NCBI GenBank assembly: GCA_040391705.1 | Contig: JBEBXE010000001.1 | Span: 239-64,238, forward strand | Source: Aerobium aerolatum | Lineage (GTDB): Bacteria > Pseudomonadota > Alphaproteobacteria > Rhizobiales > Rhizobiaceae | Direction of reading: 5' to 3' | Length of the DNA: 64,000 nt | Shown here: piece by piece, positions 1 to 64,000 of the stretch | Numbering within the stretch: the first letter of the stretch is position 1 | Layout: each line of letters starts with the position of its first letter | The notes under the pieces: model-generated | The model's input: the letters and a program-made list of their open reading frames with translations, nothing else | The model's database searches: none | What the model was told of the DNA's origin: nothing | Translations under genes and position numbers: made by a program

Positions 1-240
1 CGCCGCGTGCAAATGGCGCAAGGTGACGGCTTCAAGCGCCGCCGTGATCCGCCACCCGCCCGCATGGCCGCGCTCGGAAGCCACAAGGCCCGCCTTGCGC
101 AGCAACCCCATCGTGCGGCGGACAACCACCGGATGGGTGCTCATGCAGTGCGCCAGCGCCTCGGACGTCATTGGCCCGTCATGCTCGGCCATGTGCAGCA
201 AGGCGTGAAGAACGGAGGAAAGTCGGCTGTCTCGTTTCAT
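1..240 (-). CDS. Rrf2-family transcriptional regulator (partial, 3' end beyond left edge)
   Basis: Not in ORF track (no stop in window). Manual translation from ATG 240: MKRDSRLSSVLHALLHMAEHDGPMTSEALAHCMSTHPVVVRRTMGLLRKAGLVASERGHAGGWRI, the typical Rrf2 winged-HTH pattern. Confidence 0.88.
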   Translation of the reverse strand, partial: MKRDSRLSSVLHALLHMAEHDGPMTSEALAHCMSTHPVVVRRTMGLLRKAGLVASERGHAGGWRITAALEAVTLRHLHAA

Positions 241-257
241 GTAACTTCGTTTATTAC
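241..257. promoter_or_regulatory. Candidate Rrf2 autoregulatory operator (GTAA-N9-TTAC)
   Basis: AT-rich imperfect palindrome GTAACTTCGTTTATTAC directly abutting the Rrf2 start codon. Confidence 0.4.
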
Positions 258-344
258 GAATTCAGATGAAATTCAAGCGCAAGCTGCGCCTCATGGCCCG
301 GCCGTTGCTCCCAGCAGACTTTATGACTATACGGAACGCACTCG

Positions 345-395
345 CACGGACCCGGTGAAACTCCGGGTGGCTCTTCTGGCCGCCTATCCGCCAGA
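345..395 (+). ncRNA. sul1-like cis-regulatory RNA in the 5' leader of sulP
   Basis: Hairpin ACCCGG-TGAAACT-CCGGGT (350-368), second hairpin GTGGC-N7-GCCGC (367-383), closing pair CGGA (347-350)/TCCG (387-390), about 75 nt upstream of a SulP gene. This is the described context of the alphaproteobacterial sul1 motif. No covariance search was run. Confidence 0.62.
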
Positions 396-467
396 CAACG
401 CAACAACATTTTCCATGTTGAACCAGATGTCAGCGTCTGGTTGGTCTCGACCTATTGCGGAAATTTC

Positions 468-1955
468 ATGAAAAACCTGTCAGCCTACCGCCTTGAATGG
501 TTCTCCAACATTCGTGGCGACGTTCTATCCGGCATCGTCGTCGCCCTCGCGCTCATTCCGGAGGCCATCGGCTTCTCGGTGATCGCGGGCGTCGATCCCA
601 AGGTCGGCCTGTTCGCGTCCTTCGCCATCGCCTGCGTCTGTGCCTTCACAGGCGGCCGACCCGGCATGATCTCGGCTGCCACCGCCGCCACTGCAGTGGT
701 GATGGTCTCGCTGGTGAAAGAGCACGGCCTCCAATATCTCTTCGCCGCAACCATCCTGATGGGCCTGCTCCAGATCATCGCCGGCTTTCTGAAGCTCGGG
801 CGTCTGATGCGGTTCGTGTCGCGCTCGGTCATCACCGGCTTCGTCAACGCCCTGGCGATGCTGATCTTCATGGCCCAGCTGCCGGAACTGATCGACGTTC
901 CCATCCAGACCTATTGGATGATCGCGGCTGGCCTCGCCATCATCTACCTGTTTCCACGTCTCACCAAGGCGATCCCGTCACCGCTGGTGGCCATCGTCGC
1001 GCTGACTGCCGTCGCATGGTGGACGGGCATGGACCTGCGCACCGTCGCTGATCTGGGCGAGTTGCCGTCCTCGTTCCCGGTCCTTGCATTGCCGCAGGTG
1101 CCGTTCACCCTGGAAACGCTGCAGATCATCCTGCCCTATTCGCTGACGCTCGCAGCGGTCGGGCTGCTCGAGTCGCTGCTGACCGCGCAGATCGTCGACG
1201 ACATGACGGATACGCCGAGCAACAAGAACCAGGAATGTTTCGGCCAGGGCACCGGCAACATTGCCTCCGCCTTGATCGGCGGCATGGGCGGTTGCGCGAT
1301 GATCGGTCAATCCGTCATCAACGTCACGTCGGGCGGTCGTGGCCGGCTTTCGACCTTCGTTGCCGGCGCGTTCCTCCTGTTCCTGATCCTCGTGCTCGAC
1401 GATCTGGTCCGGATCATCCCGATGGCGGCGCTGGTCGCGGTGATGATCATGGTCTCGATCGGCACATTCTCGTGGCGATCGCTCCTCGACCTGCGCCGCA
1501 ATCCCGTGCCGTCATCTCTCGTCATGCTGGCGACGGTCGTCACGGTGGTGACCACGCACGACCTCGCGAAAGGCGTCCTCGTCGGCGTGCTTCTGTCGGC
1601 CGTCTTCTTCGCGGGCAAGGTCGCCAAAATGGTCCGCGTCACCGCCACGACAAGCGCGGACGGGCAGGACAGAACCTACACCGTCGAAGGCCAGGTTTTC
1701 TTCGCGTCCACCGAAAGCTTTGTCGCCGCCTTCGACTTTTCCAGTCCTTTGCGCAGCGTCGTCATCGACGTCAGTCGCGCCCACCTCTGGGACATCACCT
1801 CCATCGCAGCCCTCGACAAGGTGGTCCTCAAATACCGCCGCAATGGCACGGATGTTTCTGTCGTCGGCTTCAACGCGGCAAGCGCTGCGATGGTCGACCG
1901 CTTTGCCGTCCACGACAAAACGGAACTCGACGTGGCAAACACCCCCGCGCATTGA
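468..1955 (+). CDS. sulP: SulP-family inorganic anion transporter with C-terminal STAS domain
   Basis: [27 protein letters not shown] and GGCAMIGQS motifs, many TM helices, STAS-like tail (VEGQVFFAS...DITSIAAL). Start set at ATG 468. Confidence 0.93.
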
Positions 1956-1973
1956 GCCGACGCCGCACTCACT

Positions 1974-3272
1974 CTATGCCGGTGGTGGTGAGGCTGGCAG
2001 ATGCGGGCTAGCAAATCCCAATCTCGTCAGCCCCCGTCGCACCTCCGGCGCGCCCATGAACAGCTTCCACAGCAACCCCGTACGATGGTTCTCGATCATC
2101 GCGACGATCGGTCCCTGATTGATCCCCAGATAGGTGCGGGAATACCAGTTGCGGCTTTCGCAGAACGCGTCGACAAAACCAAATCGACCCCATATGCGGT
2201 TGTGGGGTCGCGTCAGGAAACCACGCAAGGCGCGCATCGCTTCCGCCGGCGCATAGGGAAAACTCGAGAGCGCAGCGGATGGGGTGATCACGCCGATGTC
2301 CCTGTCGGGGGCGTGCGCGACGTAGCCTCGCGGTCCATGGCTTGCAGTCAGCCCCCAGCAGTCGGCGCCGTAGCCCAGATGGTTGTGCGGATTGCGCACG
2401 CAATGCAGATAATTGATCTGGGTATGACGCAGATTCTGCTGCCAGTAGTCGGCGTGCCGATCGCTCAGTCCTCGCGGATCGAGCCCGCAGAACGAATAGT
2501 GCGAAATGAACAGCGGACCACCAAAGTTCATGCCCAACGGCAGCACCACGCCATGGTGGTCGCGCCCGTTCAGAAAGCCCGGTCCGCTTGCAAAACCCTC
2601 ATGGTAGATGTCCGGATCGATGGCGTGGCGCGCCGATCCTGCCGCCAGCACAAATGTCAGCAGGCATTCGTTCCAGCCGTTGATCGGGTGGTCCATCGCC
2701 CAGCCGTGGTTCGGGCTCCAGTGCCACATCAGCTGTCGCATCCCGCGTGTGAACCAGTCCCATTCAGCCTGCGCCAACAGCCCGTCTATGCGCTGGCGCA
2801 GCTGCGCTTCCTCGGGCGCCACACTGGCGAAATACTCACGCGCGCAAATCAGACCCTGAAACAGGAACGTGGTTTCGACCAGATCGGCACCGTCGTCCTT
2901 GCGACGGAACGGAATCGTCGCTCCGGTGCGCCCGTCGATGAAATGTGGAAACACGCCGTGGTAGCGCGGCGCGCGCTCCAGAAATTCCAGCATCCCCTGC
3001 AACCGGTTTAGCGCCGCCGTGCGGTCGATCCAGCCGCGTTCCACCGCAACGATGATGGCCAGAATGCCGAAACCGGACCCGCCGACCGCCACCAGATCGT
3101 TGGCCGGATCGCCGGTGGTCTTCTGCCGATCCCGGGCAAGGCCGCTGACGGGATGCGCGCCGTCCCAGAAATACCGGGCTGTCTGCCGCTGAACCAGGTC
3201 CAGCAGGGCGTCGTCGTCAAGTTCTCGAACGTTTTCCGGAAGGTGGGTCGCGTGAGCTGTAGCAGGAAACAT
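1974..3272 (-). CDS. GH144-like (DUF3131/glucoamylase-family) putative endo-beta-1,2-glucanase
   Basis: YFWDGAHPVSGLARDR, DDGADLVETTFL, WHWSP, GWNE, GGPLFISHY, YLGINQGPIV motifs. No signal peptide. Confidence 0.8.
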   Translation of the reverse strand: MFPATAHATHLPENVRELDDDALLDLVQRQTARYFWDGAHPVSGLARDRQKTTGDPANDLVAVGGSGFGILAIIVAVERGWIDRTAALNRLQGMLEFLERAPRYHGVFPHFIDGRTGATIPFRRKDDGADLVETTFLFQGLICAREYFASVAPEEAQLRQRIDGLLAQAEWDWFTRGMRQLMWHWSPNHGWAMDHPINGWNECLLTFVLAAGSARHAIDPDIYHEGFASGPGFLNGRDHHGVVLPLGMNFGGPLFISHYSFCGLDPRGLSDRHADYWQQNLRHTQINYLHCVRNPHNHLGYGADCWGLTASHGPRGYVAHAPDRDIGVITPSAALSSFPYAPAEAMRALRGFLTRPHNRIWGRFGFVDAFCESRNWYSRTYLGINQGPIVAMIENHRTGLLWKLFMGAPEVRRGLTRLGFASPHLPASPPPA

Positions 3273-3283
3273 CGGATACGATG

Positions 3284-4270
3284 TTAGCGTCTTCGCCTGG
3301 GCGCGACGGCGGCAGCGTTCTCATCCTGCAACTTGCGCCACCGCGAAAAGCGTTCGGGATCAATGCTGCCCCGCGCCACGGCGGCAAGGACGGCGCAGGA
3401 CGGCTCGTGGGAATGCGTGCAATTGCTGAACTTGCACTGGGTCGCAAGTTCGCTGATCTCGGCGAACACCACATCCAGCCCCTCGGCGGTCTCGCCGAGA
3501 TGCAACGTGCGAATTCCGGGAGAATCCAGCACCCAGCCGCCGCCGGAGACCGGATGCAGCGAGCGCGCGGTCGTCGTGTGCCGCCCTTTTGAATCATGGT
3601 GGCGGATGGCGCCGGTGAGTTGGGCCGTCCCCTCATCCGAGCCGGCCAGCGTGTTGACCAGCGTTGACTTGCCGACCCCCGAGGAACCGGTGAGCGCCAC
3701 CGTCTTGCCAAGGCCGAACCAGGGCTGCAGCTTTGTCAGCGCGTCGGGCTGGCGTGGATCGACCACCACCACCGGCAGGTCGCGCGCCAACGCGGCCGCC
3801 TGCGCGACAAACGGAGCGACGTCCTTCGCCGTATCGGCCTTGGTCAGAACAAGCACCGGCGCGATCTCGGACTGCCCTGCCATGGCCAGAAAGCGCTCGA
3901 GCCGCGACACATTGAAATCGCCGTTGCAGGAGGTGACGATGAACAGCGCGTCGATATTGGCACCGGACAACTGGGTGCTGCCGTCGCTCATGCGCCGCGA
4001 CAGCAGCGACATGCGCTCGAGCCGCCGCCGCACGAGGAAATCGCGGGCGTCGGCCAGCACGAAATCACCCACAGCATAATCGCCGGTGAAACTGTTTGCC
4101 GGCAGCGTCAGATCGACCAGACCCGTTGCAGAATACCCGCTCATGCGCGCGCGATGGATATGGGCGATGCGCACCGGCACAAGGTCCGCTTCGTCGTCTT
4201 CAACCTGGTCGGCGAAGAAGGACGACCAACCCAGCCCGATAAGTTCCGCTTCGTGCGTCTGTTCGTTCAA
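3284..4270 (-). CDS. rsgA: Ribosome small subunit-dependent GTPase A
   Basis: Circularly permuted GTPase order TKAD / GSSGVGKS / GRHTTT / DSPG, plus Zn site CKFSNCTHSHEPSC. Likely TTG start at 4270; the ORF-track extension overlaps cysA. Confidence 0.92.
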   Translation of the reverse strand: MNEQTHEAELIGLGWSSFFADQVEDDEADLVPVRIAHIHRARMSGYSATGLVDLTLPANSFTGDYAVGDFVLADARDFLVRRRLERMSLLSRRMSDGSTQLSGANIDALFIVTSCNGDFNVSRLERFLAMAGQSEIAPVLVLTKADTAKDVAPFVAQAAALARDLPVVVVDPRQPDALTKLQPWFGLGKTVALTGSSGVGKSTLVNTLAGSDEGTAQLTGAIRHHDSKGRHTTTARSLHPVSGGGWVLDSPGIRTLHLGETAEGLDVVFAEISELATQCKFSNCTHSHEPSCAVLAAVARGSIDPERFSRWRKLQDENAAAVAPRRRR

Positions 4271-4391
4271 TGCCAGTTTCCATGTCCAAGCTGCGGCAGG
4301 TATCTGCGGCAGCGTCGTCAGACGCTGCCCACACCAGGCGAAATCCCTAGCACAAAGCAAGGAGTTCGCGCTTGCGGAAAATGGCGGATAA

Positions 4392-5423
4392 TCAGCGGTG
4401 TTCCCGACGCGGAAACACATTGCCGCGCAGCACGGTGATGAAGCCGCTGTCGCGGGCGCGCACCGGCGTGTCGGCCGGAACATCGATCTCCACCGCGACG
4501 CTGTCATGCGTGCTGGCGAGGATACGGCGGCCTTCGGGGCGGTCGATGACACGCAGAACGGTCGCCGCGATGCCTTTGCCGCTGGTTGCCCAACCGAGAT
4601 CGACAGGGCGTGCAAGCAGTTCGACGGGACCATCGGCCACGCCGTCTGCGTCGATAATGATGCCGCCGATATCGGCCTTGCCATTCGATGCGATCCCGTC
4701 CAGCCGGTTGGCGTCACCGAGGAATTTCATCACGAAGGCGGAGTTGGGATTGCGGCAGACCTCTTCCGGCGTACCCTGCTGCACGATGCGGCCCTGATCG
4801 AGGATCACGACACGGTCGGCCAGATCGAGCGCTTCTTCCTGATCGTGGGTCACGAACAGCGTGGTGATGCCGAGTTCTTCGTGAATCTCGCGCAGCCAGC
4901 GGCGCAGGTCGCGGCGCACATTGGCGTCGAGCGCGCCGAACGGCTCATCGAGCAGCAACACCTTGGGATCGACCGCCAGCGCCCGGGCCAACGCCACGCG
5001 CTGCCGCTGGCCGCCCGAAATCTGCGTCGGAAACCGGTTGCCGAGGCCGTCGAGCTTGACCAGCCGCAACAGGTCGGCGACGCGGGCGTCGATCGCAGCT
5101 TTGGTGCGCTTGACCTTGGAAACCTTCATGCCGAAGGCGACGTTTTCGGCCACCGTCATATGCGGGAACAGCGCATAATGCTGGAACACGAAACCGACGC
5201 CGCGCTCGCGCACCGGAATGTCGGTCGCGTCTTCCGCGCCGAAGAAGATCTGACCCTCGTCGGCATATTCCAGCCCCGCCACCATGCGCAGGATCGTCGT
5301 CTTGCCTGATCCGGACGGCCCAAGCAGCGCCACCAACTCACCGCTGCCGATTTCCAGCGAGACGCCATGCACGGCACGAAAGGTGTCGAAGGTCTTCACG
5401 ACCTTGTCGAGACTGATCTTCAT
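4392..5423 (-). CDS. cysA: Sulfate/thiosulfate ABC transporter ATP-binding protein
   Basis: [47 protein letters not shown]; last gene of the cys operon. Confidence 0.95.
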
Positions 5424-6331
5424 CGGGTGGTTTCCTGAACAATATTTTGCGGTACAGCCAATGCCGGGCGTCCGGCGCGGCCAGCGCCCCGGCGCTCCAG
5501 CAGCACCTTGGCGACGATGGTGACCAGCGCCAGCACCGTGAGAATGGAGGCAGCCGCAAATGCGCCGACAGCGCCGGCGCGGCTGAAATCATTGTAAAGC
5601 AGCTCGACCTGAAGCGGCAGCGTGTTGGTCTGGCCACGGATTTTTCCGGAGACGACGGAGACCGCGCCGAACTCGCCCATGACGCGCGCGTTGCACAGCA
5701 CCACGCCATACAGCAGCGCCCAGCGGATATTCGGCAGCGTGACCGAAAAGAACGTGCGCCAGCCGGACGCGCCGAGCGAGGTTGCGGCCTCTTCCAGGTC
5801 GCGCCCCTGCGCCTGCATCAGCGGGATCAGCTCGCGCGCGACGAACGGCGCGGTGACGAACATCGACGCCAGCACGATGCCCGGCAGCGCAAACAGCACC
5901 TGCACGCCGGCCGATTGAAACGTCGGCCCAAACAGCCCCTGCAACCCGTACACGAACAGATAGGCGACACCGGCAACGATGGGCGAGACCGAAAACGGGA
6001 TCTCGATCACGACCAGCAGGAAGCGGCGGCCCCAGAAGTCGAACTTCGTCATCGCCCATGCCGCGGCAATACCAAAGGCGGTGTTGAGCGGCACGGCGAT
6101 CAGGGCGGTCAGCACCGTGAGGTAGATCGCGTGGCGTGTATCCGGATGGGTGATCACCGCGCCGAAATGACCAAGGCCAAGCGAGAACGCCTGGACGAAA
6201 ATCACCAGCAGCGGCGACAGCACGAACAGGGCACCGAACACCAGCACGAAGCCGATCAGAGCGCGTCGGACGCCCGGCGCGTCACCGATGCGGGGCGGCT
6301 TGTGGCGGGCAGGGTGGGCTGACATCGTCAT
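5420..6331 (-). CDS. cysW: Sulfate ABC transporter permease CysW
   Basis: [39 protein letters not shown]; 4-bp overlaps with both neighbours. Confidence 0.94.
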
Positions 6332-7149
6332 GCCCTCGCCATGTAGCGCAGCGCCCGCGCCTGAAGATAATTGGTCACAGCCAACATGACGAAAGCCGCA
6401 AAGAGCAGCACCGAGGCGATCGCAGCGGCACCGGCATAATTGTATTCTTCAAGCCGGATGAAGGCGAGCAGGGCAGTGATCTCCGTCGAATTCGGACGGT
6501 TGCCCGCAATGAAGATGACGGCCCCGAACTCGCCAAGACTGCGCGCAAACGACAGCGACAGCCCCGCCAGAAGCGCCGGCGTCAGCAAGGGCAGCACCAC
6601 GCGGCGAAAGATTTCGCTGTCGGAGCCACCCAGCGACTGCGCCGCTTCCTCCAGCGCCGGATCGAGGTCTTCCAGAACCGGCTGCACGCTGCGCACCACG
6701 AACGGCAGGCTGGTGAAGAACATCGCAATCATGATGCCGAGCGGCGTGTGGATCACCTTGATGCCGACCTGCGCCAGCGCCGACCCGAACCAGCCATTCT
6801 GGGCAAACAGCGTGGTGAGCGCGATGCCCGCGACCGCCGTCGGCAGCGCAAACGGCAGGTCGACGATGGCGTCGATCAGCCGCTTGCCGGGAAATTCATA
6901 GCGCACCAGCACCCAGGCGAGCGCGAGGCCGAAAACGAGGTTGGCAAGTGTTGCCCCCAGCGCGCACAGCACGGTGACGCGGTAGCTCGCCAGCGCCCGG
7001 CCGGAGGAAATGATGCGCCAGTATTCTTCCGGCCCAAGGCTTGCCGCCTTGAAGACCAGCGCGCCGATCGGCAACGCGACGATCAGCGCGACGTAGAACA
7101 ATGTGACGCCGAGCGACAACGGCAATCCGGGCAATACGCGGCGTCTCAA
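6328..7149 (-). CDS. cysT: Sulfate ABC transporter permease CysT (CysU)
   Basis: VDLPFALPTAVAGIAL, LPFVVRSVQPVL, FARSLGEFGAVIFIAGN. TTG start 7149 after AGGGGG. Confidence 0.94.
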   Translation of the reverse strand: MRRRVLPGLPLSLGVTLFYVALIVALPIGALVFKAASLGPEEYWRIISSGRALASYRVTVLCALGATLANLVFGLALAWVLVRYEFPGKRLIDAIVDLPFALPTAVAGIALTTLFAQNGWFGSALAQVGIKVIHTPLGIMIAMFFTSLPFVVRSVQPVLEDLDPALEEAAQSLGGSDSEIFRRVVLPLLTPALLAGLSLSFARSLGEFGAVIFIAGNRPNSTEITALLAFIRLEEYNYAGAAAIASVLLFAAFVMLAVTNYLQARALRYMARA

Positions 7150-7225
7150 ATGACAGCCCCCTGTTGGACACATGAAACCGACGGATTTTCACCCGCCGGT
7201 TCTCAAGACGATGAAGAAGATGACG

Positions 7226-8227
7226 TCAGCGCTCGCCGTAGATCTGGTCCAGCTTGGCGCCGGACGCGAAATGCTCTGCGCTGATCTTGTCCCAGCCGCC
7301 GAACACGTCTTCCACCGTCACGAGGCGAACCTCGGGGAACTGGTCGGCAAATTCGGCCGTCACCGTCTCATTGTGCACGCGGTTGCCGTGCCGGGCGAGA
7401 ATGCGCTGGCCATCCTCGGAATAGAGATAGTTGAGATAGGCGGTGACCAGCTCCGTCGAGCCGCGCTTTTCAGCCACCTTGTCGACGATGGAGACGGGGA
7501 ACTCTGCCAGCAGACTGACCTGCGGGGCGACGAGGTCGTATTTGTCTTCGCCGAATTCCTTGGCGATGCCCTTGGTCTCGGCCTCGAACGTGATCAGCAC
7601 GTCGCCGATCTCGCGCTCGACGAACGTGGTCGTCGCGCCCCGGCCGCCGGTGTCGAACACCGGAACGTTGTTGAACAGCTTGCCGATGAAGTCGTCGACC
7701 TTCGCCTGGTCGCCGTCGAACTCTTCAAGCGCGAAGGCCGCCGCTGCCAGATAGGTGTAGCGCGCGTTGCCCGACGTCTTGGGGTTCGGGAAGATCACCT
7801 GCACGTCATCGCGCACCAGATCGTCCCAGTTGCGGATGTTCTTCGGGTTGCCTTCACGAACGAGGAAGGACGGGAAGGAATAATACGGCGATGCATTGTT
7901 GGGCAGGCGCTGCTGCCAGTCGGCGGCGACGAAGTCGTGCTTCACCAGAAAGTCGATGTCGGTGACCTGATTGAAGGTGACGACGTCGGCCTCAAGGCCT
8001 TCCGAAATCGACCGCGCCTGGGCCGAGGAGCCGCCATGCGACTGGTCGACGGTCACCGTCTGTCCAGTCTGCGCCTTATAGGCCGGAATGAAGGCCGCGT
8101 TGATGTCGGCATACAGCTCGCGGGCGATATCGTAGGACGAATTGAGAATGCTCGTCGCCGTCTGGGCGCTGGCGGGCGACGTGGAAAGAAGCGCGGCAGC
8201 TGCGCCGGCAAGAAGAAGGCGGTTCAT
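7226..8227 (-). CDS. cysP: Thiosulfate/sulfate-binding periplasmic protein
   Basis: Signal peptide, ILNSSYDIARELY (CysP-type), QSHGGSS, PNPKTSGNARY, DTGGRGATTTF. AGGAG RBS before ATG 8227. Confidence 0.92.
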   Translation of the reverse strand: MNRLLLAGAAAALLSTSPASAQTATSILNSSYDIARELYADINAAFIPAYKAQTGQTVTVDQSHGGSSAQARSISEGLEADVVTFNQVTDIDFLVKHDFVAADWQQRLPNNASPYYSFPSFLVREGNPKNIRNWDDLVRDDVQVIFPNPKTSGNARYTYLAAAAFALEEFDGDQAKVDDFIGKLFNNVPVFDTGGRGATTTFVEREIGDVLITFEAETKGIAKEFGEDKYDLVAPQVSLLAEFPVSIVDKVAEKRGSTELVTAYLNYLYSEDGQRILARHGNRVHNETVTAEFADQFPEVRLVTVEDVFGGWDKISAEHFASGAKLDQIYGER

Positions 8228-8443
8228 GGATGCTCCTGCGGCGGACGGCCGGTTCTGATGCGATGTGACAGACACTACCGTCAGATACGACCACAGCGGA
8301 GGCATGAGCGATGCGCGAAGTTCGCTAAAAATAGAAACGCATTCCGAATAGCAAAAATTCCTGGAATCTGAATCCAGGAGACAGCTGGGGACGGCCTGAC
8401 GCTCAGTCGCGCTTCATCCTTGAACCCACCCGGCTACAAGCTT

Positions 8444-8471
8444 CGGTCGCATAAGGTATCTTATGGAACCG
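8444..8471 (+). other. dif-like chromosome dimer resolution site (XerC arm, 6-bp core, XerD arm)
   Basis: CGGTCGCATAA-GGTATC-TTATGGAACCG: 11-6-11 layout with the conserved CATAA/TTATG inner repeats (E. coli dif is GGTGCGCATAA-TGTATA-TTATGTTAAAT). Intergenic location. Confidence 0.82.
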
Positions 8472-8498
8472 CCCTCTGCGCAGGACGGCTCCTATAGC

Positions 8499-8531
8499 AA
8501 AGGGCCCCGGCTTGCGCCGGAGCCCTTTCTT
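8499..8531. terminator. Rho-independent terminator, probably bidirectional, downstream of the ABC/DUF917 operon
   Basis: AAAGGGCCCCGG-CTTGCG-CCGGAGCCCTTT stem-loop flanked by A/T runs, about 40 nt past the stop at 8573. Confidence 0.75.
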
Positions 8532-8572
8532 GCGACCGGATCGGTCACTGTTGTCGTTTCAACCGGCCACGA

Positions 8573-10144
8573 TCACTTCGCGCAATCCCACCACATGCGC
8601 GAGAAGTCGAAGTCCCAGCTCTGCATCGGCACTTCGGCATAGCCCTGCAGGCACTCATGTGCGGCCATGCGCTTGCGCTGGGTGAGCAGCGGAATCTCCG
8701 CCGTCGTCTCGTGGATGCGCGCCTGGATATCCTTGTAGATTCCGTTGCGCTTGGCCTCGTCGACCGTTTCGCGCGACGTGTCGATCATCGCGTCGACCTG
8801 CGGGTCCTGGATCCACGACATCGACGACCAGGTGCCGGCGGCGCGGCTGTGATACTGCACGAAGAAGATCGAATCCGGCGACGGATAGGTCGGGCCGTAG
8901 AACACCTGCGAGGTGTGCGGCGTGGTCTCGATCTTGGTGGCAAGCTCGGTGATGCGGTTCCATGGTTCGGGCTGCAGGTCGACCTCGAAGCCGATGGTCT
9001 CCAGCGTCGACTTGAACAACAGGCCGATCTCTTCCTCGAACGCCGTGTTGGCGACATAAGCGTGGCTGATCTTGATCGGCTTGTCGCCGGCATATTTCGA
9101 CTTGGCAACCTCCTCGGCCGCCTTTTCGAGGTTGTATTCCGGCGACGGCAGGTCGTCGAGATACGCATCGCGGAACAGCGGCGACAGCACGGTCTTCATT
9201 TCGCCACCCGGATAGATGACGTCGCGGATCGTTTCATAGTCCAGCGCATAGGCGATGGCGCGACGGATATGCACGTCGTCGGTCGGCGCCAGCTGGTTGT
9301 TGACCTTGAGGTAGAAGCTCGTCGCCGTGTCCGCCTCGATCAGCTTGTAATTGTCCAGCTTCTCGATCGCCTGGTAGGTCTCGCTGCTCTGGTATTGCGA
9401 CGACATCCCGAGTTCGCCGCGCTGGGCGAGTGCGCGCACCGTCGCCTCGTCGCGCGTGACGACGAACCGAAGCTCGTCGATCGGGCGTACGTTGGGCCAG
9501 CCGGCGTGGTAGTTTTCATAGCGCTCCAGGATCATCTCCGCGCCGCGCGTCCAGCCGCTGAGCGTGTAGGGACCGGCACCGGCGCTGTTTTCGGCAAGGT
9601 ATTCCTCGCCCCATGGGCCGGTTTTTTCCGCCACGACGTCCGAATTGACCACGAGGATCAGCGGCGTCACCGAGATGAACGGCGCATAGACGCGGTCGAT
9701 CCGGATCTCGACGGTATGGTCGTCGACCGCCTTGACGTTGTCCGGCTTGACGAGGTTGGAGAACAGATAGGCAGGGCCTTCGTTCAGCGCCAGCAGGCGC
9801 TGCATCGAGTAGACGACGTCCTTGGCCTCGACGGGGCTGCCGTCCTGGAACGTCGCGCCCTGCTTGAGCTTGAAGGTGTAGGTCTGGTTGTCGGCCGAGA
9901 TTTCCCAGCTCTCGGCAAGCTGCGGCACCACTTCGCCGGCGCTGCTCACCGTGGTGAGGGCGTCGTAGAGATTCACGGCTGCCATATATTCGGTGTAGTC
10001 GGTCACCTTTGCGGGATCGACGGTGCCGAATATCTGCACGGTATTGATGACAAGCGACAGCTTGTCCTGCGCGACCGCCGGGGCGGTCAGCGCAGTGGCC
10101 GCAGCAAGTGCCGCTGCCGCAAGCGCAAATTTGATCGTTTTCAT
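8573..10144 (-). CDS. ABC transporter substrate-binding protein, family 5 (DppA/OppA-like)
   Basis: Signal peptide MKTIKFALAAAALAAATALTAPAVA, LAESWEISADNQTYTFKLK signature, GAGPY motif. Start at ATG 10144. Confidence 0.92.
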   Translation of the reverse strand: MKTIKFALAAAALAAATALTAPAVAQDKLSLVINTVQIFGTVDPAKVTDYTEYMAAVNLYDALTTVSSAGEVVPQLAESWEISADNQTYTFKLKQGATFQDGSPVEAKDVVYSMQRLLALNEGPAYLFSNLVKPDNVKAVDDHTVEIRIDRVYAPFISVTPLILVVNSDVVAEKTGPWGEEYLAENSAGAGPYTLSGWTRGAEMILERYENYHAGWPNVRPIDELRFVVTRDEATVRALAQRGELGMSSQYQSSETYQAIEKLDNYKLIEADTATSFYLKVNNQLAPTDDVHIRRAIAYALDYETIRDVIYPGGEMKTVLSPLFRDAYLDDLPSPEYNLEKAAEEVAKSKYAGDKPIKISHAYVANTAFEEEIGLLFKSTLETIGFEVDLQPEPWNRITELATKIETTPHTSQVFYGPTYPSPDSIFFVQYHSRAAGTWSSMSWIQDPQVDAMIDTSRETVDEAKRNGIYKDIQARIHETTAEIPLLTQRKRMAAHECLQGYAEVPMQSWDFDFSRMWWDCAK

Positions 10145-10185
10145 GTCAGGGTTCCTCTTCCTGGTTCCAACGGTTGTGTCACTTC

Positions 10186-11274
10186 TTAACGGGACATCTG
10201 ATGCAGCGGCACGTAGTCGTGCTCGTAGCCAAAGTAGCGGGGACCGACGAGTTCGAGCCCTGCCGGCGTCGCCCATTGCGGGTCGCAGGCCAGCCCGAGC
10301 ATGGTGACCCCAAGCCCGTAGCGCAGCTGCTCGGTGGTCACCGGCAGGCCGCCATCGGCGTCGAGCGCGCAGATCAGGTCCGGCGTCACCGCCAGCAGTT
10401 TGTCCTTGTCGTCGCGGCAGATCAGGAACTCGTTCTGGAACTCGACGTTGAACGTGCGTCCCTCGTCCGCGTCCATGCCCTTGAACACCGCCTTGCCGCG
10501 CGCGAAACCGCCGACGGTGCGCCGGTCGATATCGACCACACGCCCGCTGAACAGCCGCTTGGCGTCAAGCCGCTTCACCAGCGCCTCGACCGGGCTGCGG
10601 CTGGCCTTGCGCTCAGAGGCCATGATCTCGCCGATCTCCTTGATCAGCGACATCGAGCCGCGCAGGATGCCGCGCTTCACCTGCGCCCCGGTCATCGGAA
10701 ACAGCGCGACGAGTGCGGCGCCGCCCATCTCGACCGTCTGGCAGCGGGCCAGCCGCTCGGTCCACTTGTTCGAGATGGCGTTGATGACGGAGCTGTTGCC
10801 CTTGTCGTCGGCCAGCACCATCGGGGTGGCCGAGATGCCGTGGATCGTCAGCGTCACCATCTGCAGTTCGGGGAAGGCGCGGCCCATGCCGTCGCCGTCG
10901 ATCAGCGGCAGCCCGGTGGCGGCGGCAACCGCGAACGGAATGGTCGAATTCAGCCCACCCGCCTCGATGCAGATCAGCGCGTCGGCCTTGCGGCCGAGGA
11001 AGTTCTCAAGCTGCCGCAGCGCTTCGAGCGCTTCCTCGCCATTGGGCAGCTTCTCGATCATCACCGTCGGCGCGCCCATCATGCAGACGGGGATGCACAG
11101 CGCATCGTCCGCCAGCGCGTCGGCCGAAATGACCTCGACCGGCCCGTGCCGGGCGATCACCTGCTTGGCCATCAGCTTGCCGATATAGGGATCGCCGCCG
11201 CCGCCGGTGCCGAGAAACGCCCCGCCCAGCGCGATGGCGTCCATGTCGTCCGCAGTCACCGTGAACGAGGTCAT
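10186..11274 (-). CDS. DUF917-family protein, paralog 2
   Basis: LGTGGGGDP, MGAPTV, EAGGLN, DGDGMGRAFPELQM, FQNEFL, PDLI, TEQLRYG motifs. Confidence 0.88.
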   Translation of the reverse strand: MTSFTVTADDMDAIALGGAFLGTGGGGDPYIGKLMAKQVIARHGPVEVISADALADDALCIPVCMMGAPTVMIEKLPNGEEALEALRQLENFLGRKADALICIEAGGLNSTIPFAVAAATGLPLIDGDGMGRAFPELQMVTLTIHGISATPMVLADDKGNSSVINAISNKWTERLARCQTVEMGGAALVALFPMTGAQVKRGILRGSMSLIKEIGEIMASERKASRSPVEALVKRLDAKRLFSGRVVDIDRRTVGGFARGKAVFKGMDADEGRTFNVEFQNEFLICRDDKDKLLAVTPDLICALDADGGLPVTTEQLRYGLGVTMLGLACDPQWATPAGLELVGPRYFGYEHDYVPLHQMSR

Positions 11275-12389
11275 GCCGCACCTCCCTCGTCGCCGATCTT
11301 CATCGGCTTGAACACCAGATCGCCGAAGCCAAACCCCTTGGGGCCGACGACTTCGAGCGCCTCGGGGGTGCGCAGCAGCGGATGACACGGGATCGCCAGA
11401 ACCGCGACGCGTTGCCCGTAGCGCAGCATCTCGGTCGAGATCGCCTCGCCGCTGTCGGCGTCGAGAATGACGATCAGGTCCGGCACGATCACCTCAACCT
11501 CGCCATTGCGCGAGAAGATCAGGAACTCGTTCTGGATATGCACCGCCGCCTCGTCGCCCTCATAGCGCTCGAAGCCCCGGATGATCGCCTCGCCGCGGAC
11601 GAAGCCGCCGGCCAGATGCCGCTTCAGATCGGTGATCTTGCCGCGGAAGACGACCTTGCCGTCCTCGCTGTCGCAGATCGCCGCGACCGGATCACGATGG
11701 TCGCGCCGCGCATCCAGCACCGCATTCCCGAGCGAAATCGCCTTGGTGTAGGAGTGCGGAATGGCAAAGCGCTTGACGAACTCGCCCAACATCGGCGCGC
11801 TCGCCAATGTCGAGGCCCCGCCCTGCGACACGACGCAGGCGCGCGCCATGCGCTCATGCCACAGTTCCGAGATCGCATGGTCGAAGATGACGATATTGCC
11901 GTGCGGGTCGCACATGACGCTGGGCGTCGAGCGATGGCCGTAGATGGCATAGCTCGTCATCTGCATTTCCGGGAAGGCGCGGCCCATGCCGTCGCAGTCG
12001 ACGACCGGCAGCCCGGCCATGGCGGCCGCAACCAGCGGTTCCATCGAGTTCTGGCCGCCGATCTCCTCGCAGGCGATGGCATCGACCTTGATGCCGAGCC
12101 GTTCTTCCAGCGCCCGCACGCAGCGCAAACCCTCGCGGCCTTCCTTGATACGCTCATGCGAGACCAGCGGCGCGCCGATCCCGCCCATGGCAACGACGCG
12201 CGCGTCGTCCGGCAGGCTTTCGAGCGGGATGATCTCCATCACATGGCCCTCGCGCAGCGCCTGGCGCACGCGCAATTTGCCGATATAGGGATTGCCGCCG
12301 CCACCGGTGCCGAGGATGCCGGAACCTATCTCCAGCGCGTCGAGCATCGATTCATCGAGACGCCATCTGTCCTGGGTGCGCTCAAGCAT
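11271..12389 (-). CDS. DUF917-family protein, paralog 1
   Basis: LGTGGGGNP, IGAP, EIGGQN, DCDGMGRAFPEMQM, IQNEFL, PDLI, TEMLRYG motifs. ATG 12389 overlaps the upstream stop. Confidence 0.88.
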   Translation of the reverse strand: MLERTQDRWRLDESMLDALEIGSGILGTGGGGNPYIGKLRVRQALREGHVMEIIPLESLPDDARVVAMGGIGAPLVSHERIKEGREGLRCVRALEERLGIKVDAIACEEIGGQNSMEPLVAAAMAGLPVVDCDGMGRAFPEMQMTSYAIYGHRSTPSVMCDPHGNIVIFDHAISELWHERMARACVVSQGGASTLASAPMLGEFVKRFAIPHSYTKAISLGNAVLDARRDHRDPVAAICDSEDGKVVFRGKITDLKRHLAGGFVRGEAIIRGFERYEGDEAAVHIQNEFLIFSRNGEVEVIVPDLIVILDADSGEAISTEMLRYGQRVAVLAIPCHPLLRTPEALEVVGPKGFGFGDLVFKPMKIGDEGGAA

Positions 12390-13938
12390 CGTAGCCCCCC
12401 ATCTCTCCGACGACTTTGACATGGATGCGCGTGGCGTTGCCGGGCAGATAGGCCAGCGGCACATCCTCGCGCTCGATGGTTTCGATCGTCGCCGGGTTGG
12501 CGCCGGAACGGATCGCCTTCTCGCGCGCTTCGTCTTCCGCCTGCTTGAGGCAGATCTCGCGCGTCAGTCCCTTTTCAAGCGAGTAGATGCGATCGACCTC
12601 GCCGCTGATCTGGGCGATCGCCGCGCCGACGGCGTTGGCGACGGAGAAATTCTCCGGACGGATGACGGTCAGGTCGCCGATCCGGTCGGGCATCAGGATC
12701 GAGCCGCCGCCGACCGCGATCACCGGGATCGGGTCCGGCGACAGCCGGGTGCGCTCGATGGCGCGTTCCAGCATCCGCGTCACCGCCTCGCGCGCCGCTT
12801 CGAGAAGTGCCGGATCGAGGTTGGCGACTTTCGACGCATCGCCCACCGACGCTTCGCCGCGTGCCACGGCAACGTCGGTCGCAGTCAGCGTATCGCCGCC
12901 GAAGACGCGCGCCTCGGTGGCGATGCGATAGCCCACCGATTGCGGGCCAACCGTCACCACATCCCCCTTCTGGCGCACCAGCGACCCGCCGCCGAGGCCG
13001 ATCGAGAACACGTCAGGCATGCGGAAATTGGTACGCACGCCGCCGATGTCGACCACCGTTGCCGCCTGGCGCGGGAAGCCGTGTTGCAGCGAGCCGATGT
13101 CGGTGGTCGTGCCGCCGATATCGACGACGATGCCGTCGCGCACACCGGTCAGGAACGCCGCGCCGCGCATCGAGTTGGTGGGGCCGGAGGCGAATGTCAG
13201 CACCGGGAAGCGCTTGACCACGTCCGCGCCCATCAGCGTGCCGTCGTTCTGGGTAATGAAGAACGGGCAGTTGAGCCCCGCCGACTTCAGCGCCTCGGCG
13301 AAGGCTTCGACGGTGCGCGCGCTGAGCTGGAGCAGGCTGGCATTCATCACCGCCGCGCTCTCGCGTTCGAGCAGGCCGATGCGGCCGATCTCGCTCGACA
13401 GAACGACGGGAATGTCGGGGCATTTGCGCAGAAGCCGCGCGCGCGCCTCTTCTTCCATCGTCGCGTTGATCGGGCCGAAGACCGAGGTGATCGCGACCGC
13501 GCCGATGCGCTTGGCGTTGATGTCGTCAGCGATGCGGTCGATCTCGTCGAGGTCGAGCGGCGCAATCTCACGCCCGTCGAACTCATAACCGCCGCGCACC
13601 AGATAGCCGTGGCCGCCGACCGCCTCGCGCAGATCGTCGGGCCAGTCGACCATCGGCGGCAGGCAGGCCGTCGCCGGCAGGCCGAGACGGATCGCGGCCA
13701 CCGGGTTGATGTGGCGACGCTCGATCACCGCATTGGTGAAATGCGTCGTGCCGATCATCACATTGGTGATCTTGGCGCGGTCCACGCCGGCCTTGGAAAT
13801 TGCCGCTTCCATGGCCTCGAGCACGCCGGAGGTCACGTCCGCCGTGGTCGGCGCCTTGACGCCCGACAGCACATCGCGGCCATGCATGATCACCGCATCG
13901 GTATTCGTGCCGCCGACATCGATCCCTAGACGATACAT
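12382..13938 (-). CDS. Hydantoinase/oxoprolinase (HyuA-like) ATP-binding protein
   Basis: GIDVGGTNTD, GTTHFTNA, QNDGT, FASGPTNS, VDIGGTTTD, GLGGGS, ANAVGAA motifs. Confidence 0.9.
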   Translation of the reverse strand: MYRLGIDVGGTNTDAVIMHGRDVLSGVKAPTTADVTSGVLEAMEAAISKAGVDRAKITNVMIGTTHFTNAVIERRHINPVAAIRLGLPATACLPPMVDWPDDLREAVGGHGYLVRGGYEFDGREIAPLDLDEIDRIADDINAKRIGAVAITSVFGPINATMEEEARARLLRKCPDIPVVLSSEIGRIGLLERESAAVMNASLLQLSARTVEAFAEALKSAGLNCPFFITQNDGTLMGADVVKRFPVLTFASGPTNSMRGAAFLTGVRDGIVVDIGGTTTDIGSLQHGFPRQAATVVDIGGVRTNFRMPDVFSIGLGGGSLVRQKGDVVTVGPQSVGYRIATEARVFGGDTLTATDVAVARGEASVGDASKVANLDPALLEAAREAVTRMLERAIERTRLSPDPIPVIAVGGGSILMPDRIGDLTVIRPENFSVANAVGAAIAQISGEVDRIYSLEKGLTREICLKQAEDEAREKAIRSGANPATIETIEREDVPLAYLPGNATRIHVKVVGEMGGYDA

Positions 13939-13967
13939 TGTGTTGTCCTGCCTTTCTGGTCTTGTTC

Positions 13968-15647
13968 TCAGGCCGCGGTGTCGACGAGATAACGCCTGCG
14001 CTCTTCGTCGCTCACGCGGGGTTTGCGTGCTTCTTCCTCGTCGCTGATGACCGGAACAGCGGCGATCAGGGCGCGGGTGTAGGGGTGTTGCGGGTTGTCG
14101 AAAACGTCGCGCGGCTCGCCCGCCTCGACGATCTCGCCGCGCAGCATGATGGCGATGCGGCTGCAGAAATTGCGCATCAGCGACAGGTCGTGCGAGATGA
14201 ACAAATAGGTCAGGCCCAGTTCCTCGCGCAGCCGGGTCAACAGCGCGATGACGTTCTTCTGCACCGACACATCGAGCGCCGAGGTCGGCTCGTCGAGCAC
14301 GATGATCTCCGGATCGACCGCAAGGGCGCGCGCGATGGCGACGCGCTGCTTCTGGCCGCCGGACAATTCGTGCGGATATTTGCCGACATAGCTGGCCGAC
14401 AGGTCGACCAGGCGCAGCAGCTCCACGATCCTGTCGTCCAGCGCTTTGCCACGGAGGCCGGCGAAAACCAGCGGCACGCGCAGGGTCTGGCCGACGGTGC
14501 GTTTCGGGTTCAGCGAGGTGCCGGGGTTCTGGTAGACGATCTGGATCTTGCGACGGAAGGCATCGCTGCCGCGCTCGTCCTCGACCGCCTTGCCATCGAC
14601 GGTGACGGACCCTGACGTGACGCTGGCCAGCCCCATGATCATGCGCGCCACCGTGGTCTTGCCGGAGCCGGATTCGCCGGCCAGCCCGAACACTTCGCCG
14701 CGCCGCACCGAGAGCGTCACGTCGGAAACGGCGACATGGCGCGTCGCCTTGCCGATCAGCGGCCTCTGCTCGAACACCTTGGTGACGCCGCCCATCTCGA
14801 TGATCGGGTCGGCCTCGGCCGGCTTCTGGTCCTCGACCTTCGCCCCGTAAAGCGGCGGGATCGCGTCGATGAGCTGGCGCGTATAGGGCTGGCGCGGATT
14901 GGTGAAGATCTCGGCGAGGCTGCCATTCTCGACGATCTCGCCATGGCGCATGACATAGACGTCGTCGGCCATCTGCCGCACGACGCCGAGATTGTGGGTG
15001 ATCATCAGCAGCGACAGGCCGTTGTCGGCCACCAGCCGGTTGATCAGCTTCATGATCTCGTCCTGCGTCGTCACGTCGAGCGCGGTGCCCGGCTCGTCGG
15101 CAATCAGCAGGTCGGGCTGGTGCAACAGCGACAAAGCGATCAGCACACGCTGGCGCATGCCGCCGGACAACTGCGCCGGGTAGGCAGCAACAATGCGCTT
15201 CGGATCGTCCAGCTGCACCTTGCGCAGCACATCGAAAATCCGCTGGCCGCGTTCCGCCGCGCTGCTCTGCCGGCCAAGACGCCGGTCGGCGTAGTACATC
15301 ACGTCATTGAGATGGCGGCCGATCTTGAACACCGGATTGAACGACGACAACGGGTCCTGCATGATGATCGAGAACGCCGTGCCCTTGAGGGCATCGCGGC
15401 GTCCGCGCGGCATATCCAGCACGTTGTCGCCGCGAAACAGGATTTCGCCGCCTTCGATCCGCGCATTGCCCGGCAGCGTGCCGAGGATCGCCTTGCTCGT
15501 CACCGATTTTCCCGACCCGGTCTCGCCGATCAGCGCAACGCGCCCGCCCTGCGGCACCGACAGCGTCACGTCCTTGAGCACGTGGTGACGGCGGCCATAG
15601 GTGTTGAAGGCAACGTTGAGGCCGGTGACGTGGAGCAATTGGGTCAT
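13968..15647 (-). CDS. Peptide-type ABC transporter ATP-binding protein (two fused ATPase domains)
   Basis: Two Walker A motifs (GETGSGKS, GESGSGKT), two LSGG signatures, HPYT tail. Start MTQLL at 15647. Confidence 0.93.
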   Translation of the reverse strand: MTQLLHVTGLNVAFNTYGRRHHVLKDVTLSVPQGGRVALIGETGSGKSVTSKAILGTLPGNARIEGGEILFRGDNVLDMPRGRRDALKGTAFSIIMQDPLSSFNPVFKIGRHLNDVMYYADRRLGRQSSAAERGQRIFDVLRKVQLDDPKRIVAAYPAQLSGGMRQRVLIALSLLHQPDLLIADEPGTALDVTTQDEIMKLINRLVADNGLSLLMITHNLGVVRQMADDVYVMRHGEIVENGSLAEIFTNPRQPYTRQLIDAIPPLYGAKVEDQKPAEADPIIEMGGVTKVFEQRPLIGKATRHVAVSDVTLSVRRGEVFGLAGESGSGKTTVARMIMGLASVTSGSVTVDGKAVEDERGSDAFRRKIQIVYQNPGTSLNPKRTVGQTLRVPLVFAGLRGKALDDRIVELLRLVDLSASYVGKYPHELSGGQKQRVAIARALAVDPEIIVLDEPTSALDVSVQKNVIALLTRLREELGLTYLFISHDLSLMRNFCSRIAIMLRGEIVEAGEPRDVFDNPQHPYTRALIAAVPVISDEEEARKPRVSDEERRRYLVDTAA

Positions 15648-15649
15648 CG

Positions 15650-16525
15650 TCACACCTCCACGTCGAACATGTCGCGCAGGCCGTCGCCCAGCAGGTTGAA
15701 GCCGAGCGTGGCGTAGAAAATGGCAAAGCCCGGTGCGAGCACCCCCCACCACATCTCCGGCAGGAATTGGCGTCCGTCGGCAACCATCGAGCCGAGGTCC
15801 GGTGTCGGCGGCTTCACGCCGAGGCCGAGGAACGAGAGGGTCGCGCCAAACAGGATGACGAAGGCAGCGTCGAGCGTCGTCTTGACCGAGATGACCGAGA
15901 TGCAGTTCGGCAGGATTTCGCGGGTGAGCACATGCCAGTGGCTGGCGCCGGCGAGCCGTGCCGCCTCGACGAAGTCTTCCGCCGCAATCGATTTCGACAC
16001 GCGGTAGACGAGCCGCGCATGCCAGGTCCACCACAACAGCGTGATCGCGATCATGGCGTTGACGAGGTTGGGCTCCAGCACGTTGCCGACGGCCAGCGCC
16101 ATCACCAGCGGCGGGATCGCCAGCATGACATTGGTCAGGCCGGTAATGATGCGCTCGGTCCAGCCGCCGAAATACCCTGCCGCCAGCCCCAGAGCCGCCC
16201 CCAGCGGCACCGCGACGGCCAGCACGCCGACGACGAGCAGCAGCGACACCCGGAAACCGTAGATGACGCGGGTGAGGATATCGCGCCCGACCTTGTCGGT
16301 GCCGAGCCAGTAGGTGAGGTCCGGGGCCGAATGGCGGACGCGGAAATTGACCGCAGCGCCGGTATGCTCGGGAAACGGAACGATCAGCGGTGCCAGCACG
16401 GCAACCAGCACCACGGAGATCACCATCAGCGCCCCGACGATCGCGGTCGGATTGCGCGTGAAGCGATACCACGCCATGTAGCGTGGCGTCAGCGCTTCCA
16501 ACTCGTGGGTGGCTTCAGTCGCCAT
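15650..16525 (-). CDS. ABC transporter permease (DppC-like)
   Basis: LGTDKVGRDILTRVIYG, EAARLAGAS, FNLLGDGLRD. Start MATEA at 16525. Confidence 0.93.
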   Translation of the reverse strand: MATEATHELEALTPRYMAWYRFTRNPTAIVGALMVISVVLVAVLAPLIVPFPEHTGAAVNFRVRHSAPDLTYWLGTDKVGRDILTRVIYGFRVSLLLVVGVLAVAVPLGAALGLAAGYFGGWTERIITGLTNVMLAIPPLVMALAVGNVLEPNLVNAMIAITLLWWTWHARLVYRVSKSIAAEDFVEAARLAGASHWHVLTREILPNCISVISVKTTLDAAFVILFGATLSFLGLGVKPPTPDLGSMVADGRQFLPEMWWGVLAPGFAIFYATLGFNLLGDGLRDMFDVEV

Positions 16526-17553
16526 CAGCGTGCCTCCTTCAGCCGCAGACGCGGGTCGAGCATGAGCAGAATGACGTCGACGATGATGTTGGCGACGATG
16601 AAGAACAGCCCCGACAACAGCACCACGCCCATCACCGCGTTGAGGTCCTTCTGCAGGATCGCGTTGAGCCCGTAGGACGCAAAGCCGCCCCACGAGAACA
16701 CCAGCTCGACGACGAAGGCGTTGCCGATAAGCGAGGCGAATTCCAGCCCCATGATGGTCAGCGGCGCGATCGACGACAGCTTCAGGAGATAGCGGAAGGT
16801 GATCACCCGGTCCGGCACGCCGAAGGATTGCAGCGTCAGCACATGGTCGCGGCGCTGGTTCTCGATCATCGCCGAGCGGGTGATGCGGGTGATCTGGCCA
16901 ATGCCCGACATGGCAAGCGCCAGCGCGGGAAACAGGATGTGCTTGAAGGCGTCGACGAAGACGTCGAACCGGCCATGCACCAGCGAGTCGACCAGCAGCA
17001 GGCCGGTGGGCGATTTCGGTGCGGCAAGCGTGTGATCGATGCGGCCGATGATCGGCCAGTCGGTCAGGAAATAGGCGGCAAAGAGTTGCAGCAGGATGGC
17101 GAACAGGAAGCTCGGCATCGTGACGCCGACAATCGAGAAGAACCGGCCGGCATTGTCGATCCAGCTGTTGCGGTAGCGCGCGGTGATGACGCCGAGCGGA
17201 ATGGCGATCACGGCCATCATGATGACCGTCACCAGCACCAGTTCCAGCGTCGCCGGCAGAAGTGCGGCGATCTCCGTGGTGACCGCGCGGCCCGAGATCA
17301 GCGAGCGCCCGAGATCGCCTTGCAAGGCGTTGGTGACATAGGTGAAATACTGCTCGACCAGCGGGCGGTCGAGGCCCATCTGCCCCCGCATGGCGTCGAC
17401 CTGTTCCTGCGAGGCGCTGGGGCCGAGCGCGATGCGCGCGGGGTCGCCGGGCACGACGCGGGCAAGGATGAAGATCATCAGGGACAGCACGAACAGCACG
17501 CCGACGAAGCCGACGATCCGCTTTGCAAAGGTGTAGAGATAGTTCTCCTGCAT
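16525..17553 (-). CDS. ABC transporter permease (DppB-like)
   Basis: VPGDPA, GLDRPL, GDLGRS, PATLEL, DPRLR. Confidence 0.93.
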   Translation of the reverse strand: MQENYLYTFAKRIVGFVGVLFVLSLMIFILARVVPGDPARIALGPSASQEQVDAMRGQMGLDRPLVEQYFTYVTNALQGDLGRSLISGRAVTTEIAALLPATLELVLVTVIMMAVIAIPLGVITARYRNSWIDNAGRFFSIVGVTMPSFLFAILLQLFAAYFLTDWPIIGRIDHTLAAPKSPTGLLLVDSLVHGRFDVFVDAFKHILFPALALAMSGIGQITRITRSAMIENQRRDHVLTLQSFGVPDRVITFRYLLKLSSIAPLTIMGLEFASLIGNAFVVELVFSWGGFASYGLNAILQKDLNAVMGVVLLSGLFFIVANIIVDVILLMLDPRLRLKEAR

Positions 17554-17685
17554 CCGACACCGATCCCCTGAGGTGCCGCGCCTCTAGATGGGCACGGTCT
17601 TTACTCAGCTCATCCTGCGGCCGCGTGGCGGCACGCTTCAATGCTACAGAGGTCTAGGTTTCGACAAATCTGGTATAGGTTTTTC

Positions 17686-19590
17686 TCAAAGCCACCCCAG
17701 CGCGCGGGCGCTGGAAATTGCTTCGGCGCGCTTTCGGCAGGCCATCTTCCTGTAGATATTGGTCAGGTGAAACTTCACCGTCACCTCGGAAAGCCGCAGC
17801 TGGCGCGCCACGAATTTGTTGGTCGCGCCTTCCGCCACCAGCCGCAGCACGCGCAGTTCCTGCCCGGTCAGCGGCGTGCTTTCGGTCTCCCGCCGCGGCA
17901 GGAAGCCGTGCAGCTTGCGGATCGTCGCCCGGCGCTCCGGCGTCGACATGACGTGGCCCGCGATCCGCTTGTCGTCGAGCAGCACATCGATGAAACCGAT
18001 CTCGCCGAGCAGATGGGTGACAATGCCGATGCGCGCGATGTCGTCCAGCAGTTCCGACAGCAGGTGGCGTGCGCGGGTGACGTCGCGGTGCACGCGCGCC
18101 AGATAGGCGGCCCACAGCCGCAACCGGCCCCGGTCGCGCTCGCCGACATGTTCGTTGCGCAACAGCGCCTCGACCTGGTCGCGCAGGAGCGGGCGGCGCG
18201 GAAGATGCTGGATGAGATGGCGCAGCCACGCGATGGCGAGGTCGATCTCGATCGGGTCGACAAGGCGCGACAGGGCCTCTTCCGCCGTTTCGATCCAGGT
18301 GAGGTTGATGCGCGATTGCATCGCCATCAGCCGGTCGGCCGCCGACTGCCAGCGGTTGGCGTTCTGCAGCAGGTCGACCTCGCGCATGGTGATCGCAAGG
18401 TTGAAGCGGCGCGACCGCCACTCCTGCACCCGCCATTTGTCGAGAAAGCTGATCGCAGCGCCAAGCCCGACCTGACGGCTGACGACCTGCGAGCAATAGA
18501 CCAGCGCTACCTCGACCACGGTCGGCCAGACCTCGCCATAGGCAAACTTGTCGAATTCCTCGTCAATGAAGCGCACCAGCGGCTCGGGCATGCCTTTCTC
18601 ATAGGCGACGACGCCATCGAGAAGGTTGAGCAGCCGCCGGTCGGCAGCGGCATCGAAGCTGACCTTGTCGAGCGCCTGCCGCGCCTGCGCCACCCAGTGC
18701 TCGGCCGGGCCCAGCATGCCGCGCCGGAGCGAAAACACCGCCCGGTGCAGTTCGATATAGAACACCAGCAGATGGGCCTGCGCCTCGCCGTAATGGTGGC
18801 GCGCGCGTTGGGCGACCTCTTCCGCCTCGTTGAACTCCTGCCGCTGCAGGCAGACCGCCAGCATGGCGTTGTAGAAACTGCCGCGATGCAGGTGATCGTC
18901 GATCGGCAACTCCGCCAGCATGTCGAAAAGCAGCGCCCGCAATTCGTTCGAGACGGCGTAATCCTCATAGATCGCCATCAGGAAACGGAACTGTCGCACG
19001 GCCAGAGAGAACCCCTCCGCGTTGCGGATCACCATCTCGAGGCTATGCATCTGCTCGCCGAACCGTCGCACCATCAGGAAGCGCGCATGGGCGACATTGC
19101 CGGCCTTCAGCGCATGCATGGCGAGCGCCAGCGTCAGCGTTTCCTCGGTATCCACCATCTCCTTGGGAAAACGGTTGAGCACCTCAAGACACGCGTCGGT
19201 GCCATGGAAATGAATGAAGTAGAGGCCGCCGTTCTCTACGAACAGCGACAGCGCGCGGTGATCGTCGCCGCGTTCCTGCGCAGCGATGATCTCGGCGACC
19301 GGGTCGGCGTCGCCGCGCCGCCGCGTCGTGCCGGTAGCGGCGATGTCGTGCAACAGGGAGGCTGCGTCGGTGGACGCGGCGGCCAGTTCCCGCGCCTCGG
19401 TGCGGTAGACGACGATGCTGCCAAGCCGCGACGCCAGACGTTGCGCTGCGCCATGCCCCCGGCTCGAGACCGTCAGGACCGGTGCGGCGAGATTGTCCAC
19501 CGTCCCGCAGAGCCGCAACAGCAGCCGGCGTTCGTCCTGCGGAAGCAGGCCGATCAGGTCAGCGATCATGGTCGAGAGCGGCTGGCGCAT
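17686..19590 (-). CDS. Large LuxR-family regulator (helical sensor region + C-terminal HTH)
   Basis: C-terminal LTGQELRVLRLVAEGATNKFVARQLRLSEVTVKFHLTNIYRKM LuxR HTH. Start uncertain (19590 or 19569). Confidence 0.85.
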   Translation of the reverse strand: MRQPLSTMIADLIGLLPQDERRLLLRLCGTVDNLAAPVLTVSSRGHGAAQRLASRLGSIVVYRTEARELAAASTDAASLLHDIAATGTTRRRGDADPVAEIIAAQERGDDHRALSLFVENGGLYFIHFHGTDACLEVLNRFPKEMVDTEETLTLALAMHALKAGNVAHARFLMVRRFGEQMHSLEMVIRNAEGFSLAVRQFRFLMAIYEDYAVSNELRALLFDMLAELPIDDHLHRGSFYNAMLAVCLQRQEFNEAEEVAQRARHHYGEAQAHLLVFYIELHRAVFSLRRGMLGPAEHWVAQARQALDKVSFDAAADRRLLNLLDGVVAYEKGMPEPLVRFIDEEFDKFAYGEVWPTVVEVALVYCSQVVSRQVGLGAAISFLDKWRVQEWRSRRFNLAITMREVDLLQNANRWQSAADRLMAMQSRINLTWIETAEEALSRLVDPIEIDLAIAWLRHLIQHLPRRPLLRDQVEALLRNEHVGERDRGRLRLWAAYLARVHRDVTRARHLLSELLDDIARIGIVTHLLGEIGFIDVLLDDKRIAGHVMSTPERRATIRKLHGFLPRRETESTPLTGQELRVLRLVAEGATNKFVARQLRLSEVTVKFHLTNIYRKMACRKRAEAISSARALGWL

Positions 19591-19636
19591 CGCCAACGAT
19601 ATAGCCCGCCCCGCCGCCCGCGCAAGTTTCACACCT

Positions 19637-21934
19637 TCAGTCGGACCGTGCGGCAAAGTCCGGCAGATCGAACGCGGAGACGCGCGGCACATCCCGGATC
19701 GGACCGCGCACCTCGACCAGACAGGTCTGCGCCACGCTGCCCTGCGCAAGGCTCGACGTTCCCCGGTCCAGCGTCAGCACATTGGGGTTGCCGTGCAGGT
19801 CCATGGCGGTGTCGGGATCGGGGTCGTACCAGGCGCCAGTGGCAAGGCGGGCCACGCCGGGCATGATGTCCGGGCTGAGGATCGCCCCGGCCAGGCACCG
19901 CCCGCGTTGATTGCCGAGTTCCACGACGTCGCCATCGCTGATGCCGCGCGCGGCCGCGTCCTGCGGGTTGAGATAGACCGGCTCGCGCCCCGCGACCTTG
20001 CCCTCAAGACTGTGGATGCCGGCATCGAGCTGGCTGTGCAGCCGCCGCTGCGGCTGATCGGACAGCAGATGCAGCCGTGTATCCCCCTCCCCGCACTGGC
20101 CCAGCCATTCGTCCGGCTCCAGCCACACCGCATGGCCCGGACAATCGTCGAGGCCAAAGCCGTCAATCGCCGCCGAGAAAATCTCGATGCGGCCCGACGG
20201 CGTCGACAGCGGGTGTGCTTCCGGGTCCCGGCGGAACTCTTCCAGCATCACCACCGGCCGGCTGTGATCGCCGAGATCGATCAGGTTGACGTCCCAGAAA
20301 TCCTTGAACGCCGGCAAGTCGACGCTGCGGCCGGCCATCCTGCCCCGGCTTTCCTCATAGAGCCGCTCGAGCCAGCCCATCGCGTCGAGACCTTCGGTGT
20401 AGTCCTGAACCGCGCCGAGCCGCGCGGCGATGCCGGCGAAAATGTCGTAATCGTCACGCGCCTCGCCCACGGCCGCCTTGACGCGCTTCATCGCGACCAG
20501 ATGCCCTTCGCGGGTCGAATAGCCGATATCGTCGCGCTCCATGCTGATCGTCGCCGGCAGCACGATGTCGGCCCGCTTGGCGGTCGCCGTCCAGTACTGC
20601 TCGTGGACCACGATCGTCTCGGGCTTTTCCCACGCCCGCGCCAGCCGGTTGAGGTCCTGATGGTGATGATAGGGGTTGCCGCCCGCCCAGTAGACCAGCC
20701 TGATATCCGGATAGGTGTGCACGCCGCCATCATAGGCAAAGCTGCCGCCCGGATCGAGCAGCATGTCGGTGATGCGCGCCACGGGTATGAAGGCGCTGAC
20801 CGGGTTCGACCCCTGATTCAAGGTCGGCCCAGGCAGCAGGCTTTCCGCGCTGCCAAGCGCGTTGGTCGCGCCATAGCCGAAACCGAAACCGCCACCCGGC
20901 AGGCCGATCTGCCCCAGCATCGCCGCCAGCGTCACCAGCATCCAGCACGGCTGCTCGCCATGCGACGCGCGCTGGAGCGACCATGCCATGTTGAGCATGG
21001 TGCGGGTGGCCGCCATGTCGCGGGCCAGCGCGGTGATGATGTCGGCCGGCACGCCGGTGATCTGTTCGGCCCAGCGTGGATCGCGCGCGACCCCGCCGTT
21101 GCTGCCCATCAGATAGGCCTCGAACCGCTCGAAGCCGACGCAATAGCGCTCAAGAAACGCGCGGTCGGCAAGCCCTTCGTCCACCAGCGTCCAGGCGATG
21201 GCCAGCATCAGCGCCGTGTCGGTGTTGGGACGCAGCCTGATCCATTCGACGCCCTCCGCCTCGAGATTGTCACCGACCGGGCCGATATTGACGATGCGCA
21301 CGCCCGCGTCGCCCAGCGCCTTCAGCCCGCCGCGGACACGGTGGCGCGCAATGCCGCCGGCCGAGATTTGCGCGTTCTTCCACGGCACGCCGCCGAAGGC
21401 GACGAAAAGACGGGTGTTTCCGGCCACCACATCCCACGAGGTGTGATTGGCCATCAGGCTTTCCATCGGCGCGATGATCCGCCCCATGATCACCCGCGCC
21501 GCGCCGAGGCTGTAGGAATTCAGATGACGGACATAGCCGCCGACGCTGTTGAGGAAGCGGTGCACCTGGCTCTGCGCGTGGTGGAACCGGCCGGCACTCG
21601 ACCAGCCATAGGAACCGCCGAAGATCGCTTCGTTGCCATGGTCCGAACGCACCCGCTTCAGTTCGGCGGCAACGAGATCGAGCGCCTCGTCCCATTCCAC
21701 CTCGACGAACGGATCTTTGCCCCGCAATTCGGGTGCTGCGCCGGGACCGTTTTCGAGCCAGCTCCGCCGCACCGCAGGCCGGCGCACGCGCAGGCCCTCC
21801 AGCCGGTCGCCATGCTGGTCGAGGCCGATCGGCGTCGGGTCAGGGTCGCCGGCAAAGTTCTCGACGTGAAGACCGCCGCTGGCGTCTTTCGCCACTTCGC
21901 GGATGCCCCAATGGGAGGACGTGTAGACTTTCAT
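19637..21934 (-). CDS. DMSO-reductase-family molybdoenzyme (BisC/TorZ-like S/N-oxide reductase), cytoplasmic
   Basis: TSSHWG, GSYGWSSAGRFH, NSYSLGAA (Ser ligand), YWAGGNP, RLHSQ, HGNPNVLTLD. No twin-arginine signal. Confidence 0.9.
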   Translation of the reverse strand: MKVYTSSHWGIREVAKDASGGLHVENFAGDPDPTPIGLDQHGDRLEGLRVRRPAVRRSWLENGPGAAPELRGKDPFVEVEWDEALDLVAAELKRVRSDHGNEAIFGGSYGWSSAGRFHHAQSQVHRFLNSVGGYVRHLNSYSLGAARVIMGRIIAPMESLMANHTSWDVVAGNTRLFVAFGGVPWKNAQISAGGIARHRVRGGLKALGDAGVRIVNIGPVGDNLEAEGVEWIRLRPNTDTALMLAIAWTLVDEGLADRAFLERYCVGFERFEAYLMGSNGGVARDPRWAEQITGVPADIITALARDMAATRTMLNMAWSLQRASHGEQPCWMLVTLAAMLGQIGLPGGGFGFGYGATNALGSAESLLPGPTLNQGSNPVSAFIPVARITDMLLDPGGSFAYDGGVHTYPDIRLVYWAGGNPYHHHQDLNRLARAWEKPETIVVHEQYWTATAKRADIVLPATISMERDDIGYSTREGHLVAMKRVKAAVGEARDDYDIFAGIAARLGAVQDYTEGLDAMGWLERLYEESRGRMAGRSVDLPAFKDFWDVNLIDLGDHSRPVVMLEEFRRDPEAHPLSTPSGRIEIFSAAIDGFGLDDCPGHAVWLEPDEWLGQCGEGDTRLHLLSDQPQRRLHSQLDAGIHSLEGKVAGREPVYLNPQDAAARGISDGDVVELGNQRGRCLAGAILSPDIMPGVARLATGAWYDPDPDTAMDLHGNPNVLTLDRGTSSLAQGSVAQTCLVEVRGPIRDVPRVSAFDLPDFAARSD

Positions 21935-21961
21935 GCCGGTCGATCTCCCGTTGAAGCGACG

Positions 21962-21996
21962 CTGCGGCTGGCGCGGATTTTTCACGCCAGCCGCAG
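21962..21996. terminator. Strong intercistronic hairpin (terminator-like or mRNA-stabilising)
   Basis: Perfect 12-bp stem CTGCGGCTGGCG/CGCCAGCCGCAG between the crotonase and the Mo-enzyme gene. No U-tract on the minus strand. Confidence 0.45.
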
Positions 21997-22029
21997 ATTG
22001 CTGGTCTTTCTACGCTGCGCGCAAAACGC

Positions 22030-22767
22030 TTATCGTCCCGTGAAGACCGGCTGGCGCTTTTCCTTGAACGCCGCCACGCCTTCCTTCAGATCGGTGCTGG
22101 TGCGGACCACGCCCAGATCGCGTGCAAACCGCGCCATCTTTTCCGACGGCGTCTGGGTCAATGTATGCTCGACGACGAAACGCTTCAGCGTCTTGAGGAC
22201 GAGCGGCGCCATCCCTTCGAGTTCCCGCGCCATCGTCAACGCCGCCTCGAGATGTTTGCCGTTCTCGACAACCTCGTTGACGAGCCCGACCTCATAGGCG
22301 CGGCGGCCCGAGACGGTGCGGCCCAGAAGCATGATCTCCATCGCGATCTTGTGGGGAATGCGCGCGGCGAGCGTTGCGATCATGCCGCCGGTCAGGCCGA
22401 CCTTGCCCTCGGGATAGGAGAAGCGGGTGTCTTCCGTCACGACGCACAGATCGGCCATCGCCGCCATCACCATGGCCCCGCCGATGCACCAGCCGCTGAT
22501 GGCGCAGATCACCGGCTTTTCCGTCAGGATGCCGACGGTCGGAATGCAGCGCCACAATTCCGGCATGTCGGTGATATCCGCGCCCGCCGAAAACGCCTTG
22601 TTGCCGGTGCTGGTAATGATCGCGACCGCCTGATCGGAGGCATCGAACTCCTCGAAGCGGCGCTGCAGCTCGCTGGCAACCTCCGCATTGATGGCGTTCA
22701 TCTTCTCCGGCCGGTTGATGGTGAAGATAGTCGTCTTGCCGTCGTTTCTCACTTCAAGCGCGGACAT
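22030..22767 (-). CDS. Enoyl-CoA hydratase/isomerase (crotonase) family protein
   Basis: INRPEKMNA, AFSAGADI, KPVICAISGWCIGG, FSYPEGKVG, AFKEKRQPVFTGR. Confidence 0.9.
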   Translation of the reverse strand: MSALEVRNDGKTTIFTINRPEKMNAINAEVASELQRRFEEFDASDQAVAIITSTGNKAFSAGADITDMPELWRCIPTVGILTEKPVICAISGWCIGGAMVMAAMADLCVVTEDTRFSYPEGKVGLTGGMIATLAARIPHKIAMEIMLLGRTVSGRRAYEVGLVNEVVENGKHLEAALTMARELEGMAPLVLKTLKRFVVEHTLTQTPSEKMARFARDLGVVRTSTDLKEGVAAFKEKRQPVFTGR

Positions 22768-22803
22768 GCATGGTCTCCCTGGATTTTTTTGATCGTTGCG
22801 TGG

Positions 22804-24939
22804 TCAGACAGGCGAAGCCAGCAAAAGCCGCCCGTCCACCGCCACGCATCCCTTGCCCGCCTCGGCAACCAGAAGCGGATTGATGTCGAGTTCGAGAAAG
22901 CGCGGGCCCATGTCATGGACCATCCAGCTCACCCGCGAGACGGCGTCGGCCGCCGCGTCGATGTCGAGCGGGCCGCTGCCCCTGAAGCCTTGCATCAGCT
23001 TGGCAATCTGGAGCTTTTCGATCATCGCGCGCGCCTGCTCAGGCGACACCGGCGCACGCGCGACCGATACGTCCTTGAGCAGTTCGACGAGAACGCCACC
23101 TGCCCCGACAATCACCATCGGGCCGAATTGCGCATCGTTGCGCGCGCCGATCAGCAGCTCCACCTTGCCGGTGCGCATTTCCTGAACGAGGTAGCCCTCG
23201 ATCTGTGCGTCCGGCCGGACCTTCGCAATCGACGCCTGCATCGCGGTGACGGCGGCAGCCACATCGCTGGGCGTCTCGAGATTGAGGACGACACCGCCGA
23301 CATCAGATTTGTGCACGATATCCGGCGACACGATCTTGACCACGAACGGGCCTTCGAGCCGGCTCGCCACCGCTTCGGCCTGCGCCGCGTCGGCAACGAC
23401 TTCGCCGCGATTGACCGGAATGCCGTGGCCGGCAAGGATCGCTTTGGTATCGGCTTCCCCGACGCCGCCGGAAAGCTCGGCTGCCAGTGCTACCTGCGGC
23501 ATATCTGCCGGGCGCACAGGCTCCGGGGCAGGAACGGTTTCCGCCAGCCTGCGCCATGCCGCGATCGCGCGGATCGCGTCGTCGAGGCTGTCGGTGTAGA
23601 GGCTGTTCTGCTCACGCAGGAAACTGCGCGCGCCATCTGCCGAACCGCCCTGCTGAAGCACGATGATATGCGGCTTCACGAAGCCCTCGGCCTTGGCCTC
23701 CTTCGTGCCCTCGTCGAATTTGCGGCACAACAGCTCGACATCCGGCGCAGTGGTCAGCGCCGACAGGATGAGATCGGCGTCCGGGTCCTTGATCACGGCC
23801 TTGATCGTTCCCGACCCGACCAGCATCGAACCGCCCGCCTTGGCCGTCCCCATGTCGATCGGGTTGGTCGCGGCGGCGTTTTCCGGATACAGCTCCGACA
23901 GCGCGTCGAAGGACTGGCGCGACAGCTGCGCCAGCGGAATGCCGCTATCGGTCAGCCGGTCAGCGGTGATCGCACCGCCGCCACCAGACGTGGTGACGAT
24001 GGCGACGTTGTTCGGGCGCGCGGCGGGGTAATGGCCCAAACCGGCTGCCAGCAGCACCATCGCGTCGACATCGTCCATGACGAGAACGCCGCAATCGCGA
24101 CAGGCAGCGGAGAACGCCTCATAGCTGCCGGCCAGGCTTGCCGTGTGCGAGAACGCAGCCGCAGCGCCGAATTCCGTCCGTCCGGCCTTGACCGCCAGCC
24201 ATGGCTTGCCGGCCGCATGGGCGCGACGGGCCGTCTCCATGAAGCGCGGCGCGTCCTTGATGCCCTCGATATAGGTGCAGATGATGCTCGTCCGCTCGTC
24301 GGCGATCAGGTAGTCGACGAAGTCGCACATATCCATGTCGGCCTGGTTGCCGATGGAGAAGCAGTGCGAGAAGCCGATGCCCCGCGCCAGCGCCCGGTCG
24401 AAGATCGTCGCCATCAGCGCGCCGCTCTGGCTGACCAGTCCGATCCCGCCCTGTGGCATGTGGTCGACGAAAAGCGCCGGCGAGGCACACAGCACCAGAT
24501 TGTTGGCGGGGCTGATGATGCCGAGGCAGTTCGGGCCGATGATGCGCATCCCCTTGGCGTTGGCCACCTCGACGATCTCACGTTCGAGGGCCGCCCCTTC
24601 CGGTCCGGCATCGGAGAATTTGGCGGTGATGACAATGGCGGCGCGGGTGCCGGCATCGGCGCAGGCTTGGACCGCGTCCTTCACCATCTCGCGCGGCACC
24701 GCCATCACCGCCATGTCTGGCGGGGTCGGCGCCGCGTCGATGGAAGGGTAGCATTTGATGCCGAGCAACTGGTCGCGCTTCGGATTGATCGGGTAGATCG
24801 CACCGGTGAAGCCGTGATGCACGAGGTTCTTGTAGATGCGTCCGCCAAACTTGGTCAGATCCTCGGAGGCTCCGATCACGGCGACGGAACGGGGCGCAAG
24901 CACCTCACCGGTCTTTTTGATTTCCGACATCGCATTCAT
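22804..24939 (-). CDS. ADP-forming acyl-CoA synthetase (fused CoA-binding + ATP-grasp)
   Basis: PRSVAVIGAS, GPNCLG, SQSGA, SHTASLAG (phospho-His), VHKSDVGGV, LDINPL. Confidence 0.92.
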   Translation of the reverse strand: MNAMSEIKKTGEVLAPRSVAVIGASEDLTKFGGRIYKNLVHHGFTGAIYPINPKRDQLLGIKCYPSIDAAPTPPDMAVMAVPREMVKDAVQACADAGTRAAIVITAKFSDAGPEGAALEREIVEVANAKGMRIIGPNCLGIISPANNLVLCASPALFVDHMPQGGIGLVSQSGALMATIFDRALARGIGFSHCFSIGNQADMDMCDFVDYLIADERTSIICTYIEGIKDAPRFMETARRAHAAGKPWLAVKAGRTEFGAAAAFSHTASLAGSYEAFSAACRDCGVLVMDDVDAMVLLAAGLGHYPAARPNNVAIVTTSGGGGAITADRLTDSGIPLAQLSRQSFDALSELYPENAAATNPIDMGTAKAGGSMLVGSGTIKAVIKDPDADLILSALTTAPDVELLCRKFDEGTKEAKAEGFVKPHIIVLQQGGSADGARSFLREQNSLYTDSLDDAIRAIAAWRRLAETVPAPEPVRPADMPQVALAAELSGGVGEADTKAILAGHGIPVNRGEVVADAAQAEAVASRLEGPFVVKIVSPDIVHKSDVGGVVLNLETPSDVAAAVTAMQASIAKVRPDAQIEGYLVQEMRTGKVELLIGARNDAQFGPMVIVGAGGVLVELLKDVSVARAPVSPEQARAMIEKLQIAKLMQGFRGSGPLDIDAAADAVSRVSWMVHDMGPRFLELDINPLLVAEAGKGCVAVDGRLLLASPV

Positions 24940-24954
24940 GTAGGTGGCCCTCCT

Positions 24955-25728
24955 CTAGGGCGCGCTCGGGGCTGTCGCCCTGTCCCGCGTCTGTTTTGCC
25001 TGCGCCATGGCGCGATAAGTGATGATCCTCTGGCCCAGGCCCGGACGTGCCGCCGAGCGCACGAGGGCCGCCAGATCGCTGTCGAGAACGGCCGCCGCAT
25101 CGCCAACGGCAAGCCGCAGCGCTGCAACGGTTTCCGCGTCCAGACGTGTCGCTTCCTGCATGGCTTGCGCCAATGCCTGATCGAGTTGCTCCGGCGCGAC
25201 GATCTCGGTCACGAGGCCAAGCGCATGTGCTTCCTGCGCGTCCAGCACCCGCCCGGAAGTGACCGCCGACAGCCCGGCATCGCGGCCGATGCGAACCGCC
25301 AGCCGGCGCGTGCCAAGCACGAGGCCAAAGGCTGCGCCGGGAAAGCTGAAGCTCGCATCGGGAAGCGCCAGCCTGATCGAGCAGGCGGCGAAAAGGTCCG
25401 CGCCCGCCCCGAAGGTGCGGCCCTTGGCGATCGCCAGCGTCGCAAACGGCGCGCTCCAGACGCGGGCAAGCAACTGCTCGATCCGCACGAACCGCGCCAG
25501 AAGGTCGCCGTCGCTGGCCTCCTCCAGTCCGGCAAGATCGAAGCCGGTGCAGAAATTACGGCCCGCGCCTTCGATGACCAGAAGCCGCGTACCGTTTCGC
25601 TCCGCCTCATCGAGCGCGCGGTGCAGCAGGTCGACGAGGTCATCCGACAGGCTGTTGCCACGATCCGGCCGCGACAGGACGAGCGTCCGCCGCCCGTCCC
25701 GGTCCGTGATGGCAAGCGGCGTGCTCAC
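24955..25728 (-). CDS. Crotonase-family protein lacking the canonical catalytic glutamates
   Basis: LSRPDRGNSL, FCTGFDL, GAGADL, FSFPGAAFG. GTG start overlaps the dioxygenase stop. Confidence 0.85.
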   Translation of the reverse strand: MSTPLAITDRDGRRTLVLSRPDRGNSLSDDLVDLLHRALDEAERNGTRLLVIEGAGRNFCTGFDLAGLEEASDGDLLARFVRIEQLLARVWSAPFATLAIAKGRTFGAGADLFAACSIRLALPDASFSFPGAAFGLVLGTRRLAVRIGRDAGLSAVTSGRVLDAQEAHALGLVTEIVAPEQLDQALAQAMQEATRLDAETVAALRLAVGDAAAVLDSDLAALVRSAARPGLGQRIITYRAMAQAKQTRDRATAPSAP

Positions 25729-26309
25729 GCCTGCGCGCCCCAGATGTTGGGAACGGTTGCGTTCGAATAGCCGGAGATGAACGACTTCATCCCGCCTTCG
25801 ACCGGAAACACGTTGCGTTCGATTGCGCCGATATCCCCGCCATAGACGTGGATGCTGATCGAGGCTTCGTTCTCCAGCGCGTTCCAGACCTTGTGGATGT
25901 CGCCGACATCGGGCGACACCATCACCACCTCACCCGGATTGAGACGCTCGGTCTCGCCGGCGATCGGCTTGCCGTCGCGCATCTCGTAGGCCTGCGAGAT
26001 TTCCGCGCCGCGCAGCATGCCGACAAGGCCCCATGTCGTATGATTGTGGATCGGCGTTTCCTGGCCCGGTCCCCAGACAAAGCTCACAACGCTGAAGCGC
26101 TGCTGCGCATCGCAATACAGCAGATGCTGCTGGTAGCGGTCGGGGTCGGCCTTGGCGGACGCTTCCGGCAGCCAGTCGTCATGGGCGATCAACGCTTCCA
26201 GATATTTCTTGCCGCGGCTGAGGATGGTTGCCTCGTCGCCGCCGGCTTCCTCGACCAGCTTGCTCATCTGGGCAAGAAAGGTCTGCAGCCTCTTGAGGTT
26301 CGCGCTCAT
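25725..26309 (-). CDS. Thiol dioxygenase, Gln-type (3-mercaptopropionate dioxygenase-like; CDO family)
   Basis: RYQQHLLY, RFSVVSFVWGPGQETPIHNH (H-x-H), DIHKV (third His), SIHVYG (Ser-His-Tyr). Confidence 0.88.
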   Translation of the reverse strand: MSANLKRLQTFLAQMSKLVEEAGGDEATILSRGKKYLEALIAHDDWLPEASAKADPDRYQQHLLYCDAQQRFSVVSFVWGPGQETPIHNHTTWGLVGMLRGAEISQAYEMRDGKPIAGETERLNPGEVVMVSPDVGDIHKVWNALENEASISIHVYGGDIGAIERNVFPVEGGMKSFISGYSNATVPNIWGAQA

Positions 26310-26381
26310 GTCAGTGTCTCCTTTATCGTGGACGTGCGCATCGGCCTGGTTCCGATCCTGCGCCCAATCCTCAAGTGAATA

Positions 26382-27548
26382 CTATTCGGCTGCCGCCGAA
26401 AGCGCCTCGACGATGCTGGCCCGGTGTTCGTCCAGCGCCGGCGGGCGCCGATAGATCGCTGGCATCTCGCCATTGATACGGATCGGGCTGCCGAAGGTCC
26501 GCGTCTTGATGCCGTTGGGCAGCTCGATGTCCTGAACCCAGCCCATGGCCGCGACCTGCGGATCGGCGAGCGCCTGGGAATAGCTGTTGATGCTGCTGCA
26601 GGGAACGCCTGCCTGGCGCAGTTTCTCCAGCGCACCCTCAACCGTGTCGCGGGCAAATTCACCGTTGAGGATCGCGGCCAGTTCCTTCTGATTGGTCGCC
26701 CGGTCGATGGTCGAGCGATATTTCGGGTCCTCGAACAAATCGAGGCGGCCCACCACTTCGCAGACGGAACGCCAGAGCCGGTCATTGCCTGCCGCCAGCA
26801 CGAAATTGCCATCGGAGGCGGTGAACGCCTGGTAGGGCGCATTGCGCGGATGCGCCGCGCCGAGCGCGCGCGGATCGCGCCCGCTGCCGAAATACTCACT
26901 CGTCTGCAACGCCCCGACCGCAAGGCTCGCGCCCAACATCGAGACGTCGATATGCCCGCCCTTGCCCCCCGAGCGCACGCGCGCCGTCAGCGCGCTGATG
27001 GCAAAGGCGCCATAGAGCCCGGTGGCGAAGTCCGAGATCGGGATGCCGCATTTCACCGGCAAGCCATCCGCCTCCCCGGTGACGCTCATGATCCCCGACA
27101 TTGCCTGCACCGTCAGGTCGAAACCACCTTCGGAGGCGCGCGGGCCTTCCTGGCCAAAGGCCGACAGCGAGCAGTAGATCAGCTGCGGCGAGCTTTGCGC
27201 AAAGCGCTCATAGCCCAGCCCCAGCCGCTGCATCGCGCCCGGACGGTTATTCTCGATGACGACATCGGCCTCCTCGATCAACCGTACGGCGATGGCCTTG
27301 TCGTCCGGGTTCTTCAGGTCGAGGGCGATCGAACGCTTGTTGCGGTTCAGCGAGGCGAAATTCTCGCTGAACCCGTCACTGTGCGGCGGCCATTGCCGCA
27401 GCGTATCGCCATCGGGCGACTCGACCTTGACCACATCCGCGCCCATGTCCGCCAACAGCATGGAGCAGTACGGGCCAGCCGCTACGTGGCAGAACTCGAT
27501 CACACGGATGCCGGTCAATGGCGCAGCGGCACTGGATATGTCTGACAA
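26382..27548 (-). CDS. CaiB/BaiF family III CoA-transferase
   Basis: LADMGADVVKVE, LNRNKRSIALDLK, ENNRPG, PISDFATG (catalytic Asp). TTG start after AGGAGAGG. Confidence 0.93.
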   Translation of the reverse strand: MSDISSAAAPLTGIRVIEFCHVAAGPYCSMLLADMGADVVKVESPDGDTLRQWPPHSDGFSENFASLNRNKRSIALDLKNPDDKAIAVRLIEEADVVIENNRPGAMQRLGLGYERFAQSSPQLIYCSLSAFGQEGPRASEGGFDLTVQAMSGIMSVTGEADGLPVKCGIPISDFATGLYGAFAISALTARVRSGGKGGHIDVSMLGASLAVGALQTSEYFGSGRDPRALGAAHPRNAPYQAFTASDGNFVLAAGNDRLWRSVCEVVGRLDLFEDPKYRSTIDRATNQKELAAILNGEFARDTVEGALEKLRQAGVPCSSINSYSQALADPQVAAMGWVQDIELPNGIKTRTFGSPIRINGEMPAIYRRPPALDEHRASIVEALSAAAE

Positions 27549-27671
27549 CGTCCTCTCCTGATCTTGTCCTTGCGGGGATCCGACCGCATGGTCCTGCCCC
27601 GGCTGCGGCGTCGCTTGGGCGGCCGCGCTCTCTTGTTCATGGTGCCGCCGTTTTCAGGCGGCGGGGGTCGA

Positions 27672-27696
27672 GCCCTTCACCGTTGCGATGAAGGGC
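27672..27696. other. Intercistronic stem-loop after the aminotransferase gene
   Basis: GCCCTTCA-N9-TGAAGGGC, no U-tract. Confidence 0.4.
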
Positions 27697-27712
27697 CCGT
27701 GATGTCAGGCGC

Positions 27713-29086
27713 TCAGGCCGGCTCGGCTTGTTTCACGACCTCGTCGAGCGCCTTTTCGACGCCGTCGAAGATCATGTCGATCTGCTGCTCGTTGATGATC
27801 AGCGGCGGGCAGAAGGCGATTGCTTCGCGCAGCGCGCGCACAATGACGCCATTCTCCATCGCCTTCGCCTGAACGGCCGGGCCGACGCCCAATTCAGGTG
27901 CGTATGGGGTTCGCGTCTGCTTGTCGCTGACCAACTCGATCGCCCCGATCAGGCCGACGCCCCGTGCTTCACCGACATTCGGACGCTCAGCCAGCGCATG
28001 CAGCCGCTGGAGGAAGCGCTTGGAGACCTGCTGGACATGGCCGACAATGTCGCGCTCTTCGTAAATCTTCAGCGTCTCCAGTGCGACCGCGGCACAGACA
28101 GGATGGCCGGAATAGGTCACGCCATGGGCGAAACCGCCGAGCTTGGTGCTCTGATCCATCATCGCCGCATAGATGTCGTCGCTGACGATCGTCGCCGAAA
28201 TCGGCAGGTAGGACGATGACAGCGCCTTGGCCACGGTCATGATGTCGGGCTTGATGTCATATGTCTCGCAGCCGAACATGTTGCCGGTGCGCCCGAAGCC
28301 GCAGATCACCTCGTCGGCGATGAACATAATGTCGTGCTTCTTCAGCAGCGCCTGGACCGCCGCATAATAGCCTTCCGGCGGCACGATCACGCCGCCCGAG
28401 CCGCAGACCGGCTCGGCAATGAAGGCGGCAACGGTTTCCGGCCCTTCCTTGAGGATGAGCTGCTCAAGATTTCCGACCAACCGCTTGGTGAAATCGGCCA
28501 CGCTCTCGCCCGGCTTGGCGCCATGATAGTAGCTCGGCGCATCCGTATGCAGGATGTTGGCGATCGGCAGGTCGAAATCGGCATGATTGGCCGGCAGGCC
28601 GGTCAGGCTGGCCGAAGCGATGGTCACGCCATGATAGCCGCGCCAGCGCGAGATGATCTTCTTCTTCTCGGGGCGGCCGCGTGCATTATTGAAGTACCAG
28701 ACCAGCTTGACCGCCTGGTCGTTGGCCTCCGAACCGGAATTGGCGAACAACACCTTGCCGAGCCCCTGCGGCACGATCGTCAGCAGCTTCTCGGCCAGTT
28801 CGATGGTCGGTTCCACCGAGCGGTGGTTGAACAGATGATAATAAGGCAGCTTTTCAAACTGGCGCATCGCGGCGTCGATCAGTCTGCGCTCGCTGAACCC
28901 CAGCGATGTCGACCACAGGCCGGACATGCCCTCGATATAGCGGCGGCCCTGATCGTCCTCGACAAAGACGCCGTCGCCGCGCGTCATGACGACGGGGCCG
29001 ACTTCGGGGTGGCGTGCCAGATTCGTATACGGATGAATCAGGCTGGCGACATCGTTCACGGAATTGGAGTTGCTGCGCGCGTTCAT
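27713..29086 (-). CDS. Class-III PLP aminotransferase (omega-amine type)
   Basis: SGSEAND, GYHG, FIAEPV, ADEVICGFGRTG, TVAKALSS (PLP lysine), HGVTYSGHP. Confidence 0.93.
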   Translation of the reverse strand: MNARSNSNSVNDVASLIHPYTNLARHPEVGPVVMTRGDGVFVEDDQGRRYIEGMSGLWSTSLGFSERRLIDAAMRQFEKLPYYHLFNHRSVEPTIELAEKLLTIVPQGLGKVLFANSGSEANDQAVKLVWYFNNARGRPEKKKIISRWRGYHGVTIASASLTGLPANHADFDLPIANILHTDAPSYYHGAKPGESVADFTKRLVGNLEQLILKEGPETVAAFIAEPVCGSGGVIVPPEGYYAAVQALLKKHDIMFIADEVICGFGRTGNMFGCETYDIKPDIMTVAKALSSSYLPISATIVSDDIYAAMMDQSTKLGGFAHGVTYSGHPVCAAVALETLKIYEERDIVGHVQQVSKRFLQRLHALAERPNVGEARGVGLIGAIELVSDKQTRTPYAPELGVGPAVQAKAMENGVIVRALREAIAFCPPLIINEQQIDMIFDGVEKALDEVVKQAEPA

Positions 29087-29163
29087 CGTCTCTTCCTCGT
29101 TCCCCGGCGGGCCGCCTGAATCAGCGGCAAGATTTTACTTCCATTCAGCCCTGCAAGATGATA

Positions 29164-29179
29164 GTTCCATTATTTGGAA
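29164..29179. promoter_or_regulatory. Candidate IclR operator, copy 1
   Basis: G-TTCCA-TTATT-TGGAA palindrome in the divergent aminotransferase/IclR spacer; near-identical copy at 30213-30229. Confidence 0.65.
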
Positions 29180-29279
29180 TACCATATTGAATAATGATAC
29201 AATGTGCACCGGGCAGAACCGTTGTCAACCCTCACGGTTTGCGAAATTCCGGACGCGCTGAAAAACGGAGAAGAGGCGA

Positions 29280-30032
29280 ATGGACAAAACCTTGTTGAAG
29301 GGTTTGCAGGTTCTCGAGCACATCGTCGGATCCGAAACCAATGTCCGGATCACTGACGTGGCTGCCGATCTGGGCCTGACCAAGAGCAACGCGCACCGCG
29401 TGCTCAAGACGCTCGAATTCGCGGGGTATCTGCAGCAGGACCCGAAATCGCGCGAATACACGACGAGCCTGAAGCTGTGGGAACTTGGGTCGGAAATCGT
29501 CAATCGGCTGGATATCCGGGTCCACGCTTCCGAGACCCTGCACAAGCTGGCGCAGGAAGCGCGCGAAGCGGTGCACCTGTCGATTCTGGACGATGATCAG
29601 GTCATCTATATCGACAAGATCGACAGTCCCGAGCCGATTGGCACCTATACGCGCATGGGTGGCCGCGCGCCTGCATATTGCGTCGCGACCGGCAAAGCGC
29701 TGCTTTGCCACCTGTCTGAGAAGGAATTGCAGCCGATTCTCACCCATCTCAAGGCATATTCGCGCAACACCATCGTCGAGCCGCAGGAGTTGCTGCGCGA
29801 ATTGGAGCTTTCGCGTGAGCGTGGCTACACGATCAACCGTGGCGAATGGCGCGAAAGCGTGTGGGGCATCGCCACGGCGATTCGCGGCCCATCCTCCCAG
29901 GTGGTTGCGGCGATCGGCGTTTCGGGGCCGGAATATCACCTGAACCAGGAAGGCCGCTGCGAGGCCCTGGCAGAGATGGTGATCCGCGCCGGCCGCGAGA
30001 TCTCGGCCAATATTGGTTACCGGGGCGCATAG
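29280..30032 (+). CDS. IclR-family transcriptional regulator
   Basis: HTH LGLTKSNAHRVLKTL, E-A-V-H-L, PAYCVATGKALL, GIATAI, AIGVSGP. Confidence 0.94.
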   Translation: MDKTLLKGLQVLEHIVGSETNVRITDVAADLGLTKSNAHRVLKTLEFAGYLQQDPKSREYTTSLKLWELGSEIVNRLDIRVHASETLHKLAQEAREAVHLSILDDDQVIYIDKIDSPEPIGTYTRMGGRAPAYCVATGKALLCHLSEKELQPILTHLKAYSRNTIVEPQELLRELELSRERGYTINRGEWRESVWGIATAIRGPSSQVVAAIGVSGPEYHLNQEGRCEALAEMVIRAGREISANIGYRGA

Positions 30033-30212
30033 ATGGCAAGCGCGCGCATCGCCAGCGCCGAGGTGCTGGCCGTCTCGGATCGCCCCACCGCCAGACGCGG
30101 CAGCCGCCGTGCGGCTGTTGCGATACGACCCCACCCAACCATCGCGCAAGCATCCACAAGCGATCGCTTGACATCCGAAACTGCGGATGCTGTTATCGTA
30201 ATCTAGAACGCG

Positions 30213-30229
30213 GTTCTAATATTTGGAAC
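30213..30229. promoter_or_regulatory. Candidate IclR operator, copy 2
   Basis: GTTCTAATATTTGGAAC, matching copy 1 at 14/16 positions, upstream of the ABC operon. TTGACA at 30168-30173. Confidence 0.62.
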
Positions 30230-30403
30230 AACACAAAGAAGTGCCGCAGTTCTGTGTATGCCGCCGGGAGCCATCGCCAGTCGGGCCTGCCTTTGGTGAA
30301 TCGGAACGAGGAGGCACACAAAGTCCGGACCTGAGCAGGTTCCAGAAAGCAGCCATGAAGCGATAACGCTTGCCTGTGCGGCAAGCCCTGGGAGGAAAGA
30401 CAG

Positions 30404-31999
30404 ATGAAGTTCAAATCACTTTTGTACCTGACGACCGCAGCGGCCATGTTCAGCTTGGCGAGCCTTGCGCCCGTGTATGCTCAGACCCCGGCGGACACGC
30501 TCATCATGGCCAACGCCATCGATGGCGTCACCAGTTTCGATCCGGCCGAAGTTTTTGAATTCGTCGGCGGCGAGATCAGCAACAACGTGTATCTGCGCCT
30601 CGTGGTGCGCGATGAGTCCAACTTCGCCGAAGTCATCGGCGGCGCAGCGGAAAGCTGGGAAGTGTCGGCCGACGGCCTCGTCTTCACCTTCAAGATGCGC
30701 GACGGACTGGCCTTTGCCTCCGGCGCGGCAGTGACGGCGGAAGACGCCGCCTTCTCGCTCCAGCGCGTCGTCAAACTGGGCAAAAGCCCGGCTTTCATCC
30801 TGACGCAATTCGGCTGGACGGCTGAGAATGTCGATGAAAACGTGCGCGCCCTCGACAATGGGACGCTCGAACTCAAGATCGCCGAACCCTTCGCGCCGAC
30901 GCTGGTGCTGAATGCCTTGTCGGCCGGCGTTGGCTCGATCGTCGAAAAGGCCGTCGCGATGGCCAACGAAAAGGATGGCGACCTTGGTCACGACTGGCTG
31001 CGCAGCCACTCGGCTGGTGCCGGCGCCTTCATCCTGCGCGACTGGCAGCCCAACGAAGCCATCGTGCTTGAAGCCAACAGCGCCTTCTATCTCGGCGCGC
31101 CGGGGCTTCAGCGCATTATCTATCGTCACGTACCCGAGGCGACCGCCCAGCGTCTGATGCTGGAGCGCGGCGACGTCGACATGGCGCGCGAACTCGGAGC
31201 CGAGCAGATCGACGCGCTCGAATCCAACCCCGACATCAAGATCGACATCGCCCAGAAGGCGACTGTCCTCTATCTCGGTCTCAACGAAACCGTTCCTGAA
31301 CTCGCCGATCCGAAGGTCCAGGCAGCGATCCGCCTGCTCGTCGACTATGACGACATCGCCAGCACGTTGCTCAAGCATCAGTATCAGGTGCATGAGTCGG
31401 TGCTTGCAAGCGGCGGCTTTGCGGCGCTCGATGACAAGCCCTACTCGTACAACCTTGAAAAGGCCAAGCAGCTTCTCGCCGAATCTGCCTACCCGAACGG
31501 CTTCAATCTGGAGCTGGACGTGTTTGCGGCTTCACCGTTCCGGGACGTGGGTGAAGCGCTGCAGGCGAATTTCGCCCAGGCTGGCATCAACGTCTCGATC
31601 GTCGCTTCGGATCGTCGCCAGACGTTGACCAAGTACCGCGCACGCAACCACCAGGCGGTGCTGATGGTCTGGTCGCCCGACTATGGCGATCCGCATTCCA
31701 CGATCGACTTCTTCGTCACCAATCCTGACAATTCCGCCGAAGGCACCGTGAAAACGGCCGCATGGCGTAACGCCTGGTTCAACCAGGAGATCAAGGACCT
31801 GGCTGACAAGGCGATCCTGGAGTCGGATGCCGCGACCCGCAAGGAGATGTACACCACCATCCAGCGCAGCCTGCAGACCGACAGCCCGTTTGTCGTCATG
31901 TTCCAGCAGACTGAACCGGTTGCGATGCGTAGCAACGTCCAGAACTGGGTCTCCGGCCCGGCCTTCGACACCTACGTCTTCCGCGGCATCACCAAGTGA
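30404..31999 (+). CDS. ABC transporter substrate-binding protein, family 5 (DppA-like)
   Basis: GGAGG RBS, signal peptide, AESWEVSADGLVFTFKMR, WSPDYGDPH. Confidence 0.93.
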   Translation: MKFKSLLYLTTAAAMFSLASLAPVYAQTPADTLIMANAIDGVTSFDPAEVFEFVGGEISNNVYLRLVVRDESNFAEVIGGAAESWEVSADGLVFTFKMRDGLAFASGAAVTAEDAAFSLQRVVKLGKSPAFILTQFGWTAENVDENVRALDNGTLELKIAEPFAPTLVLNALSAGVGSIVEKAVAMANEKDGDLGHDWLRSHSAGAGAFILRDWQPNEAIVLEANSAFYLGAPGLQRIIYRHVPEATAQRLMLERGDVDMARELGAEQIDALESNPDIKIDIAQKATVLYLGLNETVPELADPKVQAAIRLLVDYDDIASTLLKHQYQVHESVLASGGFAALDDKPYSYNLEKAKQLLAESAYPNGFNLELDVFAASPFRDVGEALQANFAQAGINVSIVASDRRQTLTKYRARNHQAVLMVWSPDYGDPHSTIDFFVTNPDNSAEGTVKTAAWRNAWFNQEIKDLADKAILESDAATRKEMYTTIQRSLQTDSPFVVMFQQTEPVAMRSNVQNWVSGPAFDTYVFRGITK

Positions 32000-33060
32000 C
32001 CTCCGGATCGGCCATGAACGTTTCGAGTTACCCACGCAGCCGGGCGCTGGCTTCCTATCTGAAAGCCACCGCCTGGTTCCTCGTCAGCCTCGTTCTGACC
32101 TTGCTCGGGCTGGTGCTGGTCACCTTCCTGATCGCGCGGGTTGTCCCGATCGATCCCGCGCTTGTGATGGTGGGGGATCGGGCAACGCCCGAAGCCTACC
32201 AGCGGGCGCGGGAAGTCATGGGCCTGGATCAGCCACTCTACTGGCAGTTCCTCGTCTATGTCGGCAGCGTTGCCACCGGCGACCTCGGTCGCTCGGTGAT
32301 GACGGGGCGGGACGTTCTGGCCGATACGATGCGGGCGTTTCCCGCAACTCTTGAACTTGCGCTTGCAGCAACACTGATCGGCACCCTTCTGGGGGTGCCG
32401 ATCGGCGTCATCGCGGCCGTCCGCCGCGGTCGCCTGACCGATCACATCGTCCGCCTCGTCTCGCTGGTGGGATATTCCCTGCCGATCTTCTGGCTCGGTC
32501 TGGTCGCGCTTCTGATTTTCTACGCCCGGCTTGGCTGGGTCGAAGGCCCCGGCCGCATCGGCATCGCTTACCAGTACAGCGTTCCCCACATGACCGGCTT
32601 CGTGCTGATCGATGCGCTCCTCGCCGGCCAGTGGGCCGCCGCGCGCAACGCCTTCTCGCATCTGATCTTGCCGGCCTGCATTCTCGGCTATGTCTCGACC
32701 GCCTTCATCGCCCGCATGACGCGCTCGCTGATGATCGAGCAGCTGTCGCAGGAATATGTGCTGGCCGCGCGCGCCAAGGGCGTGCCCGCCGCCACCGTGA
32801 TCTGGCGCCATGCGCTCGGAAACGTGATGGTGCCGGTCATCACCGTCATCACCCTCACCTTCGCCTATCTGCTGGAAGGCGCGGTGCTGACGGAAACCGT
32901 CTTCGCCTGGCCCGGCCTTGGCCTCTACATCACGCAGGCCCTGTTTTCGGCCGATCTCAATGCGGTTCTGGGCGGCACGCTCATCATCGGCGTGTGTTTC
33001 GTGCTCCTGAACCGGGGAACCGATCTTCTCTACCGCGTCTTTGATCCGAGGATCCGCTGA
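31996..33060 (+). CDS. ABC transporter permease (DppB-like)
   Basis: VPIDPA, GLDQPL, FPATLELA, ARAKG, DPRIR. Alternative start ATG 32014. Confidence 0.92.
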   Translation: MTSGSAMNVSSYPRSRALASYLKATAWFLVSLVLTLLGLVLVTFLIARVVPIDPALVMVGDRATPEAYQRAREVMGLDQPLYWQFLVYVGSVATGDLGRSVMTGRDVLADTMRAFPATLELALAATLIGTLLGVPIGVIAAVRRGRLTDHIVRLVSLVGYSLPIFWLGLVALLIFYARLGWVEGPGRIGIAYQYSVPHMTGFVLIDALLAGQWAAARNAFSHLILPACILGYVSTAFIARMTRSLMIEQLSQEYVLAARAKGVPAATVIWRHALGNVMVPVITVITLTFAYLLEGAVLTETVFAWPGLGLYITQALFSADLNAVLGGTLIIGVCFVLLNRGTDLLYRVFDPRIR

Positions 33061-33965
33061 TGGCTACCGCTTCCACCTGGGTCGACTGGCTGACAACGGA
33101 TTCGCCCGAAAGCCGCCTTCAGGGCAGGCTGGCGCAATTCTACCAGACCTTCACGCGCTTCATGCGCAATCCACTGGCCGTCTGCGGACTGGCGATCGTC
33201 GTCACCCTCGTCACTGCGGCGGCGCTGGCGCCATGGATCATTCCCTATGACCCGTTGGCCACCAGCCTCGGGAGCCGCCTTGCGCCGCCATCGGCGCAGC
33301 ACTGGTTCGGCACCGATCATCTCGGGCGCGACATCTTTTCCCGCGTGCTCTGGGGCAGCCGGACCACATTGGCAATCGTGGTTCTCGTCGCCATCCTGAT
33401 CGGACCGATCGGCATGACCATCGGCGTCGTCGCCGGCTATTTCGGCGGCAAGCTGGATCGCGTGCTGATGGGCGTCACCGACGTCGTCATGGCATTCCCG
33501 CGCCTGATCCTGGCGCTCGCCTTCGTCGCCGTCCTCGGACCCGGCCTGGAAAACGCCGTCATCGCCATCGCGATCACCGGTTGGCCGGCCTATGCCCGCC
33601 TCGCCCGCGCCGAAACCCTGTCGCTGCGCGAGCGCGAATTCGTCGTCGCCGCCCGGTTGCAGGGGGCGTCGCCGCTGCGCATTCTGATCCGCTACATCGC
33701 CCCGTTCTGCATTCCCTCCGTCGTCGTGCGGTTGACGCTCGACATGGCCGGCATCATCCTGATCGCGGCAGGCCTCGGCTTCCTCGGACTTGGCGCCCAG
33801 CCGCCTGCACCCGAATGGGGCGCGATGGTTGCAGGCGGACGCGACTACCTCATCGACAAATGGTGGGTCGCGACCCTGCCCGGCGCGGCGATCTTCGTCG
33901 TCAGCCTCGGCTTCAACCTTCTGGGCGACGGTTTCCGCGACGTGATCGACAGGAGAGTAGCGTGA
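33060..33965 (+). CDS. ABC transporter permease (DppC-like)
   Basis: HWFGTDHLGRDIFSRV, PEWGAMV, FNLLGDG. Confidence 0.93.
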   Translation: MATASTWVDWLTTDSPESRLQGRLAQFYQTFTRFMRNPLAVCGLAIVVTLVTAAALAPWIIPYDPLATSLGSRLAPPSAQHWFGTDHLGRDIFSRVLWGSRTTLAIVVLVAILIGPIGMTIGVVAGYFGGKLDRVLMGVTDVVMAFPRLILALAFVAVLGPGLENAVIAIAITGWPAYARLARAETLSLREREFVVAARLQGASPLRILIRYIAPFCIPSVVVRLTLDMAGIILIAAGLGFLGLGAQPPAPEWGAMVAGGRDYLIDKWWVATLPGAAIFVVSLGFNLLGDGFRDVIDRRVA

Positions 33966-34834
33966 GCGACATCATCTCCCCCACCACCGCCGCGACCAGC
34001 GAGACACCGCTGGTGCAGGTCGACAATCTGTTCGTGCGCTTCCCCGGCCGGCGTGGCCCGGTCGATGCGGTCGCCGGCGTCAGCTTCTCGATGGGCCGCG
34101 AAAAACTTGCCATCGTCGGCGAAAGCGGCTCCGGAAAATCGATCACCGCGCGCACGATCATGGGTCTGCTGCCGGAAGCGGCGACAGTCACCGCCGACCG
34201 CCTGAGCCTGGGATCGCAGGATCTGCGCGGCTTGCGCGAAAAGGACTTCGCCCGCCTGCGCGGCAAGCGCATGGCGATGATCCTGCAAGACCCGAAACAG
34301 TCGCTCAATCCGATCCAGACCGCCGGCACCCAGATCATGGAAAGCTGCCGGCTGCATCTGGGCGATTCACGCCGGCAGGCGCGCGAGCGCGCGCTGGAGC
34401 TTCTGCGCAAGGTACGCATCGACAACCCGCAGCGCGTCTTTGACCTCTACCCGCACGAAGTGTCGGGCGGCATGGGCCAGCGCATCATGATTGCCATGAT
34501 GCTGGCCGCCGAGCCGGAACTTCTCGTCGCCGACGAGCCGACCTCGGCGCTCGACGTATCGGTGCGCGCGGAAGTGCTGGACCTGATCGAAAGCCTGGTC
34601 GTCGAGCGTGGCATGGGTCTGATCCTCATCAGCCATGACCTCGATCTGGTGGCCGCCTACAGCGACCGCGTGGTGGTGATGTATTCGGGCCGCGTCATGG
34701 AAACGCTGAAAGCGTCGGAGCTTTCCCGCGCCGAGCACCCCTACACGCGCGGCCTGATTGGCTGCCGTCCTCCCCTCGATCGCAAGGTTGACATCTTGCC
34801 TGTCCTGAAGCGTGATCCCGCATGGTTGTCATGA
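33962..34834 (+). CDS. ABC transporter ATP-binding protein (DppD-like)
   Basis: GESGSGKS, VSGGMGQR, ADEPTSALD, HPYT. GTG start overlaps the upstream stop. Confidence 0.92.
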   Translation: MSDIISPTTAATSETPLVQVDNLFVRFPGRRGPVDAVAGVSFSMGREKLAIVGESGSGKSITARTIMGLLPEAATVTADRLSLGSQDLRGLREKDFARLRGKRMAMILQDPKQSLNPIQTAGTQIMESCRLHLGDSRRQARERALELLRKVRIDNPQRVFDLYPHEVSGGMGQRIMIAMMLAAEPELLVADEPTSALDVSVRAEVLDLIESLVVERGMGLILISHDLDLVAAYSDRVVVMYSGRVMETLKASELSRAEHPYTRGLIGCRPPLDRKVDILPVLKRDPAWLS

Positions 34835-35634
34835 ACGCAAACACCGCCATCATCGAGGAGCGCACCGCCGCTCCCGCCATCGAGATCAACGACCTCAGCG
34901 TCTCCTTCGGCGCGGCGAAGGTGATCAGGCACGTCTCCTTTTCCGCCGCCCGTGGCGAATGCCTCGGTCTTATCGGTGAGTCCGGTTCCGGGAAAAGCAC
35001 GATCCTGAAGGCGCTCACCGGCACCATCGAGGCTGACGGCATCGTCAACATCCTGTCGAGACCGGCGTCCGAACGGCGGCGCGACAAGACGCTCGCCCGC
35101 CAGACGCAGATGGTGTTTCAGGATCCGTATGCGGCGCTGCATCCGCGCCACTCCATCGAGCGCATTCTCGAGGAGCCGCTGGCGATCCAGGGCATCGGCG
35201 AGCGCGAGCAGAAGATCAGAGCCAGCCTTGCGTCCGTCGGCCTGCCGATCGGCTTTCGCTATCGCTACCCGCACCAGCTCTCCGGCGGCCAGCGCCAGCG
35301 TGTCGCCATCGCACGCGCCTTGATCCTGGAGCCGGAAGTCCTGCTGCTCGACGAGCCGACCTCGGCGCTCGACGTGTCAGTACAGGCCGAAATCCTCAAC
35401 CTGCTGCACAATCTGCATCGCGAGCGCGGCCTGACGATGCTTTTTGTCGGCCACGATCTCGGCGTGATCGCCCATATGTGCGCCCGCATCATCGTCCTCA
35501 ACCGGGGCGAAGTCGTGGAAACCCTCACCCGCGAGCAGATCTATTCCGGTCAGGCGCAGGACGCGTACACCCAGCAATTGCTGCGGGCCACCAAGCTTGT
35601 CAGGCCGTCACCGCCGCGACAGGCCGTCGGCTGA
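34831..35634 (+). CDS. ABC transporter ATP-binding protein (DppF-like)
   Basis: GESGSGKS, LSGGQRQR, LDEPTSALD. Confidence 0.92.
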   Translation: MNANTAIIEERTAAPAIEINDLSVSFGAAKVIRHVSFSAARGECLGLIGESGSGKSTILKALTGTIEADGIVNILSRPASERRRDKTLARQTQMVFQDPYAALHPRHSIERILEEPLAIQGIGEREQKIRASLASVGLPIGFRYRYPHQLSGGQRQRVAIARALILEPEVLLLDEPTSALDVSVQAEILNLLHNLHRERGLTMLFVGHDLGVIAHMCARIIVLNRGEVVETLTREQIYSGQAQDAYTQQLLRATKLVRPSPPRQAVG

Positions 35635-35663
35635 GGCGAAGGGTGCGGCCGGGGTGATTGCGC

Positions 35664-36551
35664 TCAGTCGCCCAGCCCGGTGATCACCTGCTCCAGCGCC
35701 TGCACCGCGCGCGAGCGGTGGCGACCGGCGTTGCGGATCATGTAGAACGGACGCTCGGCCACCGGCAGCGGCAGCTCAACCAGCCGCCCCGCCAGGATCA
35801 GCGGCTCGGCCACCATATGCGACACCACGGTCGCCAGCGCGCTGTCGGCGATGGCGGCGCAGATCGCCTCGTTCGACGGAAGTTCCAGAAACACATCGAG
35901 GCTTGCGGCCGACTGGCCATTGGCCTCCAGCATCGCCTCAAACGTGCGGCGCGTGCCCGATCCCTCCTCGCGCAGCACCCATTTCGAGGCCGTCAGTTCG
36001 TGCAGCCCTTGCGGCGGGCGGGCGCACCAGGGATGGCGGCTGCCCACCACCAGCGCCAGCCGGTCGCTGCCGACCACCACCTGCTCCAGCCCGGCGACGC
36101 TCACCGTCGCCTCGATGAAGGCAAGGTCGCAGCTGTCGTCACGCACGGCGGCAACGCATTGTTCGGTATTGCCCAGCTTCAGGTCCAGCTGGATGCCGGG
36201 ATGCGCCTCGCGAAAAGCCACCAGCCGGCGTGGCAGCCATTGGGTGGCGATGGTCTGGCTGCTGAGGATAGTGATCGATCCCATCGCCGTGCCGCTCAGA
36301 TCGTCCAGCATCCGCTGCGCGCTCTCGGCGCTGGCCAGCACCGCCGCCGCCTGTGGCAGGAACACCTTGCCCTCGCCGGTCAGCGCTATGCGCCGCCCGA
36401 TCCGCTCGAAAAGCCGCACGCCATGGCGCTCTTCCAGCGCCTGGATCGCGGCGCTGACGGTCGACTGCGTCAGGTTGAGCGTCGCAGCCGCCCGCGTCAC
36501 ATGCTGCTGGCGTGCCACTTCCAGAAAGATGCGGATCTGATCCAGCGTCAT
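35664..36551 (-). CDS. LysR-family regulator (YeiE/CysL-like)
   Basis: MTLDQIRIF...HVTRAAATLNLTQSTVS HTH; LREEGSGTR and LELPSNEAI, typical of this subgroup. Confidence 0.92.
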   Translation of the reverse strand: MTLDQIRIFLEVARQQHVTRAAATLNLTQSTVSAAIQALEERHGVRLFERIGRRIALTGEGKVFLPQAAAVLASAESAQRMLDDLSGTAMGSITILSSQTIATQWLPRRLVAFREAHPGIQLDLKLGNTEQCVAAVRDDSCDLAFIEATVSVAGLEQVVVGSDRLALVVGSRHPWCARPPQGLHELTASKWVLREEGSGTRRTFEAMLEANGQSAASLDVFLELPSNEAICAAIADSALATVVSHMVAEPLILAGRLVELPLPVAERPFYMIRNAGRHRSRAVQALEQVITGLGD

Positions 36552-36585
36552 CGCATCCTCCCTATATGCCTCGTCCCGATGCCCC

Positions 36586-37647
36586 TTATGCGGTTGCGAG
36601 GATAAAGGAAAGTACCGCCAGAAAGCCAGTGGCAACGGCGCAGAGCAACATCGGCCGTAGCCCCAACCGGCGCAGCCGCCCGAAATGCGTTCCCAGACCA
36701 AGCGCCGACAGTGCAGCCGTCAGCAGCAGCGGCGTGGCGTCGACCAGAAGCAGGCGCGGCATCTCGGGCAAGTGGCCCAGCGAATTGATGCCCGACAGGA
36801 TCAGGAAGGCCACCACGAACCACGGCACCAGCGGCGGCCGCGCCGCCGACATGCCCTGCGCCTGCGCCGGGCTTCGCCGCGCAATCCAGACTGAAATGCC
36901 AGCGACAAGCACGGCCAGCAGGATGACCCGTGACAGCTTGACCACCACGGCCACCTGCCCCGCTTCCGGCCCGCCCTGAAAACCCGCACCGACGACCTGG
37001 GCCACCTCATGCACCGACAGCCCGATCCAGGTGCCGTAAGCCCCCGGCGCGAGGCCGAACCCCTGGCCGATCATCGGATAGATAAACATCGCCAGCGTGC
37101 CGAACAGGGTGATCGCCGCCACCGCATAGGTGACGTCTTCATCCTCGGCGCGCAGCGTGCCATTGACCCCGGCGATCGCCGATGCGCCGCAGACGGCCGC
37201 TCCGGCCGCAATCAGCGTCGTCAGCGGCATCGCCACCCCCAACAGCCGACCGAAAGCGAGCGTGGCAAAGAAGGTGCCCAGCACCACGATCGCCGCGCTT
37301 GCGAGGCTCCATGAGCCCAGCGCCGCGAGTTGGCCGAGCGTGACCTGCAAGCCCAGCAGCGCCACCGCCGCGCGCAGCAGCCCCTTGCCAGCCAGTTGCA
37401 GGCCCGGCTCCACCTGCTTTGGCAACGGCACCAGATTGCACAACACGACGCCCAGCACGATGCCGAGGATCATCGGGCTCATCGCCCCCAACATCGGCAG
37501 GCTGCGCAGGCCATAGGCGCCCGCCGTCACCACCGCGACCAGCCAGAGGCCCGGCAGCCAGCGCAACAGCGCCGCCCCCAGACCGGGCAGAACCAACATT
37601 TTTCCAGCGTCGCCCAGCGCCAGCCGCTGCTCTGTCGTTCCTGCCAT
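36586..37647 (-). CDS. yeiH: YeiH-family membrane protein (putative sulfate/sulfite exporter)
   Basis: LLRAAVALLG, GAAVCGASAIA, GLSVHEVAQVV, VKLSRV, PWFV; about 10 TM helices. Confidence 0.88.
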   Translation of the reverse strand: MAGTTEQRLALGDAGKMLVLPGLGAALLRWLPGLWLVAVVTAGAYGLRSLPMLGAMSPMILGIVLGVVLCNLVPLPKQVEPGLQLAGKGLLRAAVALLGLQVTLGQLAALGSWSLASAAIVVLGTFFATLAFGRLLGVAMPLTTLIAAGAAVCGASAIAGVNGTLRAEDEDVTYAVAAITLFGTLAMFIYPMIGQGFGLAPGAYGTWIGLSVHEVAQVVGAGFQGGPEAGQVAVVVKLSRVILLAVLVAGISVWIARRSPAQAQGMSAARPPLVPWFVVAFLILSGINSLGHLPEMPRLLLVDATPLLLTAALSALGLGTHFGRLRRLGLRPMLLCAVATGFLAVLSFILATA

Positions 37648-37720
37648 TTCCCGGTCCCATCGCAAAAGAATGCTCAACGGGACAAGGTAAGACAGCAGTT
37701 TCCTTCATCGTTCCAACGAA

Positions 37721-37745
37721 TTTCCGCGATCAAATTGATCGGAAA
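37721..37745. promoter_or_regulatory. Candidate LysR-type operator upstream of yeiH
   Basis: TTTCCG-C-GATCAAATTGATC-GGAAA dyad about 75 nt upstream of the yeiH start. Confidence 0.5.
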
Positions 37746-37808
37746 TAACGAACGAACGGAACGCCGACGTGCCAGCGTCGTCACGTCCGGCCCGGTCCGC
37801 CCCCGCGC

Positions 37809-38207
37809 TCAATCGTAGAGGAAATACTTCGTCCACTTTTCTCGCGGGACCTTCTTGCCGATCTCATATTTGAGGGACTGGATTTCGACGTGCTCGACAT
37901 CCGCCTTGCACTTGAATGAAAGCCGATACCAGTCGCCACGGCTGCGGAACACGGCGCCCGGAGCTACCAGTGTATCTTCGCTCATCAACGGTTCGCCAAA
38001 CGTATAGGCGATGACCTTGTCGGGGTTATACCGGTTCCTGTCGTGACTGATGCTCAGCATCGCTTCGTAGTCGCAGAGCTGTTCAAGGCGCGTGGCTGGG
38101 TCAAACCGGAGAAATTGTTGCTTCAGGCCGCCTTCAGCCGCCGCCGCGGGCAGGATGATTGCAGAGAGAGCCGCAACGAGAAGCCCCTTGAAACCGGCAT
38201 GTCTCAT
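37809..38207 (-). CDS. DUF930-family exported protein
   Basis: Signal peptide, TRLEQLCDYEAM, PDKVIAY, GAVFRSRGDWYRLSFKC, IGKKVPREKW. Start 38207 or 38222. Confidence 0.82.
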   Translation of the reverse strand: MRHAGFKGLLVAALSAIILPAAAAEGGLKQQFLRFDPATRLEQLCDYEAMLSISHDRNRYNPDKVIAYTFGEPLMSEDTLVAPGAVFRSRGDWYRLSFKCKADVEHVEIQSLKYEIGKKVPREKWTKYFLYD

Positions 38208-38479
38208 CCTGTGGATCCTCATCCTTGCGTCCTTCGGGCCGACACGTGCACCGACGCCGTACAACCCCACCTCAGAGTCGGCACGTCGCAGCTTGTGGCA
38301 ATCGTCGGCTGAAGTCACCCCAATAGTGCCCGACCGGCCTGCCGCTCTACAATAAACGCCGCTCGACCCGACGCAAGTTTTGCGCCCGCCGGCCGAGCGC
38401 GCTGCTGGCTGCATGTTCCGTTGGGTGCCGGAATTACGACGTTGACATCTATCCCCAATAAAATAACGTGACCCCTGCA

Positions 38480-38515
38480 GAGAATGCATGTCCTTTGTAA
38501 AAGACATTCATTCTC
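38480..38515. promoter_or_regulatory. 36-bp palindromic operator upstream of the M81 operon
   Basis: GAGAATGCATGTCCTTT-GT-AAAAGACATTCATTCTC, 15 of 17 arm positions pair. Confidence 0.68.
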
Positions 38516-38553
38516 CGAAGTGGCTGTAGTAATCGAATGGGGAGCGAGCCAGC

Positions 38554-40008
38554 ATGCGCGTGTTCACAGCCGTCCTTGCGACGGAAACCAATACTTTCTC
38601 GCCCATCCCGACCGGGCTCGATGCGTTCAAGGTTCTGGGTGAATATTATCCCGCCGGCCAACATCCCGACCGGATGACGCTGTTCGGTGCGCCGCTGTGG
38701 GTGGCGCGGGAACGCGCCCGCGACAACGGCTGGACGGTCACGGAGGGCATGGCTGCCTTTGCCCAGCCCGGCGGAACCACCACCCGCATCGCCTATGAGA
38801 CGTTGCGCCAGGAATTGCTGACGGATTTGCGCGCAGCCGGCCCCGTCGACCTGGTGATGCTCGGCCTGCATGGTGCCATGGTTGCCGAGGGCTATGACGA
38901 TTGCGAGGGCGATCTCCTGCGCGCGGTGCGCGAGATCGTCGGTCCGGACGTCGTCATCGGCGCTGAACTCGACCCCCACTGCCATCTGACGCAGCTGATG
39001 ATGGACCATGCCGATGTGATGGTCGCCTTCAAGGAATATCCGCATACCGATCTCTACGAGCGCGCCGTCGAACTGGCCGATCTGTGCACCGCCGCCGTCG
39101 AAAAGCGCATCCGCCCCGTGGCCGGCCTTGCCGACACCGGCATGGCGACGCTGATCTTCACCAGCAGCGAACCCGGCATTTCGCTGGTCCGGCGCATGCA
39201 GGAGATGGAACGACTGCCGGGTGTGCTCTCGGTGTCGATCATCCAGGGCTTTCCGTGGGCCGATGTTCCCGACATGGGCACGCGCGTTCTGGTCTATACC
39301 GATGGCGACGCAGCGTTGGCGCAGAAGCTTGCGCGCGAATTTGCCGACGATCTGTTTGCCATGCGCGAGGAGATCAACGAGCGCCGGCCGGGCATCGACG
39401 AAGCGCTCGATATCGCGCTTGCCGCGCCGCAAGGGCCGGTCGTCATCGCCGACGGTGCCGACAATGCCGGTGGCGGCGCTGCCAGCGATTCGACCTTCAT
39501 GCTGCGCCGGATGCTGGAACGCGGCATCGCCAATGCGGCGTTGGGGCCGATCTGGGATCCGGTCGCGGTGCAGCTGGCATTCGATGCCGGCCAAGGGGCA
39601 CGGATTCCGTTGCGCATCGGTGGAAAGGTCGGGCCGAACTCGGGCGATCCGCTCGATGTCGACTGCACCGTCAAGGCGCTGAAGCGCAACATGCAGATGG
39701 GCGGCCTCGGCGGCGTTGCTGTTGCCATGGGCGATTGCGCGCTGATCGACGTCAACGGCATCGAGGTGGTGCTGACCACCCTTCGCTTCCAGGCGATGGA
39801 TACCGACCTGTTCACCCAGCTCGGCTGCGACATCGAGAACCGCAGGATTGTCGTGGTGAAATCGACGCAGCACTTCTACGCCTCGTATTCCAAGGTCGCC
39901 AGCAAGGTTGTGTATGCCGCCGTGCAAGGCACGGTGACGCCCGATCTGTCGAGCCTGCCCTACAAGCGCATTCAATTGCCGAAATGGCCGATTTCGCCGT
40001 CAGCCTGA
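38554..40008 (+). CDS. M81-family metallopeptidase (MlrC-like)
   Basis: ETNTFSP, LHGAMV, ELDPHCH, KEYPHTD, DNAGGG, VVKSTQHF. Confidence 0.92.
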   Translation: MRVFTAVLATETNTFSPIPTGLDAFKVLGEYYPAGQHPDRMTLFGAPLWVARERARDNGWTVTEGMAAFAQPGGTTTRIAYETLRQELLTDLRAAGPVDLVMLGLHGAMVAEGYDDCEGDLLRAVREIVGPDVVIGAELDPHCHLTQLMMDHADVMVAFKEYPHTDLYERAVELADLCTAAVEKRIRPVAGLADTGMATLIFTSSEPGISLVRRMQEMERLPGVLSVSIIQGFPWADVPDMGTRVLVYTDGDAALAQKLAREFADDLFAMREEINERRPGIDEALDIALAAPQGPVVIADGADNAGGGAASDSTFMLRRMLERGIANAALGPIWDPVAVQLAFDAGQGARIPLRIGGKVGPNSGDPLDVDCTVKALKRNMQMGGLGGVAVAMGDCALIDVNGIEVVLTTLRFQAMDTDLFTQLGCDIENRRIVVVKSTQHFYASYSKVASKVVYAAVQGTVTPDLSSLPYKRIQLPKWPISPSA

Positions 40009-40076
40009 CCACCCGGTCGGCCAACCTCATTCCATCATTCTGCCGCGCGAGCGGTCTCATCCAGGAGGAAATCACA

Positions 40077-41702
40077 ATGAAGTTGACACACACTTCGCGC
40101 ATGTCGGGTCTGGGCAGCACCCGGTCCGTCATGCGCGGCGCGGGGCGGCTTCTCGCCGCCAGCGCGCTGGCGCTGATCGCGACCATGGCCCATGCCCAGG
40201 ACAAGACCGTCACTGCGGTCATGCATTCGGGGCTGCGCATGCTCGACCCGATCCTCAGCACCGCGCATATCACGCGCGATCACGGCTACATGGTCTATGA
40301 TCTGCTGGTCGCCGTCGATGCCGACGGGAAGGTTCAGCCGCAGATGGCGAGCTGGGAAATCTCCGACGACAAGCTGGTCTATACGTTCACGCTGCGCGAC
40401 GGCCTGGTGTTCCATGACGCAGCGCCGGTGACGGCAGAGGACGCGGTCGCCTCGCTCAAGCGCTGGGCTGCACGCGACGGCGCGGCCGCCTTCCTGATGG
40501 CCGTGACCGACAGCATCGCGGCATCCGACGACAAGACCGTCGTCTGGACGTTGAAGGAGCCGTTCCCCCTGCTTCTGGACGTGGTTGCCAAGCAGTCGTC
40601 GGTGCCGGCCTTCATCATGCCGGCGCGCGTTGCCGCCACCCCTGCCGACACCGCGATCACCGACTATGTCGGCTCGGGCCCGTTCGTCTTCGTCGAGAGC
40701 GAATTCCAGCCTGGCGTCAAGATCGTCTACGACCGTTTCGACGCCTACAAGCCACGCGAAGAGGCAGCGTCCGGCCTTGCCGGCGGTAAGGTCGTCGAGG
40801 TCGACCGGGTCGAGTGGGTGTCGATGCCTGACAGCCAGACCGCGATGAGCGCGCTCATGAACGGCGAAATCGACCTGATCGAGAACGCGCAGATCGACCT
40901 TCTGCCGATCCTCGAGACCAGCCCCGACGTCACCGTCGAAGTCCGCGATCCGCTCGGCTATCAGGGCTTCGCGCGGATGAACTTCAAGCATCCGCCGTTC
41001 AACGACGCCCGCATCCGCAAGGCTGCGATGATGGCGCTGGGCCAGGAGCAGGTCATGGCCACCATGATCGGCAACCCGGATTATTACTGGCTCTGCGGCG
41101 CGATCTTCGGCTGCGGCACCCCGCTCGGCGACGAGACCGGCGCTGACAGCCTGAAGGCTGGCGGCGACAAGGCCAAGGCGCGCCAGATGCTGGAAGAAGC
41201 CGGCTACGACAACACCCCCGTCGTCATCATGCAGGGCACCGATATCGGCGCGATGGGCTCCGTTCCTGTCGTCGTCGCGGCCGACCTGCGCGAGGCCGGC
41301 TTCAACGTCGATCTCCAGTCGATGGACTGGCAGACGCTGGTGTCGCGTCGCTCGAGCATGAACCCGCCGGCTGAAGGCGGCTGGAACATCTTCACCAGCT
41401 TTGCCAGCGGCGTCGAGGCCGATACGCCTCTGGTGCATCCGATCCTGCCGTCGACCGGCGATACCGGCTGGTTTGGCTGGGCGGAAGACCCGGAGCTGGA
41501 AGCGATGCGCGCCGCCTATCTCAAGGCCGGCAGCTTCGACGAACAGAAGGCCGTCGCCCACCAGATCCAGGCGCGCGTGCTCGACAACGTCATCTTCGTT
41601 CCGCTGGGCAACTATTCCTTCGTGCAGGCCCGCAGCAACAAGCTGACAGACATGCTGCCAACCGCGGTTCCGGTATTCTGGAACCTCAAGATCGCCGATT
41701 GA
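40077..41702 (+). CDS. ABC transporter substrate-binding protein, family 5
   Basis: AGGAGG RBS, signal peptide, YTFTLRDGLVFHD, GSGPF. True start at 40077. Confidence 0.92.
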   Translation: MKLTHTSRMSGLGSTRSVMRGAGRLLAASALALIATMAHAQDKTVTAVMHSGLRMLDPILSTAHITRDHGYMVYDLLVAVDADGKVQPQMASWEISDDKLVYTFTLRDGLVFHDAAPVTAEDAVASLKRWAARDGAAAFLMAVTDSIAASDDKTVVWTLKEPFPLLLDVVAKQSSVPAFIMPARVAATPADTAITDYVGSGPFVFVESEFQPGVKIVYDRFDAYKPREEAASGLAGGKVVEVDRVEWVSMPDSQTAMSALMNGEIDLIENAQIDLLPILETSPDVTVEVRDPLGYQGFARMNFKHPPFNDARIRKAAMMALGQEQVMATMIGNPDYYWLCGAIFGCGTPLGDETGADSLKAGGDKAKARQMLEEAGYDNTPVVIMQGTDIGAMGSVPVVVAADLREAGFNVDLQSMDWQTLVSRRSSMNPPAEGGWNIFTSFASGVEADTPLVHPILPSTGDTGWFGWAEDPELEAMRAAYLKAGSFDEQKAVAHQIQARVLDNVIFVPLGNYSFVQARSNKLTDMLPTAVPVFWNLKIAD

Positions 41703-41714
41703 TGCGATGATCGA

Positions 41715-41739
41715 CCCGGTCCGCACATCGCGGACCGGG
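41715..41739 (+). other. Stem-loop after the SBP gene (likely mRNA stabiliser)
   Basis: CCCGGTCCGC-ACATC-GCGGACCGGG, perfect 10-bp stem. Confidence 0.55.
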
Positions 41740-41765
41740 AATTTCCGTTCGAGAGACAGCGCGCC

Positions 41766-42707
41766 ATGCCCGGTTACATCATCAAACGTATCCTTGCGGT
41801 CATCCCGGTGATGGTGATCGTCGCGCTGATCGTCTTCCTGATCCTGCGCCTCACGCCCGGCGATCCCGCCGCGATCATCGCCGGCGATACCGCCACGCCA
41901 GACCAGATCGCCCAGCTTCGCCGCGCCATGGGGCTCGATGAGCCGATCTATATCCAGTTCGTGCAGTGGGTCGGGCAGTTGCTGCGCGGCGATCTCGGCA
42001 CCTCGCTGTTGTCGGGCACATCGGTCAACGCGCTGATCGCCGACCGCATCTGGCCGACGCTCAATATCGCCCTGCTGACCATCGTCATGTCGGTGCTGAT
42101 CGCGGTGCCGTTGGGCACGCTGGCAGCGTGGCGTCATGGCCGGCTCAGCGATCACATCGTCATGGCGATTTCCGTCGCCGGCTTTTCGGTTCCGGCCTTC
42201 GTTGTCGGCTATGTCCTGATCAAGATCTTTGCCGCCGACCTGCGCTGGCTGCCGGTGCAGGGCTACAAGGCGCCGACGCAGGATTTCCTCGGCTTCCTGC
42301 GCCATGCGATCCTGCCGGCGCTGACGCTGACGGCCGCCTATGTCGCGCTGACCGCGCGCATGACGCGGGCCAGCCTGCTCAACGTGCTGGGCGAAGACTA
42401 CATCCGCACCGCCCACGCCAAGGGTGTCGGCGAAACGAAGGTGTTGCTGCGACATGGGTTGCGCAATGCGGCCGTGCCGATCCTCACCGTCGTCGGCACC
42501 GGGTTCGCGATGCTGCTGTCGGGCGTCGTCGTGGTCGAAAGCGTCTTCAACATCCCCGGCATCGGCCGCCTGACGATCGACGCCGTGATGGCGCGCGACT
42601 ACCCGGTGATCCAGGGCATGATCCTGCTGACGAGCGGCATCTACGTCTTCGTCAATCTCATCATCGATCTCAGCTACAGCCTGTTTGACCCGAGGATCCG
42701 CTACTGA
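41766..42707 (+). CDS. ABC transporter permease (DppB-like)
   Basis: TPGDPA, GDLGTS, YIRTAHAKG, RDYPVIQG, DPRIRY. Confidence 0.93.
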   Translation: MPGYIIKRILAVIPVMVIVALIVFLILRLTPGDPAAIIAGDTATPDQIAQLRRAMGLDEPIYIQFVQWVGQLLRGDLGTSLLSGTSVNALIADRIWPTLNIALLTIVMSVLIAVPLGTLAAWRHGRLSDHIVMAISVAGFSVPAFVVGYVLIKIFAADLRWLPVQGYKAPTQDFLGFLRHAILPALTLTAAYVALTARMTRASLLNVLGEDYIRTAHAKGVGETKVLLRHGLRNAAVPILTVVGTGFAMLLSGVVVVESVFNIPGIGRLTIDAVMARDYPVIQGMILLTSGIYVFVNLIIDLSYSLFDPRIRY

Positions 42708-43591
42708 TGACGCAGACGTCCGGTTCCACGGCCCCTTCACCGGGCATCGCGCGCTTTCTTGGACTGCCGGCTGGCGCACGCCTCGGCATTGTCCCGGTCC
42801 TCGCCGCGATCCTGCTGGCCGTGATCGTGCTCGCCACGATCTTTGCGTCCCTGCTCGCGCCGCACGATCCGCTGGCGCTGTCGCCGCTGAACCGGCTGAA
42901 ACCGCCAAGCGCGGCGTTTCCGCTCGGCACCGACGCCTTCGGACGCGATCTGCTGTCGCGGGTACTCTATGGCGGCCAGATTTCGCTGATGATCGGGTTG
43001 GGCGCGGCGGCAATCAGCGTCTCCATCGGCCTCGCAATCGGGTTGGTCGCCGGCTTCTTCCGCTTTGCCGATATGGTCATCATGCGGGTCATGGACGCCT
43101 TCATGGCGATCCCGGCGGTGCTTCTGGCCGTGGCGCTGGTCGCCATTCACGGAGCCAGCGTGTTCTCTGTCATCGTCGCGATCACGTTCTCGGAAATCCC
43201 GCGTGTCGTGCGTCTGGTGCGCTCCATCGTGCTGTCGGCCCGCGAAGAGCCCTATGTCGAAGCGGCGATCGCGCTCGGCACGCGCATGCCGGTGATCCTG
43301 TGGCGGCATCTGATGCCGAACACGCTGGCGCCGCTCATCGTCCAGGCCACCTATATCTGCGCCTCGGCGATCCTCATCGAAGCGATCCTGTCGTTCCTTG
43401 GCCTTGGCATCGGCACCGAGACGCCGAGCTGGGGCAATATCATGGCGGAAGGGCGGACCTATTTCCTGCTCAAGCCGTCGCTGATCTTCTGGCCGGGCCT
43501 GCTGTTGTCGCTGTGCGTGCTGTCCATCAACATCCTTGGCGATACGGCGCGCGACCTGCTCGACCCGCGCATGCGCAAGCGGGAGGTCTGA
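42707..43591 (+). CDS. ABC transporter permease (DppC-like)
   Basis: LGTDAFGRDLLSRVLYG, PSWGNIM, LGDTARDLLDPR. Confidence 0.93.
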   Translation: MTQTSGSTAPSPGIARFLGLPAGARLGIVPVLAAILLAVIVLATIFASLLAPHDPLALSPLNRLKPPSAAFPLGTDAFGRDLLSRVLYGGQISLMIGLGAAAISVSIGLAIGLVAGFFRFADMVIMRVMDAFMAIPAVLLAVALVAIHGASVFSVIVAITFSEIPRVVRLVRSIVLSAREEPYVEAAIALGTRMPVILWRHLMPNTLAPLIVQATYICASAILIEAILSFLGLGIGTETPSWGNIMAEGRTYFLLKPSLIFWPGLLLSLCVLSINILGDTARDLLDPRMRKREV

Positions 43592-43593
43592 TC

Positions 43594-45273
43594 ATGTCCA
43601 TCCGGTTCAAGACCGCCAGTTTCGAGCAGGCACAGGACGTGCTCTGCATCGACAAGCTCTCCATCGAACTCAGCACCACCGAAGGGGCGCGCAACGTCCT
43701 CGACGAGGTCAGCTTGCAGATACGGCGCGGCGAGACCGCCTGCCTTGTCGGCGAGAGCGGCTCGGGCAAGTCGCTGACCTCGCTGGCCGTGATGGGGTTG
43801 CTGCCCGCCGGCGTGCTGAAGGTGACGTCCGGGTCGATCAGGCTCGGCGACACCGACCTTCTGACGCGCAGCAAGCGCGAACTCCAGGCCATGCGCGGCA
43901 GCCGCATGTCGATGATCTTTCAGGAGCCGATGACCGCGCTGAACCCGGTGATGCGCGTCGGCGACCAGATCCTCGAAGTGCTGAAATCCCATGGCGGGCT
44001 GTCGCGCGGCGACATGCGCCGCCGCGTCTTCGCTATCATGGAGCAGGTGCACCTGCCGGATGTCGAGCGCGTCTATCGTGCCTTTCCGCACCAGCTTTCG
44101 GGCGGCCAGCGCCAGCGCATCATGATCGCCATGGCGCTGATCCTCGAGCCGGCATTGCTGATCGCCGACGAGCCGACGACGGCGCTCGACGTGACGACGC
44201 AGAAGCAGATTCTGTCGCTGATTTCGGAGTTGCAGCGCCAGCACGGCACCGCAGTGCTGTTCATCACCCACGACATGGGCGTGGTGTCGGAAATCGCCGA
44301 TACGGTGCATGTGATGCGTCAGGGGCGGATTGTCGAAACCGCGCCGGCAGCGCAATTGTTTGAAAGCCCGCGTCACGACTATACCCAGGCGCTGCTGCGC
44401 GCAGTGCCGAGCCTTCAGCCGCGCGCGCCACGACCAGCCGAACCCCGCGCCCCGGTACTGGACGTCGCGTCGCTCGGCAAGACCTATTCGAGTGGCGGCT
44501 TCCTGCGCAAGCAGAGCGAAAAGCGTGCGGCCGATGCCGTGACGTTCCAGCTTCGGCCGGGGCGGACACTGGGCATCGTTGGCGAAAGCGGGTCAGGCAA
44601 GTCCACCGTCGCGCGCTGTGTCATGCGCCTGATCGACCCGTCCGACGGCAGCATCCGTCTTGGCGATACCGACATCACGCATTTGCCACCACGGCAGCTG
44701 CGCGCGCGGCGCGAAAAAATCCAGATCGTGTTTCAGGATCCGTACCGGTCGCTCAATCCGCGCCGCAAGATCAGCAGCAGCCTGATCGAAGGCCCGATGA
44801 ATTTCGGCATGTCGAAAGATCAGGCGCTGGCGAACGCAACGCGGTTGCTGGAGATCGTCGGTCTCTCCGCCGACGCCCTCGACTGCTACCCGCACCAGTT
44901 CTCCGGCGGCCAGCGTCAGCGCATCGCCATCGCCCGCGCGGTGGCGATGGAACCGGATGTCATCGTCGCCGACGAAGCGGTGTCGGCGCTCGACGTCTCG
45001 GTGCAGGATCAGGTGCTGAAACTGCTGGAAACCCTGCAACGCGATCTCGGCATCGCCATCCTTTTCATCACCCACGACCTGCGCGTCGCCGCGCAAATCT
45101 GCGACGACGTCATCGTCATGCAGCACGGCCGCGTGGTCGAGCACGGCACGGCGCAAGACGTGCTCGTCGCGCCCAGCCACGCTTACACGCGCGCGCTGAT
45201 CGAGGCTGCGCCGGGACGCGGATGGGATTTCGCCGCCTGTCGCGAAATCTCTTTGACGGGCGCACATGCCTGA
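43594..45273 (+). CDS. Peptide-type ABC ATP-binding protein (two fused domains)
   Basis: Two GESGSGKS motifs, LSGGQRQR and FSGGQRQR. GGGAGG RBS before ATG 43594. Confidence 0.93.
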   Translation: MSIRFKTASFEQAQDVLCIDKLSIELSTTEGARNVLDEVSLQIRRGETACLVGESGSGKSLTSLAVMGLLPAGVLKVTSGSIRLGDTDLLTRSKRELQAMRGSRMSMIFQEPMTALNPVMRVGDQILEVLKSHGGLSRGDMRRRVFAIMEQVHLPDVERVYRAFPHQLSGGQRQRIMIAMALILEPALLIADEPTTALDVTTQKQILSLISELQRQHGTAVLFITHDMGVVSEIADTVHVMRQGRIVETAPAAQLFESPRHDYTQALLRAVPSLQPRAPRPAEPRAPVLDVASLGKTYSSGGFLRKQSEKRAADAVTFQLRPGRTLGIVGESGSGKSTVARCVMRLIDPSDGSIRLGDTDITHLPPRQLRARREKIQIVFQDPYRSLNPRRKISSSLIEGPMNFGMSKDQALANATRLLEIVGLSADALDCYPHQFSGGQRQRIAIARAVAMEPDVIVADEAVSALDVSVQDQVLKLLETLQRDLGIAILFITHDLRVAAQICDDVIVMQHGRVVEHGTAQDVLVAPSHAYTRALIEAAPGRGWDFAACREISLTGAHA

Positions 45274-45303
45274 AACATCATTGCTGCCGAGGTTCCCGCT
45301 TTT

Positions 45304-46524
45304 ATGACTGATTGCATTGTTCTTGGCGCTGGCATGGTCGGTGTCGGCACGGCACTCGCCCTCCAGCAGATGGGGGCGAACGTCGTGATGGTCGACCGTC
45401 GCGCGCCGGGTGAGGAAACCAGCTACGGCAACGCCGGCATCATCCAGATCGAGGCGGTGGAGCCCTACCCCTTCCCGCACGAGGTCGGCGAAATTCTCTC
45501 GGCGGCGTTCGGCTTCAACAACAAGGTGCGCTGGCAGTCCGGTTCGCTGCATCGCTGGGCAATGCCGCTGCTGCGCTATTTCCTGAACTCGACCCCGGCC
45601 AATCATCGCCGGATTTCCGAGGTCTACAGCGTCATGATCCGCCGTGCCGGCGAAGATCACGGCCCGCTGATCGAGGCCGCCGGCGCAGGCAGCCTCGTTC
45701 GCCGCGACGGGTTTCGTCAGGCCCACCGCACGCAGCGCAGTTTCGACACCGCCGCGCGCGACGCCGAACGTCTCGACCGCCTGTTTGGCGTCCAGTCGCA
45801 GGCGCAGGGCAGCCGCGAGCTAGCAGCCGTCGAACCGAACCTCCGGATCCCGCTTTCAGGCGCGATCCACTGGACGGATTCGTGGAGTTGTTCCGATCCC
45901 GGTGGCCTCGTCGCCGCCTACGCCCGGCTGTTTGTCGCGCGCGGCGGCACCGTTGTCACCGCCGACGCCACGACGCTGCGGCGTGACGGCGCGGGCTGGC
46001 AGATCGACGGACCGGACGGCGTGATCGCGGCGCAGAACGCCGTCGTTGCCCTCGGCCCGTGGAGCGGCGAGCTGCTGCGCGGTCTCGGCTACAAGGTGCC
46101 GATCTTCTTCAAGCGCGGCTATCACCAGCATTTTGGCGGCAACGGCCCCGATCTGCCATTGATGGACGCGGATCGCGGCGTGGTGATCTCGCCGATGCAG
46201 TCCGGCTTGCGCCTGCTCACCGGCGCGGAACTGACATGGCTCGATTCCGCCACCACCACCCACCAGATCGGCAACGCCAGGCGGTCGGCTGCGGAGCTGT
46301 TCGACCTCGGCGCGCCGGTGGAAGCGCAAGCCTGGTTCGGCCATCGTCCGTGCATGCCGGGCATGCTGCCCGTGGTCGGGGCTGCCCCGCGCCACAAGGG
46401 TCTGTGGTTGAATTTCGGGCATGGCCATCAGGGCTTCACGCTCGGCCCGACCACCGGCCGCATGCTGGCCGGAGAGATGATCGGCAACGAAAAGCTGCCG
46501 CGCGCGCTTCAGCTGGCAGCCTGA
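45304..46524 (+). CDS. FAD-dependent D-amino acid dehydrogenase-like oxidoreductase (DadA family)
   Basis: VLGAGMVG, ETSYGNAG, KRGYH, WFGHRP, NFGHGHQGFTLGP. Confidence 0.88.
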   Translation: MTDCIVLGAGMVGVGTALALQQMGANVVMVDRRAPGEETSYGNAGIIQIEAVEPYPFPHEVGEILSAAFGFNNKVRWQSGSLHRWAMPLLRYFLNSTPANHRRISEVYSVMIRRAGEDHGPLIEAAGAGSLVRRDGFRQAHRTQRSFDTAARDAERLDRLFGVQSQAQGSRELAAVEPNLRIPLSGAIHWTDSWSCSDPGGLVAAYARLFVARGGTVVTADATTLRRDGAGWQIDGPDGVIAAQNAVVALGPWSGELLRGLGYKVPIFFKRGYHQHFGGNGPDLPLMDADRGVVISPMQSGLRLLTGAELTWLDSATTTHQIGNARRSAAELFDLGAPVEAQAWFGHRPCMPGMLPVVGAAPRHKGLWLNFGHGHQGFTLGPTTGRMLAGEMIGNEKLPRALQLAA

Positions 46525-46531
46525 CCAGGCC

Positions 46532-47344
46532 TCACCCGCCGGCGGGCGCGTCCTTGTCGCGGAAGAGATGGTGGTGGGCACGGTCGCCCATCGCCCACAC
46601 CGCAGCGCGCAGATAGCCCGACAACTCATCGGCCCCGCGCCGCAGCGTGTCGATCAGTTCGCCCTCGCGCGCGTCGAGATCGGCCTGCGGCAGGATGATG
46701 CTCAGCGTCGCCACGCATTGGTGGTTGCGATTCAGGATCGGCGTGCCCGCCGTGCCGACATAGCGTTCGATCAGGCCACGGGCGATAAAGTAGCCGTCGC
46801 GCCCCGCCGCGTCGATTTCCTCGCAGAACGTCTCGAACGGCAGCAGCTCCCCGGAGCCCAGCCTGAAATCTTCCTGCGGAATGTTGCGGCGGATCAGCTC
46901 GCGCGGCACGTTGACCAGCTGAAGCCGCGCCGAGCCGGTAATCGGAAACGGATAACGCGAGCCTTCCACCGTGCGCAGATAGTTGCGGCTGCGCCCGGTG
47001 GCGGAAATCAGCACCAGCTGCTGCCAGTTGTCGGCCACGTTGATTTCGGTGACGACACCGGTCTCCACCGCAACGCGCTGGACCACTTCGCGCGCAACCT
47101 GCTCGAAACGCGCATTGCGCGAATAGGCCAGGCCCAGCAGCCCGGCGCGATGGCCGAGCGTGATGCCGCCATCGTCGTGCATGGTCAGCCAGTCGCGGGT
47201 CACCAGCTGGTCGACAAGCGAGTAGATCGTCGAGCGCGGGCAATCGAGCGCATTCGCCAGCGCGTTGCGGCTGACGGGCTCGGTCTCACTCTCGAGATGC
47301 TCGAGAATGTCCAGGATTCTGTCGGTGCCCTTGGCTCGTTGCAC
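46532..47344 (-). CDS. IclR-family transcriptional regulator
   Basis: HTH LANALDCPRSTIYSLV; effector domain TGSAR...GTPI...LSII. GTG 47344 after GGGAGG. Confidence 0.85.
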   Translation of the reverse strand: MQRAKGTDRILDILEHLESETEPVSRNALANALDCPRSTIYSLVDQLVTRDWLTMHDDGGITLGHRAGLLGLAYSRNARFEQVAREVVQRVAVETGVVTEINVADNWQQLVLISATGRSRNYLRTVEGSRYPFPITGSARLQLVNVPRELIRRNIPQEDFRLGSGELLPFETFCEEIDAAGRDGYFIARGLIERYVGTAGTPILNRNHQCVATLSIILPQADLDAREGELIDTLRRGADELSGYLRAAVWAMGDRAHHHLFRDKDAPAGG

Positions 47345-47369
47345 GAAAATCCTCCCCTTTGTCAAAGGC

Positions 47370-48347
47370 TTACGCCGACGCGTGCTTTCCGGCAAGCGGC
47401 GCGGCACCCTCGCGCGTGTCCGGCTGTGCCGTCAACGCCTCCAGCCGCGCCAGCACGGCCGCCCTGTCGAGACGCCCCGCCTCGCTGATCAGCACGAGGC
47501 GGCTGCCCGCATCGTGCTGCCCCGTTGCCGGTTCAAGTGTCACCCGCTGCCCGACCATCTGCAACAGATAGCTTGTTTGCGGCTTGCCCTGAAAGCGCAA
47601 GATGCCCTTGGCCCGCACCAGCACAGCGGCGAAATCGGCGATCACCCGCTGCAGCCCGTTGAGGCTGATCGGGTCATCTGTCTGCCATTCCGTCGTCTCG
47701 AACCGATCCGAGCGCAGCGGCGTCACGGTTTCGGTCGCCGAGAACCGGGACAACGGAAGGCCGCTGCCAAAGAACAGATCGTCGGGAAGCCGTTCGCGAT
47801 CGATGTCGATGACCGGCGGCTTGCCGTGCGGTGACAACGAGGCCGAGAGCGCGCCAGCTTCCTGCGGCGACAAGTCCGCCGTCTTGGACAAAACGATGAA
47901 ACTTGCCGCATCAAGCTGCGCGCGCCAGAGCGCGTCGGCACGCCGTGCCGGCGTCGCGGTGACGTCCTGCGCGTCGACCACGCAGATCACCGCATCCAGC
48001 CGTGCGGCCTTCCACAGCACCGGGTCGCCGAGCGCCTGGATGATGCCGGACGGATCGGCCACGCCACTGGCCTCGACGACGATCTGGTCCGGTGCCGGAT
48101 CGTGCGCCAGAAGCAGCTTCAACGTGCGCAGCAGGTCGCCCTGCATCGTGCAGCAGATGCAGCCGTTCGACAGGCCGACGACGCTGTCGGCACTCGCCTG
48201 GATCAGCTCCTCGTCGATGTTGATCGAGCCGAAATCATTGACGACGGCCGCGATGCGGCGGCCGTTCGCCTGTGCGAGCATGGTGTTGATCAGTGTGGTC
48301 TTGCCGGCCCCGAGAAAACCCGTGAGGACAAGAACCGGCGTTGTCAT
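47370..48347 (-). CDS. CobW/COG0523 G3E GTPase metallochaperone
   Basis: LTGFLGAGKTT, VVNDFG, GCICC, EASG, SKT, RAKG. No His-rich insert. Confidence 0.92.
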   Translation of the reverse strand: MTTPVLVLTGFLGAGKTTLINTMLAQANGRRIAAVVNDFGSINIDEELIQASADSVVGLSNGCICCTMQGDLLRTLKLLLAHDPAPDQIVVEASGVADPSGIIQALGDPVLWKAARLDAVICVVDAQDVTATPARRADALWRAQLDAASFIVLSKTADLSPQEAGALSASLSPHGKPPVIDIDRERLPDDLFFGSGLPLSRFSATETVTPLRSDRFETTEWQTDDPISLNGLQRVIADFAAVLVRAKGILRFQGKPQTSYLLQMVGQRVTLEPATGQHDAGSRLVLISEAGRLDRAAVLARLEALTAQPDTREGAAPLAGKHASA

Positions 48348-49849
48348 CGCGGGTCGCTCCGGATCGGACGGCCAGGGCGCGCATCCAGCACCAGCGTGCC
48401 GTCGGCGATCACCGCTTCCCCGTTGACGAGGACGTGAACCATGCCCTCGGCGGCCAGATGCATCGCCTCGAAACTCGCCTTGTCCTGCACCCTGTCGAGA
48501 TCGAAGATGACGATGTCGGCATCGCAGCCGGCCTGAAGGCGACCCTTGCGGCGGAAAACCTCGCTGCAGCTTTCGACGATCTGCGCCGGGATCAGCGAGC
48601 ACTTGGCAATCGCCTCCACCAGCGGCACGGCCTTGCGCTCGCGCACCCACTGGGCAAGGAAGCGCGTATAGGTGCCGGAGGAACGCGGATGCGACGACTT
48701 GTCGGCGGCCAATGGCCACTCTTCGCCGGCATAAAGCGAGCCGTCGGGACTGCTCCACGGCAAGGCGTCGGACGCGATCGCGCCGCCGGGAAACATCACC
48801 GAGACGTCGAGAAGCTTCTGATCGTCCGGGTTGTCCTCGTCGAGATAGTGCCAGAGAACCAGCGCTTCCGGGGTTTCGGCGCGCGCGACCGCCAGCTCAT
48901 CGCGGGTTTCAAAACGCTTGCCGCTGGTGACGACCTCGATCGCGCCATAGCCGGTGCCGGTGCGCTCCGGGAAATCCATCTCCATGAAGAACCCGGCGCT
49001 CATCACCGTCGATCCGGTGCCGTACGGATAGGCTTCCGTGGTAATCGGCAACCCTTGGCTCTGCGCCTTGCGGATCAGTTCAGCGGCGTGTTCCACGTCC
49101 TGCAGGCTGGTGCTGTTCAGGTGGCAGATATGCATATGCGCGCCCGTCGCCCCCGCCAGGCCGATGAGGCGGACATAGGCCTCGATCGAGCTGCGTGGGT
49201 CGAGGTTCGACATATAGGGGATGTGGGTATAGGTCGGCGTCGCAAACTGCGCCGCAAGCTCGCACACCCGCGTCATCTCCTTGAGACCGGCACCGGACGC
49301 GTAGCCATGCGGAATGCCGATGCCGAGCGCGCCGTCCTCGAGCCCCTGTCGGGTCAGCGCCACGATCTCGGCCGTCTGCGCCGGGGTCGCGGTATCGACC
49401 GACCAGCGCATGTCATTGGACCCCGCACCCATCATCTCGATCGGGGCGAGCTTGCCGTCGAGTTGCATGCCGATCATCACGGCTTTGCGGGCAAACAGCC
49501 ACGCCGCCGCCGTGCCATAATTCAGGGTTCGGCCGGCTTCCTGCTGCCGCTCGTACCAGAGCCCAACCGGCATCGCGCCGACTTCGAGTTCGAGCGCTGT
49601 GGTGACACCGTCAAAGGCTTGCATGCGATCCGCCGGGATCGACTGGCCGTGGGCATGAAGATCGATGAAGCCGGGGGCGACAACAAGACCGGTGGCGTCG
49701 ATCTCCCGCGTACCGCGTTGCAACGCTGCGCCGACCGCGACAATCTTGTCCGCGACGATGGCAACGTCGGCGATGGCGTCATGCCCCGTTTCCGGGTCGA
49801 TGACCCGGCCGCCGCGAATGACAAGATCGAATGCTTCACTACCAACCAT
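48344..49849 (-). CDS. Amidohydrolase (N-acyl-D-amino-acid deacylase/dihydroorotase-like)
   Basis: GGRVIDP, PGFIDLHAH, HICHLNS, IASD, HPRSSGTY, KGRLQAGCDADIVIFD. AAGGGA RBS before ATG 49849. Confidence 0.88.
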   Translation of the reverse strand: MVGSEAFDLVIRGGRVIDPETGHDAIADVAIVADKIVAVGAALQRGTREIDATGLVVAPGFIDLHAHGQSIPADRMQAFDGVTTALELEVGAMPVGLWYERQQEAGRTLNYGTAAAWLFARKAVMIGMQLDGKLAPIEMMGAGSNDMRWSVDTATPAQTAEIVALTRQGLEDGALGIGIPHGYASGAGLKEMTRVCELAAQFATPTYTHIPYMSNLDPRSSIEAYVRLIGLAGATGAHMHICHLNSTSLQDVEHAAELIRKAQSQGLPITTEAYPYGTGSTVMSAGFFMEMDFPERTGTGYGAIEVVTSGKRFETRDELAVARAETPEALVLWHYLDEDNPDDQKLLDVSVMFPGGAIASDALPWSSPDGSLYAGEEWPLAADKSSHPRSSGTYTRFLAQWVRERKAVPLVEAIAKCSLIPAQIVESCSEVFRRKGRLQAGCDADIVIFDLDRVQDKASFEAMHLAAEGMVHVLVNGEAVIADGTLVLDARPGRPIRSDPR

Positions 49850-49853
49850 CTGG

Positions 49854-49873
49854 GTGTCCCTTATAAAAGGCAT
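49854..49873. promoter_or_regulatory. Second copy of the 38488-38507 operator core, overlapping the amidohydrolase RBS
   Basis: GTGTCCCTTATAAAAGGCAT vs ATGTCCTTTGTAAAAGACAT, 16/20 identical. Confidence 0.55.
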
Positions 49874-50045
49874 CAGCCGCTATCATGTATTTGTGAGCAC
49901 CATGACAGAATGTCCCGGCCGCTGTCCATCGGGTTTGTCGCTTTTCCGGTATGTGTAGGGACAGGGAGGCGGGCGGCACGCGCGAGCGGTCCGGAGCGGT
50001 GCGAACCGGACACGTCGCGACGGCGCTCGGCCCCGTTGACCGGAT

Positions 50046-50606
50046 TCAGCCGATGCGGATCTTGGTGTCGGAGGTGAACTCGAAAGTCGGAATCGCCATG
50101 TTCTCCGGCGCAGGCCCATGCCGGATGCGGCCTGCGGTATCGTAGGCGGAGCCATGGCAGGGGCAGAACCAGCCGCCAAAGTCGCCTTCCTGGCCTAGCG
50201 GGATGCAGCCGAGATGGGTGCAGACCTGCACCATCACCATCCAGGCTTCCTTGCCGGCCGCAGCGCGGTTCGCATCGGTAGCGGGCGCGTGGGACGGCAA
50301 ATTGGCGTTGCGGGCGAGCGGATCAATCAGGTCTTCGAGCTTGGTGGCCGCGGCGTCGCTGATTTCCTTGTCGGTCCGAAAGCGAACGACGACCGGCTTA
50401 CCACGCCACTTCACCACCACCGACGCGCCCTGCGTCAGCGACGAAACGTCAATCTCGACCGAAGCCAGCGCCAGCGTCCCAGCGTCCGGACGCATCTGAT
50501 CGATGAACGGCCACAAAGCAGCCCCCGCGCCGACCACGGCGGTCATGCCTGTGGCGATATAAAGAAAGTCGCGGCGGTTGGGATCGTGGTTTTCGGTTGT
50601 ACTCAC
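50046..50606 (-). CDS. petA: Ubiquinol-cytochrome c reductase Rieske Fe-S subunit (orphan copy)
   Basis: Tat motif RRDFL, TM helix, KWRGKP, CTHLGC and CPCHGS Rieske boxes, GPAP. GTG start at 50606. Confidence 0.93.
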   Translation of the reverse strand: MSTTENHDPNRRDFLYIATGMTAVVGAGAALWPFIDQMRPDAGTLALASVEIDVSSLTQGASVVVKWRGKPVVVRFRTDKEISDAAATKLEDLIDPLARNANLPSHAPATDANRAAAGKEAWMVMVQVCTHLGCIPLGQEGDFGGWFCPCHGSAYDTAGRIRHGPAPENMAIPTFEFTSDTKIRIG

Positions 50607-50778
50607 GGTGCCTGTTCCTTCTGCCTCTACCATCCAGACGGTAGAAACCCCTGCCCCGCTCGAACTTTTCAGTCTATGCCCGAAATCAGCCTCTGTCCAA
50701 CACCGACAGGGTACCCCGCTCGTCAGGAACGGCCGCAAAAATATACTTCAATGGCGCTCTGGCGGCCTGTCTGCTGGG

Positions 50779-51210
50779 TCACAACCGTCTTCTAACACGG
50801 AGATAGTAAAATCCATCCAGCGAAAGAACAAACGAAGTCGTCAATAAAATCCAAGTAAAGAATGAATCAATGCGGGTTACATCTTTAAACATTATGAAAG
50901 GCGGAGCAAATATAGATGCAATAAAGAAAAAATAGCAGGTTATGTAAAATTTTGTACTTTTCATTATGGCTACGTCAAATCCCGCAACCTCTATACCCGG
51001 AGAAATGTACTTGTCCTCGATATCTGAAAACGAGACAATTACACTTGAGACATACAGGACGTAGATAAAAAGTATAAATAGTCTCCCCGCATCTATGATC
51101 GCGCCCTGATAGATAAATCTAAAATAGACAAAAGAAACACCCGACACCAGTAGATAGATGTAGAAAGTTAAACGAGAAATACTGTCTGCTTTTAAACTAT
51201 ACAACACCAT
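50779..51210 (-). CDS. AT-rich hypothetical membrane protein (about 143 aa, about 4 TM)
   Basis: GGAGGAG RBS before ATG 51210, four hydrophobic Phe/Ile/Tyr-rich stretches. Hand-counted GC: 30% over 50881-50940, 38% over 50941-51000. Confidence 0.6.
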   Translation of the reverse strand: MVLYSLKADSISRLTFYIYLLVSGVSFVYFRFIYQGAIIDAGRLFILFIYVLYVSSVIVSFSDIEDKYISPGIEVAGFDVAIMKSTKFYITCYFFFIASIFAPPFIMFKDVTRIDSFFTWILLTTSFVLSLDGFYYLRVRRRL

Positions 51211-51378
51211 TGCAAGTATCTCCTCCCCTGATACGCGACGCCAGACAAGCTCACTACGTATATCTGGAAAATCTTTCTGAAACACTCGGCTTTGTTGACG
51301 CCATCAGCATGAAGAAAGCGATACCCATTCCGGGTGCCGAGGATGACGCCTGCTCCCAGCAGGCTATCCATCACGGAC

Positions 51379-51406
51379 ATGAATCGGTCGGCTGTTACCG
51401 ATTCAT
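51379..51406. promoter_or_regulatory. Perfect 10-bp inverted repeat upstream of the WGR gene
   Basis: ATGAATCGGT-N8-ACCGATTCAT. Confidence 0.5.
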
Positions 51407-51451
51407 TCTATGCGTTGGACGGCGCTTCCAAAGGGCGCGAGACTCCGGTCC

Positions 51452-51700
51452 ATGCAGACCAGGGACACGCAACCGCTTCATCTCCAACGCATCGATCCGG
51501 CGCAGAATATGCGGCGGTTCTACGTTCTTGCGATCCAGCCGACCTTGTTCGGCGGCGCGTCCGTCATGCGCCATTGGGGGCGCATCGGGACGTCGGGCCA
51601 ATCGATGATGCAGACCTTCGACCAGATCGAGGACGCCGGCAAAGCGCTTGCGCGCCTGGAGCGCAGCAAGCGACGCAAAGGCTATCGCGACCCCACGTGA
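51452..51700 (+). CDS. Stand-alone WGR-domain protein
   Basis: RIDPAQNMRRFY...LFG...RHWGRIG...KRRKGY, the canonical WGR pattern. Start at ATG 51452. Confidence 0.88.
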   Translation: MQTRDTQPLHLQRIDPAQNMRRFYVLAIQPTLFGGASVMRHWGRIGTSGQSMMQTFDQIEDAGKALARLERSKRRKGYRDPT

Positions 51701-51705
51701 AAGCG

Positions 51706-53310
51706 TCAGCCCAAACGTGGGGCGACCGCGCCGATGGCTTGCGCCATCAACGCGTCGGCGTCGGACGGCGCGTCCTGCGCTGCCCAGGCGACGAACTGGT
51801 CCGGCCGGACGAGGACGAGACGCGAACCATATCTCTCGCGCCCATCGGCGGCGGTGTCGCTGACAATGGCCAGCGGCAGGCCGGCGCGGTCGGCTGCCGA
51901 CTGCAGCTGCGCCACCGCGCCCTCGTCCGCATCGAACGCCAGAAGCGTGAACCCGTCGCCGAGCGCCTCATAGACATCGCGGCCGTCCGACAGCATTTGC
52001 GGCGCCAGATGGTGCCCGGCGCGGGCCTCGAAGCGGTGCCCGCCGACGGCGTTGGTGACCGCGCCGGGCGCGCCGGCGACAACAGGCGAGCCGCGATAAT
52101 TCGGCTCGAACGCATTGACCTCGTCGCGTGCGCCAGCACCCCTTGCCGTCCATTCGGCCTCGAAGCCGGCGCGGTCGCGCAACGGATCGAATGTGTCCAG
52201 AAACGCGCGATCCTGTTCAATTGATCTGGCAATAAAGTCCCGCGCGGTCGAGACGAAGACCGGCCGGCGCTCCGCATCATAGCTGTCGAGCAGCCCCGCC
52301 CCGCCCCAGCCCGCCAGCGTCGCGGCCAGTTTCCAGCCGAGATTGCGCGCATCTTCCAGCCCGGTGTTGATGCCGTAGCCGCCATAGGGCGGATGGCTGT
52401 GGGCGGCGTCGCCGGCGATGAAGACGCGGCCGGCGCGGTAGCTGTCGGCGGCAGCGAACCTGAGGTCCCAGAAGCCGACATAATCGAGTTCAACGTCGAA
52501 CTCCGCACCCACCGCGCGATGCAGATAAGGGGTGAAGTCGAAATTGTCCTGCGTCGTTCCCGCCGGCACCGGCGCGTGGAAGAACCAGCTATTGCCGAGA
52601 TTGACCCGGCCGAAGAACTGCCAGTACCCCTTCAGGTCGGGATGCAGCACGTTGTAGAAGGATTTGCCGGGAAACCGTTTCAGCAGCTCGTGCAATCCGG
52701 TGGAGCGGAACACCAGCAGCACCATCAGCCGATCGTGGTCCGAGCGCGTCTGGGTGATGCCGGCAGCCTCGCGCACCATCGAGCGGCTGCCGTCGCAGCC
52801 GACGACGTAATCGCCGCGGATGGTGATGCGTTCGCCGTCCTCGCGCCGCAGCGCCGTCACCGTGACGCCGTCGCCATCCTGCGTAAGGTTTTCGCCGGTC
52901 CAGCCGTAGAGAATCTCGACCGTTGCCAGTTCGGCGGCACGCGCGCGCAGCACCGCTTCGGTCGCATATTGCGGCAGGCGCTCATTGTCGGTGAAGTAGT
53001 ACGGCCGCACCAGCTCGCGCTGCAGCCAGTCATAGTGATAGTCGCCCAGCAGCGTGCCATACGCGGTCAGGCCGCCGATGCCGTAGTCCTTCGGCACGGT
53101 GCGCGCGGCGCGCAGCTCTTTCTCCGCGCCCCAGAAATGGAAGTGCTCCAGCGTGCGCTGGGTCAGGTTCTGCCCCTTGGGCACCGGCTGGGGAACCGGA
53201 TAGCGCTCGACCACGACCACGCGAATGCCGCGCTGGCCCAGTTCGATCGCGAGGCCCATGCCGACGGGGCCACCGCCGACGATGACCACCTGTGCCTGAA
53301 TTTGCTGCAT
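51706..53310 (-). CDS. FAD-dependent monooxygenase (PheA/TfdB aromatic hydroxylase family)
   Basis: VGGGPVG, VGCDG, FIAGDAAH, GINTGLEDARNLGWKLA, LVRPDQFVAW. Confidence 0.92.
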   Translation of the reverse strand: MQQIQAQVVIVGGGPVGMGLAIELGQRGIRVVVVERYPVPQPVPKGQNLTQRTLEHFHFWGAEKELRAARTVPKDYGIGGLTAYGTLLGDYHYDWLQRELVRPYYFTDNERLPQYATEAVLRARAAELATVEILYGWTGENLTQDGDGVTVTALRREDGERITIRGDYVVGCDGSRSMVREAAGITQTRSDHDRLMVLLVFRSTGLHELLKRFPGKSFYNVLHPDLKGYWQFFGRVNLGNSWFFHAPVPAGTTQDNFDFTPYLHRAVGAEFDVELDYVGFWDLRFAAADSYRAGRVFIAGDAAHSHPPYGGYGINTGLEDARNLGWKLAATLAGWGGAGLLDSYDAERRPVFVSTARDFIARSIEQDRAFLDTFDPLRDRAGFEAEWTARGAGARDEVNAFEPNYRGSPVVAGAPGAVTNAVGGHRFEARAGHHLAPQMLSDGRDVYEALGDGFTLLAFDADEGAVAQLQSAADRAGLPLAIVSDTAADGRERYGSRLVLVRPDQFVAWAAQDAPSDADALMAQAIGAVAPRLG

Positions 53311-53333
53311 GAATGTGCTTCCTGTTGCGCGGC

Positions 53334-54785
53334 TCAGACCGCGCCCGCCTCGAGATAGACATGCTTGGTTTCGAGGAAGTCGTTGAGGCCTTCGACGCCG
53401 TGGAGCCGGCCGAGACCCGACTGGCGGTAGCCGCCGGTCTCGCCCTCGGCAAACAGGCGGCTGTGGCAGTTGAGCCAGACCGTGCCGGCGCGGATGGCGC
53501 GGGGAACCCGCGTCGCCCGGTTGAGGTCGCGCGTGAACACGCTGGCGGCCAAGCCGTAGCGCGTGACATTGGCCTTGGCGACCGCCTCCTGTTCGTCCTC
53601 GAACGTCTCGATGGAGACGATCGGACCGAACAATTCCTCCTGGACCAGCGACGAGCGCACGTCGTCGATCCGAAACAGCGTCGGCGTCAGGAACGCGCCG
53701 GCGGCAAGCGCGCCGGCGGGCGCGCCGCCCCGCAGCACCAGCTCCCCCTCATCGCCGGCCTGCTCGATCAACCGTGCCACGCGCGCCTGGCTGGCGCGAT
53801 CAATCAGCGCGCCCATCTGGCTCGCCGGGTCAGCGCCGGGTCCGGTCCGCACCGCTTCAAACGCCGCCTTGATCCGCGCCGTGAACTCGGTTTCGATGGA
53901 TTTGGCGACGAGGAAACGTGTCGCCGCCACGCAGATCTGGCCCGCCATCATCAGCGATGCGCTGGTCAGTTCGCGCACGGCACCGTCGAGATCGGCATCC
54001 GCAAACACCAGCGCCGGCGCCTTGCCGCCCAGTTCCAGCGACAGGCGCTTGAGCGTCGGGGCCGCCCCCGCCATGATCCGCTTGCCGGTCGCGCTCGAGC
54101 CGGTGAAGGAGATGACATCGACATCCTCGGACGCGACCAGCGCCTCGCCGACCGCGATGCCGTTCTCGTTGACCGAATTGACCACGCCCTTGGGCAGCGA
54201 CGGACACTGGTCGATGCAGCGCATCACCAGAGCGTGGATCAGCGGCGTCTGCGGCGCCGGCTTGATCACCACCGTGCACCCGGCCGCCAGCGCTGGCGTC
54301 AGCGAACGCACCAGCAGCGTGACCGGCGCATTCCACGGCACGATGACGGCCACCACGCCGGCCGCCTCCCGGTTCATCATCGAGAAATTGCCGGGCGCAG
54401 TTTCCAGCGTGCGGCCAAGCACGGTCCGCGTCAGCCCGGCATAATAGCGCGCTTCCGAAATCGCGCCGAGCATCTCGCCGACGGCTTCCCGCTTCAGCTT
54501 GCCGTTCTCGGCAACGATCAGGTCGGCGAGTTCGTCCTTGGCCGCCTCCAGCCGGTCGGCCAGTTCGAAAAGTGCGGCGGCACGCTGGCGCGGCGACGCC
54601 GACCAGCCGGTCGTGTCGAACGCCGCGCGGGCAGCGGCCACGGCCTGCGCGGCAAGCGCCGCGTTGCCGGGCCGGTAGACGCCGAGGACAGACCCATCGG
54701 CGGGGTTGAGGCTTTCGACGGCTGGCTCGCCGCCGATCCACGCGCCGCCGATATAGTTCAGAGCTTCCGGACAGGTCGGGCTCAT
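53334..54785 (-). CDS. NAD(P)-dependent aldehyde dehydrogenase
   Basis: IVPWN, SFTGS, LELGGK, GQICVA, EELFGP, GGYRQSG. GGAGG before ATG 54785. Confidence 0.94.
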   Translation of the reverse strand: MSPTCPEALNYIGGAWIGGEPAVESLNPADGSVLGVYRPGNAALAAQAVAAARAAFDTTGWSASPRQRAAALFELADRLEAAKDELADLIVAENGKLKREAVGEMLGAISEARYYAGLTRTVLGRTLETAPGNFSMMNREAAGVVAVIVPWNAPVTLLVRSLTPALAAGCTVVIKPAPQTPLIHALVMRCIDQCPSLPKGVVNSVNENGIAVGEALVASEDVDVISFTGSSATGKRIMAGAAPTLKRLSLELGGKAPALVFADADLDGAVRELTSASLMMAGQICVAATRFLVAKSIETEFTARIKAAFEAVRTGPGADPASQMGALIDRASQARVARLIEQAGDEGELVLRGGAPAGALAAGAFLTPTLFRIDDVRSSLVQEELFGPIVSIETFEDEQEAVAKANVTRYGLAASVFTRDLNRATRVPRAIRAGTVWLNCHSRLFAEGETGGYRQSGLGRLHGVEGLNDFLETKHVYLEAGAV

Positions 54786-54798
54786 CGCGGACACCTCC

Positions 54799-55812
54799 CT
54801 ATTTCAGGCCGAGCAGCTTCGTGGCATTGCCGTTGTAAAGCTTCGCCCGCACCGCGTCGGAGATGTCGAGTGAATCCAGAATCCTGATCGTCTCGCGAAT
54901 GTACATCGGCCCGCCTTCAGGATCGAACGGCGCGTCCGAGGCAAACAGGATGCGATCCTCGCCGAAGAACTCCATCGCATGCTCGATCGCCTTGCGCGAC
55001 CCGAACGAGGCGGTGTCAGCGTAGAATTCCTTGAAATATTCCAGATGCGGCCGCTCGAGCGCCGTGCGCACCTGGGCAAGGTCGCGATCGGTGGTGCGCT
55101 TGCCCATCTGGTCCCAGCCGGGGCCGACCCGGCCCTCGAAAAACGGCACCATGCCGCCGGCATGGTGGGTCAGCACCTTGAGGCCGGGGAACTTGTCGAA
55201 GAAGCGCGAGAACACCATGCGCGCCATCGCGGCCGAGGTCTCATAGGGCCAGCCGAACGTCCACCAGATCTCGTATTCGGAGCGCGCTTCATTCTTGTAG
55301 TCGGAGAAATTCTCGCCGCGCGCCGGATGCAGGAACACCGGCTTGCCAGTGCTGGCCATGTATTCGAAGAACGGCTCGTACTGCGGCAGGTCGACCGGAT
55401 CACCGACGATGTTGGTGAAAATCTGCATGCCGACCGCGCCGAGATCCTCGATGGCGCGCCGGCATTCCTCAACCAGCCCGTCGGGATTGTTCATCGGCGC
55501 GGTGCCGATGAAAGCCGGAAAGCGTTCCGGGTATTTCTGCACCAGCTCGGCCATCGAATCCGAGCCGATCTGCGACAGCTCCAGCGCCTTCTGCGGTCCC
55601 GCCAGCTTCTCGAGCGGCGGCGACGCCAGCGACAGCACCTGCTGATAGTCGTCGCCGAACATGTCCATCACCTCGAAGCGGCGATCGAGATTGGTCATCA
55701 TCGGCACCGCGCCGGAGCGCATGGTGATGTCGGTCATGGTCCCGATGTGGTCGATCAGCGCGTCGAAAAAGGGCTTCGGCCAGATGTGATTGAACGCGTC
55801 GATCTTCTTCAT
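54799..55812 (-). CDS. Amidohydrolase-2 family enzyme (ACMSD-like decarboxylase/hydratase)
   Basis: IDAFNH, FLHP, FGWPYET, THHAGG, YADTA, LFASDAPF, YNGNA. Confidence 0.87.
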   Translation of the reverse strand: MKKIDAFNHIWPKPFFDALIDHIGTMTDITMRSGAVPMMTNLDRRFEVMDMFGDDYQQVLSLASPPLEKLAGPQKALELSQIGSDSMAELVQKYPERFPAFIGTAPMNNPDGLVEECRRAIEDLGAVGMQIFTNIVGDPVDLPQYEPFFEYMASTGKPVFLHPARGENFSDYKNEARSEYEIWWTFGWPYETSAAMARMVFSRFFDKFPGLKVLTHHAGGMVPFFEGRVGPGWDQMGKRTTDRDLAQVRTALERPHLEYFKEFYADTASFGSRKAIEHAMEFFGEDRILFASDAPFDPEGGPMYIRETIRILDSLDISDAVRAKLYNGNATKLLGLK

Positions 55813-55881
55813 TGGGGGGTCCTCCATGACGGCCGCTGATGAGACATCAAAATGCGCACCTCATCGGGGGATGTCAATTAC

Positions 55882-55900
55882 AATCTCATAGGTTGAGATT
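55882..55900. promoter_or_regulatory. Candidate IclR operator A
   Basis: AATCTCA-TAGGT-TGAGATT perfect 7-bp arms; second copy at 59639-59657. Confidence 0.68.
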
Positions 55901-55906
55901 ATTGAA

Positions 55907-56677
55907 TCAGTCTTTGCGCCGATTCTCGGACAGAGCCGCGGTGATTTCAGCGGCGGCCTGGCGCACATTGCGGCTGATTTCGTCGATGGTCGTGCCGTCG
56001 ACCAGCTTGCCGGCGATCGTCGTGCAGACGCTGGCGACCGGGCTCTGGCTGCCATCGAATATCGGCGCCGCAACGCCGACGACGCCGGGTGTCACCTCCC
56101 CGAACGCCACCGCGCAGCCGGCCTTGCGGACCCCGCGCAGGCTCTCCAAGATGTCATCGAGCGTGTCGCCGAGCCCGACCGCGCGGAATTCCTCAATGCT
56201 TGCCTCGACCATTGGCACCATCCGCCGTTTGGGCAGAAAGGCGATGATCGAGCGCGCGATCGCCCCGCGCCCCAGCGGCATCGGCCGCCCGCGGGGATAG
56301 CTGGAAATCGGGTTCTTGGTCGATGACAGTGAATCGACGCACAGGATGCGGTTGCCGTACCAGCGCACCAGAAGTGCGGTGCAGGAATATTTCTGGGTGA
56401 GATTCTCGAGATGCGCATGGCCGATCTTGATGACCGGGTCCGACTTGCGCATCAGATAGTCCATCTCGACGACCTTGGGGCCCAGCGTGAACCCCGCATT
56501 GGGCATCGAGACCAGCAACCCCGCTTCCTTGAGCGTCTTGAGATACCGGTAGAGGGTGGGCCGACTATAGCCCAACTCCTCCATCAGTTCCTCGGGCGTC
56601 CATTCGAGCCGTTCCTCGGTAAAGACCTGCAGGACTGAAAGAACGCGCTCGAGACTGTTGCCCGCCTTTTCACTCAA
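55907..56677 (-). CDS. IclR-family transcriptional regulator
   Basis: SLERVLSVL, YSRPTLYRYLKTL, GVAAPIF. TTG start overlaps the TRAP stop. Confidence 0.9.
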   Translation of the reverse strand: MSEKAGNSLERVLSVLQVFTEERLEWTPEELMEELGYSRPTLYRYLKTLKEAGLLVSMPNAGFTLGPKVVEMDYLMRKSDPVIKIGHAHLENLTQKYSCTALLVRWYGNRILCVDSLSSTKNPISSYPRGRPMPLGRGAIARSIIAFLPKRRMVPMVEASIEEFRAVGLGDTLDDILESLRGVRKAGCAVAFGEVTPGVVGVAAPIFDGSQSPVASVCTTIAGKLVDGTTIDEISRNVRQAAAEITAALSENRRKD

Positions 56678-58629
56678 ACGATGGCCTCCTTGCCCTTCTG
56701 CTTCATCTGCCGGGACCGGCGCATTTCCAGAACGAACATCACCATGCCGCCCAGCACCCCGACGACATCGGTGTAGCCGGCGCCCGGAAATGCCTCTGCC
56801 GGGATCAGCGCGAGCAAGCCGAAGACGATGAACAACGCCCGCGACAGACGCGTCAGGCGGGTCATGAAGTAGCCGGCAAGGCCTGCCGAGACCATCCACA
56901 CGCCGACGATTGCCGTCACCACCGCCTGCGCGATGCTCGCCGGCTCACCGATCAGGATCAGCGTCGGCGAGAACACGAACAGGAATGGGATGATGAAGGC
57001 GGACCAGCCGAACTTCACCGACGCCATGGCGGTTGCCATCGGCGACGCCTTGGCGATGCTGGCAGCAGCGAAGGCGGCGATTGCGATTGGCGGCGTGATC
57101 ATCGACATCATCCCGAAATAGAGGATGTAGAGATGGGCCGCAATCGGATTGAAGCCGACCTCAACCAAGGCCGGGGCGACGAGCGCGGCAAGCAGCACGT
57201 AGACGCCCAGCGTCGGCAGGCCCATGCCAAGCACGATGCACACCGCCGCCGACAGCACCAGCAGGACGAGCGGGTTGCCGCCGCCGAGCTGCACCAGGGC
57301 ATAGGTCAGGTTGAAGGACAGGCCCGTGACGTTGAGAATTCCGATGACGATACCCGACGCAGCCGAGATCAGGATAATCTCGACAACCGACTTGCCCGTC
57401 TCCGGGAACGCGTCGAACAGCGCCCTCAACTTCGGCCGCACCGCCTCGTAGCCGAAGATCACCGAGGTGATCACGACGCACAGGCAGGCCACCAGAGCCG
57501 CACGTTCCGGCTGCCAGCCGAGCGTGAACAGCGCATAGATCAGCACCGCGAAGGCAAGGCCGAAATGCCAGCCGCCGAGCACCTGCCGGCGCTCGGGCAG
57601 CTGCGACTTCGGCAGCGGCGCGATGCCGAGCCGGGCAGCGTCCAGATCGGTCTGGATGAACAGCGCGGCATAATAGAGCAGCGACGGCACGAGCGCGGCG
57701 AGCGCCACCTCGGCATAGGAAATCTGCAGGAACTCCGCCATCAGGAACGCGGCCGCGCCCATCACCGGCGGCATCATCTGCCCGCCGGTAGACGCCACCG
57801 CTTCGATCGCGCCGGCCTTGTGGGCCGGGTAGCCGTCCCGCTTGATCATCGGGATCGTCACCACCCCGGTGGCCACCACATTGGCGACCGCAGAGCCGGA
57901 AACCGAGCCGAACAGCGCCGAGGCGACGACGGCGATTTTCATCGAACCGCCGCGAAAACGGCCCATGGCGAGCAGCGCCGCGTCGGTGAAGAACTTGGTG
58001 CCGCCGGTTGCCGCCAGCAACGCGCCAAACAGGATGAAGGTGACGACAATGGTGGCCGCCACGACCATCGGAAGGCCCAGAATGCCGTTGCTGTCATAGG
58101 CCATATAGCCCGCCAGCATCGTCCAGTCCTGCGCCCGCCCGGCAAACCGTCCCGGCAGATAGTCGCCGAACATCCCGTAGATGAGGAACGTGGCGATGAT
58201 GACGACCAGGGCCCAGCCCGTCGTCCGGCGCACCGCCTCAAGCAGCAGCACGATGATGATGGTGCCGGGAACCCACGCGCTTGCGGGCTTGGCGAAAATC
58301 AGGTTGACGACATGGGGATAGCGCACCGCCATGTAGAACACCGCGCCGAACGACAGCACGGCGGCAAGGCAGTCGTACCAGGGCACCATCTCGCGCGGCT
58401 CGCCCATGCGGGCGGGCAGCATCAGGAAGGCGATCGGCATCGCCAGCGCCAGCATCATCGCCATGTATTGCTGGGGATAGAAGGCAACGCCCGCCATGCG
58501 CGGCACGCCCAGCGCCCAGGCGATGGCGAGAACGGTAAGGCAGAGCGCCAGGAGTTCTATCAGCGGCCGCGCCACGGCGGCGGAAAGCCCGAAACCGGGC
58601 TTTCCTTCATGTACCGACATCATCGACAT
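56674..58629 (-). CDS. TRAP transporter fused 4TM/12TM permease (TAXI-type)
   Basis: SGSAVANV, EAVASTGGQMMPPVMGA, LGMGLPT, ITPPIA. Confidence 0.93.
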   Translation of the reverse strand: MSMMSVHEGKPGFGLSAAVARPLIELLALCLTVLAIAWALGVPRMAGVAFYPQQYMAMMLALAMPIAFLMLPARMGEPREMVPWYDCLAAVLSFGAVFYMAVRYPHVVNLIFAKPASAWVPGTIIIVLLLEAVRRTTGWALVVIIATFLIYGMFGDYLPGRFAGRAQDWTMLAGYMAYDSNGILGLPMVVAATIVVTFILFGALLAATGGTKFFTDAALLAMGRFRGGSMKIAVVASALFGSVSGSAVANVVATGVVTIPMIKRDGYPAHKAGAIEAVASTGGQMMPPVMGAAAFLMAEFLQISYAEVALAALVPSLLYYAALFIQTDLDAARLGIAPLPKSQLPERRQVLGGWHFGLAFAVLIYALFTLGWQPERAALVACLCVVITSVIFGYEAVRPKLRALFDAFPETGKSVVEIILISAASGIVIGILNVTGLSFNLTYALVQLGGGNPLVLLVLSAAVCIVLGMGLPTLGVYVLLAALVAPALVEVGFNPIAAHLYILYFGMMSMITPPIAIAAFAAASIAKASPMATAMASVKFGWSAFIIPFLFVFSPTLILIGEPASIAQAVVTAIVGVWMVSAGLAGYFMTRLTRLSRALFIVFGLLALIPAEAFPGAGYTDVVGVLGGMVMFVLEMRRSRQMKQKGKEAIV

Positions 58630-59586
58630 CTACTCGCTCAGCAGTCCGGCTTCCCGGTAGAAGCGCACCGCACCGGGATGGAATTCCGAAACGCCCGTGT
58701 CACCGGCCATTTTCGCAGGGTCGAAAGCATTGAAGGGCGGGAATGTCTGCACCATCACGGCTTTGCTTTCGTGGAGGATCTTGGTCATCTGGTAGACGAC
58801 CTCGTCATCGACACCGGCATGGGTGAAGATCACCTGCGGATAGGCGAAGAAGTCAGCCGTTTCCTCGACGCCGGGCGAGTTGGGCCCGGGCGACAGCTGC
58901 GCGAAGAAGGCGACGGGCCAGAACTTGCGCGCGAAAGCGAGGTTCTCCGGCGTGTTGGCGATTGGCAGCGCACGCAGCCCGCCGACCGACGCGTCGGCCT
59001 CGCGGACCTTGCCGGCACCGTGGGCGAAGATGAACCCGACCGCATCGCCGGCGATGAAGGCATCGGCGCCGGCAACCACGCTCGGCACCTGAACCGCCTG
59101 CATGTCGGCGCGCGTCATCCCGACAGTCGCATACATGGCGTCGAGCTGCGGCAGGATGGTGTTCTGGGCGGTATAGCCATCGACCATCGGCTTGCCACGC
59201 AGGTCGCCGATCGAGCGGATGTCTGAATCGGCGCGCACGAAGATCGCCTCGACCAGCGGCATGACGAGGGCGACGATCCGCAGATCCGGATTGACCGACC
59301 CTTCGAACCATTCCTTGCCTTCGAGTGCGTAGTTCACTTCCTGAAGGTTGGCCGCGCCAAACTCGATGCCGCCCGACGCGACGTAGGGAATGTACTGGTT
59401 CGGGCTCGTCGCCGGCTGGATGGTCGCGGTGAGACCCGCCTGGTTGGCGGCGTTGGCGACGGCGGTGCCGATGTTATGGAAAATCGAGCCGGGATTGGAT
59501 GTGGCGATGCCGACCGTCTGGGCCGACGCCGTGCCGCTCAACGCAAATCCCGCCGCGAACACAACGGATGCAAATATGGCTTTCAT
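58630..59586 (-). CDS. TAXI-family TRAP solute-binding protein
   Basis: GGAGG RBS, signal peptide, IATSNPGS, FHPGAVRFYRE. Confidence 0.9.
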   Translation of the reverse strand: MKAIFASVVFAAGFALSGTASAQTVGIATSNPGSIFHNIGTAVANAANQAGLTATIQPATSPNQYIPYVASGGIEFGAANLQEVNYALEGKEWFEGSVNPDLRIVALVMPLVEAIFVRADSDIRSIGDLRGKPMVDGYTAQNTILPQLDAMYATVGMTRADMQAVQVPSVVAGADAFIAGDAVGFIFAHGAGKVREADASVGGLRALPIANTPENLAFARKFWPVAFFAQLSPGPNSPGVEETADFFAYPQVIFTHAGVDDEVVYQMTKILHESKAVMVQTFPPFNAFDPAKMAGDTGVSEFHPGAVRFYREAGLLSE

Positions 59587-59638
59587 GGGTTCTCCTCCGG
59601 TTGACTGCTTGTCGATCGCCCGCTCCTCTGACGACCAA

Positions 59639-59657
59639 AATCTCACAAAGAGAGATT
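59639..59657. promoter_or_regulatory. Candidate IclR operator B
   Basis: AATCTCA-CAAAG-AGAGATT in the divergent TAXI/ThDP spacer. Confidence 0.65.
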
Positions 59658-59836
59658 ATTCGTACAATATGCGCTTGCAATTGCCGTCATTACAAGGGCA
59701 ATTTCGCACGGCCATGCACGGAGGCGGTCGACACCTGGGGGCGGCATCGGTTAGAGACCGCGCCGGGAGGGCTAGCCGCGCAGGCTGGACGCCGACGGAG
59801 GCCGGCGAAAATGAGATTGCGGAGGAGTTTCATCCC

Positions 59837-61567
59837 ATGACGAAGCAGGATACCGGCGCTGCCGGCGAACGGACACGCGAGGGGCAGACCGGGGCCGAGA
59901 CATTGCTCCTGGGCCTCAAACGCGCCGGCATCGACTACATCTTCGCCAATGCCGGCACCGACTTCCCGCCGATCATCGAGGCGTTCGTCGCGCTCGATGC
60001 CGACAGCGTCCCGCAGCCGGTGACCGTCCCGCACGAAACCGCCGGCGTCGCCATGGCGCATGGCTACTACCTCGTGACCGGCAGCCTCCAGGCGGTGATG
60101 GTCCACGTCAATGTCGGCCTTGCCAATTCGGCGATGGGGGTCATCAACGCGGCGAGCGACAACATTCCCCTGCTGATGATGTCGGGGCGCACACCGATCA
60201 CCGAAAGCGGCCGGCTCGGTTCGCGGATGACCCCGATCCAGTACGGGCAGGAAATGTACGACCAGAGTTCGCTGGTCAGCAACGTCGCCAAGTTCAGCTA
60301 TGAGATGCGCTATCCCGAGCAGGGCGACATGCTGGCGATCAGGGCGACCAGCCTTGCGATGAGCGAGCCGCGCGGGCCGGTCTATGTCAGCCTGCCGCGC
60401 GAGCCGCTGATGGAACAGGTGGCGGCGAAAGCCGCGCGGCCCGCAGCGAACCAGCTCCCCGCCTCCGCGCCCTACCCCGATCCCGAGGCGATAACGCAGG
60501 CTGCGGCCTGGCTCGCAGCGGCGAAGCGGCCGTTGATCCTCTGCCAGCGCGGCGACACCGAAGGCCGGCTGGCCGCAGCATTGTCGGCGCTGGCAAATAC
60601 CCACGCCATTCCGGTCGCCGAGCCCTTCCCGATCCGCAACCTGATGGCGTCCGACGATCCGATGTTCCTCGGCTACGACGCGGCAGCCGCCCTGACGGAG
60701 GCGGATGTCGTCCTCGTCGTCGACAGCGGCGTGCCGTGGATGGAGGCGCTTCATCGCCCCGCCGACACAACCAGGGTGATCCATCTCGGCACCGACCCGA
60801 ACTTCCAGCGCATGCCCGTGCGCGGCTATCAGGCCGACCTTGCGATCACCAGCGACCCGGCCGCAGGCATAGCCGCAATCGCGCGCGCCATGGGAGAACC
60901 CGGTCCGGACGTCGCCGCGCGGCGCGCCAGGGCCGTACAGCTTTGCACGGCAAGGCTCGCCGCAGCCGAGGCGCTCGCCCTTCAGGGACGCGCCAGCCCG
61001 ATGAGCGCGGAATGGCTCAGCCGCTGCATCTCCGACATCATGGACGACGACGCCGTGGTCTTCGGCGAGCTCGGCGTCGTGCCCAGCGCGATGCGCGTCC
61101 GCGGCCCCAACCGCGTCTTCATCAATCCCCATTCCGGCGGGCTGGGCTGGGCCATGCCGGCCGCACTCGGCGCGCAGCTCGCCGACCGCGAACGGCTCGT
61201 CATCGCCTGCGTCGGCGACGGGTCCTACATGTTCGCCAACCCCACCGCCTGCCACCAGATCGCCGAAGCGCTGGAGCTGCCGATCCTCACCATCGTCAAG
61301 AACAACGGCATGTGGAACGCGGTTCGGCGCTCGGTGATCAACAGCTATCCGGACGGCGCTGCGGCCAAGGCCAATGCGATGCCGCTGGTCTCGCTCGATC
61401 CCGCGCCCGACTATTGCATGATCGCGGCCGCGAGCCGCGCCCATGTCGAACGGGTCGAGCATGGCGACGATCTGCCCGCAGCACTCGCGCGCGCATTATC
61501 TGTTATACGCAACGAGCGCAGACAAGCTTTCCTCGAAGTACGTGTGGCGCTCTCCGACCGCCACTGA
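59837..61567 (+). CDS. Thiamine-diphosphate-dependent enzyme (acetolactate-synthase-like fold, unknown reaction)
   Basis: ANAGTDF, PHE (catalytic Glu), GGLGWAM, GDGSY...NN ThDP motif. GGAGG before ATG 59837. Confidence 0.92.
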   Translation: MTKQDTGAAGERTREGQTGAETLLLGLKRAGIDYIFANAGTDFPPIIEAFVALDADSVPQPVTVPHETAGVAMAHGYYLVTGSLQAVMVHVNVGLANSAMGVINAASDNIPLLMMSGRTPITESGRLGSRMTPIQYGQEMYDQSSLVSNVAKFSYEMRYPEQGDMLAIRATSLAMSEPRGPVYVSLPREPLMEQVAAKAARPAANQLPASAPYPDPEAITQAAAWLAAAKRPLILCQRGDTEGRLAAALSALANTHAIPVAEPFPIRNLMASDDPMFLGYDAAAALTEADVVLVVDSGVPWMEALHRPADTTRVIHLGTDPNFQRMPVRGYQADLAITSDPAAGIAAIARAMGEPGPDVAARRARAVQLCTARLAAAEALALQGRASPMSAEWLSRCISDIMDDDAVVFGELGVVPSAMRVRGPNRVFINPHSGGLGWAMPAALGAQLADRERLVIACVGDGSYMFANPTACHQIAEALELPILTIVKNNGMWNAVRRSVINSYPDGAAAKANAMPLVSLDPAPDYCMIAAASRAHVERVEHGDDLPAALARALSVIRNERRQAFLEVRVALSDRH

Positions 61568-61593
61568 CCCACCAGCCCCCTGATAAAGCATCC

Positions 61594-62352
61594 ATGACCA
61601 TTGACCTGACCCAGTTCGTCCTCGTTTTCATCTGCCTTGCGCTCGGCGGCGTCCTCAAGGGCGCAACCGGCGCCGGCGCGCCGATCCTGGCGGTTCCGGC
61701 GCTGGCCGCCATGTTCGACGTCAAGCTGGCGGTGGTCATCATGATGATGCCCAACCTGCTGACGAATCTGTGGCAGGGCTGGCAACATCGCAGGCACCGC
61801 CTCGCCGGGCATCTGGGCTGGATTTTTGCCGCAACGGGCGCAATCGGGGCCTTGGCGGGAACCATCATGCTCGCCTGGCTGCCGCACGAGGTTCTGGCGA
61901 TGATCGTCGCCGTCGCGGTTCTCTGCTACGTGGCGATCCGCCTGTGTCGGCCCGACTGGAGCCTGAGCCGCCGCGCCGGCGAAATTCTGGCTGTCCCGGC
62001 AGGCCTCGTCGCGGGCGTACTTCAGGGGGCGTCGGGCATCTCGGCACCCGTCTCGATCACCTTCCTCAGCGCCATGCGTCTCGAACGGCATACCTACATC
62101 TTCACCATCTCGGTTTTCTTCGTGGTGATGACGGCGGTCCAGATTCCCACACTCGGCATGGTCGGCATGCTGTCGGCGCCCCTGCTCGCGCTCAGCCTGG
62201 CCGCCGTGGTTCCCATCCTCCTCTTCATGCCTGTCGGCGCCGCGCTCGCCCGCCGGCTTTCGCCAGCCGCCTTCGACCGGGCGATCCTGCTGCTCCTCGT
62301 CGGACTGGCACTGAAGCTGGTCTTTGAGGCCGCCCCCTTTGCCTTCGGATGA
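61594..62352 (+). CDS. TauE/SafE-family membrane protein (sulfite exporter family)
   Basis: GGVLKGATGAG and AGVLQGASGISAP half-repeats, about 8 TM. Confidence 0.87.
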   Translation: MTIDLTQFVLVFICLALGGVLKGATGAGAPILAVPALAAMFDVKLAVVIMMMPNLLTNLWQGWQHRRHRLAGHLGWIFAATGAIGALAGTIMLAWLPHEVLAMIVAVAVLCYVAIRLCRPDWSLSRRAGEILAVPAGLVAGVLQGASGISAPVSITFLSAMRLERHTYIFTISVFFVVMTAVQIPTLGMVGMLSAPLLALSLAAVVPILLFMPVGAALARRLSPAAFDRAILLLLVGLALKLVFEAAPFAFG

Positions 62353-62525
62353 TGGCCTGTGACCGCCGATACGCAGGTCACAGTTTCTGAGGCGACGCGC
62401 GATTTCTTGCGAACGAAAGCGACTGAACTTCGTTGCAGGGGTGCAATCTGATCGACCGCCGGGGTATCAATCGAACACCGATGCGGTCGCCAGCCGTCAG
62501 GAAACGAGAAATCCGGGAGCACTCC

Positions 62526-64000
62526 ATGATGACGAAACCCCTACATTTGCTCGCTGCGGCGAGTTCCCTCGTCTTCTCAAGCGCAGCTGTCTTCGCAGGC
62601 GCGGTCCACGCGGCAGACGCCTTCGCCCCGCCAACGGTGGAAGGTCCGCTCGCGGTGACGCAGACCTCGCATCCGTTCAACGGCGCAGCGTGGCAGGTCG
62701 AACCGATAGACTTGTCGGCCTATGGCTATGAGGAGCAGGAGTACCGCATCAGCGGCAAGGCCAATGTCTATGACTGGAAGCCGAACGGCAATTACGAGGC
62801 GACGGTCACCGGCGAAGGCGACTACATCACCCGTGTCATGGTCCGCAAACCCGCCGATATGAGCAATTTCAGCGGCCGCGTCGTGGTTGAGCTCATCAAT
62901 CCGACAGCGCTTTATGACTGGACTGCGATGTGGGCCGCCCTTTGGGAGCGGGTCGTGGCAAATGGCGACGTCTATGTCGGCATCACCGCAAAGCCCGCCG
63001 TGTTTCCGGGCATGATCAAGTTCGACGCTGCGCGCTATGGCACGCTGAAGTTCGAGAACCCGGTTGCCGCCGACCAGCAGACCTGCGGTCACCTGCCCGG
63101 CGAAACCGATTACTCGCCAAATCTCTCCAAGCTCGAGGAAAATGGTCTCGCCTGGGATATGTTCACCCAGGTCGGAACGATGCTGCGCGCAACCGACAAC
63201 CCCTTCGGCGTCACCGCGGACAGCGTCTACATGACCGGGGAGTCCCAGACCGGCAATTACGTCATCACCTATTACAAATATTTCCATCCGAAGGCCGAAC
63301 TCGAGGTGAACGGCACGCCACGTCCGGTCTTCGACGGCTATCTCGCTGAGGCCGCCACCACACCGGAAGGCGCCCCCATCAATCAATGCGCAACGCTGCC
63401 GGAGGGCGACCCGCAGCACGAAATTCCCGGCCGCGCCGCGCCGCTGATGATGATCAATTCCCAGTGGGATTTCTTCCCCTATCGCAAGCATCACCCGAAG
63501 CCGGACGGGGATTCCGCAACCGACCGGTCGCGGACGTGGGAGCTTGCCGGATCCAACCACGGATGGCGTTGGCAGTATCTCTACGGCGATGCGGATCACG
63601 GTGATCTCGGCAAGGCCGGCCTGCTCGACGGCGGCGAATGGAATGCCTGGGCATGCCCGGCAAACCTGCCCGAAGTTCCCCTCTACATGGCGGAAAAGGC
63701 GATGTACGAGCACATGATCCGCTGGGCCGAAGACGGCGTTGCACCCCCCAAGGCCGAGTCAATCGTGTTGAAGCCCGGCACGTTCGACATCGATTATGAT
63801 GAGAATGGCACGGCCAAAGGCGGCCTGCGCCTGCCGATGGTCGCCGTTCCGATCAACGGGTATGGCGAGGGCCGCGCAACGCTGTCAGACGACTGCAGCG
63901 AGCTCACGCCCTTTGATGCGGCAAAGCTCAAAGCGCTTTATCCGACGCCGGAAGCGTACGTGACACAGTTCTCGGCCGCCACCTGGAGCCTGGTGCAGAA
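62526..64000 (+). CDS. Secreted alpha/beta-hydrolase-domain protein (partial, runs off right edge)
   Basis: Not in ORF track (no stop in window). GGGAG RBS, signal peptide MMTKPLHLLAAASSLVFSSAAVFAGAVHA, GYEEQEY, FSGRVVVELIN, nucleophile-elbow-like MTGESQTG at 63231-63254. Confidence 0.8.
   Translation, partial: MMTKPLHLLAAASSLVFSSAAVFAGAVHAADAFAPPTVEGPLAVTQTSHPFNGAAWQVEPIDLSAYGYEEQEYRISGKANVYDWKPNGNYEATVTGEGDYITRVMVRKPADMSNFSGRVVVELINPTALYDWTAMWAALWERVVANGDVYVGITAKPAVFPGMIKFDAARYGTLKFENPVAADQQTCGHLPGETDYSPNLSKLEENGLAWDMFTQVGTMLRATDNPFGVTADSVYMTGESQTGNYVITYYKYFHPKAELEVNGTPRPVFDGYLAEAATTPEGAPINQCATLPEGDPQHEIPGRAAPLMMINSQWDFFPYRKHHPKPDGDSATDRSRTWELAGSNHGWRWQYLYGDADHGDLGKAGLLDGGEWNAWACPANLPEVPLYMAEKAMYEHMIRWAEDGVAPPKAESIVLKPGTFDIDYDENGTAKGGLRLPMVAVPINGYGEGRATLSDDCSELTPFDAAKLKALYPTPEAYVTQFSAATWSLVQ

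Follow-up and report, generated by a model that had tools for sequence, protein, structure and literature searches.

3-Mercaptopropionate (3MP) is a common natural thiol that arises from the breakdown of DMSP, methionine and homocysteine, and to our knowledge the only characterised route for its assimilation relies on an unusual flavoprotein desulfinase of a few Betaproteobacteria. In Advenella mimigardefordensis DPN7, the CoA-transferase III (MIM_c31380), the Acd desulfinase (c31390) and the dioxygenase Mdo (c31400) are encoded in this order and are followed by an AhpD-domain gene and two TctC genes (PMC5373536). Growth of Variovorax paradoxus TBEA6 on thiodipropionate required, or was improved by, homologues of enoyl-CoA hydratase and a crotonase-family protein encoded in the mdo/act/acdA cluster, and β-elimination of TDP-CoA was proposed (PMC6370202).

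The window analysed here is a stretch of 64,000 nucleotides from Aerobium aerolatum. It contains a string of genes on the minus strand, with an aminotransferase first, then a CoA-transferase, an Mdo orthologue, the crotonase ECH2, an acyl-CoA synthetase and the crotonase ECH1, and with a BisC/TorA-type reductase last (Table 1). This string is tentatively read, with a probability a little below even, as a CoA-dependent 3MP operon in which ECH2 cleaves the C–S bond of 3-sulfinopropionyl-CoA (3SP-CoA) and ECH1 is a separate single-base crotonase. IclR genes adjoin the Mdo–ECH2 module in about 22 related loci. A homologue of the BisC/TorA-type reductase is also found downstream of ECH1 in several related loci.

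Table 1. Genes and sequence features of the Aerobium aerolatum locus (positions in the window).
Feature	Position	Strand	Description
BisC/TorA-type molybdopterin S-/N-oxide reductase	19637..21985	(-)	TIGR00509 921 bits, below cut-off 1017
ECH1	22030..22767	(-)	245-aa crotonase; PF00378 E 1e-43
ECH1 Glu120 codon GAG	22408..22410	(-)	second Glu position, retained
ECH1 Val100 codon GTG	22468..22470	(-)	first Glu position
ECH1 Glu70 codon GAA	22558..22560	(-)	invariant PELWR motif; candidate alternative acid/base
ADP-forming (NDP-forming) acyl-CoA synthetase, fused alpha/beta	22804..24939	(-)	711 aa; Pfam CoA_binding, Succ_CoA_lig, ATP-grasp_5
ECH2	24955..25728	(-)	257-aa crotonase, 3ISA family; PF00378 E 1e-24
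ECH2 Gly131 codon GGC	25336..25338	(-)	second hydratase Glu position; Gly in 79/79 homologues
ECH2 Asp111 codon GAC	25396..25398	(-)	first hydratase Glu position; Asp in 79/79 homologues
GTGA overlap, Mdo stop / ECH2 start	25725..25728	(-)	read from the sequence
Mdo orthologue, 3-mercaptopropionate dioxygenase	25725..26309	(-)	194 aa; PDB 6XB9, 4TLF, E about 1e-65
Family III CoA-transferase, Act-like	26382..27548	(-)	388 aa; PF02515 E 4e-122
Class III (omega-type) aminotransferase	27713..29086	(-)	PF00202 E 7e-97; NF004767 725 bits, above cut-off
IclR-family regulator, divergent	29280..30032	(+)	Pfam IclR_C and HTH_IclR

On sequence similarity the dioxygenase is a clear 3-mercaptopropionate dioxygenase (3MDO), closer to 3MDOs (6XB9, 4TLF and 4QMA, E 1e-64 to 1e-66) than to cysteine dioxygenases (about 1e-6), with mercaptosuccinate dioxygenase at 3e-10. 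The CoA-transferase reached the cut-off of no NCBIfam equivalog, and the nearest PDB entries to the synthetase are ADP-forming 4-hydroxybutyrate-CoA and 3-hydroxypropionate-CoA ligases, with the DMSP lyase DddX being more distant in the same comparison. The locus has the Mdo orthologue and the family III CoA-transferase in common with the clusters of Advenella DPN7 and Variovorax TBEA6 (Mdo, Act, AcdA), the same intermediates, 3-sulfinopropionate (3SP) and 3SP-CoA, are expected, and the TctC-type receptors are matched in related ECH2 loci. However, the regulator is of the IclR type instead of LysR/XRE, and in place of the FAD-containing desulfinase of acyl-CoA-dehydrogenase fold the Aerobium cluster has a crotonase beside Mdo.

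The Acd-type desulfinase (NF042439) was not found in the Aerobium genome, which is 81% complete, the best acyl-CoA dehydrogenase reaching 264 bits where the cut-off is 600. Among 31 genomes with the Mdo–ECH2 module, only two exceeded this cut-off and the desulfinase was not found in the other 29, while it is present in five of nine genomes in which the ECH2 homologue does not adjoin Mdo; in Roseicella it lies 4.6 kb away from ECH2, and seven of 40 genomes have both. Of 13 Mdo-bearing genomes sampled at random, one had AcdA and 11 had neither ECH2 nor AcdA, and at no locus of the sample did a CoA-transferase lie 1.5 kb or less from Mdo, which fits the idea that one or the other enzyme is required only where the CoA route is used. 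Because AcdA is rare among Mdo genomes overall, its absence from the module genomes is weak evidence. The earlier note on this DNA had suggested that the crotonases might replace a missing desulfinase; for ECH2, this is favoured by the results for this genome and for the 29 module genomes and opposed by the five Mdo-unlinked genomes that carry Acd. Homology of ECH2 to Acd/AcdA itself was ruled out, since its fold is that of a crotonase and not of an acyl-CoA dehydrogenase; if the two have a function in common, this would be by analogy.

Efficient hydration by rat enoyl-CoA hydratase depends on its Glu144/Glu164 pair. That both crotonases lack this standard two-glutamate site, as the earlier note had claimed, was confirmed when every crotonase paralogue of the genome was aligned to a single profile: the two hydratase Glu columns hold Val100 and Glu120 in ECH1 and Asp111 and Gly131 in ECH2, and neither protein has the glutamate pair of a canonical enoyl-CoA hydratase (EC 4.2.1.17). 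Both are nevertheless crotonases by PF00378 (149.9 bits for ECH1 and 87.5 bits for ECH2, cut-off 27) and by their AF2 models, which match crotonase structures, and they share the fold, the N-terminal CoA-binding motifs and the oxyanion-hole motif with canonical hydratases (rat ECHS1, PDB 1DUB/2DUB; FadB-type domains). The Glu/Glu pair is found in only 4 of the 20 crotonase ORFs of the genome, the FadB-type paralogues included; a non-acidic residue followed by Glu occurs in nine (ECH1 and eight other paralogues), and the Asp/Gly pattern in ECH2 alone. With 16 of 20 paralogues lacking the pair, its loss is by itself not unusual in the superfamily; the patterns of ECH1 and ECH2 are, however, fixed within their orthologue families and are conserved rather than chance lesions.

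In ECH2 the two sites lie in GAGAD (107–111) and FPG (129–131), and neither glutamate is present, as had been noticed, although a carboxylate, that of Asp, remains at site 1. Arg79, Glu84, Asp111, Arg142 and Ser225 are invariant in the 79 homologues, Arg119 is kept in 78 and Arg234 in 77, and the oxyanion-hole segments FCTGFD and FGAGAD are invariant across the family. Compared with canonical hydratases, the loop that follows site 2 is reshaped and shorter in ECH2, and the C-terminal helix has a different motif, specific to the family, LVRSAARPGL..RI..YR; ECH2 matched no NCBIfam equivalog (best 103 bits, cut-off 313), and the methylmalonyl-CoA decarboxylase model NF008506 was not among the best 25 families listed for it. 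The GTG start of ECH2 overlaps the TGA stop of Mdo (gcGTGAgc), which is consistent with the translational coupling to the thiol dioxygenase proposed earlier; of 47 related loci, 26 would allow a similar overlap, a count in which the choice of start codon is biased towards short gaps.

From its sequence, ECH2 is a member of the unnamed 3ISA-type crotonase subfamily. Its nearest PDB entry is 3ISA (E 5e-57, about 49% identity), an unannotated structural-genomics structure of a putative enoyl-CoA hydratase/isomerase from Bordetella parapertussis, on which a literature search found no paper. The AF2 model of ECH2 (pLDDT 94.6) superimposes on 3ISA with a TM of 0.90, and the subfamily motifs FGAGxDL, FPG..FG.VLGTRRL and LVRSA..PGL are present in ECH2 and invariant in the 79 homologues, the FGAGxDL and PG motifs being common to 3ISA. 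In B. parapertussis, too, Mdo lies immediately upstream of the ECH2 homologue, and ECH2 has relatives in at least 389 species-level genomes. DmdD, the methylthioacryloyl-CoA hydratase of DMSP demethylation (PDB 4IZB–4IZD, with an E121A mutant structure listed), is also among the PDB matches of ECH2 and is likewise a crotonase; its substrate is a C3 acyl-CoA that bears sulfur, and C–S cleavage is the outcome. However, DmdD uses a Glu pair, Glu121 with Glu141, after a prior dehydrogenation, whereas both positions are changed in ECH2 and its module contains no dehydrogenase partner. The nearest characterised structures after 3ISA are VirD, LnmF and PksH, ECH1 dehydratases of polyketide β-branching (TM 0.75–0.77 to ECH2), which have the same C-terminal helix arrangement and substrates with a distal anionic group, but these substrates are ACP-bound and the identity to ECH2 is 28–30%. 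VirD is reported to use a catalytic Glu128 (PMC10006238), while ECH2 has Gly at its second site.

Of the ECH2 loci, 73 had sufficient DNA upstream to be informative. In 49 of them Mdo is no more than 3 kb from the ECH2 homologue, in 50 a CoA-transferase homologue (at least 50% identity) is no more than 4 kb away, and 38 have both, with Alphaproteobacteria and Betaproteobacteria represented. Mdo-linked copies occur throughout the ECH2 tree and unlinked copies are nested inside it; for ECH2, linkage to Mdo is apparently both the ancestral and the prevailing arrangement. TctC and IclR genes are found with the module as well, acyl-CoA dehydrogenase genes occur at only about 4 of 80 ECH2 loci, and no other conserved desulfination candidate was found in the module in these neighbourhoods. 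ECH2 homologues without Mdo have the same invariant residues and lie beside isocitrate/isopropylmalate-dehydrogenase-family, AtuA-like or PrpD-like genes.

ECH1 has GGAMV at 96–100 and YPE at 118–120, and in a HMMER alignment with Mycobacterium tuberculosis EchA1 its Val100 faces the Glu of GGTELA while the PE glutamate is common to both, in agreement with the earlier observation that only this glutamate is kept. Among 25 ECH1 homologues (62–89% identity), all have Glu120 and at least 90% have Val100, both residues are also kept in 12 operon-linked homologues, and the oxyanion-hole segments are FSAGAD and IGGAM. Isomerase-like single-glutamate crotonases keep only the second-site Glu, as a proton shuttle; ECH1 has this residue pattern, and no isomerase family model matched it above cut-off. 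The nearest PDB entries are EchA1 and proteins named carnitinyl-CoA dehydratase, and ECH1 scores below the cut-off of the methylmalonyl-CoA decarboxylase model (NF008506, 112.9 bits, cut-off 257). In 12 loci with the module, ECH1 has either ECH2 or the synthetase gene immediately before it, but 24 of 37 metagenome loci of its relatives (57–64% identity) have no sulfur-module gene nearby; the family is mostly found outside sulfur contexts, and ECH1 supplements the core module without belonging to it. It is probably a single-base crotonase that acts with the neighbouring ADP-forming acyl-CoA synthetase, and its substrate would most likely be the CoA ester handled by that enzyme. Conceivable reactions on a C3 acyl-CoA (acryloyl-CoA or a 3-thio-substituted propionyl-CoA, for instance) are β-elimination, isomerisation and atypical hydration, and Glu70 could serve as an alternative second acid.

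In the proposed pathway, Mdo would oxidise 3MP to 3SP, as its homology predicts, and the family III CoA-transferase may convert 3SP to 3SP-CoA, by analogy with Act of Variovorax; ECH2 would then break the C3–S bond of 3SP-CoA with release of the sulfur, standing in for the unrelated FAD-containing Acd/AcdA desulfinase. Action of ECH2 on 3SP-CoA is the best reading of the genomic context. The thioester would be held in the retained oxyanion hole (backbone NH of Thr61 and Ala108), Arg79, Arg119, Arg142 and Arg234 may grip the distal sulfinate and the CoA phosphates, and Asp111, perhaps with Glu84, could act as the base at C-α. The products would be either acryloyl-CoA and a sulfur species at the sulfoxylate/sulfite level (E1cB β-elimination) or propionyl-CoA and sulfite (hydrolytic desulfination). 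Crotonase chemistry stabilises an enolate at C-α, which is of no obvious help in cleaving a C-β sulfinate to propionyl-CoA and sulfite, and sulfoxylate, the product of the elimination route, is unusual in biology. The claim of the earlier note that both crotonases catalyse non-standard chemistry such as C–S cleavage or desulfination is strengthened for ECH2 by the conserved Mdo/CoA-transferase context but is weak for ECH1, where the loss of a single Glu is common. More tentatively still, the 3ISA-family crotonases may be cofactor-free 3SP-CoA C–S lyases or desulfinases, a type of reaction that would be novel among crotonases.

ECH2 could also act before Mdo, although this is unlikely: CoA-activated 3-thio-propionates (3,3'-thiodipropionate, 3-methylthiopropionate or 3MP) would undergo a retro-thia-Michael (E1cB) reaction to acryloyl-CoA and a thiol (3MP, methanethiol or sulfide), with Mdo detoxifying 3MP. 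Such thiolate β-elimination is usual crotonase-type chemistry, TctC-type carboxylate receptors are found with the module, and TBEA6 offers a precedent for crotonase-family proteins in thiodipropionate growth (PMC6370202). However, the coupled three-gene core is widespread in Alpha- and Betaproteobacteria of soil and water, a spread that fits natural 3MP better than synthetic thiodipropionate, and 29 of the 31 module genomes, in which AcdA was not found, would have no means of processing the 3SP formed by Mdo any further.

About as improbable is a role of ECH2 on the carbon skeleton of succinyl-CoA-like, dicarboxyl-type CoA esters supplied by the partner CoA-transferase (hydration, decarboxylation or thioester hydrolysis, for example), with the sulfur leaving either spontaneously or by the action of an enzyme from another locus. 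In Variovorax 8X a CoA-transferase/ECH2 pair without Mdo adjoins a PrpD-like gene; in Thalassobaculum such a pair lies beside an isocitrate/isopropylmalate-dehydrogenase-family gene, and in Roseomonadaceae beside AtuA-like genes. The catalytic-looking residues of the Mdo-less copies are all unchanged, ECH2 coexists with the Acd-type desulfinase in the seven genomes mentioned above, and VirD, LnmF and PksH are dehydratases of HMG-type thioesters with a distal carboxylate. Against this stand the Mdo linkage, since the unlinked copies form few nested lineages, and the lack of another desulfination candidate in the module. It is quite improbable that ECH1 and ECH2 are enoyl-CoA hydratases or isomerases of the ordinary kind with a relocated second acid (Glu70 in ECH1, Glu84 with Asp111 in ECH2), the missing glutamates then being meaningless. 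Glu70 and Glu84 are invariant, most crotonase paralogues of the genome lack the pair, and the closest structures to ECH1 are ordinary hydratase-like proteins, yet the pair is needed for efficient hydration in the rat enzyme, and ECH2 combines the absence of an equivalog match with its altered loop and C-terminal motif.

The claim for ECH1 is far less important, as it is one among many single-glutamate crotonases. If ECH2 does release the sulfur, this would be a new reaction for the crotonase superfamily, a function would be given to the solved but unannotated structure 3ISA, and the annotation of organosulfur turnover in genomes of soil and aquatic Proteobacteria would have to be revised. The module would then represent an FAD-independent variant of 3MP catabolism, commoner than the textbook Acd route among Alpha- and Betaproteobacteria.

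Seven minus-strand genes form one string in the window, and two crotonases, ECH1 and ECH2, are among them (see table); beyond the string, the plus strand carries a divergent IclR regulator and then a Dpp-like ABC importer.

Genes of the minus-strand string that holds both crotonases, in window positions
Gene product	Position	Strand
Class III aminotransferase	27713-29086	-
Family III CoA-transferase	26382-27548	-
Thiol dioxygenase (Mdo)	25725-26309	-
Crotonase ECH2	24955-25728	-
Fused ADP-forming acyl-CoA synthetase	22804-24939	-
Crotonase ECH1	22030-22767	-
BisC/TorA-type molybdoenzyme	19637-21985	-

The TGA stop of the dioxygenase is overlapped by the GTG start of ECH2 (GTGA), while the gap between ECH2 and the synthetase is 15 nt with an AGGAGG motif and that between the synthetase and ECH1 is 36 nt. 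Terminator and promoter scans gave hits at chance level only, and the tight spacing would be compatible with one transcript, short of proof. The molybdoenzyme has two candidate starts: GTG 21985 opens the longest ORF, but an ATG 17 codons in (MKVYTSSHW, about 21934) matches the start of the BisC-family profile better. No twin-arginine signal is evident in this protein, so it is probably cytoplasmic. The genome assembly (3.47 Mb, 438 contigs) is 81% complete. An ECH2 orthologue was found in none of 40 sampled relatives, 17 of them of the same genus, which indicates that the operon is accessory. The nearest named homologues of both crotonases are from Arvimicrobium flavum and Microvirga sp. M2, in each of which the two genes lie on contigs of equal recorded length, probably one and the same contig.

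The earlier note held that neither crotonase keeps the standard two-glutamate site of enoyl-CoA hydratases (rat Glu144 and Glu164, here sites 1 and 2), and the alignments bear this out. Every crotonase ORF of the genome was aligned to one profile with hmmalign, two FadB-type multifunctional proteins (Glu/Glu) serving as internal references; the two catalytic columns read Val/Glu in ECH1 and Asp/Gly in ECH2. ECH1 has GGAMV and YPE, with Val100 opposite the Glu of GGTELA in Mtb EchA1 and the PE glutamate common to both proteins. For ECH2, which has FGAGAD and FPG, the absence of both glutamates is literally correct, yet a carboxylate, Asp111, is kept at site 1. Asp111 and Gly131 occur in 79 of 79 ECH2 homologues; among ECH1 homologues, Glu120 never varies and Val100 is kept in at least 90%. 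Both residue patterns are held by selection. The bare loss of the Glu/Glu pair is not unusual, since only 4 of the 20 crotonase-superfamily ORFs of this genome have it and 9 of the 20 combine a non-acidic residue with Glu, as ECH1 does; only the Asp/Gly pattern is unique, being found in ECH2 alone. When the profiles of the two families were aligned to each other with hhalign, a local gap moved site 1 by two columns; this alignment was set aside in favour of ungapped spacing, in which each family has 8 residues from Gly to site 1, in line with the hmmalign and PDB alignments.

Among solved structures, only 3ISA is a close relative of ECH2 (E 5e-57); it is a crotonase of Bordetella parapertussis from structural genomics that carries no annotation. 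The AlphaFold model (pLDDT 94.6) superposes on 3ISA with a TM of 0.90, and VirD, LnmF, and PksH, dehydratases of polyketide beta-branching, come next. No NCBIfam equivalog came near its cut-off for ECH2, and the ESM Atlas returned generic crotonase names only. The family is marked by FCTGFD, with Gly62 and Asp64 invariant; by Arg79 and Glu84 on a long helix; by FGAGAD, with Gly107, Ala108, Gly109, and Asp111 invariant; by an FPG..FG.VLGTRRL loop three residues shorter than that of hydratases; and by the C-terminal motif LVRSAARPGL..RI..YR. Arg79 and Arg142 are fully invariant, Arg119 is present in 78 of 79 members and Arg234 in 77 of 79, and these four conserved arginines suggest a substrate bearing a distal anionic group.

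The neighbouring dioxygenase is a clear Mdo orthologue: its match to solved 3-mercaptopropionate dioxygenases has an E of about 1e-65, while mercaptosuccinate dioxygenase reaches 3e-10 and cysteine dioxygenases about 1e-6. With each prokaryotic species represented by one genome, a scan detected an ECH2 relative in at least 389 genomes; the best 80 loci were examined, all from Alpha- and Betaproteobacteria, and 73 had enough upstream DNA. Of these 73, 49 have Mdo within 3 kb of ECH2, 50 have within 4 kb a CoA-transferase that shares at least 50% identity with that of the window, and 38 have both. The genes usually run CoA-transferase, Mdo, ECH2, often accompanied by TctC receptors and an IclR gene, and acyl-CoA dehydrogenase genes occur at only about 4 of the 80 loci. 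Cupriavidus basilensis, Neorhizobium sp., and Chachezhania sediminis are among the carriers of the module. An ECH2 start codon overlapping the Mdo stop is possible in 26 of 47 loci, start choice being biased to short gaps. In a maximum-likelihood tree of ECH2, linkage to Mdo is found in all parts, with the unlinked copies of Roseomonadaceae, Thalassobaculum, and some Bordetella branching from within. In two Reyranellaceae loci (L007, L027), a gene for a leucine-rich-repeat protein of 1040-1180 aa directly follows Mdo-ECH2, an odd neighbour for a catabolic module.

Mdo of Advenella mimigardefordensis and of Variovorax paradoxus TBEA6 yields 3-sulfinopropionate (3SP); SucCD or the family III CoA-transferase Act then forms 3SP-CoA, which Acd/AcdA, a desulfinase of the acyl-CoA-dehydrogenase fold, turns into propionyl-CoA and sulfite (PMC6370202; PMC5373536). 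The Advenella cluster has the order CoA-transferase III, Acd, Mdo, AhpD-domain gene, TctC, TctC (PMC5373536); the module of the window has the same parts, except that a crotonase stands where Advenella has Acd. In the 81% complete Aerobium genome, the best match to the Acd model NF042439 reaches 264 bits against a cut-off of 600, and only 2 of 31 genomes carrying the Mdo-ECH2 module exceed that cut-off. In a sample of 400 genomes drawn evenly from the phylum, 13 carry Mdo; one of these has AcdA, one has ECH2, and 11 have neither, and none of their Mdo loci has a CoA-transferase within 1.5 kb. The first impression of a strong anti-correlation between AcdA and ECH2 was thereby weakened, and the absence of AcdA was given less weight, because AcdA is rare among Mdo genomes generally (1 of 13). 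The counts, from a small sample of non-independent genomes, fit a situation in which only the CoA-dependent branch needs ECH2 or AcdA. PrpB and PrpC of the methylcitrate cycle had no match above cut-off in this incomplete genome, which is uninformative as to whether propionyl-CoA or acryloyl-CoA is the product. Among the papers covered, a literature search found no crotonase-type desulfinase and no characterised operon of Mdo, CoA-transferase, and crotonase; a hit to the Brucella BaaR operon proved to be an unrelated adipate (dca) system.

In the proposed route, Mdo oxidises 3-mercaptopropionate to 3SP, as its homology shows; the CoA-transferase, by analogy, would form 3SP-CoA; and ECH2, from its context, would convert 3SP-CoA with loss of sulfur. 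That ECH2 processes 3SP-CoA and releases its sulfur is a reading of gene context to which we give slightly less than an even chance. The conversion might be an E1cB elimination, in which Asp111 as base would take the C-alpha proton, the enolate would be held in the oxyanion hole, and the sulfinate would depart at the sulfoxylate level, leaving acryloyl-CoA; sulfoxylate donors are known to add to acrylates, and this step would be that addition in reverse. Alternatively, a hydrolytic desulfination might give propionyl-CoA and sulfite, as with Acd, for which the crotonase fold offers no obvious stabilisation.

ECH2 homologues with every invariant residue also occur away from Mdo: in Variovorax 8X (L055), adjoining a PrpD-like gene and a CoA-transferase; in Thalassobaculum (L014, L024, L069), between an isocitrate/isopropylmalate-dehydrogenase-family gene and an aldo-keto reductase; and in the Roseomonadaceae Dankookia and Siccirubricoccus (L009, L036), after an AtuA-like gene pair. 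An Acd-type desulfinase is found in 5 of 9 genomes with unlinked ECH2, and the Roseicella desulfinase gene is 4.6 kb upstream of ECH2, so ECH2 is not strictly an alternative to Acd. Its substrate class may be broader, that of succinyl-CoA-like esters. ECH2 could also act upstream of Mdo in a retro-thia-Michael role, a step that has been proposed for thiodipropionyl-CoA in Variovorax (PMC6370202); its role could lie purely on the carbon skeleton; or it could be an ordinary hydratase with relocated acids. The earlier idea that the crotonases perform non-standard C-S chemistry and possibly replace the missing desulfinase stands in part for ECH2, given the module context and the lack of an Acd match over the cut-off in this genome, and has weak support for ECH1, whose wider family mostly lacks module genes.

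ECH1 looks like a standard crotonase (model pLDDT 90.3); its closest matches are Mtb EchA1 and structural-genomics entries that bear the name carnitinyl-CoA dehydratase. The segment after its first oxyanion motif is roughly 10 residues shorter than in canonical hydratases and holds an invariant PELWR motif (Glu70, Trp72, Arg73). Of the 80 loci examined for ECH2, 12 have a homologue of ECH1 directly after ECH2 or after the synthetase. In an unbiased metagenome scan, 24 of 37 ECH1-family loci of at least 4 kb had no module gene, which makes ECH1 an add-on with its own wider family; the commonest neighbours were a metallo-beta-lactamase-fold protein, a 2OG-Fe(II) oxygenase, a HAD hydrolase, and an MFS transporter, and other loci had the synthetase upstream or the molybdoenzyme downstream. 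In six metagenome loci (L098, L123, L140, L141, L146, L157), members of the ECH1 family (about 58-62% identity) have another conserved setting: a metallo-beta-lactamase-fold gene directly downstream and, upstream, genes for a response regulator, an MFS transporter, a HAD hydrolase, and a 2OG-Fe(II) oxygenase. This looks like an uncharacterised cluster. Nothing links ECH1 to C-S chemistry in particular. With its water-activating glutamate gone, ECH1 probably does not work efficiently as a classical hydratase; our best guess is a beta-eliminase, an isomerase, or an atypical hydratase using Glu70, in each case acting on the CoA ester of the synthetase.

The synthetase is closest to the ADP-forming 4-hydroxybutyrate- and 3-hydroxypropionate-CoA ligases of ammonia-oxidising archaea (8WZU, 9Y43), a kinship that fits C3 metabolism around acryloyl- and 3-hydroxypropionyl-CoA. 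A DddX-type DMSP lyase was considered and rejected, the ATP-dependent DddX (7CM9) being a more distant PDB match than these ligases. A DddX-like clade has recently been described in Roseobacters (PMC13543886), and some of the homologous loci are from Paracoccaceae. Synthetase, ECH1, and molybdoenzyme (19637-24939) recur as a unit, joined to the Mdo module in L016 and L041, and in L043, L056, and L063 with the molybdoenzyme upstream; metagenome loci L110, L097, L143, and L145 have the three genes without the module. Their substrate may be a sulfoxide-bearing C3 acid.

Drawn from gene context alone, the hypothesis for ECH2 is attractive and cheaply testable; the type of pathway is already known, and a crotonase replacing the desulfinase would be a new variant of it.
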